A DNA stretch of 64,000 nt from Bifidobacterium angulatum (GTDB lineage Bacteria > Actinomycetota > Actinomycetes > Actinomycetales > Bifidobacteriaceae): the NCBI GenBank assembly GCA_905207115.1, contig CAJLKD010000006.1:29-64028 (forward strand). Direction: 5' to 3'. The notes under the pieces are model-generated. The model was not told where the DNA came from. It searched no databases and saw nothing but the letters and a program-made list of their open reading frames with translations. The position numbers were made by a program, and so were the translations under genes. Position 1 is the stretch's first letter, and each line of letters begins with the position of its first letter. Positions 1-64,000 of the stretch are shown here, piece after piece.

Positions 1-522
1 GCCGAACAGACCGATCTTGCCGCCCTGTACGTACGGGGTGAGCAGATCGATGACCTTCACACCGGTTTCGAACATCTGGGTCTTGGACTCCAGCTGGTCG
101 AATGCCGGCGGATTGCGGTGGATAGGCCAACGTTCGGTGATGGTAATGGTCTCGTCCGGCTTCTTGTTGAGGATGTTGCCGGACACGTCGAAGACATGGC
201 CCTTGGTCACGTCGCCGACCGGCACGGAGATCGGCTTGCCGGTATCGTGCACTGCGGCACCACGGACAAGACCGTCGGTCGGCTTCAGGGCGACTGCACG
301 AATGGTGGAATCGCCGAGGTGCTGCTCGACTTCCAGCGGAATCGTGTGGCTGCCGCCTTCGCCTTCCTCCTTGGTGCCCATGTCGGACAGCTCAACGGTC
401 AACGCGTTGTAGATGTCGGGCAGATGGCCAACCGGGAATTCAACATCGATAACCGAACCCTGGATACGCGTAACGCGTCCGGCGATCGGCTCAGTAGCTT
501 CTGCAGTCTGGTTCTCAGCCAT
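1..522 (-). CDS. atpD: F0F1 ATP synthase beta subunit (5' part, runs off window)
   Basis: ATG at 522 reads [30 protein letters not shown]... and reaches GGKIGLFG at the window edge; follows atpG. Confidence 0.95.
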
Positions 523-530
523 ATGCGTTC

Positions 531-1439
531 CTACTCTTCCTTCTTATTCAGCGCGTCGGCGCTGCCGATGATTTCGGTAAGTTCCTGGGTAATCGAAGCC
601 TGGCGGGAAGCGTTGAGCTTACGCGTCAGATCGTCGATCAGGCTGCGGGCGTTTTCGGTCGCCGTGTGCATGGCATTCTGTCGGTTTGCCGTCTCGGATG
701 CGGCTGCGGTAAGCAGGCATTCGTGGATGCGCGACTGAATGTACTTCGGCAGAATCGCGTCCAGCACTTCGTCCACGCTCGGTTCGAACGAATACAGCGG
801 GCTGGCTTCGGCGTTCAGGTCGTTGTTGACCTTGCTCGGATCAGCAACAACCTCGACCGGCAGCATGCGCAGCACGCGCACCTTCTGCACCACCATGTTG
901 ACGAATTCGGTGAAGACGATGTAGAGCTCGGAAACCCCGCCCTCCTCATCAGGCTTCATATACGCGTCGATCAGTGCGTTCGAGATCGCTTCGGCGACTT
1001 CAACGCCGGGCTTGTCGGTATTGCCTTCCCACGTACCTGCAATATCGCGATTGCGATACTTGTAGTACGACACTCCGCGACGACCATACACGTACAGTTC
1101 CGTCTGCTTGCCCTGCTCATCGAGGCGGGCCAGCAGTGATTCCGTTTCGCGGATGATCGAGGAGGTGTAGGCACCTGCCATACCACGATCCGAGGTGAGG
1201 GCGAGAACGGCCACTCGAGTGCCGTTCTCGCGTTTCTTCACAATCGGATGATCGATATGGGTATGCTGTACCAGAGCTTGCACGGCGTCGGAAATCGCAT
1301 CGCTATACGGCTTCGCGTTCAAGGCGACATCACGCGCCTTGGCGATGTGCGAAGACGCGATCATCTCCTGCGCGTTGAAGATCTTCTCCAACGAGCTGGT
1401 GGAGGCGATCCTAGATTTCAATGCGAGTTGCGAGCCCAT
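531..1439 (-). CDS. atpG: ATP synthase gamma subunit
   Basis: LTSDRGMAG and [12 protein letters not shown] motifs; operon position. Confidence 0.97.
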
Positions 1440-1442
1440 GGA

Positions 1443-3071
<1,629 letters not shown>

Positions 3072-3124
3072 GATCTCTCCTTTATTGTTGTGTAAAAATC
3101 TGTTTGTTCAGCGTTTCCGGCCGT

Positions 3125-3952
3125 TCAGGATACGGCTTTTACGCTGCGCTGCAAGTTCTCCAGCTGCGCCACCACGGTGTTATCCGTGACTTCGTCGCCC
3201 ACCTGTACGCGCATGCCGCCAAGCACGGACGGGTCGACCACGGAATTGATGTGGACCGCACGCCCGATCTTCTTGGAATACACTGCGATGAGCTTGTCGA
3301 TCTGTTCCTGCTTCAGCGGCGTGGCCGTAGTCACGATGACCATCGACTCGCCCATATGACGGGAAAGCTTGTTGATCAGCCACTGAATGGTTTCCAGGTA
3401 ACGACGCCTGCGCAGATTCTCCGTGGCGTGTTCGGCCAGACGCATCGTGACCTTGTTCAGCCCTTTGCCGTCGAACAGTTCATGGAAGAACTTGACTCGG
3501 GCCTCGCTGGGCACGGTCTCGTCGTAGAGCTTGGCGCGCACCACCGGCGTATTCAGCAGCGCGGAGTGCAGCTCGGCCAGTTCGATGGACACCTGCAGCG
3601 TGCTGTCGGTGGCGTCCGCGTAATACATCATGGCGTCTACGCCAAAGTCCTCGACCGCATTCGCGATGTCGGCGGCGCGACTCCAACGGCGCTTGACGAC
3701 CTCGGTCATGATCTCCATCGTCATCGGATGCACCTGATCGCCCAACAGGGTGTTCAGAACCGCAACCTTGTCTTCAAGGGGTCGTGACACATCGGTCAGC
3801 GCACGCTCGATGCGAACGTTACCGTCGAGCAGCGAGGTGATGACGAACAGCTCATTGCCGATGCGCCATGCATCCTCACGGGTATCACGCAGCTTGGATG
3901 CCAGCAAATCACGCGATTCGCGATCCGCAATACGAGATGCTTCTCCTCGCAT
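3125..3952 (-). CDS. atpH: ATP synthase delta subunit (long actinobacterial form)
   Basis: C-terminal VDPSVLGGMRVQVGDEV; between atpF and atpA. Confidence 0.93.
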   Translation of the reverse strand: MRGEASRIADRESRDLLASKLRDTREDAWRIGNELFVITSLLDGNVRIERALTDVSRPLEDKVAVLNTLLGDQVHPMTMEIMTEVVKRRWSRAADIANAVEDFGVDAMMYYADATDSTLQVSIELAELHSALLNTPVVRAKLYDETVPSEARVKFFHELFDGKGLNKVTMRLAEHATENLRRRRYLETIQWLINKLSRHMGESMVIVTTATPLKQEQIDKLIAVYSKKIGRAVHINSVVDPSVLGGMRVQVGDEVTDNTVVAQLENLQRSVKAVS

Positions 3953-3982
3953 GATGTCACCTGCCTTTCTCTCTGCCTGATA

Positions 3983-4507
3983 TCACTGCTTGTCCGAATC
4001 CATGCTGTCGATCATCTGATCGATCATGGAGGACTGCACCTTCTCGTCCTGCAGCTCACTGCCCAGGATCTTGCCTGCCAGAGCCGTTGCCAGAGCACCG
4101 ACCTCGCCCTTCAGCGAGACCAGAGCCTGCTGCTGCTGCGATGCGATGGCACGCTGAGCGCTAGCGGTGATCTGGTTGGCATCCGCTTCCGCACGGGAAC
4201 GCGCATCGGCAACGATGTGCGATGCCTCGGTACGTGCATCATCACGGATCTTGGAAGCCTCGACGCGTGCGTTGCTCAGCTGAGCCTCGTACTTGGCCTT
4301 GGCTGCATCGGCATCCTTCTGGGCCTGCTCGGCCTTGGCGATGCCGCCTTCGATCTTCGCGGCACGTTCATCGAACACGGCCTGGAACTTAGGCAGGAAG
4401 AACTTGTAGAAGAACAGGGCGACGATGACGAGAATGACGGCCGACCAGACGATGTCGTACATCTTCGGGACGAACAGCATGATTCCACTTTCAGCCAATG
4501 TCTCCAT
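3983..4507 (-). CDS. atpF: ATP synthase subunit b
   Basis: N-terminal TM helix followed by Ala-rich coiled coil; operon position. Confidence 0.95.
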   Translation of the reverse strand: METLAESGIMLFVPKMYDIVWSAVILVIVALFFYKFFLPKFQAVFDERAAKIEGGIAKAEQAQKDADAAKAKYEAQLSNARVEASKIRDDARTEASHIVADARSRAEADANQITASAQRAIASQQQQALVSLKGEVGALATALAGKILGSELQDEKVQSSMIDQMIDSMDSDKQ

Positions 4508-4553
4508 ATCCGCCTCCTTTCACTTCGTTCGTTGTATTACCGGTTCCTTGAGA

Positions 4554-4844
<291 letters not shown>

Positions 4845-5648
4845 TCAGTCCTCGGGATAGCTGAGGTTGATGTACACGGTGGACAACGTGGCGAAGATGA
4901 ACGCTTGCAGATATGCCACGAAGCCTTCGAACAACGTCATGATGAAGCCGAACAGGAAGGTTGCCGCGCCGAATGCGGCCATCCAGTTGTGCGCTTCGAT
5001 CAGGAAGAACTGTGTTGCGGAAAAGCACAACGCCACGATGATGTGGCCGGCAAGCATGTTGGCGAAGAGTCGGACCGTCAGGGAGACCGGGCGGATGACG
5101 ACGACGTCAAGCAGCTGGATCGGGATTGCGATGATCAGCACCGGTGCCGGAACGCCCTGGGGGATGCATTCCTTCTTCAGGTAGGTGAAGAAGCCCTGCT
5201 CACGGCAGGCGGTGCGCCAATACTGCACGAAGGTCCACAACGCGAACGCCAACGGCATCATGATCGTCGCGGTGGCGGCGATGTTCATGCCCGGGATAAT
5301 GCCGCAGATGTTGAACAGCAGAATCGTGAAGAACAACGTGGTGATCATCGGGACGTAACGCTTGCCTCGCGTCTCGCCCATTACTTCGTACACGATCTTG
5401 TCGCGCACATATTCAATGCCCCACTCGATGAATCCCTGCCAACGACCGGGGATGAGCTTCGCTTTTGCGGCACTCACGCCAAGTACGATCAGCATGATGA
5501 CCGTCATAATCACACGCACCAGAATGATGCGGTTCATGGCGAACGGGGTACCTTGGAAGAGAATCTCCGGGGGAAGGAATTCATCGACGGAGGGGATCTC
5601 CGGCCCGCTCGCAGCAAGTGTGAGCCCGGACAAAAGTGTCTCGTGCAT
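4845..5648 (-). CDS. atpB: ATP synthase subunit a
   Basis: RPVSLTVRLFANMLAGH and LQAFIFATLS motifs. Confidence 0.96.
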   Translation of the reverse strand: MHETLLSGLTLAASGPEIPSVDEFLPPEILFQGTPFAMNRIILVRVIMTVIMLIVLGVSAAKAKLIPGRWQGFIEWGIEYVRDKIVYEVMGETRGKRYVPMITTLFFTILLFNICGIIPGMNIAATATIMMPLAFALWTFVQYWRTACREQGFFTYLKKECIPQGVPAPVLIIAIPIQLLDVVVIRPVSLTVRLFANMLAGHIIVALCFSATQFFLIEAHNWMAAFGAATFLFGFIMTLFEGFVAYLQAFIFATLSTVYINLSYPED

Positions 5649-6179
5649 TCTCGCGCCTCCTACTTCTTCATGTCTGCTGCCAGTCTATCCCTAAACAACC
5701 GGTAAATGTGACCTCCCGGTAACATCTCCGTCCATCTCGGTTTGGGCTCGCAGGCTCATGTCGGCGGGGCGCAAATCGAGGGGCTGAACTGCCGCATCGG
5801 CATTCAATCTCGAATGGCTAGGTGAAGATTATTCGCCGCCTTCTAGACGAACGCAACAACGACAACCGCAAACCGCAGTTTTGTGCGGATTCGTTCGGCG
5901 TTTCGACACGAGGGAAAATACAGCGGATTGACAATCCCATATTCCGTGTTAGCCTTAACAAGCTTGACGTGACAACGTTTTCTATCACATTTCGCTGCCG
6001 ACCGAAATGTCCACTATGTGTCCGCATGAAGAAATTTCCGTCTTGAAATGTGGACTCAAACATAATCAATATGCGGGCTTCACCGGGAATCAGCGTACAG
6101 GGGCGCACAACAACTATGCGGCAACCGCCTCATCAACGACTGCCGCATATTCGCCAAACAATGCATGCACTTTGAAGCG

Positions 6180-7217
6180 TCACCTTGAGGAAATCACACC
6201 ATACCCATCGGTAAGGAACGGAGCGAAATCGTCGGAACGCGGGCCGGCCGGTTCATGGCGAATGGACCTATCCGTACCCAACCGCTTATGGGCCCTCAGC
6301 TCCGGCACCTCCGTCAGATCGTACGGCGTGGTCTGATACACCCAATTCAGCCAGTTGCGCCACAGCAGATTCGCATGCGCGCGCCAGGCGAACAACGGCT
6401 CGAGCTTCGGATCGTCATGGGGGAAGTAGTTCTTCGGGAACGGCACGTTGGTCATACCCTTGGCCATGTCACGCTCATATTCCTCGGCAAGCGTCATCTT
6501 GCCGTATTCCCAATGCCCCAATGCGAATACCTCGGAAAAATCACGCGTGGCGATCAGCCCCGGACCCGATTCCGGCCCCCACGTCAGAATCTGCAGATCG
6601 GGATTGGCACGCACATCGCCTTCATCCACGCCCGCAAGACGGGAATGCGGTTGCAATGCGATCTCGTCGAACCCATTGGTCAGGAAGCAATACTCGTCCT
6701 GCAGGTACTGGGGGAACACACCGAAGATCTTCTCGGGCAGATCCACCTTATGCACGCCATACCGCTGGTACAGCGCACCCATCGCGCCCCAGCACAGGTA
6801 CATGGTGGAAAACACGTGCGTGGACGCCCAATCGAGAATCCGCTGGAACTCCTCCCAGTAATCGACCTGCTCGAACGGCATATGCTCCACCGGGGCGCCC
6901 GTCACCACAAAACCGTCGTAATAGTTGTCCTTCAACGCGTCAAGCGTCTCGTAGAACTTCACCAGATGATCGGCAGACACATGCGTCGCCTCGTGGGTGG
7001 AGGTCTTCATGAAGTCGATCTCCACCTGCAACGGGCTCTTGGAGATGAGCCTGAGCAGCTGTGTCTCGGTCTCGATCTTCTTCGGCATAAGATTCAGGAT
7101 CACCAGTTTGAGCGGACGAACGCGCTGACACTCCGCTTCAGGTTTTTCCAGAGCGAAGATACGCTCAGAATCGAGGATGGCTCTGGCCGGAAGGCCACTG
7201 GGGATCTTGATAGGCAT
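6180..7217 (-). CDS. metA: homoserine O-acyltransferase (MetA family)
   Basis: MPIKIP start, ILNLMPKKIETETQ, LCWGA catalytic Cys, W-R-A-H-A-N-LL-W-R-NWLN. Confidence 0.95.
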   Translation of the reverse strand: MPIKIPSGLPARAILDSERIFALEKPEAECQRVRPLKLVILNLMPKKIETETQLLRLISKSPLQVEIDFMKTSTHEATHVSADHLVKFYETLDALKDNYYDGFVVTGAPVEHMPFEQVDYWEEFQRILDWASTHVFSTMYLCWGAMGALYQRYGVHKVDLPEKIFGVFPQYLQDEYCFLTNGFDEIALQPHSRLAGVDEGDVRANPDLQILTWGPESGPGLIATRDFSEVFALGHWEYGKMTLAEEYERDMAKGMTNVPFPKNYFPHDDPKLEPLFAWRAHANLLWRNWLNWVYQTTPYDLTEVPELRAHKRLGTDRSIRHEPAGPRSDDFAPFLTDGYGVISSR

Positions 7218-7265
7218 GGTTCTTATTATGCAGCGCAAGCGGCCAATTCCCCCCGATGATATTCA

Positions 7266-7307
7266 CGACACGCCGATAGTTGACATATTTTATGTATCGC
7301 TTATGGT
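7266..7307 (+). promoter_or_regulatory. tRNA-Met promoter
   Basis: CGACACGCCG (7266-7275), TTGACA (7280-7285), TATGGT (7302-7307). Confidence 0.7.
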
Positions 7308-7335
7308 TGATTGAGCTGTCAAAAAGACAAGCCGT

Positions 7336-7412
7336 CGCGGGGTGGAGCAGCTCGGTAGCTCGCTGGGCTCATAACCCAGAGGTCCATGGTTCAAATCCAT
7401 GCCCCGCTACCA
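7336..7412 (+). tRNA. initiator tRNA-Met (CAT)
   Basis: Cloverleaf CGCGGGG...CCCCGCTACCA; anticodon stem CTGGG/CCCAG with three G-C pairs; CAT at 7370-7372; encoded CCA. Confidence 0.97.
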
Positions 7413-7653
7413 ACGCCTCGGGCTTCACATGAAAGAAGTCCGAGGCTTTTTCTATATCTTCAAGGCTCCATGCCACTCGCCTAGTCATCTTCTGTGAAAT
7501 CGAAGACCTATCGACGCCAAGAGCGTTCGCCAGATCCTTCTGTTTGACATTGCGAAGAGTCATGGCCACTTTCATATTTCGCGTGACTATATCCTGCAAA
7601 CTGACAGATTCGGCCTGAGCTGCGACCTTAGGGCTGATTGTTGCTGTTGTCAT
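7369..7653 (-). CDS. phage immunity repressor, XRE-family HTH; C-terminus encoded across the att core
   Basis: VKQKDLANALGVDRSSISQKM HTH; divergent from cro-like gene; stop TGA lies in the tRNA anticodon loop (7371-7369); start chosen at ATG 7653. Confidence 0.85.
   Translation of the reverse strand: MTTATISPKVAAQAESVSLQDIVTRNMKVAMTLRNVKQKDLANALGVDRSSISQKMTRRVAWSLEDIEKASDFFHVKPEALVAGHGFEPWTSGL
7375..7413 (+). repeat. attL core (3' half of tRNA-Met)
   Basis: CCCAGAGGTCCATGGTTCAAATCCATGCCCCGCTACCAA, 38/39 identical to 24208-24246. Confidence 0.93.
7415..7451 (+). terminator. phage-supplied intrinsic terminator for tRNA-Met, inside the repressor coding region
   Basis: GCCTCGGGCTTC / GAAGTCCGAGGC stem (one G-U) followed by TTTTT. 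Confidence 0.8.
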
Positions 7654-7712
7654 AGCACATAAGTTTAGCGAAACTAACAAAAAGATAGAACGCGACACGC
7701 CGAACGAGCATG

Positions 7713-7734
7713 TCTAACCATATTCGTGGTTAGA
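7713..7734. promoter_or_regulatory. candidate repressor/Cro operator
   Basis: Perfect inverted repeat TCTAACCA-N6-TGGTTAGA between the divergent HTH genes, immediately before the cro start. Confidence 0.6.
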
Positions 7735-7735
7735 T

Positions 7736-7978
7736 GTGAGTGTGACAAACATTTTAGTAGATTCGCCCACCGTAGGTGAAAAGGTCAAACGTCTTATGGG
7801 GCTCAATGGCCTGACACAGGCAGAAGTCGCCGAAACATTGCGCTGCTCACGGTCCACTGTCTCGCAGAAATGCACTGGCCGAATCGCTTTCAGTGCGAAT
7901 GAGATAAACGAGCTTGCCGAACTCTTGCATGTCAGCGCCGATGTGCTCCTTGGGCGAGCTCCGTTGGAGGTGAAGTGA
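7736..7978 (+). CDS. Cro-like XRE HTH protein
   Basis: GLTQAEVAETLRCSRSTVSQK HTH; first gene of the rightward operon. Confidence 0.85.
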   Translation: MSVTNILVDSPTVGEKVKRLMGLNGLTQAEVAETLRCSRSTVSQKCTGRIAFSANEINELAELLHVSADVLLGRAPLEVK

Positions 7979-8052
7979 TGGATTGGCATCTTGTTTTGTC
8001 TATTACGGCTCTGGTTTGTTCCATTCTGGTTTCGATTTACGCGTCACGGTGA
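7978..8052 (+). CDS. 24-aa hydrophobic peptide MDWHLVLSITALVCSILVSIYASR
   Basis: ATG overlaps the cro stop (TGATG), preceded by GGAGGTG; not in ORF track. Confidence 0.5.
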   Translation: MDWHLVLSITALVCSILVSIYASR

Positions 8053-8053
8053 T

Positions 8054-8665
8054 TCAGATGGTTGGTTGCGGTGATTTTCTGGCGTCTTCGGGATTGTGGT
8101 GGAACCTTCGGTGTGCGCTCCATGCGCGGAATCGTTCGGCCAGTCTGTGCGATGCCTTCCAGTCCTTTTCCTCCCACCATTTGTCGGCGAGTTCCGAAGT
8201 GAAGGGTATTTCTTCGTATCCGCAGCGCCGCAGTCTTGTGGGTGATTTGGTCCAGTGGATGCAGATTCTGGCATCCTCGGGTATGGCATCCGCGCCTTCG
8301 GGCGGCCAGATGGCTATTTTCACGTCATCGCCGTCTTCGTTGGATATGCGCGGGACCATCGTCCGTTCTCCGATTTTCCAGTTACCGTTTGAGAGTTTTT
8401 CCCATGCATATGCGCGGATTATGCAGTTGTGGCCGAACACGCGGACATCGAAAGCGTCCCCATCGCCGTCGTTGGCAATCATGGCCTTCCTGACTGGCAA
8501 GCGGCCGTGTTCGTCAGTCAGTGATGGCGTCGCGTTGGGCAGGCGAGTGACGATGTACGAGTTCATCCATGACGCCTCTGGTCTATGTCGAACCGTTCTA
8601 CCGAAGGTTATGGCCGTCCAGGCCAGCGAGATGGCGGCGATTATGTCGCTGAAGTCCAGGTGCAT
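8054..8665 (-). CDS. accessory phage protein with N-terminal TM helix (moron-like)
   Basis: 203 aa, strong SD GAAGGAAGGA, opposite strand to the early operon. Confidence 0.75.
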   Translation of the reverse strand: MHLDFSDIIAAISLAWTAITFGRTVRHRPEASWMNSYIVTRLPNATPSLTDEHGRLPVRKAMIANDGDGDAFDVRVFGHNCIIRAYAWEKLSNGNWKIGERTMVPRISNEDGDDVKIAIWPPEGADAIPEDARICIHWTKSPTRLRRCGYEEIPFTSELADKWWEEKDWKASHRLAERFRAWSAHRRFHHNPEDARKSPQPTI

Positions 8666-8773
8666 ATATTCTTCCTTCCTTCGTTCGTTGAGAGGTTTGG
8701 TTTGTGCGATTACAAGCCTATCGCGGCGAAGGAAGGAGCCTAACCATCCACCTAGGAATCAAGGAGCTGTGAA

Positions 8774-9010
8774 ATGAGCGTTTTCAATCCGGAATGCACT
8801 AGCAATTACTTCCATGTGCAGGACATCGACCCGTCGGAATGCGCTGGCGGCAATCCCTACGCCTTCAAGTGCCGCATCAGGGTGGCCGGAAGCACGTTCG
8901 GGTTTGATGGCTTGGACATGGGCGACCTTCAGGCGATGAAGGGCGCGATCAACAAGGCGATGACGCACGCGAGGCGTGCCCGTCGTGAATGGGAAGGAGC
9001 CCAGCAATGA
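8774..9010 (+). CDS. hypothetical phage protein
   Basis: 78 aa with AAGGAG SD. Confidence 0.7.
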   Translation: MSVFNPECTSNYFHVQDIDPSECAGGNPYAFKCRIRVAGSTFGFDGLDMGDLQAMKGAINKAMTHARRARREWEGAQQ

Positions 9011-9159
9011 GTGTCACAGTCAAGCGAGTGGACGGTAAACGGCATTGCTTCTTCGAGCTGATCGTTGAGACGGAGGACGGCATGACGGTGCGTGTCCCGT
9101 TCAACGGCGTCGAGCTTGAGGACCTGGAAAAGCAGATAGCGCGATGCTTCGAGCAGTGA
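9007..9159 (+). CDS. hypothetical phage protein, 50 aa (MSVTVKRVDGKRHCFFEL...)
   Basis: ATGA overlap with upstream gene, GAAGGAG SD; manually translated. Confidence 0.65.
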   Translation: MSVTVKRVDGKRHCFFELIVETEDGMTVRVPFNGVELEDLEKQIARCFEQ

Positions 9160-9272
9160 GGCGTTTCGTCCAGACCGTTCTTCTGATTCTGCTCAGCCCC
9201 TTCGTGCTGTTCATGTTGGGGCTGGTGCTCGCGATCGTCCGTCTGGGTGATTTCCTCACCGACGACGACTGA
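9156..9272 (+). CDS. small membrane protein, 38 aa
   Basis: GTGA overlap; RRFVQTVLLILLSPFVLFMLGLVLAIVRLGDFLTDDD has one TM helix. Confidence 0.55.
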   Translation: MRRFVQTVLLILLSPFVLFMLGLVLAIVRLGDFLTDDD

Positions 9273-9282
9273 CAAAACCGAA

Positions 9283-9600
9283 TGGCATATGGGGCGTATG
9301 GCGTACCCCTGCCACCGCTGAGCCGGGTTAGCGACCGGCGACGCCACGCGCGTGGCTGCCGCGCGATTCACGAGACGAAGTTCAGCTCCCGACCATTTCA
9401 GGCCGTCGATTAAGGCGGAATCGGGCGACCATTGACGGCTTCGGCCGTGGCCTGACTTGGGACCATTCCCGGCGGCTCCGGCCGCTCTTGTTATCGACGG
9501 CGCGGCTCCGACCGAAACGTTCTGCAGGACCTTTGGAATCTGTTGCCCGGCTCGGCCGAAAATCTCGGCCGAGCATTTTCATCAGCAGATTCTAGGTCTT
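9283..9600 (+). ncRNA. candidate structured RNA or replication origin
   Basis: Gap in a tightly packed operon with many stems, a cUUCGg loop, G-U pairs and repeated motifs. Confidence 0.45.
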
Positions 9601-9646
9601 GACCTCTCAAGCGCTCACCAACCGAAAGCTACAGAAAGGATTGAGA

Positions 9647-9934
9647 TTGAGCAAGGCAACATTCCCCGACAAACTGAGGACGCAGATGAGGATGGCTCTC
9701 CCGATGATCGACAAGAACATCAGGTGCAGGGCGAACACCTCACGACAGTCGTTGATGAAGGCGTCCGGATTGAACGACAACCAGCTCCAGGCCGCTCTGA
9801 AAATGGCCTACGGAGAGAAGGGCGTGCCGGCTCCCGTCTACCGTTCTCCCGCCGCCGGCAAGATGTACGATTCCGAGTCTCTGCTGTTGACGCTGGCCAA
9901 ATGGTGCGGGATGTGGGCCTATGTCATCGATTAA
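9647..9934 (+). CDS. hypothetical phage protein
   Basis: In-frame TTG after AGAAAGGA SD; overlaps next gene. Confidence 0.65.
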   Translation: MSKATFPDKLRTQMRMALPMIDKNIRCRANTSRQSLMKASGLNDNQLQAALKMAYGEKGVPAPVYRSPAAGKMYDSESLLLTLAKWCGMWAYVID

Positions 9935-10247
9935 GCCGTCATTGCACGAGGTGCTGTCCTATTCGGAGGAATCGCGCAGAATGCTCATGCAGGGCTTCGC
10001 CGACGCTGTGGACCGCGTCGCGGCGAACAACCGGAGAACCGACATCGAACTGTTCCAGGTCTGCAAGGCGCTGGGCGAGCCGAACGTGCCGACCCTGCTC
10101 AGTCTCCGAGAAGAGGGACTGCCGGCGTACAAGGCCGGAGCGTGGCGCATCGACTGCCGCAGCTTCCGCAAATGGGCCACCAGCTACACGCCATACCGGC
10201 CGCAGACGAAACCACAAACCACATATGAAGGTGAGCCACTGTTTTGA
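9921..10247 (+). CDS. putative DNA-binding protein (excisionase/MerR-like winged HTH)
   Basis: GLPAYKAGAWRIDCRSFRKW resembles an Xis-type wing. Confidence 0.6.
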   Translation: MSSIKPSLHEVLSYSEESRRMLMQGFADAVDRVAANNRRTDIELFQVCKALGEPNVPTLLSLREEGLPAYKAGAWRIDCRSFRKWATSYTPYRPQTKPQTTYEGEPLF

Positions 10248-10441
10248 AACCGCATATTCGCATCTCGCTCGACGTCGAGGACCACGACCCGCAGCCCGGC
10301 GACGTGGAGATAGGACAGAACATCATCTGCCCGGACGGGCCGCGCATGGTCTGGTCGGACATCTCGAAGGCGGACTGGCCGCTGCTCGCCGCGAAGCTGG
10401 AACAGATCGCGCTGCTGCTCAGGGACAAGGCCAGGGCATGA
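10244..10441 (+). CDS. hypothetical phage protein
   Basis: 65 aa, 4-bp overlaps on both sides. Confidence 0.6.
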   Translation: MKPHIRISLDVEDHDPQPGDVEIGQNIICPDGPRMVWSDISKADWPLLAAKLEQIALLLRDKARA

Positions 10442-10632
10442 CGCGCATCAGCATGCTGACCACGGCCGAGGCCGCAGCACGATTGGATGTCAGCCAGCGC
10501 ACGCTGATCCGCTGGCGTCAGTCCGTCCCGATCATCGGACCGCCGCCCATCCGCATCGGCAACGGCATCCGATACGCCGAGGCGGACGTGAACAGTTGGA
10601 TACTCACCCAACGCGAGAAAGGAAAATCATGA
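10438..10632 (+). CDS. AlpA/excisionase-like HTH protein, 64 aa
   Basis: MLTTAEAAARLDVSQRTLIRWR...PPPIRIGNGIRYAEADVNSWI. Confidence 0.8.
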   Translation: MTRISMLTTAEAAARLDVSQRTLIRWRQSVPIIGPPPIRIGNGIRYAEADVNSWILTQREKGKS

Positions 10633-11336
10633 GAAGACAGACGGTGGACCCTCGCATCAGAGCGAAGGTCATCGCCACATGGGGCAACCGCTGCTGGCTC
10701 GGTATGCCGGGCTGCTCCGTCACCGCGACCGAGGACGACCACATCATCCCGTTCAGCCACGGCGGCCAGGACACCGTGGCGAACCTGCGCCGCGCGTGCA
10801 AGCACTGCAACGCGATGCGCCAGGACCGTGTGCTGTCCGGTTACGGCGCGACCCTGCACGCGGTCATCGGACCGCCGCGCGCCGACTTCGGCATGTCCAT
10901 GCAGTCGATGCTGCGCCGTGACAGCATCGTGGTGAGCTTCGATAGCCTGCTACGCGACCTGTGCCCGACCCAGGTCCATGCGACCGACGGGCTCCGTCTC
11001 GCCGCCGCGATGGCATGGGACGGCGCGGCCCGCACGCTGGCCAAGAGCTCGGAACCGTTGGACGTGTGGCTGGTGCGCACGCTGCCACGCTCACGACGCC
11101 ATCCCGACATGCTGTCCGAATGGATCGCCTTGGATTACGATGTGCATGTCATCGAAACCCCGGCCGATGCGACGTTCGCCAATGACCTGACGGCGCAGGA
11201 ATACCGGACCGCGCAGCAATGGTACTCGCTGCATCTCACACAGCAGGCGGTGGACGCCCGCATGGCCGAGAGACGGCAGCGGCTGACCGCTCTGGGCCTT
11301 CGCCACGACGGAACGGCCGCGCGGCCGAGATGGTGA
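10629..11336 (+). CDS. HNH endonuclease fused to a P-loop-like domain (packaging-associated)
   Basis: CWLGMPGC...DHIIPFSHGG...NLRRACKHCN; lies just before the terminase genes. Confidence 0.85.
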   Translation: MRRQTVDPRIRAKVIATWGNRCWLGMPGCSVTATEDDHIIPFSHGGQDTVANLRRACKHCNAMRQDRVLSGYGATLHAVIGPPRADFGMSMQSMLRRDSIVVSFDSLLRDLCPTQVHATDGLRLAAAMAWDGAARTLAKSSEPLDVWLVRTLPRSRRHPDMLSEWIALDYDVHVIETPADATFANDLTAQEYRTAQQWYSLHLTQQAVDARMAERRQRLTALGLRHDGTAARPRW

Positions 11337-11400
11337 CTCGCTTTTTTAAACGACCGACGGCCCGAAGACCCCGCGCCAAGTCTTTTCTCCCCCCAGAACC
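11337..11400. other. candidate cos/packaging region
   Basis: Non-coding gap between HNH and small terminase with a T-run, GACCCCGCGCC (11367-11377) and TTTTCTCCCCCC; position typical of cos phages. Confidence 0.45.
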
Positions 11401-11445
11401 ATGCAAAAAAGTGGAAAAACGTTGGAAAACCAAGGAAAAACAAAC

Positions 11446-11766
11446 ATGAATCAAGGAATATTGGAAGGTTTCGAGGAATACACGCATCCCTACGGCATCA
11501 TCGGCCTTCAGGAGCAGGCGACCCTGAATCTCATCAAAAGCTTCATGGACGGCAAGACGTTGACGCCGGAAGCCACCTACATCTGCAAGTCGATGCTCTC
11601 GATCGCCAGGAACATCGACCTCCAGAACAACAAGGGACGCGAAATCAGCCGTAACATGACCTCGCTGCTCACATGGTTCCAGGAACTCAAGTCGATGTAT
11701 CCGGACCAGCCGCAGCTCGACCCGACGCTGGCCGACTTCATCGCCGACGCGAAGGCCGGACTGTGA
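11446..11766 (+). CDS. putative terminase small subunit
   Basis: Helical 106-aa protein directly upstream of TerL; AAGGA SD. Confidence 0.6.
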   Translation: MNQGILEGFEEYTHPYGIIGLQEQATLNLIKSFMDGKTLTPEATYICKSMLSIARNIDLQNNKGREISRNMTSLLTWFQELKSMYPDQPQLDPTLADFIADAKAGL

Positions 11767-11768
11767 CC

Positions 11769-13208
11769 ATGCTCATGCGCGGCGGCACGAAACGCGACGA
11801 ATCACGGCCGACAGACGGCGCGATCGTGGCCAGGACGGCCGAGATGCTCGGCAAGCCGCTGCTGCCATGGCAACGATACGTGGCCGACGTGGCCGGGGAA
11901 ATCGACCCGGACACCGGCACGTACTTCTACGACCGCGTGGTTTTGAGCACGCCGCGCCAGTGCGGCAAGAGCACGCTGATCGATACCGAGGACACGAGAA
12001 ACGCGCTGCTCGGACCTGACAGGAAGATCTACTACCTCGCGCAGACCGGCAAGGACGCCGAGAAACACTTCAAGGACTTCGTGCAGCAGCTCTCAAAATC
12101 GAAGCTCGCGCCGTTCGCCCTCAAGCCGCGGCTTTCCAACGGCGGGATGGAGCAACGTTTCGGAAACGGCAGCTTCATCTGCCCGCTGGCCGTGACCAAA
12201 GTGGCCGGCCATGGCACGCAGATGGACAAGTTCACCATCGATGAGGCGTTCAGTCTGGACGACGAGACCGGCAAACTGATCCTCGACGGCATGGCACCGA
12301 CCATGAACACAAGACTTCATTTCACCGGCGTCCAGCCGCAGATCTGGATCACCTCGACCGAAGGCACGGCAGATTCCACGTTCCTCAACGGCCTGCTCGA
12401 CTCCTTCCGCGCCGGAAACGTGCCGACACGCACCTGCTGGTTCGATTTCGGCATCCCCGACGACGCCGACCCCGATGACTTCCAGACGATCCTGAAATGG
12501 CATCCGGCCGCCGGCCTGCTCTGGGACGTCCGGCAATTGCGCGACTTCCGTGAGCAGTTCGCCGGCAACGAGGCCGGTTGGGCGCGCGCCTTCGGCAACC
12601 GGCGAGACAACGGCGTGGCCGAGCGCGTCATCCCCGACCAGCTGTGGCAATCGACGTTGGCCACACCAATCACACCGGACCGGATCGACGGCCGACCCGT
12701 GGTGATCGCCGCGGCCGTCGATGTGGATGCCACGAACACGTCGATCTCGGCCGCGATTCTCAACCATGACGACACCGTGACCGTGCAATTGCTCGAAGTC
12801 CTGGACGGCACCGGCATGGCACCCGCCGAGATCATGAGAATCTGCGGCACCTACCACGCGCCGCTGGTCATGGACGGCAAAGGGCCTAACGCCGACCTGC
12901 ACGACCGGCTCGTATCCATGACCGATGAAGCCGGCGACCCACTGATTGACTTCATCGCCATGCAATCAGCCGACTATCTCGCGGTCGGCCAGGCATTCGT
13001 CAGTGGTTTGCAGAACAAGCTGATACGCCACGCCGCCGATGCCGAGCTCGACGCAAGCGCGGCCAACTGCGCAAGGACGTGGAGCGGCGACGCGTGGCGC
13101 GTCACACGGCGTGGCAGCACAGGGCTGACCTCGCCGATTGAATCATGCATGCTGGCCTCGTGGGGCGCGCATCACCTGCCCTCGGACGGCGCGCTGCAAA
13201 TCTTCTGA
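11769..13208 (+). CDS. terminase large subunit
   Basis: LLPWQ Q-motif, PRQCGKST Walker A, FTIDEA Walker B, C-terminal nuclease region. Confidence 0.93.
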   Translation: MLMRGGTKRDESRPTDGAIVARTAEMLGKPLLPWQRYVADVAGEIDPDTGTYFYDRVVLSTPRQCGKSTLIDTEDTRNALLGPDRKIYYLAQTGKDAEKHFKDFVQQLSKSKLAPFALKPRLSNGGMEQRFGNGSFICPLAVTKVAGHGTQMDKFTIDEAFSLDDETGKLILDGMAPTMNTRLHFTGVQPQIWITSTEGTADSTFLNGLLDSFRAGNVPTRTCWFDFGIPDDADPDDFQTILKWHPAAGLLWDVRQLRDFREQFAGNEAGWARAFGNRRDNGVAERVIPDQLWQSTLATPITPDRIDGRPVVIAAAVDVDATNTSISAAILNHDDTVTVQLLEVLDGTGMAPAEIMRICGTYHAPLVMDGKGPNADLHDRLVSMTDEAGDPLIDFIAMQSADYLAVGQAFVSGLQNKLIRHAADAELDASAANCARTWSGDAWRVTRRGSTGLTSPIESCMLASWGAHHLPSDGALQIF

Positions 13209-13210
13209 CG

Positions 13211-13250
13211 TGTCACCGTTTGTCACCGTTTGTCACCGAATGTCACCGTT
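13211..13250 (+). repeat. 4 x 10-bp tandem repeat TGTCACCG(TT/AA)
   Basis: tgtcaccgtt tgtcaccgtt tgtcaccgaa tgtcaccgtt. Confidence 0.95.
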
Positions 13251-13290
13251 TTTTTGGCCGTGACGTAACCGCGGCCATATTCTCGGCGGC

Positions 13291-14394
13291 ATGAACCTTT
13301 GGAAACGAATGAAGCTCGCCGGCCGCGTGCTCACGCGTGGCGCGGAAGGCACGGACATGCCGGAAGGCGTCAAGCCGCCGGCACGGCGTTCGGACACCGA
13401 ACCGCTTCAACTGTCCACGGTGTTCCGTGGCGTGCAGGTGTTGCAGACGGCCATCACCGGGCTCCCGGTCGTGGAGCAGCGAGGCGGCCGTGATCTGCCG
13501 GACGTGAGCCCGTTGGTGTTGCAGCCGGACGTGTCCCGTTCACGACGTGATTTCATCGCCGACATCGTGGCCTCGCTCGTGCTCGACGGCAACGCGTTCA
13601 CCCGCATCGTGCGCGACTGGCAGGGCGAGATCGTGACATGCGAGGTGCTGCCGCCGCAATACGTGACCGTCACGGACGAAAGCGATGACCCCGCGCGGCC
13701 TGACCTGCGGTTCTCCTATCTCGGCCGCGACTACACGACGGAGGACATCGTGCACAGCAAGTTCCTCAACGTGCCCGGACGTCTTCGCGGCCTCGGCCCC
13801 ATCTCGGCGGCGCGCGAGGAAATCGAGGGCGCGCAGCTCGCGCGCGACTACAAGACGAAGTTCTTCACCGATGGCTCGAACCTCAAGGGCTATCTGCGCA
13901 CGAGCGAGAACGTCACGAAGGAGACCGCGCAGCAGGCGAAGGAAGCGTGGAAGAGCGACGGCACCGCAGGTGACATCAAGGTGCTAGGCAAAGCCCTGGA
14001 ATACGTGCCGCTCGACATGAAGCCGGCGGACCTGCAATTTCTGGAGACGCAGAAGTTCGACACCACGCAGATCGCCCGTCTGCTCGGCATCCCGGCAAGC
14101 ATCATGCTCGCCGCCGTCGATGGCTCGAACCTCACCTACAGCAACATCGAACAGTCCTGGATCGAGTTCGCGGACTACACGCTGGCGGCCTACACCGGCG
14201 AGATCGAGGAGATCTTCAACCGCCTGCTGCCGCGCGGCCGAACCGCGAAGTTCGACTGGGACAGCTCGCAGCGCGCGAACATGAGCGACCGATACACGGC
14301 TTACAAGACCGCCATCGAGGCCGGTTTCCTCACCGTCGATGACGTGAGGCGCAAGGAAGGGCTGCCGGCACTCGTGAAGGGAGAAGACCAATGA
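13291..14394 (+). CDS. portal protein (HK97-like)
   Basis: LVLDGNAF, GLGPI, QFLETQKF...IARLLGIP, YSNIEQ. Confidence 0.93.
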   Translation: MNLWKRMKLAGRVLTRGAEGTDMPEGVKPPARRSDTEPLQLSTVFRGVQVLQTAITGLPVVEQRGGRDLPDVSPLVLQPDVSRSRRDFIADIVASLVLDGNAFTRIVRDWQGEIVTCEVLPPQYVTVTDESDDPARPDLRFSYLGRDYTTEDIVHSKFLNVPGRLRGLGPISAAREEIEGAQLARDYKTKFFTDGSNLKGYLRTSENVTKETAQQAKEAWKSDGTAGDIKVLGKALEYVPLDMKPADLQFLETQKFDTTQIARLLGIPASIMLAAVDGSNLTYSNIEQSWIEFADYTLAAYTGEIEEIFNRLLPRGRTAKFDWDSSQRANMSDRYTAYKTAIEAGFLTVDDVRRKEGLPALVKGEDQ

Positions 14395-15947
14395 ACATCG
14401 AGAAACGTGAAATCGCCTGGAAGGGGCTGACGCTCCGCTCGGCCGACGACGCCGGGGCATCGACGGTGGAGGGCGTCGCCGTGCCGTTCGGCGACATCAT
14501 CGACACGTGGGACGGCGCGGAGACCTTCGACCGCGATTGCTCGTTCGACGGGCTTGACGAGGCGAAACTGTGCTTCGAGCACGGCGAGACCATCGGACGG
14601 ATCACCAACGCGGAAAGCACCGACGACGGCCTGCACATCACCGCGCGGATCAGCGACACGGCACGCGGCCGCGACGCGATGACCCTGATCCGTGACGGCG
14701 TGCTCGACAGCTTCTCGGTCGGCTTCGTCCCGATCGAATCGCAGAAGGACCGCGACGGCATCACCCACCGCCGCAAGGTCAGGCTGCTTGAGACCAGCAT
14801 CGTGAGCTGGCCGGCCTACCAGAACGCGAAAATGACCAAATCAGCGGCACCAGCCGTCGAACACAGGAAGGAAACCATGGAAAACAACAACGAACTGATG
14901 GACCTGATCCAGTCCGTCCAGGAGGAACAGCGCGGCATCAAAGCCGAAATCACCAAGATGGGCGCGAAACCAGAGCCGGCGGCCATCGGCGCGGCCTACC
15001 GAAGCCACGGCGAATACATGCAGGCACTCGCGCGTGGCGACGAGCAGGCCATGACCGTGATGAAGGAATGCCGTGACCTGATCTCGACCAAGGACACCGG
15101 CAACACCGCCACCTGGATCGCCGATGACCTCAAACTGATCGAGGAACGCCGCAAAGTCTCCCAGCTTCTGACCCATGACACGCTCCCGGCCACAGGCATG
15201 AGCATGGAATACCATGTCGTGACCTCCGACGGCACCGCAGCCGGCAAGCAGACCGAGGAAGGCGCCGATCTTTCCTTCGGAAAAATCAGCTTCGGCACCA
15301 AGACGGCCGACATCAACACCTACGGCGGCTACACCACCCTATCCCGCCAGACCATCGAACGCAGCACCACGCCGATGCTCAACACCGCGATCACCGCGTT
15401 GCAGAACGCTTACGCGAAGGCCACCGAGAAAGCCGTGCGCGACCACCTGTATGCGGAGATCAAGGCTCAGCGCGACGCGTCCAAGGACGCCAACAAGATC
15501 GACGCCCCGCAGCTCGCGAACATGACCATCGACGATTGGGTGTCCCTGATCATCGACGCGTCCGAGCTGGCCGACGACCGCAACGTGTCGCTGACCCGCC
15601 TCGCGGTCTCCAAGGACGTGCTCAAGGCGCTGGTGGGGCTCAAGGACACCGGCGACCGTTTCTTCAACCTCAGCGGCGACGGGTCGGACACCATCGGAAG
15701 TTTCGACCTGACCGGCGTGGCCGGCACGTTCATGCGCGTCCCTGTCGTGCTGCTGCCGAACGCCGATGCCGGGCTGGCCAGCTTCATCGACCCGGCCGCC
15801 GTGACCGTCTGGGAGTCCGGCGGCCCCGCACAGCTGACGGACGGGAACGTGACCGGCCTGACAAACTCCTACAGCGTCTACGGATACATGGCCGTGGCCA
15901 CGACCTATGCCGACGGCCTGATTCCGGTGAAGTTCGCCACGGCATGA
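14391..15947 (+). CDS. fused prohead protease and major capsid protein
   Basis: N-terminal HK97-type protease (EGVAVPF, EHGETIG, SFSVGF, LLETSIVSWPAY) continuous with a capsid-sized C-terminal region. Confidence 0.88.
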   Translation: MNIEKREIAWKGLTLRSADDAGASTVEGVAVPFGDIIDTWDGAETFDRDCSFDGLDEAKLCFEHGETIGRITNAESTDDGLHITARISDTARGRDAMTLIRDGVLDSFSVGFVPIESQKDRDGITHRRKVRLLETSIVSWPAYQNAKMTKSAAPAVEHRKETMENNNELMDLIQSVQEEQRGIKAEITKMGAKPEPAAIGAAYRSHGEYMQALARGDEQAMTVMKECRDLISTKDTGNTATWIADDLKLIEERRKVSQLLTHDTLPATGMSMEYHVVTSDGTAAGKQTEEGADLSFGKISFGTKTADINTYGGYTTLSRQTIERSTTPMLNTAITALQNAYAKATEKAVRDHLYAEIKAQRDASKDANKIDAPQLANMTIDDWVSLIIDASELADDRNVSLTRLAVSKDVLKALVGLKDTGDRFFNLSGDGSDTIGSFDLTGVAGTFMRVPVVLLPNADAGLASFIDPAAVTVWESGGPAQLTDGNVTGLTNSYSVYGYMAVATTYADGLIPVKFATA

Positions 15948-16276
15948 TGATCGCTGACAACATCCTGCTGCAACGACTCCGCGACGAGGTGGGTGTCCCG
16001 GCCGGAGAGGACGAACGGCTCACGGTCAAACTCGCGGCGGCGAAGCGATACGTCGCGCACGCGGTCGGCACCGCCACCGTGGACGACGATCTGCTGGCCG
16101 ACTGCATCGTCTCCTGCGCCGCCGACCTGTTCAACATGCGTGACGCGCGCCTCGGCGTGATGGACGTGGGAGACTCGACCGTTGAACCGTTCAGGATCTC
16201 AACAGACCCGCTCCGCTCGGTCTGGCCGAAACTCCGCGCCGCCGGCGTGCTCACCGGGGGCATGGTGATCGCATGA
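15944..16276 (+). CDS. head-tail connector/adaptor
   Basis: 110 aa directly after the capsid gene, ATGA overlap. Confidence 0.7.
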   Translation: MMIADNILLQRLRDEVGVPAGEDERLTVKLAAAKRYVAHAVGTATVDDDLLADCIVSCAADLFNMRDARLGVMDVGDSTVEPFRISTDPLRSVWPKLRAAGVLTGGMVIA

Positions 16277-16650
16277 ACATCCAGGAACAACGCGCCGCGC
16301 TGATGAACACGCTCACCGACATGCTCGATGGACTGGTCAGCAGCGTCAGCATCGACGCCCAACTGATCCGTCCGACAGCCGGCAAAGTCGCGGTGTTCAT
16401 CGAACCGCCAACCGTGGAATGGCCATCATGGGGCCCGCCAGAACCGGTCTGGACGTTGGACGTCATCGCCGGCACGCCGGCCACGCAGCCATCGGCCGTC
16501 GATGACATCCTCGCCGCGCTCGACCGGCTCGCCGACAAGGGCCTGAACCTGCAGAAGGCCACGCCGGCAAGCTGGAGCCTGGCCGGCGCCGGCACGCTCG
16601 CGGCCTACCAGGTCACATTGAACGCTTTGGAAATCGAAGAAACAGAATAG
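16273..16650 (+). CDS. putative tail terminator / head-tail joining protein
   Basis: Synteny and size. Confidence 0.6.
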   Translation: MNIQEQRAALMNTLTDMLDGLVSSVSIDAQLIRPTAGKVAVFIEPPTVEWPSWGPPEPVWTLDVIAGTPATQPSAVDDILAALDRLADKGLNLQKATPASWSLAGAGTLAAYQVTLNALEIEETE

Positions 16651-16663
16651 GAAGGAAACAATC

Positions 16664-17077
16664 ATGGCTGGAAAGATCCGCACGCTCGGCCCAGGCATCT
16701 TCAAGATCACGGACACGTCCGACGGCAGGGACTTCAGCGCCGACCTGACCAAGGCGCAGCTGAACCCGTCGAACAGCAGCGACGACCCGACCACCTACCT
16801 CGACGGATCAGAGGAGACGAACACCACGACCACATGGACGTTCGAGGGCACCATAGGCGACGACTTCAGCGAGGACGGTCTGGCCGTCTGGCTCTTCGAC
16901 CACAAGGGCGAAACACTGCCGGCCCAGTTCGTACCAAACAAGAACGGCAAGATCCAGTGGACCTTCAACGTCACCATCGCGCCAATCGCCATCGGCGGCG
17001 ACGTCAAGTCCAAGAACACGAACGATCTGAGTTTCGCCGTCACGAACGTCGCCCACGCCGCATACGAGGGCAAGTGA
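16664..17077 (+). CDS. major tail protein
   Basis: Thr/Gly-rich beta protein with strong SD, upstream of chaperone and tape measure genes. Confidence 0.75.
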   Translation: MAGKIRTLGPGIFKITDTSDGRDFSADLTKAQLNPSNSSDDPTTYLDGSEETNTTTTWTFEGTIGDDFSEDGLAVWLFDHKGETLPAQFVPNKNGKIQWTFNVTIAPIAIGGDVKSKNTNDLSFAVTNVAHAAYEGK

Positions 17078-17460
17078 TGGCGGACAAGGCGCTGATGGTC
17101 GTCGGCCAGAGACGCTTCGTGCAGACGATGCGCAAGGCCGGCGCGGACATGGACGACCTGAAGGAAGTGAACCGCGAAGCCGCGCAGATAGCACTGCCCG
17201 CCGTCCGCAACCTCGCGCCGCGCGGCAAGACCGGCCGGCTGGCCGGAAGTCTGCGTGTCGGTGCGACGAAACGCGCCGGCGTCATCCGCGCCGGCCGCAA
17301 GGCCGTGCCCTACGCAGGACCAACCAACTACGGGTGGCCAGCCCGCCGCATCAAGCCCCGGCTCTTCGTCAACAACGGCGTCGCCTCCACCGAGAGCCAA
17401 TGGCAAAAGGTCTACAAAGACTTCATCGACAAGACACTGAACCAAGTGAAAGGAAAATAA
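17077..17460 (+). CDS. HK97 gp10-like virion morphogenesis protein
   Basis: LAPRGKTGRLAGSL...VPYA motif; TGATG overlap. Confidence 0.7.
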   Translation: MADKALMVVGQRRFVQTMRKAGADMDDLKEVNREAAQIALPAVRNLAPRGKTGRLAGSLRVGATKRAGVIRAGRKAVPYAGPTNYGWPARRIKPRLFVNNGVASTESQWQKVYKDFIDKTLNQVKGK

Positions 17461-17732
17461 TGGCAACTACCCGCATCACCTACACGGACGGGACCAGCGA
17501 ACTAGTGCCGATCACCATGCGCGCCACCTGCAAAGCCGAGGCGCACGCCATCGACGCGGGCTGGGGGCCCATCACCCAGTCCCCCGTCCGTTCCGGCGCG
17601 TACGCGGCCTACGCGGCCCTGCGCATGGCCGGCCGCAGCATGCCTGATTTCGAGCATTGGCTGGACACCGTGGCGTCCTTCGACCTTGCGGCAGCGAAGG
17701 AGGAGCCGGAAGAGGGAAACCCTACGGACTAG
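17460..17732 (+). CDS. tail assembly chaperone (G form)
   Basis: 90 aa ending in slippery G GGA AAC. Confidence 0.8.
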   Translation: MATTRITYTDGTSELVPITMRATCKAEAHAIDAGWGPITQSPVRSGAYAAYAALRMAGRSMPDFEHWLDTVASFDLAAAKEEPEEGNPTD

Positions 17733-17890
17733 CCGCGTGGCCTCAAGGCTCGCTCGGCCGTCTCTCGTTCCTCCTGGCAAGCCGTTTCGGCGGCACGCCA
17801 TGGCAATGGAGGAACGAGGCCGACGAGCTGGATTGGGGCACCGGACTGGCCGAACTGCTCAAGGAAGCGGAAGAAACACGGAAGGAGTGA
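17714..17890 (+). CDS. tail assembly chaperone -1 frameshift extension (GT form)
   Basis: -1 frame GKPYGLAAWPQG...EETRKE stays open until 3 nt before the tape measure start. Confidence 0.75.
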   Translation, partial: GKPYGLAAWPQGSLGRLSFLLASRFGGTPWQWRNEADELDWGTGLAELLKEAEETRKE

Positions 17891-17893
17891 ACC

Positions 17894-19759
17894 GTGGCGC
17901 ACAGCGCGATCATGAGCGTGCGCATCACCGGCAACGCCGATGATGCCGTCAAGGCGTTCGAGAAGACCACCACGAAGGCCGCCGCTTTCGGCAGCGCCAT
18001 CGGCGGACTCGCCGTCAAGGGCGTGACCGCGCTGTGGGACACGGTGAAGGGCTTCGCCAGCGACGTGGTGAACATGTCGGACAGCACCGACAAGTTCATG
18101 AACACCATGAGCTTCGCCGGCATCGACACGAAGGCCGTGCAGGCCGCCGCCAAGGAAACCCGCAAATACGCGGACGACACCGTGTACGGGCTCGATGACA
18201 TCCAGAACACCACCGCGCAGCTGGCCGCCAACGGCATCGGCAACTACATGGAACTGACCGAGGCGGCCGGCAACCTGAACGCAGTGGCCGGCGGCAACGC
18301 CGACACGTTCAAAAGCGTCGCGATGATGCTCACGCAGACCGCAGGCGCGGGCAAGCTCACCACCGAGAACTGGAACCAGCTGACCGACGCCATCCCGGGC
18401 GCGTCCGGCAAACTCCAGGAGGCCCTGCTGAAGAACGGCGCGTACACGGGCAACTTCCGTGACGCCATGGCCAAGGGCGAGATCACGGCCGACGAGTTCA
18501 ACCAGGCGCTGCTGGACCTCGGCATGACCGACGTGGCGAAACAGGCCGCGACATCGACCAGCACCATCGAGGGAGCCATGGGCAACCTCGAAGCCGCCGT
18601 GGTCGGTGGTCTGACCGACGCGTTCAACCTGTTCAAACCTGCCGTGACCGGCGGCATCAACGCGGCATCAACTGCCGTGACCAGTCTGGCCACCACCGGC
18701 GTGCAGGGATTGCAGACGTTCTTCGGCCAGGTCAAGGACACCGGAGCGTTCACCGCCTTGCAGTCGGCCGCGCAGTCGGTCGGCGGCGGCCTGCAATCAT
18801 TGTGGAACGGCATCATGGCGGTCGTGAATGCGATGACCGGAGGACAGCCGGCGGGAACCGCGTTCGGCAACGTGCTCAACACCGTCGCCACGGCCGCGCA
18901 GACGGTCGGCGGCTGGCTGAAGACCGCCGGCGACTGGATCAGTCGAAACACGGATCTCGTGACCCCCCTCGTGGCCGCGATCGGCGGAGCCGTGGCGGCC
19001 GTCACCGCCGTCACCACCGCCATGCGGATTGCCGCCGTCGCTCAAGCGCTGCTCAACGCGGTCATGGCCGCGAACCCGATCATGCTGGTCATCACGCTCA
19101 TCGCCGCGCTCGTGGCCGGACTCACCTACTTCTTCACCTGCACCAACACCGGCAAGGCCGTGTGGTCGAGCTTCACGGGTTTCCTCTCCGGCTGTGTGCA
19201 GGGCATCATCGGCTTCTTCTCCGGTCTCGGCTCCACCATCATCGGCATCTTCAGCTCGGCCGCGAACGGTGCCAGGAACGCGTGGAACGGCGTGGTCGGC
19301 TGGTTCCGTGGACTGCCGGGCTCCATCGCCGGGTTCTTCGGCAACGCCGGCAGCATCCTGTACAACGCCGGCGCAAGCATCATCAGCGGTTTCCTCAACG
19401 GCCTGAAATCGATGTGGAGCAACGTGACCGGCTGGATCAGCGGCATCGGCGACTGGATCAAGGCCCACAAGGGCCCGATCAGCTACGACCGTCGCCTGCT
19501 CATCCCCGCCGGCCAGGCCATCATGACCGGTTTCGCACAGGGCCTCAACAACGGGTTCGACAACCACGTCGAGACCGCTATCAGCCGCGCCAACCGCAGA
19601 CTAGCGGCCATGCCCCTCAACGTCTCCGCCCAGGGCAACACGACCACGCCAGTGGTCAACACCTGGAACGTGGAGATCAACGGCGAGGTCATCGACAAGG
19701 ACGGCACCGCCAAGGCCATCAAACGGCTTCTGGCCGACTACGACGCAAGGAGGTCGTGA
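17894..19759 (+). CDS. tape measure protein
   Basis: 621 aa Ala/Gly-rich; tape-measure domain (GKLTTENWNQL) and Trp/Phe periodic repeats. Confidence 0.92.
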   Translation: MAHSAIMSVRITGNADDAVKAFEKTTTKAAAFGSAIGGLAVKGVTALWDTVKGFASDVVNMSDSTDKFMNTMSFAGIDTKAVQAAAKETRKYADDTVYGLDDIQNTTAQLAANGIGNYMELTEAAGNLNAVAGGNADTFKSVAMMLTQTAGAGKLTTENWNQLTDAIPGASGKLQEALLKNGAYTGNFRDAMAKGEITADEFNQALLDLGMTDVAKQAATSTSTIEGAMGNLEAAVVGGLTDAFNLFKPAVTGGINAASTAVTSLATTGVQGLQTFFGQVKDTGAFTALQSAAQSVGGGLQSLWNGIMAVVNAMTGGQPAGTAFGNVLNTVATAAQTVGGWLKTAGDWISRNTDLVTPLVAAIGGAVAAVTAVTTAMRIAAVAQALLNAVMAANPIMLVITLIAALVAGLTYFFTCTNTGKAVWSSFTGFLSGCVQGIIGFFSGLGSTIIGIFSSAANGARNAWNGVVGWFRGLPGSIAGFFGNAGSILYNAGASIISGFLNGLKSMWSNVTGWISGIGDWIKAHKGPISYDRRLLIPAGQAIMTGFAQGLNNGFDNHVETAISRANRRLAAMPLNVSAQGNTTTPVVNTWNVEINGEVIDKDGTAKAIKRLLADYDARRS

Positions 19760-21273
19760 TGCAGCAATGCTTCATGTTCATCGACACCGGCAGCGGCTGG
19801 ACGCCGGTGAACGATTCCGCCAAGGACATCGCGGCCCTAGACTCGTTCACCATCGATTGGGGCAGCGACAGCATCGACGAACAACCGGAACCCACCGTGA
19901 TGTCGTTCACCCTGCGCGACCGGACCGGACGGCTGGCCGGCCAGGCATTGACATTGGCCAGCATGAAAGTGGTCGTGCAGTTCTCCAACCAGCCGCGATG
20001 GATGGACCTGACGCCAGCGATGGGCAGCTGGCAAGATCTGCGCATCCCCATCGACTCGCTACACAGGGCGTATTCCCCAGTCTCTCCGGACTCGCCGGAC
20101 TCGCCGGCCATGACGATGTTCGCCGGCACCGTCTCCACCGGCGGCAGCGTCGAACCGGCCAGCGGCGGCGGGTGGCTGCTCAAACTCTCCGCCACATCGA
20201 GGATGGCCGTGTGGAAGCGCCTGCAATCCCAAGGACCGACAGACACGGCCGCGAAATGGAACGGCGCGCACTGGATAGGCACGCCGGCCGCACGCCTCGC
20301 GGAGATGAACCGCCGGGCATCGGCGCAGGGAGCTCCGGAAGCACAACTGGACGGCCTCGCCCTGCCATCAAGCGTCGCGCCATACACGCCATCCGACCAT
20401 CCATCGCAGCTCGACCTGCTGCACCGGCTCACCGCCGGCCCACGACTCCCGCAATGGCACGAAGTCTACGACGGCGCTACATCAAGCCTCCGGCCATTGT
20501 TCCTCGCCGACCCGATAGCCGTGCACCTGTCGTCGGACGGCCGTCTCAGCATCCTCACCGGCGGAGAGACACGTCACGCGCTCTCGGCCTCCGACATCGA
20601 GGCATCGACCGATCTGAGCATCCCCGAACCATTGACTCAGGTGGTCATCAACGCGAAACGCGTCAAATCGGACAACGGCAAGCTCTCGTTCGATGACGTC
20701 GAGATCACGATGGGAGACCAGCACCGTCTGCCCTCCCAATTGACCGCCACGCAGAAGAGCCTCACCCTCGATTCCGACATGCTCGCAATCGATGACTCAG
20801 GCGGCGTGTGGAACAGCGGGGCCACATCGAACGTCAGCGACACCGACCGCGCGAACGTCGCGCAATGGCTCGAATCGCACGACCTGCGCATGGTCCCGGA
20901 CCCCGTGACGTTCAACAGCACGCGCATCGACCCGGAGCGCCTGCCATGGCTGTACAAGGCGAGCCCGTCCGGCCCGTTCATCATCGTCAAGGCCAAGGCG
21001 TCGGCACTGACCGGCTCAGATGGCCGACCGGCCTTCACCGGCCCCATCACGACCATCGGCGGGACGCTCTCATACCGGTGGCGCAACGGCAAGCCGACGC
21101 TCACCCAGGAAGCGACGCTGGCCGCGCTCCGGCCGCTGCTGACGAAACAGATCACATGGACCGACCTGCCCACCCTCAGCTGGCAGCAGCTCGACCTGCA
21201 CATCTGCGACCTCTCGATGATCCAGATCATCGACACTTCTTCGCCCACCGCCGAAAAGGAAGGAACACAATGA
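19759..21273 (+). CDS. minor tail protein
   Basis: ATG at 19759 after AGGAGG; 504 aa; follows tape measure. Confidence 0.75.
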   Translation: MQQCFMFIDTGSGWTPVNDSAKDIAALDSFTIDWGSDSIDEQPEPTVMSFTLRDRTGRLAGQALTLASMKVVVQFSNQPRWMDLTPAMGSWQDLRIPIDSLHRAYSPVSPDSPDSPAMTMFAGTVSTGGSVEPASGGGWLLKLSATSRMAVWKRLQSQGPTDTAAKWNGAHWIGTPAARLAEMNRRASAQGAPEAQLDGLALPSSVAPYTPSDHPSQLDLLHRLTAGPRLPQWHEVYDGATSSLRPLFLADPIAVHLSSDGRLSILTGGETRHALSASDIEASTDLSIPEPLTQVVINAKRVKSDNGKLSFDDVEITMGDQHRLPSQLTATQKSLTLDSDMLAIDDSGGVWNSGATSNVSDTDRANVAQWLESHDLRMVPDPVTFNSTRIDPERLPWLYKASPSGPFIIVKAKASALTGSDGRPAFTGPITTIGGTLSYRWRNGKPTLTQEATLAALRPLLTKQITWTDLPTLSWQQLDLHICDLSMIQIIDTSSPTAEKEGTQ

Positions 21274-21893
21274 CAGCAACAACACCAATCTACGGCCTCT
21301 CGTATCCCGAAGGCTCCGACCTCGTATCAACCGCGCCGGACTCGTTCAAGAGCATGGCCGACACGTTCGAGAAGGCGCTTGACCAAGTGGACCGGAGGAC
21401 CACGCCGGAAGGCGTCAAACCGGCCGTCGCGACCACCCTCGAAGCCCTTCGGCAGATCACCGGCGTCATCGGCCAAACAGGTTTCGTCACCGGCGGCAAC
21501 GACGACAACGGCCCATATGTGTGGGACGGCGCGCAATGGGTCAAGACCAGAACCGCCGACATGCCATGGAACGGCACTTGGAGACTCAACTCGCGGATTT
21601 ACACCGGACGCAAATGGGTGGACGGCCGCCGCATCTGCATGCAGGTCCGAGAATACAAGAACCTGACCAACAACTCGCGCACCCCACCGGGCTTCAGCAT
21701 CTACAGCCTACTGGACTACCGCGTCATCACCCAAGGAAAAGGCGGCTCGCTCCAACCGTACCTCGCCACCGACACCTACTGGCATTCAGAAGTCACGGTC
21801 ACACCATCCGAGATCATCGTACGCAAAGGCGCATCGAACACGAGCGCGCTCAACGTCTGGATCGTCTACATCTACACGGAGCCCGACGCGTGA
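21270..21893 (+). CDS. putative tail fibre / receptor-binding protein
   Basis: MTATTPIYGLSYP N-terminus, YVWDGAQW motif; last tail gene. Confidence 0.65.
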   Translation: MTATTPIYGLSYPEGSDLVSTAPDSFKSMADTFEKALDQVDRRTTPEGVKPAVATTLEALRQITGVIGQTGFVTGGNDDNGPYVWDGAQWVKTRTADMPWNGTWRLNSRIYTGRKWVDGRRICMQVREYKNLTNNSRTPPGFSIYSLLDYRVITQGKGGSLQPYLATDTYWHSEVTVTPSEIIVRKGASNTSALNVWIVYIYTEPDA

Positions 21894-22117
21894 CGGATCT
21901 CATCATCGCCATCGTCGGCGCAGTCGGCGCGGTCGTCGGCGCACTGGTCTCCACCCTCTCGGCCGCCGCGAAGAACAAGATGGAAGCCTACCGGCTCGCG
22001 CAGAAGATGCAGGCCGACAACCAACGCCTCTGGCAATGGAACCGGCAACTCATCGACCACATCTACAGGCGCGCCCCACCACCGCCGCCGGAGCCGCCGG
22101 AAGACCTGTTCGACTAA
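21890..22117 (+). CDS. small membrane protein (lysis cassette)
   Basis: GTG overlap; N-terminal TM, coiled region, Pro-rich tail. Confidence 0.65.
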   Translation: MTDLIIAIVGAVGAVVGALVSTLSAAAKNKMEAYRLAQKMQADNQRLWQWNRQLIDHIYRRAPPPPPEPPEDLFD

Positions 22118-22135
22118 AGGAAGGAAAGGAACCAC

Positions 22136-22933
22136 ATGAGCGGCATCATCTGGAAAGGAAGCCCGAACCATTACGTTGGCCGCAACGGCTACGGCGTCAC
22201 GCACATCACGCTGCACATCATGGTTGGATACCTCGCCGGCACCGATTCCACGTTCGCCAACCAGTCGAGCCGAGCATCGGCCCACTACGGCGTCGGCGCG
22301 ACCGGAGAGATCCACCAATACGTGTCGGAACTCGACGGCAGCTATTCGGACGCGAACTACGCATCGAATAATTCGACCATCAGCATCGAGCACGAGGGCG
22401 GCATGGCCGACGGCGCGGTATGCACCCAGGAGTGCATCGACGCAAGCGCCAGACTGTGCGCCGACATCGCGAGAAGGTACGGATGGAAAAAACTGTGGCA
22501 CGACGGCCTGAAAGGCAATGTGTGGCTGCACAGGGAGATTCCAGGCACCGACCACCTCGCCTGCCCCGATCTCGCGCCCAACGGACTGCCATACAAGCAG
22601 ATCATCGACCAAGCAAACCGAATCCTTGAAGGAGGAACCATGTCCAACGCAGGCGACGAAGTATGGAACTGGGCATACAAGCCCAACGGAAAGAACGCCA
22701 CACCGGGCGGCAACATGTACAATCTGCTCACCTACGAGCTGCCGCAGCGCATCCGCGACAGCATCATGCAATACAGCTACAAGGGCTCGGCACCGGGCGG
22801 CAACATCTACAACACCATCTGCTTCGAGATCCCCGGAATGCTGAAACAGCTCACCAAGACCCTTGAAGCGCAGCAGAAGCAGATCAGCGAATTGTCCGAA
22901 AAAATCAGCAAGCTGGAAGGGACCGCGAAATGA
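22136..22933 (+). CDS. endolysin, N-acetylmuramoyl-L-alanine amidase (Amidase_2-like)
   Basis: ITLHIM, ASAHYGV, N..ISIEHEG, LHREI...ACP. Confidence 0.9.
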   Translation: MSGIIWKGSPNHYVGRNGYGVTHITLHIMVGYLAGTDSTFANQSSRASAHYGVGATGEIHQYVSELDGSYSDANYASNNSTISIEHEGGMADGAVCTQECIDASARLCADIARRYGWKKLWHDGLKGNVWLHREIPGTDHLACPDLAPNGLPYKQIIDQANRILEGGTMSNAGDEVWNWAYKPNGKNATPGGNMYNLLTYELPQRIRDSIMQYSYKGSAPGGNIYNTICFEIPGMLKQLTKTLEAQQKQISELSEKISKLEGTAK

Positions 22934-23280
22934 CCGACACGACGGAAAACCGACTCCCGACGGCCAACACAACGGAGGATGACGCAATGCCCGTCTCGGC
23001 GCAGATCATGGCCGCCGCCGATGGCAACGCCGAGGCAACGACGCCGAGAATCGACAGCGGCACAATATCCAGATTCCTCGTGCTGCTCCTTGCGCTTGTC
23101 AACCAGGGACTGACCATGTTCGGCCATCCGGTGCTCAACATCGATGACACGACCATCACGCAGCTCGTGAGCCTCGCATGGACAGCCGGCAGCGCCATCT
23201 GGTGCTACTGGAAGGACAACGACGTGACCGCGAAAGCCCGCGTCAAAAAGGCGAGGCTGTCGGCACGTCACGCGGCCTAG
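22930..23280 (+). CDS. holin (SPP1-like)
   Basis: GTISRFLVLLLALVNQ...YWKDNDVT, two TM helices, basic C-terminus. Confidence 0.85.
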   Translation: MTDTTENRLPTANTTEDDAMPVSAQIMAAADGNAEATTPRIDSGTISRFLVLLLALVNQGLTMFGHPVLNIDDTTITQLVSLAWTAGSAIWCYWKDNDVTAKARVKKARLSARHAA

Positions 23281-24104
23281 ATAAGCCGGACGGCCGCCGT
23301 GGCTTCTCTCAGACGGCCGTCCGGCATCGCAACGTAATGCTCCGTGGTCTCAACCGATTCATGGCCGAGCAGTTCGGCGACCACGAACAGGTCGTGTGTG
23401 GCGGCGTAGGCCGTGGTGGCGAACCGGTGGCGCAGCGTGTGCGCGGCGTATCCGTCCGGCAGCAGATGACTGATGTGGTCCCCGATATAGGACTCCTCCA
23501 CATGGCCGACGAACCGGCCAGGGAACAGGTAGCCCCGAGCGTCCATGATGATGTCGGCCAGATCATCCGGCAACGGCACTATGCGCTGCTTGTCGCCTTT
23601 GCCGCGCACGATCAATGACCGGCCGGCGCTGTCGGCCACGACGTCATCGCTGTGGACCCGCGCGATCTCGCCACGCCGCAGTCCGCACTCCGCACCGAGC
23701 CGGATCATGAGTTTTTCCGACGACGTGGCCTTCTCCATCGCCGCAGCGATGTAACGGTCCGGGCATGGTCTGGGATGCGCGTGCGGCTTCTTCACGCGTG
23801 GCACGTCCAGGCTCGGGTCGTCGCTTCTCCGGCCGCTTTTGTGCAACCATCGGAAGAACGACGAAATGGTGTTCCGGTACGCTTTGCGCGTCTCGGGTTT
23901 CCATTGCTGCCGTGCGAACGCCTGCACGATCTGCTCCGTGGTCACGTCTTTGGGGCCTGACGGCATGAGCAGCGCCGCGAGATGCACCATCTTGTATCGT
24001 CGGCTTTTGATTGTCTGTGCTGATAGGCCGGCCGCCTTGAGGGTGTCAGTCCACCCTTCGATGCTTCTGCGCCATGGGACCGGTGCGCTGATCTTGTTTC
24101 TCAT
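23277..24104 (-). CDS. tyrosine integrase lacking the N-terminal arm-binding domain
   Basis: GLRRGE, GKGDK, HTLRH, LLGH, TTEHY catalytic residues; only 275 aa; adjacent to attR. Confidence 0.93.
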   Translation of the reverse strand: MRNKISAPVPWRRSIEGWTDTLKAAGLSAQTIKSRRYKMVHLAALLMPSGPKDVTTEQIVQAFARQQWKPETRKAYRNTISSFFRWLHKSGRRSDDPSLDVPRVKKPHAHPRPCPDRYIAAAMEKATSSEKLMIRLGAECGLRRGEIARVHSDDVVADSAGRSLIVRGKGDKQRIVPLPDDLADIIMDARGYLFPGRFVGHVEESYIGDHISHLLPDGYAAHTLRHRFATTAYAATHDLFVVAELLGHESVETTEHYVAMPDGRLREATAAVRLI

Positions 24105-24177
24105 GATCCATCATGCACCCCATCATGCACCCCTGGCTTTAAGCGGTTAAAATGAGCTCGGATAAGCTCAGAAGCCC

Positions 24178-24234
24178 CATGGATTTGAACCTTGGACCTC
24201 TGGTATCCCCAGAGGTCCAAGGTTCAAATCCATG
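24178..24234. repeat. perfect 26-bp inverted repeat overlapping attR
   Basis: CATGGATTTGAACCTTGGACCTCTGG-tatcc-CCAGAGGTCCAAGGTTCAAATCCATG. Confidence 0.95.
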
Positions 24235-24246
24235 CCCCGCTACCAA
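24208..24246 (+). repeat. attR core (duplicated tRNA-Met 3' half)
   Basis: Matches 7375-7413 except A24220 versus T7387. Confidence 0.93.
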
Positions 24247-24248
24247 GT

Positions 24249-24285
24249 ACAAGGCTAGGAATCATGTGGTTCCTAGCCTTGTTTC
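24249..24285. terminator. original tRNA-Met / bidirectional terminator
   Basis: ACAAGGCTAGGAA / TTCCTAGCCTTGT stem right after attR. Confidence 0.8.
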
Positions 24286-24298
24286 ATATCACCATGGC

Positions 24299-26224
24299 CT
24301 ACAACGATTCACGCCTGTGAGCCAGCACCAGAATCAGGCTTCCAGCGGCAAGCGCGATCAGCGCCATGGCGATGGCGAAGGCCACATCGCTGCCGGTCGA
24401 GGCCAGAGGCGTTTCCGGTTCGTCGTTTTCTTCGACCGTCTCCTCTTCCTCGTCCTCCTCGTCCTCCTCTTCCTCAGGCTCGACGCTCACCCTGGCCTGC
24501 TCCCACTGATCGTCGTAGGCGCTGACGGCCGGCATAACACGGTCATCGCCTGCGAAACTCCATACGAACACGTACCAGCCATGGTCTTCGGCAATGATGT
24601 TGATCGGCTTGCCGTGAGCATCCAAGGAACCGGCACCCACACGGATCGTACCGTTCTTCGCCGGCACATCCCATGTACCCAGCAGCTTATGATGTTCATC
24701 TTCCTGCGGCACCGCAGCGCCAGCCGGCTTGTATTCCTCATCGCTGCCGGGGTCGTCCTTATCCCCGGCCCACCACACGCTTACCTGCGCATGCTTTTCG
24801 TCGGCACCGATGCCGAATACTTCGGAACCCGCGAATTCCCCATGGTCTTCGGGAAAACCGTCGACAGTGATGGTGTCGCTGAGTTGCGCGCCGATCGCCG
24901 GGGAATGCTCGGTGATCGTCGATTCCACTTGCACCTTGGAACGGTTCGAATTGGTCTCCTCGGCCTCAAGGAACCCGCTGATCGAGTCACCGCTCAGGTA
25001 TTCGCCCGCCTTCCCCGGCTGCGCGGAGGCATCGAACGCCCACACCCATGTGCCGATGCCGCCCCGCGCCGGCGCATGGTATTCCTCTGCGCCACCCGGC
25101 TCACTCGTCGCCGTCACCGTCTTCGTTTGCTCTGATCCGGTGAAAGTGGCGGAACCGTAGGCCGCGGGCCTGTGCCCACGCCGTGCGATGCGATCAAGGA
25201 AAGTCTCGACACTTTCACCATCGTTCGGGTTCAATGGAGCGTTCAGCTCGCTTGCGGAAATCCCATCAAAGTAGTAGCCGGTAGCCAACAGCTCCATGTT
25301 CTTAGGCCAATGGTTATCCGCTCCCGTCGCCTTCGACGTGACCTTATCGCTTACCGTTTCTCCCGCATCCACGATTTTCTTGGTGGTAACCGTGGCCACT
25401 GCCGGCGTGAAATCCTTACGCACCCTAAAAGCGACGCCATCGCCGGCAACCTGCTCCTGACTGCCATAGCACGCGTAATCCTGATTGCTGATCAGCTGCA
25501 ATGCCTTCGGCGACTGGTATTGCGTATGCACTGCAACCTTGCCGCTTCCGGTGGCATGCCAGGTATGGCGAATCGCGCCGCTTCCCGAAACACCACTTAC
25601 CGACTGACCGCCATTATCGAACTTCGCGGGCCCTTCCAATCGCACGGAATAGGGAATGCCGGCGAGCGCCTTGCCGTCGCTTTTCACCACGGCATCGACC
25701 CAGCCCGATCGCAGACCGTCCACCATTTGGCTGGAGACCTGCAATCCCAACGGTATATTGGTGCCGGCCTCGCCCCACAACCGGTTGGCGATGGCATCCA
25801 GATCAGGGTATTGCGCCGAGATAACCGCCCAATGGCGCGCCCACGCCTGCGGGTCGAGTTCCATATGCCGGTGCACAAGGACGCCTATGGCGGCATGGAT
25901 CTTCGCATCACGACTGTTCTGGTAGCGATTTGCCAGCCAGGCGATGCGACGCACGTTCCCGTTGTCGTCGATCTTACGTTCGCCCGAATAGTCGTTACCG
26001 GCTTCGGCACCGGCTCTCATGCAGTATGCGAGCCTGCCGTCGGGCAGTTTTTTGATGGCTCCGATCAGCAGATTCCGACCGTCGACGCGATACCACAGGT
26101 TCGTGCCCGGCGGCGGATTGTCCAATGACGCTGCGAACGCCGCCGGCGAAAGCCCCAGCAACACCGCCAGCGCAACGGCAAGCGCCACCAGACCTGTCAG
26201 GTATCGTCGCACATTTGTGCCCAT
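24299..26224 (-). CDS. sortase-anchored cell-surface protein
   Basis: Signal peptide; LASTG + hydrophobic helix + HRRESL tail; GGAGGAAG SD before ATG 26224. Confidence 0.85.
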   Translation of the reverse strand: MGTNVRRYLTGLVALAVALAVLLGLSPAAFAASLDNPPPGTNLWYRVDGRNLLIGAIKKLPDGRLAYCMRAGAEAGNDYSGERKIDDNGNVRRIAWLANRYQNSRDAKIHAAIGVLVHRHMELDPQAWARHWAVISAQYPDLDAIANRLWGEAGTNIPLGLQVSSQMVDGLRSGWVDAVVKSDGKALAGIPYSVRLEGPAKFDNGGQSVSGVSGSGAIRHTWHATGSGKVAVHTQYQSPKALQLISNQDYACYGSQEQVAGDGVAFRVRKDFTPAVATVTTKKIVDAGETVSDKVTSKATGADNHWPKNMELLATGYYFDGISASELNAPLNPNDGESVETFLDRIARRGHRPAAYGSATFTGSEQTKTVTATSEPGGAEEYHAPARGGIGTWVWAFDASAQPGKAGEYLSGDSISGFLEAEETNSNRSKVQVESTITEHSPAIGAQLSDTITVDGFPEDHGEFAGSEVFGIGADEKHAQVSVWWAGDKDDPGSDEEYKPAGAAVPQEDEHHKLLGTWDVPAKNGTIRVGAGSLDAHGKPINIIAEDHGWYVFVWSFAGDDRVMPAVSAYDDQWEQARVSVEPEEEEDEEDEEEETVEENDEPETPLASTGSDVAFAIAMALIALAAGSLILVLAHRRESL

Positions 26225-26370
26225 GCTCTTCCTCCTATATATACGTCTACATACGTGGTTTCCCCATCCGGCCGCCATGCCGAATAGATATCAACGAGAC
26301 TGTCAGAACAGGCGAGCGCAATGGACGGTTTCCCACCCCCTGTGGTCGACACTCCCCCAGCCGGGCGTGT

Positions 26371-26473
26371 TGTGGATAACTCAGCCTGCAGGTTATGCAC
26401 ATTACGCGGCTCTCGGCGCTCATTACGGCAAGTTATGCACACGGGGAAACGGCCATCCACAGATTCATCCACA
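26371..26473. promoter_or_regulatory. DnaA-box cluster
   Basis: TGTGGATAA 26371 (perfect), TTATGCACA 26393 and 26433, TCATCCACA 26465, CCATCCACA 26453. Confidence 0.6.
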
Positions 26474-26514
26474 TCCTTCGCCAGCACGCACATACAATAG
26501 GAGTGAAACCATTG

Positions 26515-28755
26515 ATGAGTAGCAAGGAGAAGGCTGCCATGTCGACGAAGACCACTGAGAACACAGCGGAGAAGAGCACATCGTCGCCCGCGAAACGAAC
26601 GACCGGTACGACAAAACGTGCCACGACCGCAACAAGGAAGAGGCGAACCGCCAAAACGCCCGCCCCGGTGACCCCGGGCGAGGCGCCGGCCCCCATTATT
26701 CCCGTCACCGAACCCGGCCAGTTCGGGCGCGTCAATGTTATGGACATCACCCCGAACGAGGAACACGGCGTTTACCCCGCTCGTGTGGAACTCGGGGAGG
26801 CGTTCGAAGTCACCGCGCAAGTATTCATCGAGGGGCGCACCAAGGTCGGAGCCACGGCTGTAGTACGCAATCCGCGCGGCAAGGAGATGCTGCGCGCGCC
26901 GATGACCTGCGTGAACCCCGGTCTGGACCGTTGGACGGTCACACTCACATGCGGCGAACACAGCGACGTCAAGCCGTGGGAACCGGAATTCGCCAAAGTG
27001 AAGCGCCAGCTGGGCGAATGGACCGTCACCGTGGAAGGCTGGGAAGATACCTATATTTCCTGGCTGCACGACGCCACCATCAAAGTGCAGGTGGGCGACG
27101 ATGTGGAGAACGCGCTGATTTCCGGCTCCCAACTGCTCGCACGCTGGGCTTCCTCCAGCGACGCCAAGTTGAACGCCCATCAGCGTAAAACGCTGGAGGC
27201 CGCCGCCGCGACCATGGCCGACGCCTCGCTTTCCCCGCAGGAACGTCTCGCCGCCGCAACAAGCAGCGATGTCAGCGAACTGCACACATCCAATCCGCTG
27301 CGTGACGGCCTGTCACCCAGCGCGCCGCAACGTTTCAAGGTGGAACGCCCGAAAGCCAGCTTCGCCGCATGGTACCAGTTCTTCCCACGCTCCGAAGGCG
27401 CCGTGTACGACGATCAGCATGGCAGGATCAAGCAGGGCACACTGGTCACCGCGCTCTCCGGCCTGGAACGCGCCAAAGCCGAAGGCTTCGACATCGTATA
27501 CCTGCCGCCGATCTTCCCGATCGGCGTGACCAATCGCAAAGGCCGCAACAATTCCCTGATCGCCGGCCCGAACGACCCCGGCTCCCCGTTCGGCATCGGC
27601 TCCGAACTCGGCGGCCACGACACCGTTGACCCGCTGCTCGGCACCATGGACGATTTCAAAGCGTTCTGCAACCGCGCCCATGAGCTCGGCCTCGAAGTCG
27701 CACTCGATTTCGCCCTGCAGTGCTCCCCCGACCACCCGTGGGTCAAGCAGCACCCGAACTGGTTCCGTACCAAGCCCGACGGCACCATCGCCTTCGCCGA
27801 GAACCCGCCGAAGAAATATCAGGACATCTACCCCATCGACTTCAACGCCGATATGCCCGGCATCGAAAAGGAAGTCGAACGCATCATGGACCTGTGGGTC
27901 AAGGCGGGCGTAACCATCTTCCGCGTGGACAACCCGCACACCAAGCCGGTGCGATTCTGGCAGGACGTGATCGCAGCCGTCACCAAGAAGCACCCCGAAG
28001 TGCTGTTCCTTGCCGAGGCATTCACCCGACCCGGTATGATGCGCGCACTGAGCTACGTGGGCTTCACCCAATCGCACTGCTACTTCCCTTGGCGCAACAC
28101 CAAGGAGGAGCTGGAAAAGTACCTGCTGGAGACCAACGGCGACGACGGCTACTACCAGCACAACACCTTCTGGCCCACTACGCCGGACATCCTCACCGAT
28201 TATGTGCGCGACAACGGCATCGCCGGCCATGCGGTGCGTGCGGTACTCGCCGCGATGGGCTCCCCGAGCTGGGGCATCTACAACGGCTATGAGCTCATCG
28301 AAAACAAACAGCGCCCCGGCTTCGAGGAGCAGATCGACAACGAGAAGTACGAGGTCAAAGTGCGCGATTGGGACGATGCCGGCAAGTATGGCATCGCCGA
28401 GCTACTGACCAGTCTGAACCGGATCCGCCGCGAGCACGTGGAAGCCTTCAGCTACCACAATGTGAGCATTCTGCCCTCATCCGATCCGAACATCATCGCG
28501 TTCGCCCGCCACACCCCCGCCGAACTGACCAGCACCGGCAAGCCGGAGACGCTGATCGTGGTGGTGAATCTCGACGGTCATAACGCGCATCAGTCGCTGA
28601 TCCATCTTGAACTGCCCGATCTTGACATCGACCCGAAGCACGACGTTCAGGTACGCGACGAACTCACCGGCCATGAGTTCACGTGGGGTTGGGACAACTT
28701 CGTCTCGCTGGCGCCGTGGGCCGATGTGGCGCACGTGTTCCACATCGTCCGCTGA
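26515..28755 (+). CDS. glgE: alpha-1,4-glucan:maltose-1-phosphate maltosyltransferase
   Basis: WYQFFPRS, YLPPIFPIG, ENPPKKYQDIYP, FRVDNPHTKP, LAEAFTRP. Confidence 0.95.
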   Translation: MSSKEKAAMSTKTTENTAEKSTSSPAKRTTGTTKRATTATRKRRTAKTPAPVTPGEAPAPIIPVTEPGQFGRVNVMDITPNEEHGVYPARVELGEAFEVTAQVFIEGRTKVGATAVVRNPRGKEMLRAPMTCVNPGLDRWTVTLTCGEHSDVKPWEPEFAKVKRQLGEWTVTVEGWEDTYISWLHDATIKVQVGDDVENALISGSQLLARWASSSDAKLNAHQRKTLEAAAATMADASLSPQERLAAATSSDVSELHTSNPLRDGLSPSAPQRFKVERPKASFAAWYQFFPRSEGAVYDDQHGRIKQGTLVTALSGLERAKAEGFDIVYLPPIFPIGVTNRKGRNNSLIAGPNDPGSPFGIGSELGGHDTVDPLLGTMDDFKAFCNRAHELGLEVALDFALQCSPDHPWVKQHPNWFRTKPDGTIAFAENPPKKYQDIYPIDFNADMPGIEKEVERIMDLWVKAGVTIFRVDNPHTKPVRFWQDVIAAVTKKHPEVLFLAEAFTRPGMMRALSYVGFTQSHCYFPWRNTKEELEKYLLETNGDDGYYQHNTFWPTTPDILTDYVRDNGIAGHAVRAVLAAMGSPSWGIYNGYELIENKQRPGFEEQIDNEKYEVKVRDWDDAGKYGIAELLTSLNRIRREHVEAFSYHNVSILPSSDPNIIAFARHTPAELTSTGKPETLIVVVNLDGHNAHQSLIHLELPDLDIDPKHDVQVRDELTGHEFTWGWDNFVSLAPWADVAHVFHIVR

Positions 28756-28898
28756 TGTCGTTGATGCGCTAACGCAAGACGCATGGCGGTTGCGCTCCGA
28801 GGCCCGGCCTCCCGAACGCAACCGCCATAATGAAGCGGGTGGCCGAATCGTTGATTCCGATTCGACCACCCGCTTTGTTTACTGTTGCTTTGCTGTCG

Positions 28899-29309
28899 TC
28901 ACTCCGACTTGTTTTGCTCCAAATGGCGCTGATCGTTGAGCACCGCATCCGTGTAGTCAAGATGCTGCTCGGTTTCGTCGTTGACGGCGTAGTAGCTCTT
29001 ACGCGTATTCCACCATGTTATCCACACGTCCCAGATCAGCAGGCTGTTCGTATCCGGCGGACTGGAATATCCCGATGCCTCAGGCCTGGCCCCCTCTTCC
29101 TTCAAGGATGCCTTCAACGCTTTGATATCGACGATTTCACCGGAGATCAACGTAGCCTGATCCCACCTCAAATACGCTATCTGCCAGTCATCCTGCGCCC
29201 GGTGTAACCCGAAATACGATGCCCCGAGAAGGCAGAAATACACCGCCAACACAATGGCCACAATACGTTTCTTAGTCAGGTTGATGCTTATGCTTATTTT
29301 TTCTGTCAT
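28899..29309 (-). CDS. hypothetical membrane-anchored protein
   Basis: N-terminal TM helix; visibly more AT-rich than neighbours. Confidence 0.6.
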   Translation of the reverse strand: MTEKISISINLTKKRIVAIVLAVYFCLLGASYFGLHRAQDDWQIAYLRWDQATLISGEIVDIKALKASLKEEGARPEASGYSSPPDTNSLLIWDVWITWWNTRKSYYAVNDETEQHLDYTDAVLNDQRHLEQNKSE

Positions 29310-29541
29310 AACAGCCCCTACACTGTTCGCATAAGCACAGGCCGTCTTGCCCATGCTTGATTGCTTACGAAACACAAAGACTAGCATCTTCCAACCATCG
29401 CAACCGGCGAACATGGTTAATTAGCCATTCCACTCATAGGCGCATCCATTCCAGCACCCATGACGTGCCTGCCGTACTTCGGCGGAAAGAGGTATTGTGG
29501 GTATCGGAAATACAACCTGCCCCATCTCAAGGAGAAACGAA

Positions 29542-30036
29542 ATGGCAGAAACCTTCAACGTCGTGGTGGAGATCCCGCGCGGCTCCAAGAACAAGTACGA
29601 AGTCGACCACGAGACGGGCCGCGTGTTCCTGGACCGCACCCTGTTCACCTCCATGGGCTACCCGGACGATTACGGCTACATCGACGGCACCCTGGGCGAG
29701 GACGGCGATCCGCTGGACGCGCTGGTCATGATCCCGAACTCCGTGTTCCCGGGCTGCGTGGTCGAGTGCCGCGCCGTCGGCCTGTACCACATGGTGGACG
29801 AAGCCGGTGGAGACGATAAGGTCCTGTGCGTGCCCGCCGATGTGCGTTTCGACGACATCAAGGATGTCGAGGACGTATCCGAGTACCACAAGGCTGAAAT
29901 CAAGCACTTCTTCGAGCAGTACAAGGCCCTGGAGCCGGGCAAGGAAGTGCTGCCGGGCGACTACTGGACCGGCGCTGCAAAGGCTGATGAGGAAATCGTC
30001 GCGGCACGCAAGCGCCTCGCCGAAAGCGAGAAGTGA
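29542..30036 (+). CDS. ppa: inorganic pyrophosphatase
   Basis: EIPRGSKNKYE, DGDPLD, HFFEQYKALE. Confidence 0.97.
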   Translation: MAETFNVVVEIPRGSKNKYEVDHETGRVFLDRTLFTSMGYPDDYGYIDGTLGEDGDPLDALVMIPNSVFPGCVVECRAVGLYHMVDEAGGDDKVLCVPADVRFDDIKDVEDVSEYHKAEIKHFFEQYKALEPGKEVLPGDYWTGAAKADEEIVAARKRLAESEK

Positions 30037-30060
30037 TTTCTTCTTCCTCCTCTGTATCTC

Positions 30061-30090
30061 AGAGCCCGCTGTTTGCGCAGCGGGCTTTTC
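30061..30090 (+). terminator. ppa terminator
   Basis: AGAGCCCGCTG / CAGCGGGCTTTT. Confidence 0.8.
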
Positions 30091-30156
30091 TGTTCCCCCG
30101 ATTCCTTCGATTCCTTCGATTCCTCCCCGATTTCCTCGGCCAGCATCCTAAATTTC

Positions 30157-30376
30157 CCAGTGACTGGATGATTTTCTCGCTCACATGCCAGTCAGCGATC
30201 AAAAACATCCAGCCGCTGGAAAAATACAGACGCTCAGCCCATCCCCACACGCCACAAACATCCACTGGCTGGATATTTATCCCGCTCACATGCCGTCCAG
30301 CGACCGAAATCACCCAGCCAATGGGAAATACGGACGCTGACGACCCCCTCACACGCCACAAACATCCAGCCAGTGG
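30157..30376. repeat. array A of CCA-N5-TGG motifs, 5 copies at 52-53 bp spacing
   Basis: Cores at 30157, 30209, 30262, 30314, 30366. Confidence 0.85.
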
Positions 30377-30501
30377 AGGATTTGCACCGTTGCGGGGAAT
30401 TCATAGTAAAGGCAGGGCGCAAACGCCCGATTTCCCCATGCGACGTTATAGTGGCTCATGTAATTACGGCATGCGAACGGTATTCGCTTAGGAACGCAAA
30501 G

Positions 30502-30604
30502 CCCGCTATCAACGGAGGCGGTTCCATGCCGATGCCCCTAGGCGTAGGCGGGCGCCACCCCGTCGAGGCCCATCCCGTAGGGAGACCAGCGGGATGAACC
30601 TTTT
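30502..30604 (+). promoter_or_regulatory. candidate yybP-ykoY-like Mn riboswitch leader
   Basis: Upstream of mntP; GAGACC motif; mutually exclusive stems. Confidence 0.35.
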
Positions 30605-30613
30605 ACCAAACCC

Positions 30614-31183
30614 ATGCTGCTACAGACGTTTCTCATCGCCATTTCCGTTTCCATGGACGCCTTTGCCGTTTCCATCGGCAAGGGCCTGACCGTCAAACGG
30701 CTTCGCAAGCGCGATGTGCTGAAAACCGCTCTCTGGTTTGGCGGGTTTCAGGCGTTGTTTCCGGTTATCGGGTATTACGCAACATCCACGTTCAGCAAAT
30801 ATGTGACGGCAGTGGATCACTGGATTATTTTCGGTCTGTTGCTGCTGATCGGCGGCAATATGATCCGCGAGGCGTTCGAGGAGGATGAGGAGAACGCCAA
30901 GGAAACCCCGGCATTCGATTGGCGGCACATGCTGCCGATTGCGTTCGCATGCAGCATCGACGCATTCGCCGTGGGCGTGAGTTTCGCATTCATGAATCTC
31001 AATATCGGCCTATCGGTCGCCATCATTGGCGTAACAACCGGGTTGTTCGCGGCTGCCGGATTGTGCATTGGCAGATTATTCGGCTCGCATTGGCAGAAGC
31101 CCGCGCAGATCATCGGCGGCTTTGTGCTGATTCTTATTGGCGTGAAGGTGCTGCTTGAGCATCTGAGTCTGCTTGGCCTGTGA
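30614..31183 (+). CDS. mntP: manganese efflux pump MntP
   Basis: SMDAFAVSIGKG and SIDAFAVG repeats, DHWIIFGLL. Confidence 0.92.
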   Translation: MLLQTFLIAISVSMDAFAVSIGKGLTVKRLRKRDVLKTALWFGGFQALFPVIGYYATSTFSKYVTAVDHWIIFGLLLLIGGNMIREAFEEDEENAKETPAFDWRHMLPIAFACSIDAFAVGVSFAFMNLNIGLSVAIIGVTTGLFAAAGLCIGRLFGSHWQKPAQIIGGFVLILIGVKVLLEHLSLLGL

Positions 31184-31201
31184 TTCCTCCAATGATTGCA
31201 T

Positions 31202-31260
31202 GACGGATAAGGGCGGGGGCTTTGCGAACTGTTTCGCAAAGCCCCCGCCCTTAATCCGTC
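31202..31260. terminator. long hairpin between convergent genes
   Basis: TAAGGGCGGGGGCTTTGCGAA / TTCGCAAAGCCCCCGCCCTTA. Confidence 0.75.
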
Positions 31261-31270
31261 GCGAGTATAT

Positions 31271-32017
31271 CTACCAGCCCACAATCTGAATCAGCAAGGC
31301 GGCGGCGAATACCACTAATCCAAACAGCATCACCGGCAGCAGGGCCACACCGACCCACGGTTCACGCGCATTATCGGCGGCATCAAGCTCTCTGCACCAG
31401 AACACCGACGCATAGGCGAGCACCAACGCCACCACTACCATCACGACGATCAACGCCACGAATTTCGTGGTACCAGCCGTGGCGCCGGCATGACGCCCAA
31501 CCGCCACAACATACGGGAGGAACACCCAGCCGCCCAACGAGATCGAGGCGGCGCCACCGGTCACGCAATGCGATAGCGCGCGAATCAGATGCGAACGTTC
31601 TTCGCGTGCCATCTGACGCCCGAACGCCACCACCGTGAGCAGCACCAGCAGACCGGCGACGGCGGCGGCCCAACGCAGCATCGGATAGGTGTTGCGCGTC
31701 AGCTCATTGCTCATAATCGCATCGTTTGCGGGAACGACCATCGACCCAAACGATGTGGAAACGCATGCCAACGACAGCACGCCGGCAACGGCACCGATGA
31801 TGCGATCCGCCATGCCGGCTCGGAATGGCCAGCATACGTGGAATACGGCAAGCACCACCACGGCCACTACCGCGACGCTCGCCGAAGACACCCCATCCAT
31901 TGGCCCCCGCATGGCGGAAAACACCAATGCCACCACAATGAACACTACATATGCCAGAGCCTGTACGCCCAGCATTCGCGTGCACTTGGCACCATGTTCT
32001 TCCATGGTTTCGCTCAT
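31271..32017 (-). CDS. hypothetical multi-pass membrane protein
   Basis: 248 aa with many hydrophobic segments. Confidence 0.75.
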   Translation of the reverse strand: MSETMEEHGAKCTRMLGVQALAYVVFIVVALVFSAMRGPMDGVSSASVAVVAVVVLAVFHVCWPFRAGMADRIIGAVAGVLSLACVSTSFGSMVVPANDAIMSNELTRNTYPMLRWAAAVAGLLVLLTVVAFGRQMAREERSHLIRALSHCVTGGAASISLGGWVFLPYVVAVGRHAGATAGTTKFVALIVVMVVVALVLAYASVFWCRELDAADNAREPWVGVALLPVMLFGLVVFAAALLIQIVGW

Positions 32018-32192
32018 GTTAACTCCCGGTTCTCGTTCAGTACTTCACTTATCCTACTCAATCCCCCCACGCGCCTTACATGCTCTAAACACAAGAGATG
32101 CATTCTGAAAGACAGTGCATATCCGGCGTGTCCACGATATGCGCGTAAAATATCCACAAATCAACAAGCAAACCAGAAACAGGGGGTTTGAC

Positions 32193-32942
32193 GTGACTGA
32201 TCTGACGCTTATGACGTCCGCCGGCAACCCCGCTTCCGTGCTGCCCTCGCTTGCGCTGCTTTCCCATCGCATCCGCGTTCTTCCGATGGATGCCGCCAGC
32301 TTGGTGAAAATGCCTGAAAGCACGATTCTTTTTCTTGACGCGCGTGACGATCTGGCTACAGCTAAAACGCTATGCAATCTGATTCACGCCTCCGGATTAT
32401 CCACGCCTATTGTGCTGGTGCTTACCGAGGGCGGGTTCACCGTGGTCAATTCGCAATGGGGTATCGCGGACGTGGTGGTTTCCACCGCTTCGCCGGCTGA
32501 GGTCGAAGGGCGACTGCGACTTGTGTCCGAACGTGGTAATGCGCCTGCGAACGCGCTTCCCGCCATGGACGGCAACACCGCAGCCGTCGACGGTCAGATC
32601 CGCTCCGGCGATCTTATTGTGGACACGAACGGTTACACCGCTTCCCTGCACGGTCATCCGATCGATCTGGCATACAAGGAATTCGAGCTGCTTAAGTACC
32701 TGGTGCAGCACCCTGGCCGCGTGTTCACCCGCGCGCAGCTTCTGCAGGAGGTGTGGGGGTACGACTACTACGGTGGCACCCGGACCGTCGATGTGCATAT
32801 CCGGCGTTTGAGGGCCAAGCTTGGCGGCGAATACGAGCATCTTATCGGCACCGTGCGCAATGTGGGCTACCGTTTCGACCCGCCGGATGAGCAGTCCGAG
32901 GAGTCCGCGGCAAAAACGGCGGCGCTTCCAGCCGATGAATAG
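32193..32942 (+). CDS. GlnR-like OmpR-family response regulator
   Basis: Atypical receiver (LPSLALLSH, VLTEGG); wHTH KEFELLKYL...VWGYDYYGGTRTVDVHIRRLRAKLG. Confidence 0.85.
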   Translation: MTDLTLMTSAGNPASVLPSLALLSHRIRVLPMDAASLVKMPESTILFLDARDDLATAKTLCNLIHASGLSTPIVLVLTEGGFTVVNSQWGIADVVVSTASPAEVEGRLRLVSERGNAPANALPAMDGNTAAVDGQIRSGDLIVDTNGYTASLHGHPIDLAYKEFELLKYLVQHPGRVFTRAQLLQEVWGYDYYGGTRTVDVHIRRLRAKLGGEYEHLIGTVRNVGYRFDPPDEQSEESAAKTAALPADE

Positions 32943-33642
32943 CCGAATAATGGTATCCGAGACCCCTCACTCCGCCCCTGCCACAGGGCGGGAATCCCGT
33001 AAGGCCCGTCTGGAACGCATGCATGCGGAATATGCCATATTGTGCAGCACCTACCCCGAGCCCGAATGCGCGTTGCATTTCGAAACCCCGTTGCAGTTGC
33101 TGATCGCCACTGTGCTCAGCGCTCAGACCACTGACAAACGGGTCAATACGGTCACACCCGAATTGTTTGCCACTTATCCGAGCTGTTCGGATCTGGCCTG
33201 CGCCAATCCCGAGGACGTGGAACGCATTATTCGCCCGCTTGGGTTCTACCGCACGAAGACCAAGCATCTGCTGGGATTGGCTCAGGTGTTGGCCAGTCGC
33301 TTCGACGGCGAAGTGCCGAGCACCATGGATGAGCTGACCAGCTTGCCCGGCGTGGGGCGGAAAACCGCGAATGTGGTGTTGGGCAATGCCTTCCATATTC
33401 CCGGCTTTCCGGTAGACACTCATGTGATGCGCGTGACCGGACGGTTGCGTTGGCGCAGCGACTGGCGGCATGCCAATCCCAATCCAGTGGCCGTCGAACG
33501 GGAGATCACCGCCTGTTTCCCTCCGGAGCAATGGACCGACCTCAGTCACCGTCTGATTCTTCACGGACGCGCCATCTGCCACGCGCGCAAACCGGACTGC
33601 GGCATATGCCCACTTGCGGACTCGTGCCCTTCCGCACGGTAG
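32935..33642 (+). CDS. nth: endonuclease III
   Basis: LSAQTTD, LPGVGRKTANVV HhH, C-X6-C-X2-C-X5-C Fe-S motif. Confidence 0.95.
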   Translation: MNSRIMVSETPHSAPATGRESRKARLERMHAEYAILCSTYPEPECALHFETPLQLLIATVLSAQTTDKRVNTVTPELFATYPSCSDLACANPEDVERIIRPLGFYRTKTKHLLGLAQVLASRFDGEVPSTMDELTSLPGVGRKTANVVLGNAFHIPGFPVDTHVMRVTGRLRWRSDWRHANPNPVAVEREITACFPPEQWTDLSHRLILHGRAICHARKPDCGICPLADSCPSAR

Positions 33643-33741
33643 CGCCATGGCAACCGTCACAGCAACCGCTGCGCCAACCGTAACGGCCACCGCCACAATA
33701 ACCGCCGGGGGAACGGTACCCGCACCGATACACTGGAGCAC

Positions 33742-35280
33742 ATGTCGAAGAAGTCGCACAATCAGCAATCCACCGCAAACCAACTGACCCGTTGGCTGAT
33801 ATTCCTAGGCATCTCGGCCGTACTGGCCCTGATCCTGCTGGTGGCGGCTCCACGGATCATGCATCGCAGCCTGTTCAGCGTTGCCGACGGGGCATCGACC
33901 GGCACGCTCGCCGTAGGCGTTACGGACGTGCCCGACACACTCGATATTCGCACCGTGAACAACGCTTCGCTTGACCGTGTGCTTATCGGAAACGTGTACG
34001 AGACGCTGCTGGGCCGCAATAGCGACAATGGCATTACCGCCGGCCTTGCCTCATCCTGGAAGACCTCGGATGACGGGCTCACCCTCACTTTCACGCTGCG
34101 TAGCGGACTACGGTTCGCCAATGGCCACACCCTTGACGCGGCAAGCGTGGTGTGGTCGTTGCAGCAGGCGGTCTCGAACAAATGGCCTGGAGCGGATACC
34201 AAGCTCGCCGCCCTCGCCTCGGTGACCAACCCGAATGCCACGACCGTGGTCATCACTTTGAAGCAGCCGGATGCCACGCTACCGCGTACGCTCTCGGGGC
34301 GTCTCGGCATCGTATACGACAGCGCGGCAAATATCGACTACACCAATCAGGCCATGGGATCTGGCCCCTACCGCATCACGAACTTCACCCCAAGCCAGCG
34401 GATCGCATTCGCCGCCGTCAGCGGATCGACCGCCAAAACACATACCGTTACCGTCAGGAACTACAGCAGCAACTCGAATCTGTTGAAAGCCGCGCGATCC
34501 GGCGATGTCGACCTTGCGATTCCCTCCGACCCCGCATCCGCGGATAGCCTCGCGGATGATCAGAACCTGCGTGTTTCCGCGGGTACAAGCGAAAACAAGG
34601 TCACACTGCTCTACAACAACGATGCCGACTCCATTTTCTCCGATGTACAGGCACGCACGGCTCTGCGCATGATGCTTGACAAAACAGCGCTGCTCAAAGA
34701 CCGGTCCGATGTGGCACAACCGTTGGGCGGACCCATCGGGCCACTTGAACCGGGCTATGAGGATCTCACCGGCCTGATTGCCCACAATGCGGACAGAGGG
34801 CGCCAGCTTATGAGCTATTTCTCATCAAGCTACATCGACACAATCAACCTGGTGACCAGCGAAACCTATGAGCCGTTGGCGCAAAACATCGCACATCAGC
34901 TGCAGGAGCAGGGAATCTCGGTCGAGGTTTCGGCCCTCAGCGACGCAGGCGTGCAGGATTGCCTCAGCAAGCGCAACTTCCAGCTGCTCCTCACCACCAT
35001 CAATGGCGTGGACGGCACAGCCGATTTCGCCGATCCGAACGGACCGTCACGATACACGAACGCGGACGCGCAAGCGCAGTACACACAAGCCGTGCATGCG
35101 ACCACGCAGGAAGCCTATGAAAACGATTTGAAGGCATACGCGCGCACCGTCAGCTCCACTGCGGCCAGCGATTGGCTATATGCCCGCAAGACCGCCGTCA
35201 TTGCATCCACACAGCTTGCCGGCTATTCGGCGCAGATGGCCGATGAGCGCCTGCCACTAGCCAACATTGTCAAACAATGA
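33742..35280 (+). CDS. ABC transporter solute-binding protein (family 5)
   Basis: VYETLL, LASSW...DGLTLTFTLRSGLRFANG, GSGPY. Confidence 0.85.
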   Translation: MSKKSHNQQSTANQLTRWLIFLGISAVLALILLVAAPRIMHRSLFSVADGASTGTLAVGVTDVPDTLDIRTVNNASLDRVLIGNVYETLLGRNSDNGITAGLASSWKTSDDGLTLTFTLRSGLRFANGHTLDAASVVWSLQQAVSNKWPGADTKLAALASVTNPNATTVVITLKQPDATLPRTLSGRLGIVYDSAANIDYTNQAMGSGPYRITNFTPSQRIAFAAVSGSTAKTHTVTVRNYSSNSNLLKAARSGDVDLAIPSDPASADSLADDQNLRVSAGTSENKVTLLYNNDADSIFSDVQARTALRMMLDKTALLKDRSDVAQPLGGPIGPLEPGYEDLTGLIAHNADRGRQLMSYFSSSYIDTINLVTSETYEPLAQNIAHQLQEQGISVEVSALSDAGVQDCLSKRNFQLLLTTINGVDGTADFADPNGPSRYTNADAQAQYTQAVHATTQEAYENDLKAYARTVSSTAASDWLYARKTAVIASTQLAGYSAQMADERLPLANIVKQ

Positions 35281-35361
35281 TTGCCGAACGTCAGCGCCCA
35301 CTACCGCGCTATGGCGGAAAATGGCGCTTTCTTGTCATACAAAAGCCTTAAACTGGCGCGT

Positions 35362-38115
35362 ATGACTGAAGCCAAATCCATCGACGCAAATCTGACCCCG
35401 TTGCCCGACAAAGTCGGCGTGGACGGCCTGGAAGATAAGTGGCGTGCCGTCTGGGACGACAACGGCACCTACAAGTTCAACAACACCCGCGACCGCAAGG
35501 CCGTGTACTCCATCGACACCCCGCCGCCCACCGTTTCGGGCCATCTGCATGTGGGTCACGTGTTCTCCTACACCCATACCGATGTGATCGCACGTTTCAA
35601 GCGCATGAACGGCTATGACGTGTTCTACCCGATGGGTTGGGACGACAACGGCCTGCCGACCGAGCGCCGCGTGCAGAACTACTACGGCGTGCGCGTGGAT
35701 ACGTCGCTGAAGTACGATCCCGATTTCAAGCCGCCGTTCGAAGGCACCGACGGCAAGAAGATCGACGCCAAGGACCAGGTGCCGATCTCCCGCAAGAACT
35801 TCATCGAGCTGTGCGAAAAGCTCACCGCCCAGGATGAGAAGCAGTTCGAGGCCCTGTGGCGTTCCCTCGGCCTGTCCATCGACTGGTCGCAGACCTATCA
35901 CACCATCGGCAAGCACCCGCAGCGCGTGGCGCAGAAGGCGTTCCTGCGCAACCTGGCTCGCGGCGAGGCATATCAGAAGGACGCCCCCGGTCTGTGGGAC
36001 GTGACGTTCCAGACCGCTGTGGCCCAGGCCGAGCTCGAATCGCGCGAATACCCGGGCTTCTACCACAAGGTGGCGTTCCGTTTCGAGGACGGCACCCCGA
36101 TCTACATCGAGACCACCCGTCCCGAACTGCTGGCCGCCTGCGGCGCGCTGATCGCGCACCCGGACGATGAACGCTACAAGCAGTACTTCGGCCAGTACGT
36201 TTACTCCCCGCTGTTCCACGTGAAAGTGCCGATTCTGGCGCATAAGGCCGCGGAAATGGACAAGGGCGCCGGCATTGCCATGTGCTGTACGTTCGGCGAC
36301 GTGACCGACGTCGAATGGTGGCGTGACCTGAACCTGCCGCTGCGTTCCATCATCCAGCGCAACGGACGCATCATCATGGACGTGCCGGACTGGATCGAAA
36401 ACGAAGAAGGCCGCAAGATCTTCGAGGAGACCGAAGGCAAGACCACGTTCTCCGCACGCAAGATCATCGTCGACCACCTGCGCGAGTCCGGCGACCTGGA
36501 TGGCGAGCCGACGCCGACCAAGCGTATGACGAACTTCTACGAGAAGGGCGACAAGCCGCTCGAAATCGTCACCTCCCGCCAGTGGTATCTGAAGAACGGC
36601 GGCACCGACGAGAAGCTGAACGCCGAACTCATCGAGCGCGGCAAGGAACTGAACTTCCATCCCGACTTCATGCGCGTGCGCTATGAGAACTGGGTGCATG
36701 GCCTGAACGGCGACTGGCTGATCTCCCGCCAGCGCTTCTTCGGCGTGCCGTTCCCGTTGTGGTACCCGGTGAAGGAAGACGGCACCCCGGATTATGATCA
36801 CCCGATCACGCCGAGCGAAGACGTTCTGCCGATCGACCCGACCGACGACGTGCCGGAAGGCTACACCGAGGACCAGCGTGACGTGCCCGGCGGCTTCACC
36901 GCCGAACCGGACATCATGGACACCTGGGCGACTTCCTCCCTCACCCCGCAGATCGTAACCCGCTGGGAGGAGCCTGGCGAAGAGAACCAGGCGATCTTCA
37001 ACGCCACCTTCCCGATGGATCTGCGCCCGCAGGGTCAGGACATCATCCGCACCTGGCTGTTCTCCACCGTCGATCGCGCCCACCTTGAGAACAAGTGCCT
37101 GCCGTGGGCCCATGCGACACTGTCCGGCTGGATTCTCGACCCGGATCACAAGAAGATGTCGAAGTCCAAGGGCAACGTGGTGGTGCCCGACAAGCCGATC
37201 AAGCAGTTCGGCGCCGACGCAGTGCGCTACTGGGCCGCTTCCGCACGTCTGGGTCTGGATGCCACATACGACGAGGGCCAGATGAAGATCGGCCGCCGCT
37301 TGGCCATCAAGCTGCTCAACGCCACCAAGTTCGCACTGGCCATCGGTCGTGAGGACGAGAACCACCATGTGGCCGAAGCCGCCACCGCAACGTGGAATCC
37401 GGCAGATGTGACCGAACCGCTGGACCGTGCGGCCATGGCGAAGATGGCTCTGGTGGTACGCGAAGCCACTGCGGCGCTGAACTCCTATGAGCATTCCAAG
37501 GCGTTGGAAGCCATCGAGGACTATTTCTGGCAGTTCTGCGACGATTACATCGAGCTGGTGAAGAACCGTGCCTATGGCACCGCCGATGCCACTGGCAACG
37601 TGCCAAGCGAGACCGCGGTCAAGTCCGCACGCACCGCATTGGGCCTGGGGCTGGACGCGTTCGCCCGTCTGCTGGCGCCGTTCCTGCCGTACGCCGCCGA
37701 AGAGGTGTGGAGCTGGATGCATGCCGGCGAGGGTTCCGTGCACCGTGCCGCATGGCCGACTCCGGACGTGTACGAGGCGGCTGCGGCGAAGGTCTCCCCG
37801 GAGCTGCTGACCCATGCCGGCGAGGCACTGGCCGCTCTGCGCGGCATCAAGTCCAAGGCGAAGGTCTCGATGAAGACCCCGATCCTGTCCGTAACGCTGG
37901 GCGTGGCCGATGATGTGCGCGAATCCATTCAGAGCGCGCTGGGCGACATCGCCGAGGCCGGACGCGTGGTCGGCAAGATCAGCTTCGCCGGTGCCCTTGC
38001 CGCCGCCAAGGATGCTCTGGACAAAGCCAAGTCCGAAACCGAGGCCGCAGCCGAAGTGATCGTCGAGGAATCCGAACTCGGCGAGCCGCCGGCCAAGAAG
38101 CCTAAGAAGAAGTGA
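35362..38115 (+). CDS. valS: valyl-tRNA synthetase
   Basis: PPPTVSGHLHVGH, DWLISRQR, KMSKS. Confidence 0.96.
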   Translation: MTEAKSIDANLTPLPDKVGVDGLEDKWRAVWDDNGTYKFNNTRDRKAVYSIDTPPPTVSGHLHVGHVFSYTHTDVIARFKRMNGYDVFYPMGWDDNGLPTERRVQNYYGVRVDTSLKYDPDFKPPFEGTDGKKIDAKDQVPISRKNFIELCEKLTAQDEKQFEALWRSLGLSIDWSQTYHTIGKHPQRVAQKAFLRNLARGEAYQKDAPGLWDVTFQTAVAQAELESREYPGFYHKVAFRFEDGTPIYIETTRPELLAACGALIAHPDDERYKQYFGQYVYSPLFHVKVPILAHKAAEMDKGAGIAMCCTFGDVTDVEWWRDLNLPLRSIIQRNGRIIMDVPDWIENEEGRKIFEETEGKTTFSARKIIVDHLRESGDLDGEPTPTKRMTNFYEKGDKPLEIVTSRQWYLKNGGTDEKLNAELIERGKELNFHPDFMRVRYENWVHGLNGDWLISRQRFFGVPFPLWYPVKEDGTPDYDHPITPSEDVLPIDPTDDVPEGYTEDQRDVPGGFTAEPDIMDTWATSSLTPQIVTRWEEPGEENQAIFNATFPMDLRPQGQDIIRTWLFSTVDRAHLENKCLPWAHATLSGWILDPDHKKMSKSKGNVVVPDKPIKQFGADAVRYWAASARLGLDATYDEGQMKIGRRLAIKLLNATKFALAIGREDENHHVAEAATATWNPADVTEPLDRAAMAKMALVVREATAALNSYEHSKALEAIEDYFWQFCDDYIELVKNRAYGTADATGNVPSETAVKSARTALGLGLDAFARLLAPFLPYAAEEVWSWMHAGEGSVHRAAWPTPDVYEAAAAKVSPELLTHAGEALAALRGIKSKAKVSMKTPILSVTLGVADDVRESIQSALGDIAEAGRVVGKISFAGALAAAKDALDKAKSETEAAAEVIVEESELGEPPAKKPKKK

Positions 38116-38132
38116 GTAAGTAAGTAGACACG

Positions 38133-38246
38133 AGATCAGCCCTCAAACTACCGACGCTCAGGGGTATCCCACCGTCGATGTTTGAGGGCTGATCTTCTTT
38201 TCCGCAAACTACCGACGCTTAGGCCTACCTCAGCGTCGGTAGTTTG
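38133..38246. repeat. two related hairpins (REP-like / terminator) after valS
   Basis: CAAACTACCGACGCT at 38144 and 38205, its complement at 38232; outer stem AGATCAGCCCTCAAAC / GTTTGAGGGCTGATCT. Confidence 0.75.
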
Positions 38247-38368
38247 GAAAAGCAATTGCACGGGATGTCTGGAGATAGTCGTACGGATGACTGCTGTATT
38301 CAGTCCAGGCACCTGTCCCTGCGAGCATCTGGCATACGCATCTCTCACACGTGGGCGTCACGCGGGAA

Positions 38369-38761
38369 TCATGCGAACACATCAAGCACGCCCGGGTCTC
38401 CCCCGGCGTCGGCAATACGCTGATGGCGTTTCTTGGCTTCCGTGACCACGAATTCTCGGTACATTTCCGCAATTTCCGGATCAAGACCCGCATCAACGGC
38501 GATACGGTGCAAGCGTTCGATCTGGTAATCCTCACGTTTTGTGTCTTCCGGCGCGAATCCGGCGCCAGCCTTCAATACACCGACCTGAGAGGTGGCTTTG
38601 AACCGTTCCGCGAGCAACGAGACGATCGCGGAGTCAATATTGTCGATGGATTGGCGCAATGCCTTGATCTTTGCGACTGCCTGGGCAGTTTCCGGATGCT
38701 GTTCGGCCTGGGCCGAATCGATGGTGGTCTTCTGCCAATCGCTATGTTCGGAATCACTCAT
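38369..38761 (-). CDS. chorismate mutase
   Basis: LRQSIDNIDSAIVSLLAERF...VGVLKA...RE. Confidence 0.88.
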   Translation of the reverse strand: MSDSEHSDWQKTTIDSAQAEQHPETAQAVAKIKALRQSIDNIDSAIVSLLAERFKATSQVGVLKAGAGFAPEDTKREDYQIERLHRIAVDAGLDPEIAEMYREFVVTEAKKRHQRIADAGGDPGVLDVFA

Positions 38762-38944
38762 ACGGTTAGCCTACCCCACCGAATGGCCACAATCGGTTTC
38801 CAATCGAAGCACTACGATACGCCATGCGAAACGGCAAGCAAAAGGCGGGCCCGGGCAAAACCGGAACCCGCCCAAACCCCTAGGAAAACCCAGATGGCGA
38901 ACCCTGCGTAAACCTTATACAGCCTTACGCGAACCTTGCGCCTC

Positions 38945-40909
38945 TCAGTTGCCGTTGGTGGCGTTGCTGGCGTTGGCCTGCTGCACGATCGCGGCAAGGA
39001 AGTCGCGGTTGGATGCCGTCTTCTTCAAGCGCGGCACCAGGGTCTGGTAGGCCTGCTCGGCTTCCATGCCGCCGAACAGACGACGCAGACGGTAGATGAT
39101 CGGCAGCTCCTTCGGATCGGTGATGAGCTCCTCGCGGCGCGTGCCGGAGGCGTTCACATCGATGGCCGGGAACATGCGCTTTTCCGCCAGTTCGCGGCTC
39201 AGACGCAGTTCCATGTTGCCGGTGCCCTTGAATTCCTCGAAAATCACCTCATCCATCTTGGAACCGGTTTCCACCAGCGCGGAGGAGATGATGGTCAGGG
39301 AGCCGCCGTTTTCGATGTTGCGGGCGGCGCCGAAGAACTTCTTCGGCGGGTACAGCGCCTGGGCATCCACACCGCCGGACAGAATACGCCCGGAAGCCGG
39401 TGCCGCGATATTGTAGGCACGGGCCAGACGGGTCATGGAATCAAGCAGCACGACCACATCCTGGCCAAGCTCCACCAGGCGCTTGGCGCGTTCGATGGCG
39501 AGTTCGGCCACGATGGTGTGATCGGATGCCGGGCGGTCGAAGGTGGAGGAAATGACCTCGCCCTGCACCGTACGTTCCATATCGGTGACTTCCTCGGGGC
39601 GCTCATCCACCAGCACGACCATCAGATGCACTTCAGGATTATTGGTGGTGATGGCGTTGGCGATGTTCTGCAAGGTGATCGTCTTGCCGGCCTTCGGAGG
39701 CGATACGATCAGGCCACGCTGACCCTTGCCGATCGGGGAGATGATATCCATGATGCGGCCGGTGAGCTTGTTCGGCGTGGTCTCCTGCTTCAGGCGTTCC
39801 TGCGGGTACAGCGGGGTGAGTTTGTTGAACTGCGGACGGCCCATGGATTCCTCGACGCTCATGCCGTTGATGGAATCGATGGACTGCAGCGGCACGAACT
39901 TCTGACGCTGGTTGCGGCGCTCGCCCTCGCGCGGTGCGCGAATGGCGCCATGCACGGCGTCGCCCTTGCGCAGACCGTACTTCTTGACCTGGCCCATGGA
40001 AACGTACACGTCGTTCGGACCCGGCAGATAGCCGGAGGTACGGATGAATGCGTAGGATTCCAGCACGTCGACAATACCGGCGACCGGCACGAGATCGGCC
40101 TGCTGTTCATTGCGATCATTGCGATCGTTACGCTCGTTGCGTACGGCATCGCGGTTGTCGTTCTCCGCATTGTCCGCGTTGCGGTCGTTACGGTCGTTGC
40201 GCTCGTTACGATTGCGGCGCTCGTCGCGCTCGTCGAAATCACGGTTGCGGCCACGCAGACGACGGCCACGACGGTCGCGTCCGTCGCGCCCCTCGCGGTT
40301 CTCACGCTCGCCGCGCTCTTCACGGCCACGATACGATTCCCCATCGTTGCGGGATTCCTGCTTACCGCCCGGCAGGGACGCAAGAATATCGTCAAGATCG
40401 CGCGCGGTCTCCTCGCTCGGCGCATCCTGATCCTTGCGATGACGACGACGGCGCACGTTGCCGGCGATCAGTTCCTCACCATCAAGCTCATCGTGAATGC
40501 GGCGACGCGGCTTACGCTCCTTGCGATCGCCTTCCTTCGCAGCGTCAAGATCCAGCGTGGCCAGCAGATCCACGGCTTCATGCGCCTTATCCTTTGCGGC
40601 GGTGCGGTCGCGACGGGTGGTATTCTCCGCAGTATCCGCTTGAGCAGGTGCGGCGTCGGACTGCTTCTTGGATTTGGCCTCGGCAGCCTTCTCGCTCTTG
40701 CCTTCCACAGGTTCAGAGGCCTTCGGAGCGCTGGTCTTCGGAGCTTTTACAGTGACACCGGCAGGCGCTTCGCCGCCGGAACGAGCGGCCTGAAGCGTAG
40801 CAAGCAGCTCCGGCTTGCGCATAGTGGAAGTGCCGCGCAGTCCCATCTGCTTGGCAAGCTCCTTCAGCTCCGGCAATTTCATGCTCTCAAGATCTTGGCT
40901 ATTGGCCAC
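38945..40909 (-). CDS. rho: transcription termination factor Rho
   Basis: [39 protein letters not shown]. Confidence 0.97.
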
Positions 40910-41227
40910 GTTATATACCTTTCCACAGCATTCGCCAATCGTATTCCCTGACGATTCTGAAGAGTGATTGCGGCTTCACGCCGCGATGAGAATCCGTGGC
41001 AAACCATGCACACGAACTTGCTTCACTGTACAACGCCGCCCCGGACAACGCAACACGCTGTCATATCGTGGTTTCCGTACGCTTTTTGCATCATTGCCGA
41101 CGTGCGTTGAAACGCCATGTTCCACCCCATCGTATGCGTTTCTATGCCAAGAGCGCACCCGAATTCCTTCGGCGTGCGCTCTTGGCATAGATAACGGCCT
41201 ATCGGCGAATCATCGCCTTGTTACCGG

Positions 41228-42853
41228 CTACTTCTCCTCGTGGTAGGACTGGTCGGTGTTCACGGACCAGACGTTTTCCTTGGTCGCCTTGCCGGACTTG
41301 ATATTGTCAACGGCCTCGATGGCGGTTGCCATGGAGTGATCCATGTTGTTGTAGCGATGCTGGCCGTTGCGGCCCACGCAATACAGGTTGCCGAAACCGT
41401 CAAGATAATCGATGACCTCGTCGATACGGTCATACGTATCGAAGTAGGCGGGGTACGCCTTCTTGACGCGTTCGCGATGGGAATCGAGCACATCCTCCGG
41501 TTTTTCGATGACACCCATGCGCATCAGCTCGGAAATGGCGAATTTCACCGCGTCCTCCTCGCTCATGTTCCAGAAGGTGTCGCCTTCCTCGCAGAAGTAC
41601 TCCAAGCCGATCCACACGGTATCGTCAACGTTCTTGACCAGATACGGGCTCCAGTTGTTGAACACCTGGATACGACCGACCTTGTAGCCCGGATCCTGCA
41701 CGTAGATCCAGCAATCCGGCACGATCGGCGGATTGCCGAGGGTGGGAATGTCGGTGGTGTTTTCAAGCTTGAGATGGTTGACCAGCAGGCCGACGGTCAC
41801 GAAATCGCGGTACGGCAGGCCTTCGGCCACCTCGGTGACGGCTTCGGGAGCGGCCTTGGAACCGGTCGCCGCGGCCTCGGTATCGACACCCGCGGCGTCA
41901 ATGGCCTCGACCAGATCCTTGACCGGCATGGAGGAGATGAACTGATCGGCGTTCCATTCGGTACGAGTGCCGTCGGCGGCCTCGGTCACCACGGAGGAGA
42001 TATGGCCGTTCTGCTGGCGCACCTCGATAACCTTGGCATCGGTAACGACCTTCACACCCGCGTTCTCGCAGTTGGATTCCACGGTCTCCCACAGCTGGCC
42101 CGGACCGTACTTCGGGTACCAGAACTCTTCGATCAGCGAAGTCTCGACCTCGGAATTATCACGCTTCTTCGGCAGCAGCTTCTGGAAGGCGTTCTTCAGC
42201 ACACCCATGATGCTCAGGCCCTTGACGCGCTGCGCACCCCAATCGGCCGAAATCTCGGACGGGTGGCGCCCCCACAGCTTCTCGGTATAGCCCTCGAAGA
42301 ACATGGAATACAGCTTGCGGCCGAAACGATTGATGTAGAAGTTCTCCAGATTGTCTTCCGGCAGCTTGTGCACCATGGACTTCAGGTAGCTGAATCCGGC
42401 GACCATGGTCAGCTTGAATCCCATGGCCTTCAAAGTGCCCACGCTCAGGGAAATCGGATAATCCAGGAAGTGCTTGTTCCAGTAGATGCGGGAGACGCGG
42501 TGACGCTTGAGCATCACCTTGTCTTCGACCTCGGGGTCCGGGCCGCCCGGTTCCATGTCATGCTCGCGATTGAGCTTCTTATCATCGTAGGAGGGCGCAC
42601 CCTGCAGCGGAAGCGTGTTCTTCCACCAATCCATGATGCGATCGTCCTTCGAGAAGAAACGGTGGCCGCCGATATCCATGCGGTTTCCATTGTGCTTCAC
42701 GGTGCGGGAAATGCCGCCGAATTCATGGGTTTCTTCCAGAACAGTAACGTCGTACCTATCGGCACCGCCGTCCTTGATCAGTTCCCAAGCCGCGGTCAGG
42801 CCAGCAGGGCCACCGCCGATAATCACTACGGACTGCTTGTCGGTCACGTCCAA
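41228..42853 (-). CDS. FAD-dependent oxidoreductase (protoporphyrinogen oxidase / UDP-galactopyranose mutase-like)
   Basis: [36 protein letters not shown]. Confidence 0.85.
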
Positions 42854-43052
42854 TCTCCTTACGTCAAATCATGCATATTCTACTAGAGCCTAAGGAACGA
42901 CGCCCGGCACCCCGCCGGTTCCACATCCTTCCTCCATACATGGCACTGACCATGCCCGCTCTTCCCAACATGCCACTATAGATTCCCCATCGGTCAAAAA
43001 CCGGACGAGATTCCGGGTGAAGCCGACGTCACAGGCAGTACGGTAAGGCGGC

Positions 43053-43367
43053 TCAACCCATATCGTCCGGAATGTCGATATCCGTTTTCTGCACTTCCTC
43101 GACGTTCACATCCTTGAATGTCACAATGCGCACATTCTTGACGAAACGGCTTGGGCGGTACACATCCCACACCCATGCATCCGTCAGCTGCACGTCGAAG
43201 TAGACGTCCTGGCCTGCGGACCGCACGTTAAAATCGACCTTATTCGCCAGGTAGAACCGGCGCTCGGTCTCCACCACGTAGGTGAACAGTTTGATGACGT
43301 CGCGGTATTCCTTGTACAACGCCAGTTCGGCGTCGGTTTCGTAATTATCGAGATCTTCGGCGCTCAT
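43053..43367 (-). CDS. DUF2469-family protein
   Basis: MSAEDLDNYETDAELALYKEYRDV...VVETERRFYLAN. Confidence 0.85.
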   Translation of the reverse strand: MSAEDLDNYETDAELALYKEYRDVIKLFTYVVETERRFYLANKVDFNVRSAGQDVYFDVQLTDAWVWDVYRPSRFVKNVRIVTFKDVNVEEVQKTDIDIPDDMG

Positions 43368-43474
43368 TCCTTTGCCTTCATGTTCCTATGGCGCTACGGC
43401 CATGATGTGCCCGGCCCGCATGCGGGCTGTTTGTTCCAATGCTTCAGACCCGGCCACACGGGGCCAGTGCGAGT

Positions 43475-44527
43475 CTACTTGCCGTTGTTCCTTTTGCGGC
43501 CACGCCCCAGCGTACGCCACCATGCGCCCTTTGACGTCTTGGACTTGCCCTGCGCATACGGCCAGTTCGAGCCCTCGTCGTCGGAAGCGGCACCAGCGGA
43601 GACGGCACCGTCTTTACCTGCCTTAGGCTCATCATGTTGTGCATCATCGCCGCTCACCTTGCCGGCAGACGACGAATCCACATCCGCAGCAACGGGGGCG
43701 GGAGCCGCCATATCGCCGCCAGCCGTTCCCGATTCCGCCAACGCCCCCTGCTGGATGGCGATGGAATGCTCACGGGCGGCCATGGCCTCTTTCACGCCGG
43801 GATTGTCTTCGATCACATGCATACCGAACGCGTCAAGGGAGCGAATCGGATCGAACTCGTCCACCAGAGTGTCCATAACAATCAAATCCTGATAACGATT
43901 CTGCGCAGCGTTCCACAATGCGTCACGCGAACGGCCGGACGGCATGAAGCCAAGCGACTGGTAGACGGACACGGAGCGCGTGTTCTGTTCCGGAACCGCA
44001 ACCCAAATACGATGCATGCCAAGACCCGCCGGCTCAGGGGCGAACCCATAGGTCATCACACGGGGCATGATGTCGCGCGAATAGCCACGGCCACGGTAAT
44101 CCTGACCCAGAATCACCTGAATGCGCGCGGAACGGGCCCAGCCGTCGATATCAATCAGGAAGATCATGCCGATCACGTTGTCGCTTTCCGCGGCGTCGAT
44201 CTCGCCATCGCCATCATGATCGCTTTCGGTGATAATCGACCATGCGATGGTGCGGCGAGCCTCAGGATCGCCCACACCGGATTCAGCCGGCGCCTCGCCC
44301 TTGCTCCAAGCCACGGAACGACGCACCCAGGCGTGCACGGCGGCACGTTCGGCCACGCGATCCTTGCCGGTAATGCCAGAAGCCCCCGGATAGGCATCGA
44401 TCACATCCATCCTGTCGAGGTCTTCGACGGTAGCCGGGCGCAGACGCACCATTTCACCGCGTACGGGAGGGATGGCGATACTGGCCGGCAGCTCTCGGGA
44501 TTCCGACTGTGCAGCATTATCTGGCAT
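43475..44527 (-). CDS. GNAT (RimJ/RimL-like) acetyltransferase
   Basis: VRLRP, YRGRGYS, N..S..VYQSLGF. Confidence 0.85.
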   Translation of the reverse strand: MPDNAAQSESRELPASIAIPPVRGEMVRLRPATVEDLDRMDVIDAYPGASGITGKDRVAERAAVHAWVRRSVAWSKGEAPAESGVGDPEARRTIAWSIITESDHDGDGEIDAAESDNVIGMIFLIDIDGWARSARIQVILGQDYRGRGYSRDIMPRVMTYGFAPEPAGLGMHRIWVAVPEQNTRSVSVYQSLGFMPSGRSRDALWNAAQNRYQDLIVMDTLVDEFDPIRSLDAFGMHVIEDNPGVKEAMAAREHSIAIQQGALAESGTAGGDMAAPAPVAADVDSSSAGKVSGDDAQHDEPKAGKDGAVSAGAASDDEGSNWPYAQGKSKTSKGAWWRTLGRGRKRNNGK

Positions 44528-44798
44528 GTGTATTTCATCCTTGCGTCATTGACATCGTGTGGTTTGCCCACATCCATTCCGACGGTATTCTACCCGACTG
44601 GAGGATTGCTGGGAACACAATAGGATAATAGGCGCATAACGCCCACGAACCGGCGCGAAACCAATAAACGATGGTTTCCTCGTCGTTTTCGACGCATACG
44701 CATCGCAACAAAGCCATGCGGGGCGTGCGCCGGTTTCCCAGCGCACGCCCCGCATGATCGGCGGACCGGAACCCGCCAAAGGATTGAGTCAGATCACA

Positions 44799-46295
44799 TC
44801 ACTTGATCTTGCTCATAACCACCTTGGTGACGGCCTTCGCGTCGGCCTGGCCGCGCGTGGCCCTCATCACGGCACCGATGATGACACCCATCGGCTTCAT
44901 ATTGCCGCTCTTGAGCTTCTCGACAACATCCGGATTGGCGGCGAACGCCTCATCCACGGCCTTGTCGATCAAGCCATCGTCGGAAACGACCTTCAGGCCA
45001 CGCTTCTCGACGACTTCGCTCGGCGTGCCTTCACCGGCGAGCACGCCGGCAACGGTCTGCTTGGCAAGCTTGTCGTTCAGCTTGCCGTCGGCGATCAGCT
45101 TCTCGATCTCGGCAACGTCGGCCGGAGTGATCGGAAGCTCCTCCAAGGTCACGCCCTTGGCGTTGGCCTCGCGGGAAAGCTCGCCCAGCCACCACTTGCG
45201 CGCACCGGCTGCGGTAGCGCCCTCAGCCACGGTGGCTTCGATCAGATCAAGCGCATCGGCGTTGAGAATGTCGCGCATCTGCACATCGTTCAAGCCCCAT
45301 TCGGCCTTCAGACGGTTGCGGCGTTCACGCGGCATCTCCGGCATCTGAGCCTTGATCTCTTCGATATGCTCCTTGGTGATGTGCAGCATCACCAGATCCG
45401 GATCCGGGAAGTAGCGGTAGTCGTCGGCGTCGGACTTCACACGACCGCCGGCGGTGGTCTGCGAAGCCTCATCCCAGTGGCGGGTCTCCTGCAGGATCTC
45501 GCCGCCTTCGGAAAGAATCTGCGCCTGACGGCGAATCTCGTACTGCACGGTCTTCTCGATGCCACGGAACGTATTCACGTTCTTGGTCTCGGAACGGGTG
45601 CCGAACGGATCGCTCGGGTCGCGGCGCAGCGACACGTTCACATCGGCACGCATGTTGCCCTGCTCCATACGCGCGTGGGAGATGTTCAGCGCACGCACGA
45701 TGTCGCGGATGGCACGCATGTAGGCACCGGCGATCTCCGGGGCACGCTCGCCCACGCCTTCGATCGGCTTGGTCACGATCTCGATCAGCGGCACGCCGGC
45801 ACGGTTGTAGTCGACCAGGGAGTGGTCGGCGCCTTCGATACGGCCGTCCGCGCCACCAACGTGGGTGTTCTTGCCGGCGTCGTCCTCGATATGCGCACGC
45901 TCGATCGGCACACGGAAGATGGTGCCGTCGTCAAGCTCGACATCAAGATAGCCGTTGCCGTTGGTCGGCTTGTCGTACTGCGAGATCTGGTAGTCGCGCG
46001 GCATGTCCGGGTAGAAGTAGTTCTTACGGGCGAACTGGCTCCACTCGGCAATCTCGCAATGCAGGGCGAGACCCAGCTTGATCGCATAGTCGACGGCGGT
46101 CTTGTTGACCACCGGCAGGGAGCCTGGCAGACCCAGGGAGACCGGAGTCAGCTGGCTGTTCGGCTCGCCGCCGAAGGAGACCTCGGCAGGGCAGAACAGC
46201 TTCGTCTTGGTGGACAGTTCCACGTGGGTTTCCAGACCGAGCACCGGGTCAAACTGCTTGACGGCCTCGGAGTACTTCATCAGTTTTTCAGCCAT
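44799..46295 (-). CDS. gatB: Asp/Glu-tRNA amidotransferase subunit B
   Basis: [39 protein letters not shown]. Confidence 0.97.
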
Positions 46296-46328
46296 GATGA
46301 TTCCTTTAAATCCTTTCCGATCCGTCGA

Positions 46329-47873
46329 TCACTTGGCCTGGCCGTCGAGCCAGGAAGCGTTCAGCGACTTCCAGATCGGGCCGTTCCATTCGTCTTCCAG
46401 CGCGGCTTCAAGGGCTGCGGCCGGCTTGTACATCACTTCGTCACGCTGCTGCGGCGCGATGAACTGGAAACCGACAGGCAGTCCGTCGTCGCTCAGGCCG
46501 GCCGGGATGCTCATGGCCGGAACGCCGGCGAGGTTGGCCGGAATAGTGGTGATATCGATGGCGTACATGGCCATCGGATCCTCAGTCTTCTCACCGAACT
46601 TGAAGGCGGTGACCGGGCTGGTCGGGCCAATGAGCACGTCGACCTTCTCGAACGCCTTCTTGAAGTCGTCGATGATGAGGGTACGGACCTTCTGCGCGGA
46701 ACCGTACCAGGCATCGTAATAACCGGCGGACAGCGCATAGGTGCCGAGGATGATACGACGCTTGACCTCGTCGCCGAAGCCGGCCTCGCGGGTGTAGGCC
46801 ATCATGTTGGCTGCAGTCTGCGGCACGTTGTCCGGCGGCATCACGCGCAGGCCGTAGCGCATGCCATCATAACGGGCCAGGTTGGAGCTGACCTCGGACG
46901 GCATGATGATGTAGTACGCGCCCAGGGAGTACGGCAGGTGCGGCAGAGACACCTCGGTGACTTCAGCACCCATCTCCTCAAGCTTCTTCACGCCCTCGTT
47001 GAAACGAGCTTCGACGCCCGGCTGGAATCCGTCGCCGCCAAGCTCCTTGATCAGACCGACCTTGAGACCCTTCAGATCGCGCTTCATGCCTTCACGGGCG
47101 GCGGCGACCATCGGACGCGGGCCCTCCGGAATGGAAGTAGAGTCACGCTTATCATGGCCGCCGATGATCTCCTGCAGCAGTGCGGAGTCGAGCACGGTGC
47201 GGGAGCACGGACCGATCTGATCGAGCGAGGAAGCCATGGCGATGGCGCCGAAACGGGAAACACCACCATAGGTGGGCTTGACGCCGACAGTGCCGGTCAG
47301 CGCGCCCGGCTGGCGGATGGAGCCACCTGTATCAGTGCCGAGGGCCAGCGGAGCTTCGAATGCCGCCACAGCGGAAGCGGAGCCGCCGCCGGAGCCGCCG
47401 GGGACGCGGTCGGTATCCCACGGATTATGCGTGGTCTTGTATGCGGAATGCTCGGTGGAGGAACCCTGCGCGAACTCATCCAGGTTGGTCTTGCCGAGAA
47501 TCGGCATGCCGGCAGCCTTGAGCTTTTCGATAACGGTTGCGTCGTACGGGGGGATCCAACCTTCGAGGATCTTGGAAGCTGCGGTGGTTTCGATGCCCTT
47601 GGTGACGATCATGTCCTTGATCGCGATCGGCACGCCTGCCAGCTCCGGCAACGCGGCCTTCTCCTCGGCGCTCTTGGCATCGAAGGCATCGGCCTGTTCG
47701 CGGGCCTCGTCGGCGGAGACCTTCAGGAAGGCCTGCACGCTCGGCTCGGCGGCTTCGATGACGTCAAGATGCGCGTCGACCAGTTCGCGGCTGGAAACCT
47801 CGCCCTTCTTGATGGCCGCGCCCATTTCGGCAGCGGAAAGCTTGACCAGATCTGCTACGTTCGTCATGCTCAC
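46329..47873 (-). CDS. gatA: Asp/Glu-tRNA amidotransferase subunit A
   Basis: Amidase signature [18 protein letters not shown]. Confidence 0.97.
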
Positions 47874-48169
47874 TCCTCGCTTCCCAGAATGCGCGGGGCA
47901 ACAAACATGCCCGCCTCGGTCTTCGGGCCGCCGGCAAGAGCCTCGGCCTGGGTCAACGGCGTCTCAGGAACGTCGGGGCGCAGGTACGCTTCCAGCGGAA
48001 TCGGGTTGGCGGTCGGTTCAACATCGTCGGTGGCGACTTCCTGAACCATATCGATGGAGTCGGCAATGACGTTCAGCTCGCCCTGCAGGCGGGTAATTTC
48101 TTCATCGCTCAGTGCGATTCGGGCCAAATCGCCCAAATGCACGATTTCTTCTTTGGTGAAAGTAGGCAT
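47870..48169 (-). CDS. gatC: Asp/Glu-tRNA amidotransferase subunit C
   Basis: [10 protein letters not shown], operon position. Confidence 0.95.
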
Positions 48170-48353
48170 GGCTTTAACAGTATCGCGTCTGTGTGACGAG
48201 CACGCGCCCTATTTCATGCCAATTCCAGGCCCCTCACATCGTTTTGGAATCTCGACCGCCCGCGAGCTCGGCCACCACTCGGCCGCAGTTCCGCAAAGCC
48301 AACATGCATACTGCCCGGTGCTGTTATGTCAGTTCGGCCAGCGACCGATTTCC

Positions 48354-48522
48354 CCACCGGCTGGATGAATACGGACGCCCAAAACCCGTCTACCGGCCAT
48401 TCCTCCCACCGACTGGATAAAAACACCCTCTCACATGCCCCTCAGACGCCCAAAACATCCAGCCAATAGGAAAAGCAACCATTGAAGCACCACTCAGACG
48501 CCAAAATCATCCAGCCAATGGA
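48354..48522. repeat. array B of CCA-N5-TGG motifs, 4 copies at 52-53 bp spacing
   Basis: Cores at 48354, 48406, 48459, 48511; 48394-48522 is a direct repeat of 49890-50018. Confidence 0.88.
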
Positions 48523-48820
48523 ATAATCAGGACGCTCGCAAGCCAACCAGCAGTCATTCCCGCCCACGCCCGGAAACAAAGGCGCCATCCATCCGCACTG
48601 AAAAGCCCGTCACCTCTCAGCGCCCGGAAAACCGATTCCTGTTTTGGCGAACACGAACCTGGTAGGCATCTCTTTCAACGCCTAGGAAACCATTCAGCAG
48701 AAGCCCCTCCGCCCTCCCCAATTACGCCAAACCACCCGCCGACACGCGCAGGAACCACGAGTTATCCACAACCGGCAATCAGACTTTCCGAGGGCAGCCT
48801 CCGCAAGATAGCGTCAAATC

Positions 48821-49774
48821 ATGAAAGCCTATCCTCAAGTCGACCGACTGCTTGACCAGTCCGAAAAAATGCAATGCTGCGCCCACAGCACCAATTCACT
48901 CATTCAAAAAGGCCTCTATCGAAGGTATCTTGCGGGCGATCTGGCCAAACCATACCCCGGCCTGTATTCTCGTCACGAATATTGGAATCGTCTAAACGGC
49001 GCCGAACAATCACTGCATATGGCACGCACGCTCAAGGGAATGCACCCAGACTGGGTATTTGCCGGGCTCACCGCAGCAGCCGCATACGGCTTCGAACACC
49101 AGTGGTTCCTTCATCATGAAATAACCATCACGCTTTCCACTCATGGCTCATATCGGCCACATGACAAGCTTCATGTCATCTACAGCCCATACCCAAAGCA
49201 CGATGCAACAATAGCAAGCGGAATCCCGGTCACCAATAAGGCCCGCACGCTTGTCGATTGCGGCAATACGCAGGAATTCCGAGGCGCACTACCAGTTTTC
49301 GATTCCGCAGCCGCAGGCGGGCTCGATGAGGCGGCCCTGATGAAGGAGTGCTCGCTCATCACTCAAGATTGCACGAAAATCATCAAGCTGCTGCGCTACA
49401 CCAATGCTGCAAGCGATAACGGCGGCGAGTCCTTTGCGCGCGGAACGATGATTGAGGCTGGTTTTGCGGAACCGCGGTTACAGGTCGTTATTGTGGATCC
49501 CGCAACCGGACAGCAATACAGGGTCGATTTTCTTTGGCGTACCGACGACGGCAGAAGCATCGTTTGCGAGTTCGACGGTACGGCCAAGTACGTCGATCCG
49601 GAAATGACCAGCAATAGAAGCATCCAGGAGACCGTTCAATTGGAGCGAAATCGTGAGCAAGGTCTTCGTCGCGCCGGAGTCACGGATATCATCCGGCTCA
49701 CGTTCAATGATGTACTGCAGATAAAACCAATGGTGGCAAAACTGCGAAGGTCGGGTGTACCGATGGCCTCGTGA
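48821..49774 (+). CDS. AbiEi-like N-terminal region + DUF559/Vsr-like PD-(D/E)XK nuclease domain protein
   Basis: AGLTAAAAYG, GIPVTNKARTLVD, SDNGGES..R, P.LQV, YRVDFLW, IVCEFDG..KY, E..RE..L...G...IIR. Confidence 0.75.
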   Translation: MKAYPQVDRLLDQSEKMQCCAHSTNSLIQKGLYRRYLAGDLAKPYPGLYSRHEYWNRLNGAEQSLHMARTLKGMHPDWVFAGLTAAAAYGFEHQWFLHHEITITLSTHGSYRPHDKLHVIYSPYPKHDATIASGIPVTNKARTLVDCGNTQEFRGALPVFDSAAAGGLDEAALMKECSLITQDCTKIIKLLRYTNAASDNGGESFARGTMIEAGFAEPRLQVVIVDPATGQQYRVDFLWRTDDGRSIVCEFDGTAKYVDPEMTSNRSIQETVQLERNREQGLRRAGVTDIIRLTFNDVLQIKPMVAKLRRSGVPMAS

Positions 49775-49797
49775 ATAACCTCATCCGTCCATTTCTT

Positions 49798-50018
49798 CTA
49801 CTGGCTGGAGGATTTTGCTTCGCGCATGGCTTCAAAACGGTCAAAACATCCAGCCGCTGGATGAATACGGACGGTTAGAGGCCTTCCATCGGCCATTTCT
49901 CCCACCGACTGGATAAAAACACCCTCTCACATGCCCCTCAGACGCCCAAAATATCCAGCCAATGGGAAAAGCAACCATTGAAGCACCACTCAGACACCAA
50001 AATCATCCAGCCAGTGGA
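49798..50018. repeat. array C of CCA-N5-TGG motifs, 5 copies at 52-53 bp spacing
   Basis: Cores at 49798, 49850, 49902, 49955, 50007. Confidence 0.88.
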
Positions 50019-50291
50019 GGAATCGGGGCTACAAAGGAACTGAACCAGGTGAAGAACCGGGCCAAAAGGAAAAACTGGCTCAGGAGAAAACTGGATCGGG
50101 AAAAACTAAACCGAGGAACAACAAGAACAGGAAAGAATCAGACCAAACGAAGAACTGGACATATGGTGCGACACAGCACGGAGGAATCGCCACGAACAAA
50201 CTACGACCGATACCTGCCGGAACCAACACCGGTGCCGGCCGGCATCCCCAGAAACCGGCACCGGGCAGGTCAACTCCCCCTAGTCAGGCAG

Positions 50292-51119
50292 TCAGCCCCG
50301 AATTGCTGCATGCTGGGCGATCCAAGCATGCATGGAAACGGCGGCCGCGGCACCGGCGTTAATGGAGCGGACCGAGCCGAATTGGGAGATGTAGACCACA
50401 TCGTCAGCCAGTTCGAGCGCTTTTTCGGACAGGCCGGGGCCTTCCGCGCCGAAGAGCATGAGGCAGCGTTTGGGGAAACGGTAGGTTTCCATAGGCACGG
50501 CACCGGGGATAATATCCATGGCGATCACACGGGAGGCTTCAAGCTCGCGAATACGTGCCTCGGCCGCATCAACCTGGGCGGTAGCCGCGGCGACGACAGC
50601 TGTATCGCCATGTACGGCGGCCTCATGCGCATGGAACGCTGCGGCTCCGGCCTCGGCGCGGGCGGCGGCGATCTCACCGGCGATGCGGTTATGCCAGCAT
50701 TCCACCAGCTGCGCGATCGACGGATGATTCTCGACATGCTGGTACAGCTCGGTCATCAACGCGCCTTTGCGGTTCCACTTATGCGGGCCGACGATATGCA
50801 CGCGCCTGGCCTGGAACGCGTTCGCCGTGCGCACCATGGAGCCGATATTGAAATCGTGCGTCCAGTTCTCCACGGCGACTTCGAAATCGTGGCGTCCGCG
50901 CGCATCCAAGTCGGCTTTGATCGCCGCAACCGTCCAATACCGGTACCGGTCGAGCACGTTACGACGATCGCCTTCGTCGAGCAGTTGCGGATCATACTGC
51001 ACGTCGGTCGGGCGAGGTTCACCCGGATGGGCTTCTTCCCACGGGCCTACGCCGACCTCGCGGAATGTGGGTTCGCCGGAGGCCTTCGCGGCCACATCGA
51101 TAGGGTGCGGCGCGTGCAT
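50292..51119 (-). CDS. TrmH/SpoU-family RNA methyltransferase
   Basis: HDFNIGSMVRTANAF, FGAEGPGLS, RSINAGAAA. Confidence 0.9.
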   Translation of the reverse strand: MHAPHPIDVAAKASGEPTFREVGVGPWEEAHPGEPRPTDVQYDPQLLDEGDRRNVLDRYRYWTVAAIKADLDARGRHDFEVAVENWTHDFNIGSMVRTANAFQARRVHIVGPHKWNRKGALMTELYQHVENHPSIAQLVECWHNRIAGEIAAARAEAGAAAFHAHEAAVHGDTAVVAAATAQVDAAEARIRELEASRVIAMDIIPGAVPMETYRFPKRCLMLFGAEGPGLSEKALELADDVVYISQFGSVRSINAGAAAAVSMHAWIAQHAAIRG

Positions 51120-51760
51120 CAGCGTAGCTCTGCTTCGTCGAACAGTTGCACGAACGGCAGCTCATGACGTTCGTCAGTGACGGGGTTGATCACTTCGATA
51201 TGCTTTGCATCATCACCGCCAAGACCGCCCACCATGGAAGCCACGGCCACCACGTTCGCGCCCTCATGTTCCACCACGGAGAAATCAAGACTCAGCTCGT
51301 TGCCGTTGCGCAACGTGACCAACGACGAGGTCTGCACGTAGGACTTCTCGGACAGCCAAGCGTCGAGCAGCACGACGCGGCGGCCTTTGATCGACGGTCC
51401 CTTGATCGACGGGTACACAAAATCCATCACGAAACCGTCGATATCCTCGCCACGGGACGCGGCGGCCTGCACCACCGACATCACCAACGGCACTGCGGCA
51501 GCGGTCAGTGCGCCCACCGCGTCGAAATCATCGACGGAATATCCGGCATCCTCCAACGCATCCAGCAGTAGATGACCCACGACCGTGACGCCACGATGGT
51601 CGAAGGTGACGGCGGACAGTTCGGAGAACGGCTTGCCAGCCGCACGTTCGCGCAATAGCTCAAGCAGCTGGTCGCGCGGTTCGAGTGATGCGAAACTCGT
51701 GGCGGTGGCGTCGGCGTGCGACCCACTCACGCCGGTGGGGCGGAATCCTGAATCAGTCAT
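51119..51760 (-). CDS. orotate phosphoribosyltransferase-like protein
   Basis: DAVGALTAAAVP, IKGRRVVLLD; PRPP loop degenerate. Confidence 0.65.
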   Translation of the reverse strand: MTDSGFRPTGVSGSHADATATSFASLEPRDQLLELLRERAAGKPFSELSAVTFDHRGVTVVGHLLLDALEDAGYSVDDFDAVGALTAAAVPLVMSVVQAAASRGEDIDGFVMDFVYPSIKGPSIKGRRVVLLDAWLSEKSYVQTSSLVTLRNGNELSLDFSVVEHEGANVVAVASMVGGLGGDDAKHIEVINPVTDERHELPFVQLFDEAELR

Positions 51761-51794
51761 AGTGCCCAGTGTACGAACCCCTCTTCCCACTGAT

Positions 51795-53204
51795 TCAGTA
51801 GGCTTCCCGCATACTCTTTTTCGCATCGCCCTGAACACCATCCTGGGCACCGTCCTGCACGGCGGCTTCGGGCGCGACGATCTCAGTGACATTGGTCTTG
51901 TCGGAATCAAGCAAAGGCACTTCGCCGATCACGGTGCTGGGATCAAGATTCTGCAATTTGCGGGCGGTGGGTAGCACGCGGCTTTCGAGACTGGAGACGA
52001 ACGCGTTATATGCGGCAACGGTTCGCGTAAGCTGCGTGCCGAGTTTCGTGGCATGCTCACCGAGTTTGGCGAACCGCTCGTACAGTTCGCGCGACAGATC
52101 GAACAGCTTTTTCGCGTCGTCGGTCAGGCTTTGCTGCTGCCAGGCGTAGGCCACGGATTTGAGCACGGCCCACAGGGTGATCGGCGAGGTCAGTGCCACT
52201 TTTTGCGCGAACGCGTCGTCCATCAGTGTCGGATCGGTTTCCAGGGCGGCCTGCAGCAACGATTCGTTGGGAATGAATGCGATTACGAAATCCGGCGCAT
52301 CACTGAACGCATTCCAATACGCTTTGGCTCCCAAGGTTTTCACATGCTCGCGCACCGCCTTGGCGTGGGCGCGTAGCAATTCGGTCTTCCGTGCCAGTTC
52401 CTCGGCCGGTGCGGTGTCCGGGATCTCGCACGCGCGCTGATAGTCGGCGTATGGGGCCTTCGCATCAATCGGAATCGTTTTGCCGCCTGGCATATGGATG
52501 ATCATGTCTGGGCGCTGCACATGGCCATCGGCGTCGGTGACCACTACCTGCGTATCGAAATCGACATGTTCCAACAATCCGGCTGATTCCACGATGTTGC
52601 GCAGCTGCGCTTCGCCCCACGCGCCGCGGACCTTGTTGTTGCGCAGTGCGGAAGACAGCGCATTCGTTTCTCGGTCGAGACGTGTCTGTTGTTCGCCCAA
52701 CCCTTTGAGCTGCTGGCCGAGCGCGCCCATTTCGCGTTTGCGCCCCTCTTCGATCTCGGCAACCTTGTTCTGCAATGCGTCAAGATTCTTCTGTACGGGC
52801 GCGAGCGCCTCTATCACGCGGCTTTGCTCCTGCAGGCGCCGGGCTTGTTCCTGACGTTGGGTTTCGGCCTGTGCCGCGGCACGTTCGCGCTCGTGTTCGA
52901 TGCGGACCTGCTCGGCCTGTTGTGCTTGCGCGAGTTGACTTTTGACGAATACGAGCTGCTGGTTGGCTCCGTCCAGTTGGGCGCGAAGTTGGGCACGGGA
53001 GGTTTCCAACTGTGAGATTTCGAGCCGTGCCGCATCGAGCTGTTCGGCGAGGGAATCGATGTCACCGCCATTGGCGGCGTTGCTGCCATATGGCTGGCGC
53101 GCTTCCTCCTGGCTGCGTGTTCTGCCCACGCTGAATCCGGCGACGCCCCCTACTGCCACGCCGATCAACAACATCAACACCATTGGAATCCATGTCATGC
53201 TCAT
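51795..53204 (-). CDS. rmuC: DNA recombination protein RmuC
   Basis: TM + coiled coil, RGAWGEAQL, RPDMIIHMPG, IDAKAP, DFVIAFIPNE. Confidence 0.92.
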   Translation of the reverse strand: MSMTWIPMVLMLLIGVAVGGVAGFSVGRTRSQEEARQPYGSNAANGGDIDSLAEQLDAARLEISQLETSRAQLRAQLDGANQQLVFVKSQLAQAQQAEQVRIEHERERAAAQAETQRQEQARRLQEQSRVIEALAPVQKNLDALQNKVAEIEEGRKREMGALGQQLKGLGEQQTRLDRETNALSSALRNNKVRGAWGEAQLRNIVESAGLLEHVDFDTQVVVTDADGHVQRPDMIIHMPGGKTIPIDAKAPYADYQRACEIPDTAPAEELARKTELLRAHAKAVREHVKTLGAKAYWNAFSDAPDFVIAFIPNESLLQAALETDPTLMDDAFAQKVALTSPITLWAVLKSVAYAWQQQSLTDDAKKLFDLSRELYERFAKLGEHATKLGTQLTRTVAAYNAFVSSLESRVLPTARKLQNLDPSTVIGEVPLLDSDKTNVTEIVAPEAAVQDGAQDGVQGDAKKSMREAY

Positions 53205-53419
53205 GGTTTTCAGTATGGCAAGCCCACGCTACAGACCGCCATTCGCGTTACGCGTGGCGGAGGATATGCGACAACCCGAGACCTCTCCCTTGAAATTCCA
53301 AAGATGATGTCTCGGGTTGTCGTAATCGATGCCGCGCGTAAGCGGAACGCACGCTTATCGAGGCGCTATGCCGACCGTTATAGCTCCTGGACGCGCGTAA
53401 GCGGAAACCGCATCGTGGT

Positions 53420-56182
53420 TCAGGCGGCGTATTTCGCCGGGTCCTTGTCGAAGGTTTCGGCGCATCCGGGGTTGCAGAAGAAGTAGGTCTTTCCTTCGTA
53501 TTCGCGGGTGGCCGGGGCGCCTGCCGGGTTCACCGTCATGCCGCACACCGGGTCCTTCGCGCCTTCGGAAGCTTCCGCGTGCCCGCCACAGCAGGCCTTT
53601 TTCGCTTTGTGATCGCTGAACAGTCCCATGATGGTTCCTTTCTGTGTGTTGTTCTTTACTTGGTAGTCATGATGTTCTGCCGGGTCGAACAGGCGGAGCC
53701 TGCTGGCGTTCGTCACCACGCACAGCGATGAGAACGCCATGGCCGCGCCGGCGATCATCGGGTTGAGCATCATGCCGGTGAACGGGTAGAGTGCTCCTGC
53801 CGCAATCAGAATGCCCACGGTGTTGTAGCCGAACGCAAACCCCAGGTTCTGGTTGATATTGCGCAATGCGGCGTGGGCAAGATCGATTTCGTGCACCAAG
53901 CCTTGAAGCGAGCCGCTCATCACCGTGACGTCGGCTGATTGGATGGCCACGTCGGTTCCAGTGCCGATGGCGAAGCCCACATCCGCCCGTACCAAGGCCG
54001 GGGCGTCGTTGATGCCGTCGCCCACCATGGCCACCGTGTAGCCTTGCGCCTGGAGTTTGGCGATTTCGTCGGCCTTGTTTTCCGGGCGTACACCGGCTAT
54101 CACATGGTCCACGCCCACCTGCCGGGCGACGGCGTGCGCGGTGGTCTCGTTGTCGCCGGTCAGCATGGTGACGGCGATGCCGTGGGATTGCAGTGCGGCG
54201 ATGGCCTGCGCCGAATCCGGTTTGACGGTATCGGCCACGGCGACGATGCCCGCAAGTTCACCGTCGACGGCAATGAGCATCGGCGTTTTGCCTTGTGCCG
54301 CCAGACCATCCATATCGGCGATGATGGCGTCTAAATCCTCGTTTCCGGTGCTTGGCATGCCAACGTCCAGGCGGTCGATGAGCTCGGTGTTGCCCACGGC
54401 CACGGCATGACCGTCGACCGTGCAGGTGATGCCGAGCCCGGCGTGTACTTGGAAAGCCTCGCGCCGCGACTTGCCGGTGAGCAGGCCACGCTGTTTCGCG
54501 TCGGCGATGATCGCGGCGGCGAGCGGGTGTTCCGAGTCATGTTCGGCCGTGGCTGCGAGCGCCAGCAGATCGTCCGGTTTCTGACGCCAGATTCCCAATG
54601 GCAGCACGTCGGTGAGCGAGGGTCTGCCTGCGGTGATGGTGCCGGTTTTGTCGAGCACGACGGCGTTCACGTGCCCGGATTGTTCCAGTGATTCGGCGGA
54701 GCGGATCAGCACGCCCATGTGCGCCGCGCGGCCTGTGGAGACCATTACCGATAGTGGTGTGGCCAGGCCGAGCGCGCATGGGCAGGCGATGAGCAGTACG
54801 GATACTGCTGCGACCAGCGCGTGTGTGATGCGCGGTTCCGGTCCGAATGCGAACCATAATGCGCATGACCAGACGGCGATGAGCACTACTGCGGGCACGA
54901 ATATCGAGCTGATGCGGTCGGCCAGGCGCTGCACTGGCGCCTTCGAGCTTTGTGTGGTTTTCACCAGCGAAACGATCTGCGCGAGCACGGTGTCCTTGCC
55001 GACTTTGGTGGCACGGTATCGCAGTGCGCCGGCACCGTTGATGGTGGCGCCGGTCACTTCGTCGCCCACCGTTTTGGCCACCGGCATAGGTTCGCCGGTG
55101 ATCATTGATTCGTCGACCGACGAGTCGCCTTCCACGACTATGCCGTCTACGGGTAGCCGCTCCCCCGGCCGTGCCGCGATGATATCGCCTACGACAACGC
55201 TGTCGATGGGAATGTTCCGTTCCTCGCCGTCGCGCACCACGCATGCGGTGTTCGGTTGCAGGCCCATGAGCGAACGAATGGCCTCGCCGGTGCCTTTGCG
55301 TGCCTTCGCTTCGAGCAGCTGGCCCACCAGCATCAGTGTGATCACCACGCCTACGGCTTCGTAATAGGGTTCGCGCGAGTTTTCCGGCAGTATGCCGGGC
55401 GCGAAGGTGACAATCAGCGAATAGAGGAATGCGGCGGCTGTGCCCATGGTGACCAGCGCGTTCATTTCGGGCGAGCGATGCGCGATGGCCGCCCACCCGC
55501 TGCGGAAGATCGGCAGGCCGGCGTAGCCGATCACGGGCAGCATGAGCAGCAGTTGCACCCAGGCTGGCATGGAGTACAGCATGAGCATGGATGAGCAGAA
55601 TACCGGAATGGTGCATACGGCGGCGACCACGAGTCTGCGGATCAGCGTGGTGATTTCGTGCGCGTTGTTGATGTCTTGGATGGCTGTTTCGTCCGCTTCG
55701 GGGATGCTGCCGCCCGGCTCACTAGACGGCGCAGGATCGCTGGATGCCTGAGCGGAGACTACTGGCGTTGCGGGTGCTGCGGGGACTGTCGTCTTGGAAT
55801 CCGCATGATGCTTGCCGGGAAGCACCTTCAATGTGCCGTGCAGCATGTTCATACCGCAGGCGAAGCCGTACTCCCCCGGCTGCAGGGGGTCGAGCGTCAA
55901 TGTGGTGGTGCGGAAGGCCGGTAGCAGGCGGTCGATGCCGAAATCGGAGAACACCACGTGGGACGAGCATTCGCCGTCCTCTTTGCGGTCGAATACCAGT
56001 CGAAGCGGTATGCCGGCTTCGGCTTCGATGATCGACGGACTGTACCCGCCTTTCACTTCGATCACCGCTTCCTGCATATCGCCGTCGATGCGCGCACGAT
56101 ACGCTTTGCGCGGCGCGAAGAAGAACCAGATGATGCCCGCGGTGACCGCTATGGCTGCAATAAGCGCAATCGCCATATGCAT
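53420..56182 (-). CDS. copper-translocating P1B ATPase with N-terminal cupredoxin and C-terminal YHS domain
   Basis: FACGMNM cupredoxin, [37 protein letters not shown]...YFFCNPGC. Confidence 0.93.
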
Positions 56183-56366
56183 ATGGGTTCCCTCTCCTTG
56201 ATTCCTTGATGTTCCTGCAAAACAATCACACCATATCCCAGCGCCGAACGCGCGATAATCCCATATTGCGCTCAGCGCAACCAACCTATGGTGAGACCGG
56301 TATGAAGCATGAAAAAGCCCGCTGCGCAATACCGCAGCGGGCCGAACGATCACGCGTGAACGCGAA

Positions 56367-57098
56367 TCAGGCAAACAGCACGTTAAACAGGAACGCGCCG
56401 AGAATCGCGCCGAAGATCGGAGCGACGACCGGAATCCAGGCTTCGCCCCAGCGGGAGCCGCCCTTGTTCGGAATCGGCAGGATGGCGTGCAGCAGTCGCG
56501 GCATGAGATCGCGAGCCGGGTTCAGGCCAGGGCCGGTCGGGCCGCCCATGGAGGTCACCAGACCCCATACGATGAAGCCGACCACGATGGACGCGGCGGC
56601 GAGATCGGCCTTGCCCCACGGCAGAGACAGGCAGCACAGCGCACCGAGCACCAGCATGAAGGTGCCGAAGAACTCGTTGAGGAAGTAGTTCAGGCGATCG
56701 TTATGCGCGTCGGTGGTGCAGAAGGTGCCGAGGATGGCTTCGGCGTCCTCAGTGTCCTTGTAGTGCGGGTAGTAGGTGATGTATACGATCAGCTGGCCGA
56801 CGAGCGCGCCGAGCAGCTGGGCGATGATGTACGGCAGTACTTCGTTCCACGGGAACATGCCGTTGACGGCTTGGGCGATGGTCATGGCCGGGTTGATGTG
56901 GGCGCCGGAGATGCCACCGAACATCAGCACCGGGAACATCACGCCGAAACCGTAGCCCATGGCGATATTCAGCCAGCCGGCGTGGTAGCCCTTGGTGTTC
57001 TTCAGTTCCGCGTTGGCGACCGAACCGTTGCCGAAGACCATCAGCACGGCGGTGCCGACGAATTCCGCGGCAAGCTTGGTGAAGAGTGTGTATTCCAC
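56367..57098 (-). CDS. glpF: MIP-family aquaglyceroporin
   Basis: Two NPA motifs ([15 protein letters not shown]). Confidence 0.9.
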
Positions 57099-57251
57099 TG
57101 CAGTTTCCTCTATTGCTTCTTCTCTAACGATTCTTACGATTCGTGCGATTCGAGATGAATTGCGATTCCGCTCTGGGCGGACAACAGCGCACTACTTTAC
57201 TCCGTACGGAGGAAGTAACGCGGCTTTGGGTGGACACATGTCCGAAATACG

Positions 57252-57281
57252 AAAAAGACCCAAGCCATTGGCTTGGGTCTT
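57252..57281 (-). terminator. tRNA-Lys terminator
   Basis: AAGACCCAAGCC / GGCTTGGGTCTT with T-run on the minus strand. Confidence 0.85.
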
Positions 57282-57286
57282 GTCTG

Positions 57287-57360
57287 TGCCCCCTCAGGGA
57301 TTCGAACCCTGGACACGCTGATTAAGAGTCAGCTGCTCTAACCAACTGAGCTAAAGGGGC
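57287..57360 (-). tRNA. tRNA-Lys (CTT)
   Basis: GCCCCTTTAGCTCAGTTGGTTAGAGCAGCTGACTCTTAATCAGCGTGTCCAGGGTTCGAATCCCTGAGGGGGCA; CCA not encoded. Confidence 0.96.
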
Positions 57361-57665
57361 GTTGGTCATTTCTTGAACCGAGAGATAAGTTTACTCATAA
57401 ACGACTATCACGCAAACGACGGCGTGTCGCGCTGTAAAACGTTGGAATTCCAACGTTTTACAATTTCTCTAAAAACCTGTGGATCACCATGGACTATGAC
57501 GCGAATCCGACGAATCCGCCCACAGCACGATTCCCAACCACCTACATACGACAATCCCCCGCACCAATCGATACGGGGGATACGAGGATTGCGGCGCACA
57601 CTCCGCGCAACACATACTTCGCAACATACTTTGTATGGCGCACGCCGGTCGCGCTCTGGCCGGGC

Positions 57666-58919
57666 CTACTTCATCTGCACCGCCATGCAGTCGTTCGGTC
57701 CGAACGCGTTGGCCGAGCACCACGACCGCGCGTCACTCACCGAGTCGAAGCGCTCGCCGGAGAGCAGCACATAGTAGTCGGCCTCGTGGCCGTACCGTGT
57801 GTAGTAGTCGTAGTCCGCGGCCCACGCCAGCACCGCGTTCGGCCACTTGGCGTGAAGTTCAAGATACTGCTTGTAGATGTCGCGGTAATGCTGCGTTTTG
57901 CCGTCGACTTCCATGCCGTATTTCCTGCTGAACAGCTGCGTGGTCGGCACGTCGCGCAGCGAGGAGATCGCCGATTTGTCGTTCGACACCTGCCAGCTCA
58001 ACGCCAGCTGCGCATATCGTTCCATGTCGGAGTCCGCGATATTCGCGCCACCCCTGGCACCGTCCACGTCCGTAGCCGGCTTGCCGTTCGGCGAGGCACC
58101 CTTCTGCACCACCATGCTGGTCGAACCGGTTTCGATCCGGCTCACGGCACGCCAATACTGATTCGTTGTGAATGCCATTTTCAGCGTGGTTTCGCCGTTC
58201 TTGAACTGTATCGGTTTGGATGCGAAATCGTATACTGCGGACGCGATCACCTCATTGTCGGAATCCTTGATGGAGATTTTGACGTCCTTGCCCTTCCATG
58301 CATTGCTGTCGCACGCGTCTGCGGAGAAATCAACAGTCGCGATCAGCGTGCTTCCACTGGACGAGACGCCGCTCAGACTTGCGTCGGGCGTCGTGGTGCA
58401 GGTCTTGCTTTGCTCACTTGTTTTGGATTTGGCGGTTTTGCCTTGCGACGACATGGTTTCGTTGCGTGCGGGCGTCTCGTCGTTCGTGTGGGCGAGGAAG
58501 TTCCATGCGACAAGACCCGCGACGATTGCGATCACTGCCACTATCGCGATGATGAGTGTCTTCTTGCGACCGGAGGAGGGGGATTGCGCGGCGGGTGCAT
58601 ACTGGTCCGATGGAGCCGACGGGACGGCTTGGGCAGGCGGAACCGTTGCGGCAGGAGGAACCGCCTGAACGGATTGAGCGGCCAGGGCTGCTGGTGCCGA
58701 CGAGTCGGGTTGCGCGGCTTGGGAAGCCTGCGGTTCCGCGCCTACAGGCGAACCGCAGGCGCTGCAGAATCGCATGCCGGGCTCAATCGGGGAACCACAG
58801 GACGAACAGAATCTGGGCCTCGCTGCGCCCGCATTTCCCGGCATTTGCTCGGCACCGCACCGGGAGCAGAACCGCTCGTCATCATCATCCCATTCGAAAC
58901 CGCATCGATCGCATCGCAT
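57666..58919 (-). CDS. double zinc-ribbon membrane-anchored protein
   Basis: Four CxxC motifs, Pro/Ala linker, one TM helix, extracellular domain. Confidence 0.8.
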   Translation of the reverse strand: MRCDRCGFEWDDDDERFCSRCGAEQMPGNAGAARPRFCSSCGSPIEPGMRFCSACGSPVGAEPQASQAAQPDSSAPAALAAQSVQAVPPAATVPPAQAVPSAPSDQYAPAAQSPSSGRKKTLIIAIVAVIAIVAGLVAWNFLAHTNDETPARNETMSSQGKTAKSKTSEQSKTCTTTPDASLSGVSSSGSTLIATVDFSADACDSNAWKGKDVKISIKDSDNEVIASAVYDFASKPIQFKNGETTLKMAFTTNQYWRAVSRIETGSTSMVVQKGASPNGKPATDVDGARGGANIADSDMERYAQLALSWQVSNDKSAISSLRDVPTTQLFSRKYGMEVDGKTQHYRDIYKQYLELHAKWPNAVLAWAADYDYYTRYGHEADYYVLLSGERFDSVSDARSWCSANAFGPNDCMAVQMK

Positions 58920-59072
58920 CGGCGTTCCCCTCTCTCACGAAAACATCCCATCAGGAATTCTACACAACCGGCCTTTCCCCAAACAAAACTCGTATCTGCG
59001 TAGTACCCCCTTAAAATAGATGGAACATACGGCGACGCACTGTTCTACGTAAGAAAAAGAGGTATTTGTCCA

Positions 59073-62021
59073 ATGTCATGTCCGAATTGTGGCAAGCCGA
59101 CCGACAAGGAATCGCGTTTCTGCGGTTTCTGCGGCTCTCCGCTCACACCACCGCAAGCCGCCGAGGCCGCCGAACCGGCTGTCTCCGATGCGGCTCCAGC
59201 CGACACAGCACAGGAAGCGCCTACGGAGGCCATCGCTTCCGCTCCTGTAACAGCAAGCACTCCGGCAACGCCCACGGCCCCAACAACGCCCACGGCCCCG
59301 GCAGCATCTGCGCCCGTGCCGGACGCACCTTCCGCATCCGCTGCGCCTGTTGCGCCGCAAAACCAGCCGACACAGCAGTTCCAGACCGCGCCCGCCGCCC
59401 CGCAGGAACAGCCGACACAGCAATTCCCAACAGCCGCACCGGCTGCTCCCGCGCCCCAACAGACGGCAACCAATCCCACCGTCGCCGCTCTGACCAAGAC
59501 GGAATCCATCGCCACCATGGGTGCCGGTCTCGGCATCGGTCTGGCCGCCGCCCTGGTGCTCGCACTGCTCGGCTCCATCGCGTTCTTCTTCGCAGGCGAC
59601 AATCTTGAAGGCACGCTTTCCGACATTCCCGGCATGTCCAGTGTCTCAAACATGCTGACGGATTCCGGCGGGGACTACAACACGCCGAATATCCTACAGA
59701 TCGTCATCACGGTGCTCGTGATGGGCATCTCCGGTTCGTTGAACATGACGACCGGCGCCTCGGGATTCTCAGACTATAGCGACAACGGCACCCACCTGTG
59801 TCTCCCGGTCGGCCTGCCCGGCATCGCGCTGATGCTCGGCGCGGCGTTCGGCATCTACATGCTGGCCCGCAAGCATGCGGTGCATTTCAAATGGACCGGC
59901 GTAATCGGTTCCGGCATCGTCGGCCTGCTGTCCGGCCTGGTGATCGTGGTCCTCGCGGCCGCGCTCCCCTTGTCAGCGGGCGGATCCTACGGACCGTTCT
60001 CCGCATCCGTTTCGCTGTCCGGCGCATCCTTCCGCACGTTCTTCATGGCGTTCGTGCTGGCCGGTCTCGGCGCCTTGGCCGGCTACGCGCTGGCACAGTA
60101 CGCCCCCGATTCCGGTAACGTGTTCACCGCAGGGTGGCGCTGGGCGCATCGCGTGCGCGGTTTCGTGCGCACGTTCGTCGAAGCCGTGGCCATGTACGGC
60201 GCACTGTTCCTCGTGCTTGGGTTGATTGCGCTGATCGCCGTGGCGGCCTCCGCAGGCAACGTCCTCGCCGGCGTATTGCTGATTCCGCTGCTATTGCCCG
60301 CTCTCCCGTTCATCCTGCACTCCATGGCGTCACTCGGCGGCATTTCCGCGGCGTTCTCCGGCAGCGGTTCCGGCATCACGTTCACCTTGTTCAAGCTCAC
60401 CGGCCATTTCCAGTATGCGTGGGCGTTGTGGCTCTGCTTCGTGCTGTTCGTAGTCGCCACGCTGTACATCGCGCTGCGCGCATCGGCACGCAACATGTAT
60501 GACCAGTATTACGCCAAATGGGAAAACACGTGGAAGGCTCCCGTAGCGATGATGGCGTTCTGGCTCGTCGTGGAATTCGCGTTCACGAGCTTCGCCGCCT
60601 ACTACGACTCCTACAAGGTTTCCTTGACTGTTCCCCTGTGGTACTGCTTTGTCGCCGGAATCTGGATGTTCGCCATCGAGGCGCTCGCGTTGTCGTTCGG
60701 ACCGACGGTGATCACATCACTTCCGGGTCTGTGGAGGATGTTCGTCGGCGGCACCGTGCAGCAGACGCCGCAGAACGTGGTCGATTACGTCAAAGCCTGC
60801 GCTCCGCAGTTCGGCATGCCTAAGGCGGTCAGGACCGCCACTGCCGTGCCTACAGTGCAGATGCAGCAGACAATGGCCCAGCCCGCGTCCGCGCAGCCCG
60901 CACCCACGCAAACCGTCGCGCCCACTGCCCCTGTAGCCCCTACAGCGTCGGCTCCGCAGCCAATCGCCGCCCCGGCATCACCTGCACCCGCTCCCGTCGC
61001 GCCCGCCGCGCCGGCAGTCGAACAGAAACCGCTCAGCCCGAAAGCCAAGAAGACGATCATGATCGGCGGCATCGTCGCCATCGCGATCATCGCGCTTGGC
61101 ATCATCTACGGCGTGCTGAGCTCGACCGTCTTCAGCGCTAAATCCGTGGCGGAAAGCTACGTGTCCGCGCTTGCCGGCGGCGACTACGACAAGGCCAGCA
61201 GCATTGCCGACCCGCAGATCGGCAAGGATCAGCGCAAACTGCTGTCCAACAGCGTCGCCAAGGTTGACAGCGCGACCATCTCGAATCCGCATGTCGACAG
61301 CGTGAAAACCAGCAACGGCACGACCACCGTTGCGGTGAGCTATACGCTGGACGGCACAACGATCAACGAGACTCTTTCCCTGAACAAGTCGGGTACTAGG
61401 TTCCTGATCTTCCCGAACTGGCAGATCACGACGCCATTGGTCAAATCGGTCAATGTCACCGTTCCCGATTGTGCGGAAGCACTGACCGTCAATAAGGTAG
61501 CAGTGACGGCCAAGAACGCGGAAAAGAACGGCAACGTGTGGAGACTGCGCCTGTACCCCGGCATGTACAGCATCGCCGCGAAGAGCACGGATTACATTTC
61601 CGGCGAATCCACCACGTTCCGCACCGGCAAGCAGAACGAGTCGACGATCGAGGTTACGGTGAAGGCCACTTCCAAGCTCGAAAGCGACCTAGAGGGCGCG
61701 TTAAACGCCAAACTCGACAAATGCGCGGAATCCACCAAAGCCAGCCCGGCTTCCTGCCCGTTCGGCTATAACATATACGATGACGATGAGTATCGTAATT
61801 TCGCGTGGTCGATCAGCAAGTATCCGGAAATCAATGACATCGATCTCGAAAACGGGTCCTTCACCACGAAGAGCGGCAAGGCGAAGCTCACATACGAATG
61901 GCAGATCGGTGATGAGTGGAAGCCTTCGGACACGTCCGATACGTTCCACGCGAACGGGTCGTTCGCCATCAAGGACGGCAAGGTCACCATCACGTTCGAC
62001 GATGACGGTTACTACTACTGA
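59073..62021 (+). CDS. zinc-ribbon multi-pass membrane protein
   Basis: CPNCG...FCGFCG, Pro/Ala linkers, many TM helices, C-terminal extracellular domain. Confidence 0.82.
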   Translation: MSCPNCGKPTDKESRFCGFCGSPLTPPQAAEAAEPAVSDAAPADTAQEAPTEAIASAPVTASTPATPTAPTTPTAPAASAPVPDAPSASAAPVAPQNQPTQQFQTAPAAPQEQPTQQFPTAAPAAPAPQQTATNPTVAALTKTESIATMGAGLGIGLAAALVLALLGSIAFFFAGDNLEGTLSDIPGMSSVSNMLTDSGGDYNTPNILQIVITVLVMGISGSLNMTTGASGFSDYSDNGTHLCLPVGLPGIALMLGAAFGIYMLARKHAVHFKWTGVIGSGIVGLLSGLVIVVLAAALPLSAGGSYGPFSASVSLSGASFRTFFMAFVLAGLGALAGYALAQYAPDSGNVFTAGWRWAHRVRGFVRTFVEAVAMYGALFLVLGLIALIAVAASAGNVLAGVLLIPLLLPALPFILHSMASLGGISAAFSGSGSGITFTLFKLTGHFQYAWALWLCFVLFVVATLYIALRASARNMYDQYYAKWENTWKAPVAMMAFWLVVEFAFTSFAAYYDSYKVSLTVPLWYCFVAGIWMFAIEALALSFGPTVITSLPGLWRMFVGGTVQQTPQNVVDYVKACAPQFGMPKAVRTATAVPTVQMQQTMAQPASAQPAPTQTVAPTAPVAPTASAPQPIAAPASPAPAPVAPAAPAVEQKPLSPKAKKTIMIGGIVAIAIIALGIIYGVLSSTVFSAKSVAESYVSALAGGDYDKASSIADPQIGKDQRKLLSNSVAKVDSATISNPHVDSVKTSNGTTTVAVSYTLDGTTINETLSLNKSGTRFLIFPNWQITTPLVKSVNVTVPDCAEALTVNKVAVTAKNAEKNGNVWRLRLYPGMYSIAAKSTDYISGESTTFRTGKQNESTIEVTVKATSKLESDLEGALNAKLDKCAESTKASPASCPFGYNIYDDDEYRNFAWSISKYPEINDIDLENGSFTTKSGKAKLTYEWQIGDEWKPSDTSDTFHANGSFAIKDGKVTITFDDDGYYY

Positions 62022-62127
62022 GATCCGCGCTGATCAACAGTAATCAACATCGCCGCGCTGCGCCCGATGACGCCGCGCGGCGATGCCATATTCGGCGAAC
62101 AATCGCCGAGCATGCCCACCTACGGAA

Positions 62128-62159
62128 AATCCCCCTGCGCCAATCGGTGCAGGGGGATT
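62128..62159. terminator. terminator between convergent genes
   Basis: AATCCCCCTGCGCC / GGTGCAGGGGGATT. Confidence 0.75.
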
Positions 62160-62243
62160 CCTTGTGCTTAAGCTCAGACGTACTTCAGTCTGGAATCATC
62201 CGCCGCGCAAGCCCCGAGGGCCAGCAGCGGCGAATGGGGGAAA

Positions 62244-62690
62244 TCACTCAGCGACGACCTTCACGAAGAAGGAAGCGGTGATCTCCGGGTGGAGGGCGAC
62301 CTTTGCCGGGAATTCGCCGGTGGTCTTGATGGACTCGACCTCGATGGCCTTCGGGTCGACAACGGCCTTGTCCTCAAGGGCGATAGCGATCTGCTCGGCG
62401 GAGATGCTGCCGAACAGCTTGCCGGACTCGGACACCTTGGCGGCGATCTCGACGGCAGTGCCTTCGATGGCGGCCTTGGCGGCGACGGCATCCTCACGGG
62501 TGGCGACAGCCTGAGCCAGACGAGCGCGCTTCATAGCGAGAATCTGCTTCTCAGCGCCCTTGTTCCAGGCAAAGGCGAGGCCCTGCGGGATGAGGTAGTT
62601 GCGAGCGAAGCCGGACTTCACTTCGACAACATCACCGGAGTGACCGAGGTTGGCAACGGTCTTGGTAAGAATAACCTTGGTTTCAGCCAT
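62244..62690 (-). CDS. rplI: 50S ribosomal protein L9
   Basis: [28 protein letters not shown]. Confidence 0.97.
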
Positions 62691-62709
62691 GATTCATAGC
62701 CTCCCTAAC

Positions 62710-62958
62710 TCAGCGACCAGAGGTGGCGTACGGCAGCAGAGCCATTTCGCGGGCGTTCTTGATAGCCTTCGAAATCTCACGCTGTTCCTGCACGGTGACA
62801 CCGGTGATACGACGGGAACGGATCTTGCCGCGATCGGAAATGAACTTACGCAGCAGCGCAACGTCCTTGTAATCGATCTCGGTGACCTTGGCGGCCTTCA
62901 GCGGGTTCGGCTTCTTCTTGAACGGCTTGACCGGCGGTTGCGGCCTCTTACGTGACAT
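62710..62958 (-). CDS. rpsR: 30S ribosomal protein S18
   Basis: [26 protein letters not shown]. Confidence 0.97.
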
Positions 62959-63002
62959 GATGTTCTCCTTATGAACGATTGAAAATGCAGTGTGCTGGAT
63001 GA

Positions 63003-63644
63003 TCAGAACTCAGGCTCGTCGTCGCCACCACCGAAATCGGAGGAGCCGCCGAACGTGGAGAAGCTGTTGCTTCCGTCGCCGCCGTTGCTCCACGGGTCGG
63101 CAGCGGGCGCCTGATTGGACACCGGGTTGGACGGTGCGCTCGGAGCGCCACCGAAGCCGGAGTTGCCGCCAAAGCCGGAATTACCACCGCTGTAGCCGCC
63201 TGCATTGCCGCCGAAGCCGCTGGCGCCGCCGGAGTACCCGGCGTTACCGTTATTGCGGCCGGCGAAGCCGCCCTGACCGGACGACTGGCGCTGTACCTGT
63301 GCGGTGGCGTAGCGCAGCGACGGGCCGATTTCATCGACCTGCATCTCGAACACAGTACGGTTGGACCCGTCCTGTGCCTGATAGGAACGCTGCTGCAAAC
63401 GGCCTTGTGCGATGACGCGCATGCCCTTCGAGAGGCTCTGCGCGCAGTGGTTGGCAAGGTCACGCCATGCACTGCAGCGCATGAACAGCGCCTGACCGTC
63501 CTCAAACTGGCCGGTCTGACGGTTATAGGTGCGCGGAGTCGAAGCAATGGTGAAGCTGCACACGGAAGCGCCGCTTCCAATGGTGCGCAGCTCGGGATCC
63601 GCGGTGAGATTACCCACCACGGTGATGACGGTTTCACCTGCCAT
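63003..63644 (-). CDS. ssb: single-stranded DNA-binding protein
   Basis: [12 protein letters not shown], Gly-rich linker, DDEPEF tail. Confidence 0.97.
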
Positions 63645-63696
63645 GACGTGTCCTTCTTACTTATCTTCCATCCAGCGTGAACGCTGACGATAAAAC

Positions 63697-63993
63697 TTAC
63701 TTGGCGTCCTTGCGAAGAATCTTCGTGCGGATCACGGATTCGTTAAGGTTGAGCACACGATCCAATTCGTCGCTCGTAGCAGGCTCGGCGGAGTAGGTCA
63801 CCACAACGTAGTTACCCTCGGTCTTGCCGGCGATTTCGTAAGCAAGCTTGCGACGGCCCCAGTAATCGGGTTCGTCAACAGAACCGCCTTCCTTGGTGAC
63901 GAGTTCCAGATACTGCTCGGTCAGCTTCTTCAGACCGCGCTCATCCAGCTCAGGATCGGCGATGAACATCAGTTCGTACTTGTGCGCAGACAT
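63697..63993 (-). CDS. rpsF: 30S ribosomal protein S6
   Basis: KYELMFI, WGRRKLAYEI. Confidence 0.96.
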   Translation of the reverse strand: MSAHKYELMFIADPELDERGLKKLTEQYLELVTKEGGSVDEPDYWGRRKLAYEIAGKTEGNYVVVTYSAEPATSDELDRVLNLNESVIRTKILRKDAK

Positions 63994-64000
63994 CACCCAC

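Follow-up and report, generated by a model that had tools for sequence, protein, structure and literature searches.

Within the 64,000-nucleotide stretch of Bifidobacterium angulatum DNA analyzed here (the window), the gene for a protein of 317 amino acids, P0001, and the helically phased repeat arrays that enclose it form, in the reading that we favor with modest confidence, a vertically inherited partnership of repeat and nuclease: the protein probably binds the phased repeat cores and probably sustains the arrays. The repeat sequence differs for every protein branch, and the protein therefore likely binds and maintains its own repeats. The initial annotation of the locus had proposed a repeat-plus-nuclease system analogous to REP/RAYT, and the comparative tests presented below, which concern the flanks of homologous genes, the covariation of repeat and protein, the confinement of the repeat to few sites, and the state of empty sites, support this proposal.

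A family gene enclosed by two phased repeat arrays

The gene is the sole long open reading frame (ORF) from gatC to trmH (Table 1). The initial annotation had placed it between two phased arrays, B and C, and all of the features that it described were found in the sequence: every interval in the two arrays measures 52 or 53 bp, the cores occur in both orientations, one of them is a perfect palindrome, segments 48394-48522 and 49890-50018 are direct repeats that differ at exactly 5 of 129 positions, and the spacers fall into recurring classes (CTCACATGCC four times and AATACGGACG three times in the window, all inside array A, B, or C). The similarity between the left and right flank segments reaches 178 nt at 89%. 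The whole unit closes with inverted terminal arms (48345-48368 and 50003-50026; 24 nt, 88% complementary), and its GC content is below that of its flanks. With up to two mismatches allowed, the motif CATCCAGCCRNTGG has 22 matches in the window, 15 of them in three clusters, compared to 4.49 +/- 2.56 in 100 shuffles, none of which reached 22. Because the orientation of the cores flips and that of the spacers stays constant, the arrays can also be read as doublets of inverted cores of about 105 bp. In folding predictions for single-stranded DNA, arrays B and C score better than shuffled sequences (z of -2.44 and -3.57, respectively), an effect that is due to the inverted cores and does not on its own favor hairpins as substrates.

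Table 1. Positions of the gene, the repeat arrays, and neighboring features in the window
Feature	Position	Strand	Description
Array A	30157..30376	.	5 cores of the same repeat family, intervals 52, 53, 52, 52; between inorganic pyrophosphatase (ppa) and mntP-type genes, 18.6 kb from the family gene
gatC	47870-48169	minus	One neighbor of the family gene
Whole unit, array-gene-array	48345..50026	.	Closed by inverted terminal arms
Array B	48345..48531	.	4 quasi-palindromic cores, orientation - - + +; in the divergent intergenic region between gatC and the family gene
Array B core centers	48359, 48411, 48464, 48516		Intervals 52, 53, 52
178-nt direct repeat, left copy	48354-48531		Within array B
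DnaA box, exact sequence TTATCCACA	48762-48770	+	59 nt upstream of the start codon
Gene for P0001 (317 aa)	48821..49774	+	AbiEi-like module and Vsr/DUF559-like nuclease domain
Array C	49793..50027	.	5 cores; between the convergent ends of the family gene and trmH
Array C core centers	49803, 49855, 49907, 49960, 50012		Intervals 52, 52, 53, 52
Perfect palindrome CATCCAGC-C-GCTGGATG	49847-49863		Part of array C
178-nt direct repeat, right copy	49850-50027		Within array C
SpoU/TrmH-type methylase gene (trmH)	50292-51119	minus	Other neighbor of the family gene

The locus had also been described as free of a cas, transposase, or toxin partner, and we likewise found no RAYT, AbiEii, or cas-like partner. 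Specifically, the Y1 transposase family PF01797 has no match in three array-bearing genomes (the 70%-complete genome of the window, G041, and G080), and the AbiEii family PF08843 has none in the 70%-complete genome of the window or beside the gene. We rejected a RAYT-driven REP family on the lack of a PF01797 gene and on the AbiEi-like and Vsr-like fold of the protein, an AbiE type IV toxin-antitoxin pair on the absence of AbiEii, and a CRISPR array on the two orientations of the cores, the recurrence of the spacers in classes, and the lack of any further ORF between gatC and trmH. At the RNA level, Rfam models gave no match in 47500-51000 at E values up to 1 and only two tRNAs in the whole window at the gathering score. 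Between 48000 and 50400, a simple promoter scan returned no promoter-like site, and terminator-like sites were no commoner than in shuffles. The suggested use of array transcripts gained no support from the analysis.

An AbiEi-like module fused to a Vsr-like nuclease domain

The structural model of P0001 (pLDDT of 90.3) consists of a winged-helix AbiEi-like module, with a putative specificity helix at residues ~26-37, fused to a Vsr/DUF559-like nuclease domain. Residues 2-195 comprise the whole AbiEi fold, that is, the winged helix plus the C-terminal module, and align with AbiEi of S. agalactiae (6y8q_A; Z of 10.0 over 179 residues) and Rv2827c of M. tuberculosis (1zel; Z of 7.3). AbiEi matches were also returned by Foldseek (E values of 2e-4 and 3.6e-4) and PADLOC (E value of 6e-5). 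For residues ~200-313, the closest nuclease fold is the catalytic domain of the homing endonuclease I-Bth0305I (3r3p_B; Z of 8.8), followed by NGO0050 (3hrl_A; Z of 7.9, 22% identity) and E. coli Vsr (1cw0_A; Z of 7.3), with root mean square deviations of 2.7-3.2 upon superposition. The motif NGGES..R.D..E.DG..KY..R is identical in 80 of the 81 family proteins, and its acidic and lysine residues lie on core strands 2 and 3 of the nuclease domain. In 80 of the 81 proteins, the putative active-site residues (E203, D236, E250, D252, and K256) show no substitution.

At the sequence level, P0001 matches none of the Pfam families at E values up to 10 and has no significant NCBIfam match, and searches of PDB sequences with the protein and with the family profile returned nothing significant; the nuclease call therefore rests on the fold scores (Z of 7-9) and the motif. 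Thus, the earlier assignment to AbiEi/DUF559-like nucleases stands at the fold level (Z of 10.0 for the first module, 7.3-8.8 for the second) and fails at the level of Pfam models. Among 22 relatives, AbiEi_4 or AbiEi_1 is matched in only three, P0001 not being one of them, and REase_MTES_1575 is touched by one (E value of 0.11). The family, currently annotated as hypothetical protein, "AbiEi antitoxin domain" protein or, wrongly, "CTP synthase", is present in 40 of the 60 sampled Bifidobacterium species and, at the level of the order, in 75 of 121 genomes. A single genome can hold as many as 10 copies, and at least 461 family loci are known. An exact DnaA box was observed upstream of 49 of 80 family genes.

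Phased arrays flank most members of the family

We examined the flanks of homologous genes for periodic arrays, a check that the initial annotation had suggested, and found a 9-mer that occurs at least four times at 62 of 80 loci; at 38 of the 80, at least two copies lie on both sides. Five or more copies are present in 43 of 72 gene-adjacent flanks; the counts for outer flanks and random draws are 2 of 72 and 9 of 500, respectively. Across the family, the array periods group at ~52-53 or 62-63 bp, corresponding to five or six helical turns. The 14 arrays of the window's repeat type from five genomes have 96 center-to-center intervals, of which 72 measure exactly 52 or 53 bp and 89 deviate by no more than 1.5 bp from 52.5, 105, or 157.5. 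Conservation is limited to a core of ~23 nt, and the spacers are free in sequence and fixed in length.

The enrichment next to the gene weighs against a very improbable explanation, namely that gene and arrays are unrelated neighbors. On this view, host replication and recombination would produce the arrays as ordinary tandem or BIME-like repeats of intergenic DNA, which accumulate in the long noncoding gaps where family genes tend to sit. In line with this explanation, some intergenic sites, such as ppa-mntP, are hot spots whose repeat family changes from species to species, some arrays lie at a distance from all family genes, and flank arrays are not clear at 18 of the 80 loci. Of these 18, 11 or 12 belong to one subclade, whose 12 proteins all retain the nuclease motif; the protein can therefore persist without adjacent arrays, and we rejected the idea that array loss is coupled to loss of the motif.

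The retention of the motif in the array-poor subclade would also fit a different explanation, which we regard as possible and rather unlikely, in which the arrays are a binding scaffold only. They would be phased landing sites for the winged-helix module, building a higher-order nucleoprotein structure for autoregulation, local silencing, or chromosome organization; slippage and ordinary recombination would have given rise to them, with selection acting on binding, and the nuclease domain would have a separate role, for example in repair or in attacking foreign DNA that bears the motif. The strict spacing of five or six turns, with spacers of fixed length and free sequence, is what a scaffold needs and a transposing unit does not, the cores work in either orientation, and the array sites are stable between species. 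Moreover, AbiEi is described as an autoregulator whose binding sites are inverted repeats in its own promoter (PMC7319586). Against a pure scaffold, array C and several other arrays lie between convergent gene ends or far from the promoter of the gene, and 4-14 sites on both sides go far beyond the need of an operator.

The repeat follows the protein

The suggestion that the repeat might covary with the protein was also borne out, since the motif tracks the protein and not the genome. Within genomes, none of 25 paralogue pairs have a repeated 9-mer in common; across genomes, 12 of 16 sister pairs share one, as expected from common descent alone, and among all pairs the count is 59 of 2080. Three paralogues occur in the genome of the window itself, and around each of them a different palindromic repeat family is concentrated; the three families have periods of 52-53, 20, and 51 bp. 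Such private repeats, and the three families around three paralogues in a single genome, are difficult to reconcile with unrelated neighbors.

The covariation extends to arrays that are not linked to the gene. The array beside the orthologous ABC-ATPase gene (92% at the amino acid level) carries ATCCAGCCNNTGG cores in the genome of the window and cores of the B. santillanense type in B. santillanense, where the arrays were located by BLAST with array DNA, and in both species these cores match the flanks of the same species' gatC-linked gene. The cores at unlinked syntenic array sites are thus of each species' own type. In addition, the two flank segments in the window are 96% identical to each other and at most 87% identical to the orthologous flanks, the gene being 85.7% identical to its orthologue. 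That unlinked arrays switch their core in step with the gene, and that the two flanks are homogenized within one genome, speaks against the scaffold explanation, as an active copying process is needed, though general recombination could supply it.

Arrays are confined to few sites and decay where the gene is absent

The genome-wide count that the initial annotation had called for shows that the repeat is confined to a few arrays and not scattered, with 28 cores in four arrays in the 70%-complete genome of the window. The complete genome G049 contains 19 perfect palindromic cores, and G080 has repeat arrays at about 12 loci. A 69-70% orthologue is present in three of 60 species, whose genomes carry 38, 41, and 9 palindromic cores; no other species exceeds 9. 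The complete genome G064, which lacks a family gene, has only four solitary perfect cores plus two degenerate cores at its ppa-mntP site, compared to six or more, in phase, in G049. A point against the partnership is G015, which has nine solitary cores and no family gene. Of 56 species sampled at the gatC-trmH site, 7 carry the gene there, six of them with at least three repeats, and 10 have a clearly empty site that lacks an array, so that the comparison of empty sites, too, came out as the proposed system predicts. Taken together, arrays are lost or decayed where the gene is absent, and their absence from empty sites and from the gene-less genome further counts against unrelated neighbors. 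The association varies in the other direction as well, as B. ruminantium has the gene and lacks arrays both downstream of it and at the ppa-mntP site.

At first glance, the patchy occupancy of this site could point to a mobile cassette, in which the unit 48345-50026 would be a transposon-like or homing element, gene-less arrays would be its nonautonomous derivatives, and a break made by the nuclease would let the unit copy itself into new sites. We judge this improbable. It is favored by the terminal arms in inverted orientation and the 178-nt direct repeats that flank the gene, by the homing endonuclease as closest nuclease fold, by the low GC content of the unit, and by the presence of up to 10 copies in a genome. 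However, the gatC-linked genes form their own clades and diverge with their hosts; family matches number 0 in 50,697 phage records and only 2 in 72,556 plasmid records, both larger than 400 kb; and a search for a target-site signature found none. The different repeat of each paralogue indicates that the copies are old. The empty gatC-trmH site of G064 retains one solo core, which fits a deletion between flank repeats as well as a vacant target. Finally, the gene and the array sites are syntenic between species and thus give no direct sign of recent movement.

At these stable sites, the arrays differ in length between the genome of the window and B. erythrocebi, whose array at the ppa-mntP site is longer than array A, and the family gene diverges much faster than its neighbors (43-50% identity versus ~90% for GatA). 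Four read runs (three of DNA and one guessed to be of RNA) yielded only short contigs that break at repeats. Joints in read contigs were considered as deletions and rejected, since they carry a C5-array spacer and reflect cross-mapping of other arrays.

A proposed mechanism and its implications

In the partnership that we favor, P0001 is predicted to bind the ~23-nt cores and would likely nick or cut at them. The winged helix may read the palindromic core as AbiEi reads inverted repeats, and a spacing of exactly five helical turns, or six in another clade, would put all sites on one face of the DNA, where bound proteins might assemble cooperatively or bend it. Strand breaks made by the nuclease domain could then drive gene conversion or unequal recombination, which would keep the arrays uniform and yet variable in length, so that cutting at the cores would create arrays, homogenize them, and occasionally seed them at other intergenic sites. 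The conserved DnaA box might tie expression to replication status.

If this is true, it would assign a function to a large family of orphan proteins and account for the lineage-specific intergenic arrays at which assemblies of bifidobacterial genomes break. It would also supply ready strain-typing markers and naturally occurring pairs of protein and DNA site whose specificities have diverged. The exact spacing of five or six turns and the conserved DnaA box are concrete handles on the mechanism.

Comparison with known systems

Mycobacterial interspersed repetitive units (MIRUs), like comparable tandem repeats between genes of other Actinomycetota, are intergenic head-to-tail units of ~50 bp, found at a limited number of loci and varying in copy number between relatives. 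The arrays described here share the unit size, the restriction to few intergenic loci, and the variable copy number, but MIRUs are not known to have a cognate flanking gene, a palindromic core in either orientation, or paralogue-specific families.

With AbiE, the likeness lies in residues 2-195, which have the N-terminal winged helix and C-terminal domain of AbiEi. Unlike AbiE, which is bicistronic with the AbiEii (DUF1814) nucleotidyltransferase toxin, the gene has gatC and a SpoU-type methylase gene as neighbors; moreover, a nuclease domain is fused to the module, and, in place of a single operator, the candidate sites form long phased arrays on both flanks and at other loci. The nuclease domain, in turn, has the Vsr-like alpha/beta core of Vsr/DUF559/EDxHD-type proteins, with conserved acidic residues on the central strands. 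It differs from them in that P0001 has no match to the Pfam DUF559 or Vsr model, in that DUF559 has H where the P0001 motif carries K, and in its fusion to an AbiEi module predicted to read sequence; a mismatch-repair or intron-homing context is absent here.

REP/BIME repeats with RAYT are so far the one well-studied short repeat family kept by a dedicated, vertically inherited enzyme, and REPINs decay once their RAYT is lost. In that system, each gene has inverted copies of its own palindromic repeat on both sides, often as BIME arrays, the repeat covaries with the gene and is found only with the matching gene, inheritance is mostly vertical, and array length varies among relatives (PMC2817692; 10.1101/2022.05.22.493013). 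The locus of P0001 follows the same genomic logic with an unrelated protein: inverted repeat copies, here terminal arms, and BIME-like arrays flank the gene; the repeats are regularly spaced and alternate in orientation on both sides; gene and repeat coevolve, each repeat type occurring only with its gene, with the caveat that sister loci share descent; and a gene that evolves much faster than its neighbors is inherited mostly vertically with arrays of variable length. In contrast, RAYT is an HUH Y1 transposase of the IS200/IS605 type, whereas P0001 combines an AbiEi-like winged helix with a Vsr-like PD-(D/E)xK domain; REPs exceed 100 dispersed copies per genome, whereas here there are tens; and the array sites stay in place, mostly in synteny, from species to species. 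The spacing also differs, being an exact five or six helical turns with spacers of fixed length here, whereas the inter-REP segments of Stenotrophomonas vary in length (Nunvar 2010, PMC2817692). The likely substrate would be double-stranded palindromes and not single-strand hairpins.

We found no description of a repeat-plus-nuclease system of this type in the literature searched, and the P0001 system would likely be an undescribed counterpart of REP/RAYT. It is tempting to speculate further, if only tentatively, that P0001 represents a large class of self-specific, repeat-writing nucleases in Actinomycetota that is inherited vertically, each paralogue maintaining a private palindromic family, helically spaced near its gene and at selected intergenic positions, with expression wired to DnaA and with protein-DNA scaffolds whose sequence coevolves with the protein, which would make it a second, mechanistically independent invention of the REP/RAYT type that acts on double-stranded DNA.

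Phased repeat arrays around the gene

The gene for the 317-aa protein P0001 lies in an assembly (G000; 1.46 Mb, 56 contigs, 70% complete, 59% GC) to which our genome-wide counts refer and whose closest named relative is B. erythrocebi; the window corresponds to G000:C6:29-64028. Four quasi-palindromic cores stand to the left of the gene (array B) and five to the right (array C). The initial annotation had described centre-to-centre spacings of 52 or 53 bp, both core orientations and a perfect palindrome at 49847-49863, and all of these are present. Its direct repeat of 129 bp with 5 mismatches also proved correct, the similarity stretching to 178 nt at 89%, and the recurring spacer words that it had listed are located exclusively within the arrays. 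The core motif matches the window 22 times, against 4.5 +/- 2.6 matches expected, and none of 100 shuffles reached that number. Counted genome-wide, the repeat is arrayed at four sites, and the 60 further matches in G000 are all singletons.

When 85 units are aligned, conservation is limited to ~23 nt, consisting of ATCCAGYCRNTGG between two A-rich flanks; the spacers of ~30 nt are free in sequence and fixed in length. B-DNA makes one turn in ~10.5 bp, so that 52.5 bp equal five turns, and 89 of 96 centre-to-centre intervals (14 arrays, five genomes) deviate by at most 1.5 bp from 52.5, 105 or 157.5 bp. Gene and arrays are poorer in GC (50-56%) than their flanks (62-66%).

Features of the P0001 locus and of related genes and repeats in G000
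Feature	Position	Strand	Remark
P0001 gene	window 48821-49774	+	single long ORF between gatC and methylase gene
gatC	window 47870-48169	minus	Pfam GatC, TIGR00135
SpoU/TrmH-type methylase gene	window 50292-51119	minus	
Inverted arms	window 48345-48368 and 50003-50026		close the array-gene-array unit
TTATCCACA	window 48762-48770		upstream of P0001 gene
Array A	window 30157-30376		third array of this repeat in the window, between inorganic pyrophosphatase gene and mntP-type gene
Fourth array of the window repeat	C5:61162-61971		13 cores
C3 paralogue with its flanking arrays	C3:64500-66700		
C1 paralogue	C1:38224-39165		
GTCCGATTC-N4-GAATCGGAC zones	C1:14889-63022 and C3:173-49096		

A-rich, short-period degenerate repeats adjoin array C (window 50020-50290) and the C5 array (G000:C5:60900-61160). 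These stretches show an AT skew of up to +0.59, a TRF period of 16 at 50067-50107 and weaker CCAG..TGG-like words, and they may be decayed or proto-array material.

Predicted architecture of P0001

Neither Pfam nor NCBIfam has a model that matches P0001, even at E values up to 10, and among PDB sequences there is no significant match. A word-indexed search placed its relatives in 179 clusters, every named one from Bifidobacterium, and an exhaustive search with an E cutoff of 0.001 gave 2919 representatives. Database labels read hypothetical, "AbiEi family antitoxin domain-containing" or "CTP synthase", the last of which is evidently wrong. In a structure model built on 22 relatives (pLDDT 90.3, pTM 0.86), residues 2-195 superpose on a whole AbiEi antitoxin (6y8q_A, Z 10.0; Rv2827c 1zel_B, Z 7.3; Foldseek E values 2e-4 and 3.6e-4), and residues ~200-313 on the catalytic domain of I-Bth0305I (Z 8.8), on NGO0050 (Z 7.9, 22% identity) and on Vsr (Z 7.3). 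PADLOC reports weak AbiEi matches (E 6e-5), and of these 22 relatives, three have a match to Pfam AbiEi_4 or AbiEi_1. The AbiEi/DUF559-type assignment of the initial annotation thus appears sound at the level of the modelled fold, which combines AbiEi-like and Vsr-like modules.

Of 81 family proteins, 80 share the motif NGGES...R.D...E.DG..KY...R without change, and the predicted nuclease-type site is therefore strongly constrained. Conservation is lowest in the N-terminal winged-helix region (column conservation 0.41-0.53 versus 0.63 in the nuclease domain). As had been claimed, toxin and transposase partners seem to be lacking: no AbiEii gene was found in the 70% complete G000, and no Y1 transposase gene there or in two array-bearing relatives.

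The pairing of gene and arrays across the family

We fetched 80 homologous loci with flanks of 900 bp, and 62 of them carry some 9-mer at least four times in these flanks; at 38, a repeated 9-mer has at least two copies on both sides. A threshold of five copies or more is reached by 43 of 72 flank pairs next to the gene. The outer flanks of these loci reach it in 2 of 72 pairs, and sequence drawn at random from G000 reaches it in 9 of 500 draws. Homologues thus carry flank arrays, and pure coincidence of gene and arrays is a less likely reading. The spacings cluster at 52-53 bp and 62-63 bp, corresponding to five and six helical turns, the latter frequently split into inverted half-sites (36+26, 37+26 or 24+39), and spacing class agrees only roughly with the division of the protein tree into two main clades. 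Beyond Bifidobacterium, family members are present in 75 of 121 genomes from the order, with mirrored flank repeats at several loci there.

Eighteen of the 80 loci are array-poor, and 11 or 12 of these form one subclade with an intact nuclease motif. This retention, together with the fixed helical phasing, speaks for the main rival explanation, namely that the arrays are a binding scaffold only and that the nuclease has another task.

Four loci (L012-L015) share the locus layout of the window under titles naming Anaerovoracaceae, Dysosmobacter, Acidaminococcaceae or "bacterium"; their gatCA is bifidobacterial (GatA 91-92% identical to that of the window), and they are probably mis-binned contigs.

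Each family member has its own repeat

G000 encodes three family members. The C3 paralogue (38% identical) is flanked on both sides by GTGAY-N3-RTYAC quasi-palindromes, which repeat every 20 bp and together form large imperfect palindromes, and 26 of the 29 matches to this motif in G000 lie within ~20 kb of it. The C1 paralogue sits in a zone of 22-nt palindromes, GTCCGATTC-N4-GAATCGGAC; C1 has 36 copies, two of which immediately precede the gene, and C3 has 7. Arrays of 2-6 units with a very regular 51-bp period occupy about a dozen intergenic sites around this paralogue.

A repeated 9-mer is shared by 0 of 25 within-genome paralogue pairs, 12 of 16 cross-genome sister pairs and 59 of all 2080 pairs. 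Sharing between sisters is expected from common descent, and its absence within genomes excludes a generic genome-wide repeat. An unlinked site provides a stronger test of whether the repeat follows the protein. Next to the C5 array stands an ABC-ATPase gene. Its orthologue in B. santillanense, with 92% identity over 207 aa, is likewise accompanied by an array, which consists of five units with a 53-bp period and bears that species' own core, CGAGAGAT-N-GCCAC-N3/4-GTGGC-N-ATCTCTCG; this core also flanks the gatC-linked gene of B. santillanense and occurs at ~12 dispersed loci in that species. Both results agree with covariation of motif and protein.

Inheritance and dependence on the gene

The order gatA-gatC-[gene]-trmH recurs across many species, with GatA ~90% identical and the family protein down to 43-50%, which indicates an old, vertically inherited, fast-evolving gene. 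The ppa-mntP and ABC-ATPase arrays are syntenic between G000 and B. erythrocebi and differ in length (e.g., 326 versus 865 bp). The two flank segments of the window gene are 96% identical to each other and 78-87% to the orthologous flanks (gene, 85.7%); their homogenisation or renewed duplication therefore took place after the species had separated. The 50,697 phage records contain no family member and the 72,556 plasmid records two, each in a record of more than 400 kb; a mobile cassette is likewise a less likely explanation.

Among 56 usable gatC-upstream regions from 60 species, seven hold a family gene, six of these with at least three repeats at ~52-53 bp, and one holds a gene fragment. 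At ten empty sites, where trmH directly adjoins gatC, no phased array was present. The strict core TCCAGYSRYTGGA occurs 38, 41 and 9 times (both strands) in three species with a 69-70% orthologue and at most 9 times in the other 57 sampled species. One genome without a detectable family gene (G015) has nine (both strands) solitary, dispersed TCCAGYSRYTGGA palindromes, which argues against a simple rule of "no gene, no core". The complete genome G064, without a family gene, has four solitary perfect cores, one exactly at its empty gatC-trmH site (TTCCTCCAGTGACTGGAGGAA, within the first 170 bases of L112, G064:C1:1825626-1830125); this core is either a solo relic, left when a deletion joined the flank repeats, or a seed resembling a terminator.

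The ppa-mntP intergenic site, where array A lies, is a hot spot: G064 has two degenerate cores there, the complete array-bearing genome G049 at least six in phase, B. ruminantium none and B. rousetti a different hairpin repeat. The B. rousetti site (L192, G082:C35:70075-73584, downstream of ppa) holds this long hairpin repeat, CAGCGCAACAATCTCCGGA..., and in addition a GGGTGACA tandem. A ~130-nt conserved leader precedes mntP in several species; within the window, Rfam gives no match to it at gathering score.

A DnaA box upstream of family genes

Of the 80 family genes, 49 have the exact sequence TTATCCACA, the DnaA-box consensus, in the 250 bp upstream of them, 44 with it on the strand of the gene; among control windows from these loci, 1 of 2026 has it. 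The box is mostly placed at -59/-60 or -88 to -92, usually as RGTTATCCACA (loci L011-L090). The flank repeats vary among paralogues, whereas this box does not, and this pattern suggests that DnaA, or a link to replication, controls the family as a whole. The main G000 cluster of TTATCCACA lies on contig C8 and is presumably oriC. A further exact box at window 26371-26379 (minus), in the extended form GAGTTATCCACAACAC seen before several family genes of other species, has no detectable family gene nearby.

Interpretation and comparison with known systems

Taken together, these sequence comparisons fit a cognate gene-repeat partnership and support the repeat-plus-nuclease interpretation of the initial annotation. 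The predicted reader of the palindromic core is the variable winged-helix module, comparable to AbiEi, which reads inverted repeats (PMC7319586). With cores exactly five or six turns apart, the bound proteins would all face the same side of the helix. The invariant putative nuclease site likely makes DNA breaks, which would maintain the uniformity of the arrays, let their length vary and now and then seed new ones at other sites.

Full-text searches of the openly accessible literature turned up no publication that connects DUF559-like or AbiEi-like proteins with flanking repeats or that describes bifidobacterial arrays of this kind; mentions of DUF559 are passing ones, judging by titles. A survey of GTAG/CGTC repeats mentions neither Bifidobacterium nor Actinobacteria (PMC3733652). 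In the passages of Nunvar et al. (PMC2817692) that characterise RAYT/REP, a fast-evolving gene is enclosed by inverted repeats, arrays are of BIME type, gene and repeat co-evolve and the repeat is present only with its gene; the logic of the P0001 system matches this list. Membership in RAYT/REP is nevertheless rejected, since the P0001-family enzyme is unrelated to RAYT, copies number tens rather than hundreds, the sites are syntenic and the spacer length is fixed.
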